A stretch of DNA of 10,248 nucleotides, from contig CAWHAE010000006.1 in the NCBI GenBank assembly GCA_963827235.1, positions 1-10,248 on the forward strand, read 5' to 3'. The notes beneath the pieces are model-generated. The model was not told where the DNA came from. It did no database searches and worked only from the letters and a program-made list of their open reading frames with translations. Of the stretch, positions 1 through 10,248 are shown in pieces. Every line of letters begins with the position of its first letter. Position 1 is the first letter of the stretch. A program made the position numbers and the translations under genes. This stretch comes from an uncultured bacterium (GTDB lineage Bacteria; Chloroflexota; UBA5177; JANWHV01).

Positions 1-356
1 AGGAGGCTCGCAAAGCTGCACAGGAAGCCCAGGCGAAGACGGACGAGCAGCTCGCGGAGGCGCGGGCCCAGGCTCAGGAGATTCTGCGGCAGGCGTCACA
101 AACCGCCAACGGTCTGCGGGACCAGATCGTTGCTGAGGCCAGGGCGGAGGCCCAAAAGGTCCTCGAGCGAGGACGAATCGAGATAGATCGCGAGCGCCAG
201 GCCGCCTTCGACGAACTGCGTAAGGTAACCGCCGACCTGGCACTGCTTGCCGCCACTCGCGTGATAGAAAAGTCCCTCGATACCACCGATAATCGCCGGC
301 TCATCGCACAGGCCATCACCGAAGCCGGCAGCCTCTCAGTGGCCAGGCAGGCATAA
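1..356 (+). CDS. atpF: F0F1 ATP synthase subunit b, 5'-truncated by the window edge
   Basis: Manual translation of frame 3 (from nt 3): EARKAAQEAQAKTDEQLAEARAQAQEILRQA...ARAEAQKVLERGRIEIDRERQAAFDELRKVTADLALLAATRVIEKSLDTTDNRRLI...; this is the Ala/Glu-rich coiled coil and C-terminus typical of subunit b. TAA at 354-356, directly before atpH. Confidence 0.95.
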   Translation, partial: EARKAAQEAQAKTDEQLAEARAQAQEILRQASQTANGLRDQIVAEARAEAQKVLERGRIEIDRERQAAFDELRKVTADLALLAATRVIEKSLDTTDNRRLIAQAITEAGSLSVARQA

Positions 357-899
357 ATGGCGAACGTCAGCTATGCCAGGCGGTATGCGCAGGCGGCCCT
401 CGAGCTCGGTCTCGAGCATGGCGACCTCGAAATCTGGGAGCACGATCTGGCGTTGCTGGATGAGTTGTGGAAGGACGCCGACCGGCGCGCCTACCTCGAG
501 GACGTTCGAGTCAGCAAGCAGGAGCGACTGGCACGGTGCCGGCAGCATCTCGGTCAGCACCTGAGCCCGCGCGTCCTGAACATGGTACTCCTGCTGGTCA
601 CGCGGAGCCGTACGTCGCTGATTCCTTATATCGTGCGCCACTTCGTCGATCTGGAGCGCCAGCGCGACCAGCAGGTGGTCGCTCACGTGACCGCGACGTG
701 TGAGCTCACCGCGGACGAGCAGAGCGAGCTGAAAACGCTGCTCGCCGCCCAAACCGGCAAGAATATCGAGCTAGAGACTGAGATCAATGCCGACATCCTC
801 GGCGGGCTCGTCATCAAGGTCGAGGACCAGCTCCTTGATCTCAGCGTCCTGGGGAAGCTGAATCGTATTCGCAGCCAGGTCATTGGCCGCCGAGCCTGA
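357..899 (+). CDS. atpH: F0F1 ATP synthase subunit delta
   Basis: 180 aa; N-terminal ARRYAQA and C-terminal ILGGLVIKVEDQLLDLSV motifs of the delta/OSCP family; lies between atpF and atpA. Confidence 0.96.
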   Translation: MANVSYARRYAQAALELGLEHGDLEIWEHDLALLDELWKDADRRAYLEDVRVSKQERLARCRQHLGQHLSPRVLNMVLLLVTRSRTSLIPYIVRHFVDLERQRDQQVVAHVTATCELTADEQSELKTLLAAQTGKNIELETEINADILGGLVIKVEDQLLDLSVLGKLNRIRSQVIGRRA

Positions 900-947
900 C
901 GACCGTCAGAGCCTGGCCGTTCGACGGCAGTAGGAGCAGGGAAACAG

Positions 948-2456
<1,509 letters not shown>

Positions 2457-2507
2457 GCGTTCGCCGGAAATCGCCTTGGAGAGAATCCGGAAGGGGGAAC
2501 ACTGCAG

Positions 2508-4798
<2,291 letters not shown>

Positions 4799-4845
4799 CG
4801 GCAGCGCCCGGTGGCCGTCGACTCGCGACCGCGACAGCTTCCGGC

Positions 4846-4927
4846 GTCAACGTTGACCTTCCCGGTACGAGCAGCCTGCCGAGAACTGCGGACCAGGGCC
4901 CGGCATGACTCGGGCCGGGAAGGTCAA
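4846..4927. repeat. Nested inverted repeats in the atpD-atpC spacer
   Basis: Perfect 13-bp inverted repeat TTGACCTTCCCGG (4853-4865) / CCGGGAAGGTCAA (4915-4927); overlapping 12-bp palindrome GTCAACGTTGAC (4846-4857); inner GGCCCG (4897-4902) / CGGGCC (4911-4916). Confidence 0.85.
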
Positions 4928-4944
4928 ACCATGGAGGGCCTCTT

Positions 4945-5394
4945 ATGGCGCATGCTCACAAGGTCCGTCTACGCATCGTTACCGCGGACGCCCTGATCTT
5001 CGACGAGGAGGCAGACCTCGTCATCGCGCCGGGCGGCGCGGGAGAGCTGGGCATTCAGGCTCGCCACATACCGATCGTCACCACGCTCAAGCCGGGTGAG
5101 CTGCGCATAGAGCAGCAGCAGGTCGAGAAAGTGTTCGCCGTATCGGGCGGCTTTCTCGAGGTGCGCAACGAGGAGGAAGGCAGTGCCGCCATCGTGCTGG
5201 CCACCGCGGCAGAGCCTGCCGAAAACATCGACGTCGCGCGCGCCGAGGCCGCCCGCCAGCGCGCCCAGGAGCGGCTGGCCCAACGGGAGGCAAACGTCGA
5301 CGCCGTGCGCGCCGAGGCGGCCCTGATGCGCGCCATGGCGCGGCTCAAGGTGGTCGAGCAATACAACGTGCGGCGGCAAGGCATCCGGCAATAG
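4945..5394 (+). CDS. atpC: F0F1 ATP synthase subunit epsilon
   Basis: 149 aa; PGGAGELGIQARHIP, VSGGFLEV, IDVARAEAARQRA and RAMARL; SD GGAGG at 4933-4937; last gene of the atp operon. Confidence 0.97.
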   Translation: MAHAHKVRLRIVTADALIFDEEADLVIAPGGAGELGIQARHIPIVTTLKPGELRIEQQQVEKVFAVSGGFLEVRNEEEGSAAIVLATAAEPAENIDVARAEAARQRAQERLAQREANVDAVRAEAALMRAMARLKVVEQYNVRRQGIRQ

Positions 5395-5424
5395 ATCGGC
5401 GATCGGGCCGGGCGGGCGAATATG

Positions 5425-5670
5425 TCACTCGGATCGCAGCGGATTGATGCCTTCGCCTGGAATAGGCGTCGGCTCACCTCGCTCGATCGTCTTCTTGACT
5501 CGCTTCTCGAGCACTCGCCGCTCGATCATCACGTGGCGGTCGCACGTCGTGCAGCGAATGCCGATGTCGGCTCCCAGGCGGTAGACACGCCACTCCATGC
5601 CGCCGCATGGGTGCGGCTTGCGCAACCGGAGCAGATCGCCGATACGAAACTCAACCGGCGGCTGGGACAT
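5425..5670 (-). CDS. DUF951 family small protein (putative metal-binding)
   Basis: 81 aa; GDLLRLRKPHPCGGMEWRVYRLGADIGIRCTTCDRHVMIERRVLEKRVK matches the DUF951 pattern (KPHPCG..W...R.GAD....C..C); overlaps the pyrF 3' end by 20 bp. Confidence 0.9.
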   Translation of the reverse strand: MSQPPVEFRIGDLLRLRKPHPCGGMEWRVYRLGADIGIRCTTCDRHVMIERRVLEKRVKKTIERGEPTPIPGEGINPLRSE

Positions 5671-6508
5671 CGCCGTGTACCGCTCCCGAGCTCAAGGCGG
5701 AGCGCAGCGCCGCGTTGAGCTCCTGAGCCCTGCTCCGAGCCGCCTCGGCAAAATCGTCGCCCTTAGACGCATGAATGATTGCCCGGCTGACGCTCACTAC
5801 TACGCGACCGCGCTGAGCGACGGCAAGCGACCGCCCAAGCTCCTCGGCAGTGCCACCCTGAGCGCCGATGCCGGGCACGAGTATTGCGGCGCCGGGAACC
5901 AGCCGAGCCGCCCAGGCGAACGCCGCCTGCTCCCGCGCACCGATCACCAGCCCGGCACGCCCTGCCTCGATGGCGGACTGGAAAAGCCTGATCACGCGTG
6001 CGTAGAGAGGCTCTCCCTCCAGCATGGCATCCTGCAGCGTGGCAGCACCCGGATTGGAGGTCCGGCAGAGAACAAATGCGAAGCCCGCTTCATGCTCTAG
6101 CAGCGGTGCCACGGCGTCCAGGCCCAGGTAAGGACTGACCGTGCAGGCCGTGGCGCCCAGGTGCCCGAACAGCGCATCGGCATAGGCTTGGCTGGTGTTG
6201 CCTATGTCGCCGCGCTTGGCGTCGACGATCACTGGTATGTGCGAAGGCACGGCCGCGACAACCTCCTCCAGCGCAGCCCAACCGGCCGCGCCGAACCGCT
6301 CGAAGAAGGCCGCGTTCGGCTTGAAGGCGCACGCGACGTCTGCCGTTGCCTCGATGATCTGGCGGCAGAAGCCGGCCAGGCCGCGCGCACCGTCGAAGCA
6401 CGGCGGCAGGCGGCCCGGCTCGGGGTCGAGGCCGATGCAGAGACAGCCGCCGGAGGCGGCCCTGGCCACGCTCAGCCGCTGGAGAAAGCCGGAGGCTGCG
6501 GCGCTCAC
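5651..6508 (-). CDS. pyrF: Orotidine-5'-phosphate decarboxylase (subfamily 2 type)
   Basis: LCIGLDP, FKPNAAFFE, DAKRGDIGNT (catalytic DxKxxDIxxT), CRTSNP, PGIGAQGG, SRAI. Start moved from the ORF-track 6679 to GTG at 6508, which overlaps the PHP stop as GTGA; gives 285 aa. Confidence 0.95.
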   Translation of the reverse strand: MSAAASGFLQRLSVARAASGGCLCIGLDPEPGRLPPCFDGARGLAGFCRQIIEATADVACAFKPNAAFFERFGAAGWAALEEVVAAVPSHIPVIVDAKRGDIGNTSQAYADALFGHLGATACTVSPYLGLDAVAPLLEHEAGFAFVLCRTSNPGAATLQDAMLEGEPLYARVIRLFQSAIEAGRAGLVIGAREQAAFAWAARLVPGAAILVPGIGAQGGTAEELGRSLAVAQRGRVVVSVSRAIIHASKGDDFAEAARSRAQELNAALRSALSSGAVHGDVPAAG

Positions 6509-7164
6509 CGTCTCACCCGAGCCAGCAGATACTGCGGGTGCTCGATCAGTACGCTCTGCAAGTATGCTTCGGGCACGCCGGCGCCGAGCGCCACCAGCCT
6601 GGCCTTCTGCTCCGTGAGCAGATCCTCCGGAGAATGCCCGTCGGAATCCACGATCAGGCGCGCGCCCGCGGCGAGACAAACCTGGGCGACACGCCCGTTG
6701 CTCAGCGAGTGCCCGCGGCGCGCCGACAGCTCTACGAAGACGTCTCGCGTGCTGGCAAGCACGGCTTCCTCCTCGCTGAGCAGGCCCGGATGGGCAAGGA
6801 TGTCGACGTCAGGACAGCGCAGCGCGGCGAGATTGGTGCCGGCGGGTACCGGCTCAACCATGGTCTCGCCGTGGACAGCTACGATCTGCGCCCCGGCGGC
6901 TCGGGCGGAGCGGGCCGCCTCGGCAATTGCCTCGGGAGGCAAGTGGGTGATCTCGACGCCGAGCAAGACCTCGATCTGCCAGTACTTTGTGGCAAGCTGA
7001 ATATCCCGGCTCAGCTCCACGAAGCGGCTCTCGAGGAAGCCTATTCCGGCGTGGTCGGTGATTGCCATGGCAGTGTAGCCGTTGACACAGGCTGTACGGA
7101 TCAGCTCGACCGGCGACAGTTCGCCGTCGCTGAGATAGGTGTGGCAGTGAAAATCGTAGAGCAT
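6505..7164 (-). CDS. Stand-alone PHP-domain metal-dependent phosphoesterase (histidinol-phosphate phosphatase-like family)
   Basis: 219 aa; DFHCHTYLSDG, AITDH, GVEITH, VHGE, ILAHPG and DSDGH carry the PHP metal ligands; SD-like GGAAGGA upstream on the minus strand. Confidence 0.9.
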   Translation of the reverse strand: MLYDFHCHTYLSDGELSPVELIRTACVNGYTAMAITDHAGIGFLESRFVELSRDIQLATKYWQIEVLLGVEITHLPPEAIAEAARSARAAGAQIVAVHGETMVEPVPAGTNLAALRCPDVDILAHPGLLSEEEAVLASTRDVFVELSARRGHSLSNGRVAQVCLAAGARLIVDSDGHSPEDLLTEQKARLVALGAGVPEAYLQSVLIEHPQYLLARVRR

Positions 7165-7191
7165 AGCACGTTCCTTCCCAAATCTAAGGCT

Positions 7192-7200
7192 ACGCTAACA
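7192..7200 (-). promoter_or_regulatory. Possible extended -10 for the PHP-pyrF-DUF951 unit
   Basis: Minus strand reads TG-T-TAGCGT about 28 nt upstream of the PHP ATG; motif match only. Confidence 0.3.
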
Positions 7201-7237
7201 GCGGACATGGCAGCAAGGACCTCGGCATGTCGCGGTA

Positions 7238-7246
7238 TGCTATGCT
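7238..7246 (+). promoter_or_regulatory. Extended -10 promoter candidate for the methyltransferase
   Basis: TG-C-TATGCT (TGnTAnnnT) in the divergent intergenic region. Confidence 0.45.
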
Positions 7247-7297
7247 CTGGCGGTTCGGCTGCCGGAACGGCACCTCGATCTGATGGAAGGGCTCAAG

Positions 7298-8083
7298 ATG
7301 GAAAGCGGCGCCCCCGACCTCTATGCCTCGCGTCCCGACCTGTACGATGTGATGCACGCCGACTTCGTGGACGACACGCGCTTCGTGCATGAGCTATGCT
7401 CGTTACTTGACCACGCGCCACGTGTGCTGGAGCTCGGATGCGGCACCGGGCGCCTGCTGCTCCCGCTGCTCGACGCCGGCGCCAGCGTGGTTGGGCTAGA
7501 CCGTGAGCCGGCCATGCTCGCCGTTGCCGCGAGCCGGCTAGAGCTCTACGGTAACCGCATGAGCCTCGTCGAAGGTGACATGCGCCGCTTCGACCTCGCG
7601 CAGAGATTCGATATGGTAGTGATCGGCCTGAACACCTTCATGCATATGCTCAACATCAACGATCAGCTCGCCACACTGACCTGCGCGCACAAGCATCTGC
7701 GTCCGGCGGGCTTGCTGCTGTTGGACCTGGCCAACCCGCATTCGGTGGTGCATGATACGCCGCAGGGCGCCATCCAGCATCGGCTGACGCACGAGCTTCC
7801 CATTGCGCCCGCCACGACCGTGACCCTGTGGTCGGTCACGGAGATTTCACCTTCCGCGCAGCTCACCCACACGATGCTGTTCTTCGACGAGATGCGCGGA
7901 GATAGCGGCACCCTGCAGCGTTCGATTGCCGGCGTCACCCTCAGGCTGATCTACCGCTACGAGCTCGAGCATCTCCTGCACCGGGCGGGATTCAGCGTGA
8001 AAAACCTCTTCGGCGACTACGACTCGAATCCCTACGACGACGACAGCGAGAGACTGATCTGCGTTGCCACCGCACTGGCGTGA
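7298..8083 (+). CDS. Class I SAM-dependent methyltransferase, substrate unknown
   Basis: Motif I VLELGCGTGR, acidic GLDREPAML, GDMRRF and LRPAGLLLLD. Start placed at ATG 7298 because GGAAGG (7285-7290) lies 7 nt upstream; the alternative is ATG 7283. Confidence 0.92.
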   Translation: MESGAPDLYASRPDLYDVMHADFVDDTRFVHELCSLLDHAPRVLELGCGTGRLLLPLLDAGASVVGLDREPAMLAVAASRLELYGNRMSLVEGDMRRFDLAQRFDMVVIGLNTFMHMLNINDQLATLTCAHKHLRPAGLLLLDLANPHSVVHDTPQGAIQHRLTHELPIAPATTVTLWSVTEISPSAQLTHTMLFFDEMRGDSGTLQRSIAGVTLRLIYRYELEHLLHRAGFSVKNLFGDYDSNPYDDDSERLICVATALA

Positions 8084-8099
8084 CCGGCTACGCGGGGAA

Positions 8100-8269
8100 C
8101 CCGTCCGCGGCTCTGATTGGAACGCTGTGTGGCCATTCACCGGTCACTTTCCTTGATGTCCCGCTCGCGCGCCAGCAGGCTGCGCAACGATCGGCAAGCG
8201 CGTCGAGAGCCGGAGGTTGCAGGGCACCGGGCACGCGGGTACCATATCACCAGCGTTCCGCGCGGCGGG
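8100..8269. ncRNA. Candidate rod-shaped structured RNA (6S-like size and shape), unverified
   Basis: About ten short complementary blocks pair around one centre near 8186, including the 9-bp GGAACGCTG (8119-8127) / CAGCGTTCC (8251-8259). Manual pairing only; strand unknown. Confidence 0.3.
8217..8245 (+). promoter_or_regulatory. Sigma70-type promoter candidate for the small membrane protein
   Basis: TTGCAG (8217-8222) - 17 bp - TACCAT (8240-8245). Confidence 0.5.
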
Positions 8270-8339
8270 CTGCAGGTGTCCGTGTTGCCACGAACGTGAC
8301 ATTGAGATCGGGTGTTGGGAGCGCAAGGAGCGCCAGACT

Positions 8340-8636
8340 GTGACCAAGAGATCGGACATGTCGTCCCGGTACGCCGCCGCGCACGCGCGTCGCGAGCAGC
8401 GCCGGCGGGAATCGGGGGGTCGTGAGTACCTTCCCCTGGCGGAGGAAACGGCAGTCAACACGCAGACCACGGGCGGTTTCGCCGGTAGGCTGCGTGGGCA
8501 GTCGGCCGGCAACGCCGTGCTGACTTCTCGCCTGCCGGCCATCGATTACAGCTATCTGAAAGGTGATCTGATCCGCACGGCTGTCCTGACGTCTTCGCTA
8601 TTCGTGATCATGATCGTATTGTCGTTCATCATCTAG
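8340..8636 (+). CDS. Small hypothetical protein with a single C-terminal transmembrane helix (tail-anchored)
   Basis: GTG at 8340 with SD AAGGAG at 8325-8330; 98 aa; Arg-rich, low-complexity N-terminus, then DYSYLKGDLIR and the hydrophobic TAVLTSSLFVIMIVLSFII running to the stop. Confidence 0.8.
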   Translation: MTKRSDMSSRYAAAHARREQRRRESGGREYLPLAEETAVNTQTTGGFAGRLRGQSAGNAVLTSRLPAIDYSYLKGDLIRTAVLTSSLFVIMIVLSFII

Positions 8637-8690
8637 CGGGGGTTTACTATCGCCTCTCCTCATTCACCTGAGAGTGGCCCGCGGCATGGC

Positions 8691-10079
8691 CTGGCGGGTG
8701 ATTGGAGACGGACGTTACCGTCGGCCGAGGCGGTTCTGAAAGAGCCGGTGCTGGTAGAGGCCGTCTCCGACTACGGTCAGGGTGCCGTCTCGCGGCTTGT
8801 CCGGGAGCGATTGGACGATCTGCGGCACGGCTCGATGGCCGGGATTGATGTCACGAGCGGCACCATTGCCAAGGCCGTGGCGACCGAAGCGCAGCGGCGG
8901 TTCTCGCTTAGCCCAGGACCGGTCGTCAACGCCACCGGCGTGATCGTGCATCCACATCTGGGCCGCGCCCCTCTGAGCGAAGCCGCGATCGAGGCGATTC
9001 GCGGCGTGGCAGGCGGTTACAGCGCGATCGAATTCGACCTCGATCGCGGCATGCGAAGCTCACGTAATGCTCTCCTGGCACCATTGTTGAGCCAGCTCAC
9101 CGGTGCGGACGACGGGCTGATCGCGAATACCAATGCCGCCGGCCTCATGCTCATGCTCGCCGCCCTGGCTCGCGGGCGCGAGGTGATCGTGGCACATCGA
9201 CAGGCCATGGAAACCAGCGGCAGCTTCCGCGTCTCGACTATACTGGGAACAAGCGGCGCGCGCTTGGTCGAAGTGGGATCGACAAACCGGACCCGCATCA
9301 CCGACTACGCCGAGGCCATTACGCCCAAGACAGCCCTTATCCTCAACATCAACTCCACCGCCGTACGTGACTCAAGCTTCATCGAGACCGTTCCATTGAC
9401 CGACCTGGTTGCGCTTGGGCACCACAATGGCGTTCCCGTGATCGATGACCAGGGCACCGGCTGCATGGTCGACCTGACGAAATACGGTCTGGCGCGAGAG
9501 CCGACGGTGCAGGAGAGTCTGGCCGCCGGTGTGGATGCCGTGTGCTTCTCGGGTGACAAGCTGTTTGGCGGGCCGCAGAGCGGCATCGTGGTAGGTGGCG
9601 CCGACTTCATCGCCCGCGCCCGCCGGCACCCGTTGATGCGTGCGCTCCGGGTAGACAAGACCACCCTTGCCGCGTTGCACGCCACGGTGCTGCAGTACCT
9701 GCGCGGCGAAGCACTCGATGCCATTCCGGTGTGGCGCATGATCGCGGCACCGCGCGGCCAGCTCGAAGCGCGCGCCCTGGCATGGCTGGGTGCCGCGCAC
9801 GGCTTCGCGGGTTGCAAGGCGAGCGTGTTGCCCGGTCTTTCCTCGCTCAACGGCAACACGCTACAGGGCGAGACCATTCCCACCTTCGTGCTCAGTCTCC
9901 GGGCCTCTACCATTGCACGCGGCTGGGCGTCTCACATCATGACCGAGCTGCGGCACGGCGAACAGCCGGTGCTCACTCGCGTCGAAGATGGCGCGGTGCT
10001 GCTGGATCCGCGAACGGTTCTCCCCTGGCAGGATGAGATGGTGCGCCGGGCTCTGGCCACGGTCCTGGAAGCGGGCTGA
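8691..10079 (+). CDS. selA: SelA-family (L-seryl-tRNA(Sec) selenium transferase-like) PLP-dependent enzyme with divergent motifs; start uncertain (CTG 8691 or GTG 8748)
   Basis: PVVNATGVIVHPHLGRAPL, LVEVGSTNRT, FSGDKLFGGPQSG (PLP lysine at 9558-9560), HPLMRALRVDK and LLDPRTV. The N-terminal RTLPSAEAVL at 8709-8738 resembles the SelA 'LPsvd.lL' start and lies upstream of GTG 8748. Confidence 0.85.
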   Translation: MAGDWRRTLPSAEAVLKEPVLVEAVSDYGQGAVSRLVRERLDDLRHGSMAGIDVTSGTIAKAVATEAQRRFSLSPGPVVNATGVIVHPHLGRAPLSEAAIEAIRGVAGGYSAIEFDLDRGMRSSRNALLAPLLSQLTGADDGLIANTNAAGLMLMLAALARGREVIVAHRQAMETSGSFRVSTILGTSGARLVEVGSTNRTRITDYAEAITPKTALILNINSTAVRDSSFIETVPLTDLVALGHHNGVPVIDDQGTGCMVDLTKYGLAREPTVQESLAAGVDAVCFSGDKLFGGPQSGIVVGGADFIARARRHPLMRALRVDKTTLAALHATVLQYLRGEALDAIPVWRMIAAPRGQLEARALAWLGAAHGFAGCKASVLPGLSSLNGNTLQGETIPTFVLSLRASTIARGWASHIMTELRHGEQPVLTRVEDGAVLLDPRTVLPWQDEMVRRALATVLEAG

Positions 10080-10080
10080 G

Positions 10081-10131
10081 CGCACCTGTCCTGGCAGGGT
10101 GAGTGGCTCCCAGCCGGGACCGGTGCGTCTT
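10081..10131 (+). terminator. Long GC-rich hairpin after selA-like gene, possible terminator
   Basis: CGCACC/GGTGCG (6 bp), GTCCTGGC/GCCGGGAC (8 bp, one G-U), GGG/CCC (3 bp), 9-nt loop; followed only by a weak TCTT tail. Confidence 0.55.
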
Positions 10132-10159
10132 GACTCCTGAAGCTGGCGTCCTGTACCTT
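10130..10159 (+). promoter_or_regulatory. Sigma70-type promoter candidate for tRNA-Lys
   Basis: TTGACT (10130-10135) - 18 bp - TACCTT (10154-10159). Confidence 0.55.
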
Positions 10160-10166
10160 GTGAAGC

Positions 10167-10242
10167 GGGCCGCTAGCTCAATTGGCAGAGCAATTGACTC
10201 TTAATCAATGGGTTCCGGGTTCGAGTCTCGGGCGGCTCACCA
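10167..10242 (+). tRNA. tRNA-Lys (anticodon CTT), CCA encoded
   Basis: 76-nt cloverleaf: acceptor GGGCCGC/GCGGCTC, D arm GCTC/GAGC, anticodon arm ATTGA-CTCTTAA-TCAAT (CTT at 10200-10202), T arm CCGGG-TTCGAGT-CTCGG, discriminator A, CCA. Confidence 0.98.
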
Positions 10243-10248
10243 GAGGAA

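Follow-up and report, generated by a model that had tools for sequence, protein, structure and literature searches.

Does a gene of the SelA family whose most conserved motifs have been rewritten still encode a selenocysteine (Sec) synthase, or has it taken on another role? The window, a 10,248-nt stretch of DNA from an uncultured member of the Chloroflexota, poses this question with a SelA-like open reading frame that a sequence-only reading had taken for a full-length homolog with a remodelled active site. Membership of the family is confirmed. The encoded protein scores 420.9 bits against the TIGR00474 profile, above the SelA equivalog cut-off of 267.9, and 350.9 bits against PF03841. In the same TIGR00474 comparison, its nearest canonical relatives reach 518–534 bits and the E. 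coli protein 632, which places the remodelled protein about 100 bits below the former. The closest solved structures by sequence are E. coli SelA (8uzw) and Aquifex SelA (3w1h), and an AF2 model of the window protein (mean pLDDT 90.3) returns the Aquifex structure (3w1h_A) as its top Foldseek match, with a TM of 0.85–0.87 over 462 columns. On this superposition the three-domain SelA fold is predicted to be retained, including an N-terminal domain that matches PF12390 over residues 6–45 (27 bits, cut-off 22).

The open frame begins at 8637, immediately after the TAG stop (8634–8636) of the upstream ORF, which lies in frame with it, and runs to the TGA stop (Table 1). Between that TAG and the GTG at 8748, the window sequence contains no in-frame ATG, GTG or TTG. 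The length of about 460 codons first given to this frame, which is indeed intact, therefore requires a CTG start. The full-length N terminus is tentative, since the full-length form has no conventional start codon, and the first 19 residues of the N-terminal domain depend on the CTG. The nearest relative of the source genome (G001, 87% complete) keeps this CTG and the subsequent DWRRTLPS, with synonymous changes; the GTG is not kept there, where the codon is GTA and a GTG lies five codons upstream. The source genome (G000) and G001 each carry a 480-codon open frame for SelA, and no stops or frameshifts were found in the remodelled selA of either genome or of four further database orthologs.

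Table 1. Coordinates of the features discussed, as positions in the window
Feature	Position	Strand	Remarks
Upstream ORF (orf8217)	8217..8636	+	139 aa; hydrophobic C terminus; no family match
SelA-family ORF	8691..10079	+	462 codons if the start is CTG 8691; stop TGA 10077–10079
CTG, likely non-canonical start	8691..8693	+	lines up with GTG, the start codon of P0006, the nearest canonical homolog
N-terminal domain, residues 1–75	8691..8915	+	tRNA-Sec-binding domain in canonical SelA; helical in the model
GTG, first conventional start	8748..8750	+	yields a 443-aa product, database call P0001
HPHLGRA	8949..8969	+	family HTNLGRA; Aquifex T82 to P, N83 to H
Ser123	9057..9059	+	family-invariant Gly (Aquifex G117, G117S); adjoins kept Arg125 (Aquifex R119)
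NTNAAG	9126..9143	+	family NNNAAA; Aquifex N141 to T, A145 to G
AHRQAMETSGSFRVS	9192..9236	+	family SRGQAVEIGGGFRIP; S162A, R163H, V167M, I169T, G170S, P176S
NINSTAVRDSSF	9345..9380	+	family xVHxSNFxxxGF; H215N, S217T, N218A, F219V, G223S
DQGTG	9447..9461	+	invariant Asp (Aquifex D247) kept
FSGDK	9546..9560	+	Ser287, Asp289 and PLP lysine Lys290 kept (Aquifex S282, D284, K285)
RALR	9639..9650	+	Arg317 and Arg320 kept (Aquifex R312, R315)
NGNTLQ	9849..9866	+	family GGGSLP; Aquifex G381N, G383N, S384T, P386Q
tRNA-Lys(CTT)	10167..10242	+	downstream of the SelA-like ORF; contig end 6 bases beyond

We aligned the motifs with E. coli SelA (8uzw), Aquifex SelA (3w1h), and E. coli b3591 together with 113 database homologs. 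Each motif difference listed in the sequence-only reading is present, and its coordinates are all correct (HPHLGRA, the AHRQAMETSGSFRVS segment, FSGDK, and NINSTAV at 9345–9365, which starts the NINSTAVRDSSF segment). Some of these differences are ordinary variation: the E-to-Q change in SRGE/QxVE is normal for Chloroflexota SelA, the L-to-Q change in DLGSG falls at a variable position, and two more, the T-to-S change in GTTNRT and the S-to-T change in DxGSG, are minor, being confined to three of the five remodelled orthologs. The list also missed G117S and three further changes (by window residue, L to I at 113, L259M and L333V). In 114 canonical SelA sequences, 110 alignment columns show conservation of 95% or more. 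The window protein deviates at 25 of these, whereas the canonical sequences themselves have a median of 0.5 deviations and a maximum of 16, reached by the distant E. coli protein. The judgement that this is not an ordinary selA is borne out. Twenty conserved columns are altered in all five remodelled orthologs, ten of them fixed to one new residue.

Within the AHRQAMETSGSFRVS segment, E168, F173 and R174 are kept; model confidence is low here (pLDDT 66 for residues 171–180), and pLDDT is 59 for residues 221–230. The NINSTAVRDSSF segment overlaps Aquifex 218–224, which PMC4607533 describes as a dimer–dimer interaction region, alongside interface positions 191, 192, 199, 220 and 174. By sequence alignment, T192, D199, R174 and F224 are kept with no deletion; the changed positions N218, F219 and G223 are variable within the remodelled clade, as is T191, which is Ser in three of the five members. 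Ser217, a proposed contact of the PLP O3′ according to the same source, reads T/S/A/S/S across the clade. With this position replaced and variable, and with the invariant H215 and N218 also replaced, the cofactor chemistry could be weakened. These residue roles come second-hand from PMC4607533 and PMC11047290.

A set of PLP-anchoring and phosphate-binding residues is retained. K290 (codon 9558–9560), D289, S287, D253, R92, R125, R317 and R320 are identical in all 50 sequences aligned, the remodelled ones included, and among them are the PLP lysine and the LGRA and RALR arginines that had been singled out from the sequence. R92, within HPHLGRA, and R125 are the equivalents of Aquifex R86 and R119. 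According to PMC4607533, Aquifex R86, R312 and R315 are the selenophosphate-binding arginines. From the retained residues alone, we infer that remodelled SelA may still bind PLP and carry out catalysis.

The locus itself establishes where this gene comes from. The window makes up a 10-kb contig of its own in the source genome (95.9% complete, 9% estimated contamination), and a single SelA homolog is found in the 8.0 Mb of that genome. The gene order atpHAGDC, two ORFs, methyltransferase, orf8217 and selA is identical in G000, G001, G003 and G004, and the short G002 contig agrees for the portion that it carries; all five genomes from the genus have orf8217 conserved ahead of selA. The tRNA next to the gene is for lysine, as first noted. 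By position, the remodelled gene is orthologous to the canonical selA of three congeners (G002, G003 and G004), whose SelA proteins have canonical motifs. The suggestion of a paralog is ruled out by the single SelA and the full synteny. The tree groups the remodelled sequences in a single clade (SH-aLRT 99) that falls within the canonical SelA of the same genus, and among 32 SelA-bearing relatives the remodelled motifs occur only in G000 and G001. The remodelled lineage of Chloroflexota consists of these two genomes and a few metagenomic relatives; scans of genome contigs with the window protein and P0012 gave only loci of 37–48% identity.

The machinery that SelA normally serves is missing. 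In the source genome, selD was not found (best profile match 39.8 bits, cut-off 125), nor was selB (181.9 bits, cut-off 242), where we read the matches below the cut-off as having EF-Tu length. A search for tRNA-Sec with RF01852 gave a best match of 43.7 bits against a cut-off of 47, all eight sub-threshold matches being ordinary tRNAs (tRNA-Cys, Ser, Leu, Trp and Arg), and aragorn found no tRNA-Sec among 51 tRNAs. With the same models, selD, selB and tRNA-Sec all fall below cut-off in G001. The congeners with canonical SelA carry selD (381–386 bits in G002, G003 and G004, each with one in-frame TGA and so itself Sec-encoding), selB (G002 and G004) and tRNA-Sec (71–72 bits in G003 and G004). 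In G000, a mere 165 bp separates the two neighbours that selD has in G002 (C12:723369 and 723534). A shared deletion of selD could not be demonstrated in G001, where no second flank lies near the first, so that placing the loss before the G000/G001 split is an argument from parsimony. Gene order around selD differs in G003 too. Among the 32 SelA-bearing relatives, only G000 and G001 are at least 87% complete and without selD. By these searches, the lineage of G000 and G001 has lost selenocysteine decoding. The sequence-only reading had considered an only selA in a Sec-utilising genome; the first half of that description fits this genome and the second does not.

Assemblies that are 95.9% and 87% complete leave some room for selC, selB and selD to be unassembled or divergent beyond recognition, and a protein that exceeds the equivalog cut-off and keeps both its N-terminal domain and the selenophosphate-binding arginines would suit an enzyme still making selenocysteine. 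However, both assemblies lack all three genes, which are unlinked, the congeners score clearly with the same models, the selD site of G000 is contiguous without selD, and the only two remodelled genomes among the relatives are also the only ones of such completeness to lack it. A surviving selenocysteine synthase is therefore extremely improbable.

Selection on the gene was estimated by NG86 from one genome pair, G000 and G001 (dN 0.147, dS 1.44, ratio 0.10), and is limited to this pair because a metagenome scan for the DNA of the four metagenomic orthologs gave only loci of 44–45% identity. The ratio of about 0.10 is approximate, since dS, at about 1.4, comes close to saturation; saturation would push the ratio too high, not too low. 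By codon position, the nucleotide differences number 87/37/245. Among the neighbours, the same pair gives 0.14 for the methyltransferase, 0.085 for orf8217 and 0.068 for atpG, and within remodelled SelA the N-terminal domain stands at 0.078, the core at 0.072 and the C-terminal domain at 0.21. Purifying selection on remodelled selA, its N-terminal domain included, matches that on the neighbouring housekeeping genes.

These values bear on whether the gene is a slowly decaying relic that became functionless when the Sec trait disappeared and has so far escaped disruption. The loss of selD, selB and tRNA-Sec in both genomes is consistent with such a relic, as are the lack of a conventional start codon, the deficit of about 100 bits in the TIGR00474 score, and a stem branch that altered 18% of the invariant columns against 13% of the moderately conserved ones. 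The low dN/dS at this level of divergence, the spread of differences over codon positions, the intact frames, and the fixation of half of the changed invariant columns to a single new residue argue against it, and we regard a relic as very unlikely. Early decay, one of the options raised from the sequence, is disfavoured by the same ratio, and a pseudogene, for which a dN/dS near 1 and no orthologs sharing the changes had been envisaged, fares no better, with 20 changes common to five orthologs. Because the changes are common to orthologs under purifying selection, altered function is favoured over decay, in line with the earlier emphasis on conserved-motif changes on an intact scaffold.

Could the altered function be a non-catalytic one? 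A pseudoenzyme serving as a structural or RNA-binding protein, such as a ring scaffold or a tRNA-binding factor, would explain why the N-terminal domain is constrained like the core and why invariant pocket residues (H215, N218, R163, N141, T82 and N83) have been replaced, with the proposed PLP contact at Ser217 free to vary. Yet the lowest dN/dS is that of the core domain, and no remodelled member departs from the Schiff-base Lys, Asp284, Ser282, Asp247 or the arginine triad. Residues of this kind are usually lost in pseudoenzymes. On balance, a pseudoenzyme seems unlikely.

We consider it likely that this gene descends from a canonical selA whose Sec trait was lost and whose pocket was rebuilt and then held by selection, and that it probably does a different job. 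A direct positional descendant of canonical selA would have persisted in a lineage losing selD, selB and tRNA-Sec. On the stem of that lineage, about one fifth of the family-invariant positions would have been replaced and the gene not discarded, with the replacements appearing to group in five loops near the PLP pocket and in the dimer–dimer (A76-pocket) region. After these stem changes, purifying selection would have kept the PLP-anchoring Lys, Asp and Ser and the three phosphate-binding arginines. Beyond what the data give directly (orthology, loss of the Sec trait, shared substitutions, purifying selection and a retained fold), the most likely mechanism would be that of a PLP-dependent enzyme no longer making Sec-tRNA, and its substrate may be another primary amine bearing a phosphate or a nucleotide or RNA handle.

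An RNA-linked substrate is possible. As the rebuilt pocket retains the phosphate-binding arginines, remodelled SelA might convert an amino acid on another tRNA or nucleotide carrier, and a class II tRNA such as tRNA-Ser could be one such client. That the protein is specifically a tRNA-dependent (or RNA-dependent) PLP enzyme with a switched client is nevertheless doubtful. [quoted passage not shown] Such loss, the published hallmark, is in any case not general, since here the domain that binds tRNA in canonical SelA survives and the pocket changes.

The case also matters for annotation. Because the remodelled protein passes the TIGR00474 cut-off, automated annotation will label it a selenocysteine synthase, and organisms without Sec may be taken for Sec users. 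Within one genus, a single chromosomal slot holds either canonical SelA with the Sec trait or remodelled SelA without it. The genus thereby offers a clean natural before-and-after pair for the fate of a translation-machinery enzyme once its pathway has vanished.

Compared with known systems, the window protein resembles canonical SelA (TIGR00474/PF03841; b3591, 8uzw; 3w1h/3w1k) in profile, in its three-domain fold and in chromosomal position among the congeners, and shares with it the PLP Lys, Asp284, Ser282, Arg86, Arg119, Arg312 and Arg315. It differs in HTNLGRA, NNNAAA, SRGxxVEIGGxFRIP, VHxSNF..GF and GGGSLP. Canonical SelA also co-occurs with selB, selC (tRNA-Sec) and selD, none of which is above cut-off in G000 or G001.

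The D-glucosaminate-6-phosphate ammonia-lyase DgaE (7lc0), the MJ0158 family and Cap15 (8t7j) belong to the same fold-type-I PLP branch. In these proteins the SelA scaffold supports different reactions, with amino substrates that are phosphorylated or linked to a nucleoside. They form a SelA-like subfamily without the N-terminal domain, unlike the window protein, and are distant from it, which scores 73 bits with TIGR01437 (cut-off 385) and reaches a Foldseek TM of 0.57–0.60. Convergence toward DgaE/MJ0158 is ruled out: TIGR01437 gives 70–84 bits for remodelled and canonical SelA alike, so the remodelled protein is no nearer than its canonical relatives.

Closer parallels come from SelA proteins that stand alone. 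Some Frankia species have an N-terminally truncated SelA, according to PMC4607533. [quoted passage not shown] Nearest to the present case is the orphan SelA of Helicobacter pylori (HP1513) and H. acinonychis (Cravedi et al. 2015, PMC4607533), from a different phylum. By that report, in both systems a main-lineage SelA has outlived the other Sel components under purifying selection (0.33 there, about 0.10 here), the PLP Lys, Arg86/312/315, Arg119 and Asp284 are kept, and Ser217 and the 218–224 dimer–dimer region are altered. The same report describes the H. pylori protein as having lost its N-terminal domain and kept its pocket. Set against that account, the arrangement here is reversed: the N-terminal domain persists under strong constraint, no deletion is seen, and it is the family-invariant residues of the pocket that have been substituted.

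Read from position 8691, the SelA-like product comprises 462 residues and is, by profile, a member of its family. It scores 420.9 bits against the selA equivalog TIGR00474 (cut-off 267.9), 350.9 bits against PF03841 and 27 bits against PF12390, the SelA N-terminal domain (cut-off 22). Among solved structures, the closest in sequence is E. coli SelA (8uzw, E 5e-86), followed by Aquifex SelA (3w1h, E 2e-79). An AlphaFold2 model built from a 50-sequence alignment has a mean pLDDT of 90.3, with the lowest confidence in loops 171-180 (pLDDT 66) and 221-230 (pLDDT 59). Its top Foldseek match is 3w1h_A (TM 0.85-0.87); as the alignment spans 462 columns, the model shows the SelA fold in each of the three domains.

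The motifs are not those of an ordinary SelA. We compared the protein with 119 other homologs from the database search and E. coli SelA, of which 114 are canonical in the motifs. These homologs follow the window's own product at the head of a list ranked by similarity, so Chloroflexota dominate and the family is not evenly sampled. At 110 alignment columns conserved in at least 95% of the 114 canonical sequences, the window protein differs 25 times, against a median of 0.5 differing columns for canonical sequences, whose maximum is 16 (E. coli, the most distant), followed by 11 in the homolog P0007. The substantive changes, in Aquifex numbering through alignment to 3w1h, are T82P, N83H, G117S, N141T and A145G; S162A, R163H, V167M, I169T, G170S and P176S; H215N, N218A, F219V and G223S; and G381N, G383N and P386Q. 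The motifs and coordinates that the sequence-only reading had listed are all correct, and the motif differences are real. Its list shrinks in places: Q in place of E in SRGE/Q is normal for Chloroflexota SelA, DxGSG varies at its second residue, and the T-to-S change in GTTNRT and the S-to-T change in DxGSG occur in only three of five remodelled orthologs and are not meaningful. Retained are K285, D284, S282, D247, R86, R119, R312, R315, E168, R174, T192 and D199, all invariant in the 50 aligned sequences, and F173, which is nearly invariant there (at least 90%).

The same substitutions recur in P0002, P0003, P0004, P0005 and the fragment P0025 (76-82% identical; JGI, NCBI and ENA). All five full-length remodelled sequences are changed at 20 of the 110 conserved columns. 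Ten of these are fixed to a single new residue (T82P, N83H, G117S, N141T, A145G, G170S, P176S, H215N, L333V in window numbering, and G381N), and the other ten, including N218, F219 and G223, vary inside the clade. A maximum-likelihood tree (IQ-TREE quick search, LG+G4) was built from 64 rows: P0002-P0060 except P0025, the window protein and the four congener sequences, with E. coli as the outgroup. In it the remodelled sequences group as a single clade (SH-aLRT 99). Its sister is P0012 (99), followed by P0007 (90), and the whole group falls inside the canonical SelA of this genus. The substitution set of P0012 (61% identical) is related yet distinct: the protein differs at 26 conserved columns with other residues (HDSLGRA, NIQVAAA, IGGWSA). 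Branching just outside the clade, P0012 and P0007, the latter with its 11 differences, may represent intermediate or independent stages.

A possible paralog had been proposed, and this was not borne out. The genome bearing the window (G000) holds a single SelA homolog, and the order atpHAGDC, two ORFs, methyltransferase, orf8217, selA is identical in G000, its nearest relative in the genus (G001) and two congeners with canonical SelA (G003 and G004); in a third, G002, the selA contig is short and agrees as far as it extends. Together these rule out a paralog: the gene holds the chromosomal position of canonical selA as its ortholog and was changed in place.

Features of the window in their order along the contig
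Feature	Position	Remark
atpH		first gene of the window
atpA		
atpG		
atpD		
atpC		
ORF	5597-6097	no family (Pfam) match
ORF	6161-7000 / 6538-7392	no family (Pfam) match; two overlapping frames
Class I methyltransferase		
orf8217	8217-8636	139 codons; no family match
SelA-like frame (+)	open from 8637; TGA 10077-10079	
tRNA-Lys(CTT)	10167-10242	last feature of the window

The window is contig C6 of the assembly in its full length (10,248 bases). The two unmatched ORFs after atpC keep their place throughout the genus, at 35-64% identity; for the second, tblastn matches fall on both overlapping frames and the true frame is ambiguous. At the other end, the contig stops 6 bases past the intact tRNA-Lys(CTT), and in the G001 locus, downstream of the selA ortholog, this tRNA is matched only as far as the anticodon stem's 3′ side, after which unrelated AT-rich sequence follows. 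This suggests an insertion hot spot at this tRNA, possibly a mobile element.

The partners of selenocysteine (Sec) synthesis were sought in the G000 assembly (8.0 Mb, 21 contigs, 95.9% complete, 9% contamination), where selB, selC (tRNA-Sec) and selD all stayed below their cut-offs. The best selD match reaches 39.8 bits against 125. The best selB matches (181.9 and 181.5 bits, cut-off 242) sit in open frames of 404 and 421 codons, a length that we read as EF-Tu-like. For tRNA-Sec the best score is 43.7 bits against 47, and the eight matches under threshold belong to tRNA-Cys, Ser, Leu, Trp and Arg; no tRNA-Sec is among the 51 tRNAs listed by aragorn. The aragorn list includes tRNA-Ser(ACT) and tRNA-His(ATG), whose unusual A34 anticodons may be false calls or derive from the contamination. 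In G001 (87% complete), with its selA ortholog on a 1.39-Mb contig, selD, selB and tRNA-Sec likewise gave nothing over cut-off. The three congeners with canonical SelA motifs all have selD (381-386 bits, one in-frame TGA), with selB over cut-off in G002 and G004 and tRNA-Sec in G003 (72.2 bits) and G004 (71.3 bits); these assemblies are fragmented (420-720 contigs), so Sec genes missing from them are uninformative. The genes flanking selD in G002 lie 165 bp apart in G000, in the same orientation, at 78% and 69% identity and inside a 1.6-Mb contig, which shows that selD was deleted rather than left unassembled. This junction was looked for in G001 and was not demonstrated there. With three unlinked genes missing from both genomes and the derived substitutions shared, we infer by parsimony that the Sec trait was lost before G000 and G001 diverged.

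In the relatives sample of 41 genomes, a full-length SelA match is present in 32 and selD over cut-off in 29; both counts include the unpublished G018, which has both genes and is used for no other claim. SelA without selD occurs in four: G000, G001, G017 (75% complete) and G033 (66% complete), the last two with canonical SelA motifs. The selD match carries one in-frame TGA in 28 of the 29 selD-positive relatives, where SelD is thus itself a selenoprotein; the exception, G010, has none.

Decay of an orphaned gene would be one alternative to a new role. Between G000 and G001, the one pair estimated (NG86), the SelA-like gene has dN 0.147, dS 1.44 and a ratio of 0.10, and since dS is near saturation the true ratio can only be lower. 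Neighbouring ratios are 0.14 (methyltransferase), 0.085 (orf8217), 0.068 (atpG), 0.03 (atpD) and 0.02 (atpA). By domain, the ratio is 0.078 for residues 1-75, 0.072 for 76-340 and 0.21 for 341-462, and nucleotide differences at codon positions 1/2/3 number 87/37/245. Both genomes have 480-codon open frames free of stops and frameshifts. On the stem of the clade (all five members against the nearest canonical majority), changes fell on 18% of invariant columns (20/110), 13% of moderately conserved columns (13/103) and 33% of variable columns (68/207). Because the stem altered normally untouchable positions and constraint followed, we take the substitutions as altered function rather than decay. 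Apart from the paralog, the sequence-only interpretation is sound in spirit: this is no ordinary selA, and an altered function is likelier than decay.

No in-frame ATG, GTG or TTG lies between the orf8217 stop (TAG, 8634-8636) and GTG 8748. The sequence encoded ahead of 8748, DWRRTLPSAEAVLKEP, fits the SelA N-terminus. G001 encodes an identical HGLAGDWRRTLPS segment, with four synonymous changes, and also keeps the CTG at 8691, which in the alignment falls on the GTG start of P0006, the nearest canonical homolog; the downstream GTGs chosen by gene callers are not conserved between the two genomes, and all five database orthologs are annotated with shortened N-termini. The simplest reading is that CTG 8691 is the putative start. 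Canonical selA of G003 has GTA where G004 has the aligned GTG start, so start-codon ambiguity is not confined to the remodelled clade. In G000 (window 8634-8693) and G001 alike, the orf8217 TAG shares its frame with the SelA-like ORF. The 54-nt spacer between this TAG and the CTG aligns at 76% identity with no indels; three other spacers of the two genomes needed 79-135 gap columns when aligned. The 54-nt spacer could code for an N-terminal extension, serve in coupling or regulation, or belong to a read-through fusion.

In SelA, K285 is the PLP-binding residue and R86, R312 and R315 are the selenophosphate-binding ones, with R119 and D284 holding the arginines in position; S282 and S217 can hydrogen-bond PLP (PMC4607533, PMC11047290). 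The catalytic site adjoins the dimer-dimer interface, where the decamer is built through contacts of residues 218-224, T191, T192, D199, Y220 and R174 (PMC4607533, PMC11047290). By sequence comparison, the window protein keeps an intact cofactor anchor and phosphate site. Its 215-223 stretch has been rewritten and has become variable inside the clade, and the pocket loops 82-83, 141, 162-176 and 381-386 carry fixed new residues. On our reading, the A76- and decamer-dependent geometry for Ser-tRNA(Sec) would have been given up and the pocket re-tuned to another amine substrate, with the phosphate-binding site still in use. The retained, constrained N-terminal domain is unexpected, and RNA binding may still be possible; alternatively, the domain may be kept for assembly, since the cryoEM study of E. 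coli SelA describes it as crucial for oligomerisation (PMC11047290).

SelA homologs in organisms lacking the Sec trait were noted by Zhang et al. 2006 (PMC1794560), and those of H. pylori and H. acinonychis were analysed in depth by Cravedi et al. 2015, who also name Frankia and a deep N-domain-less subfamily, DgaE and MJ0158 (PMC4607533). In these Helicobacter species the Sec trait was lost recently and selA survives (dN/dS 0.33). Its product has lost the N-terminal domain and most of 218-224 to deletion, has Pro for S217 and retains the catalytic residues (PMC4607533). We found no published account of the Chloroflexota remodelled SelA in the main texts of open-access papers. By profile the protein is a member of the SelA family; two tested features of the functional definition, invariant motifs and co-occurrence with selB, selC and selD, are lacking, and annotation as selenocysteine synthase is thus unwarranted. 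Set beside the orphan SelA of H. pylori as described by Cravedi et al., this is an event of the same kind, in a different phylum and with the opposite anatomy: N-domain loss, the proposed hallmark of non-Sec SelA (PMC4607533), gives way to a kept N-terminal domain and a rewritten pocket. The Chloroflexota case has a clear published precedent, to which it adds an informative twist and a clean natural comparison inside one genus.
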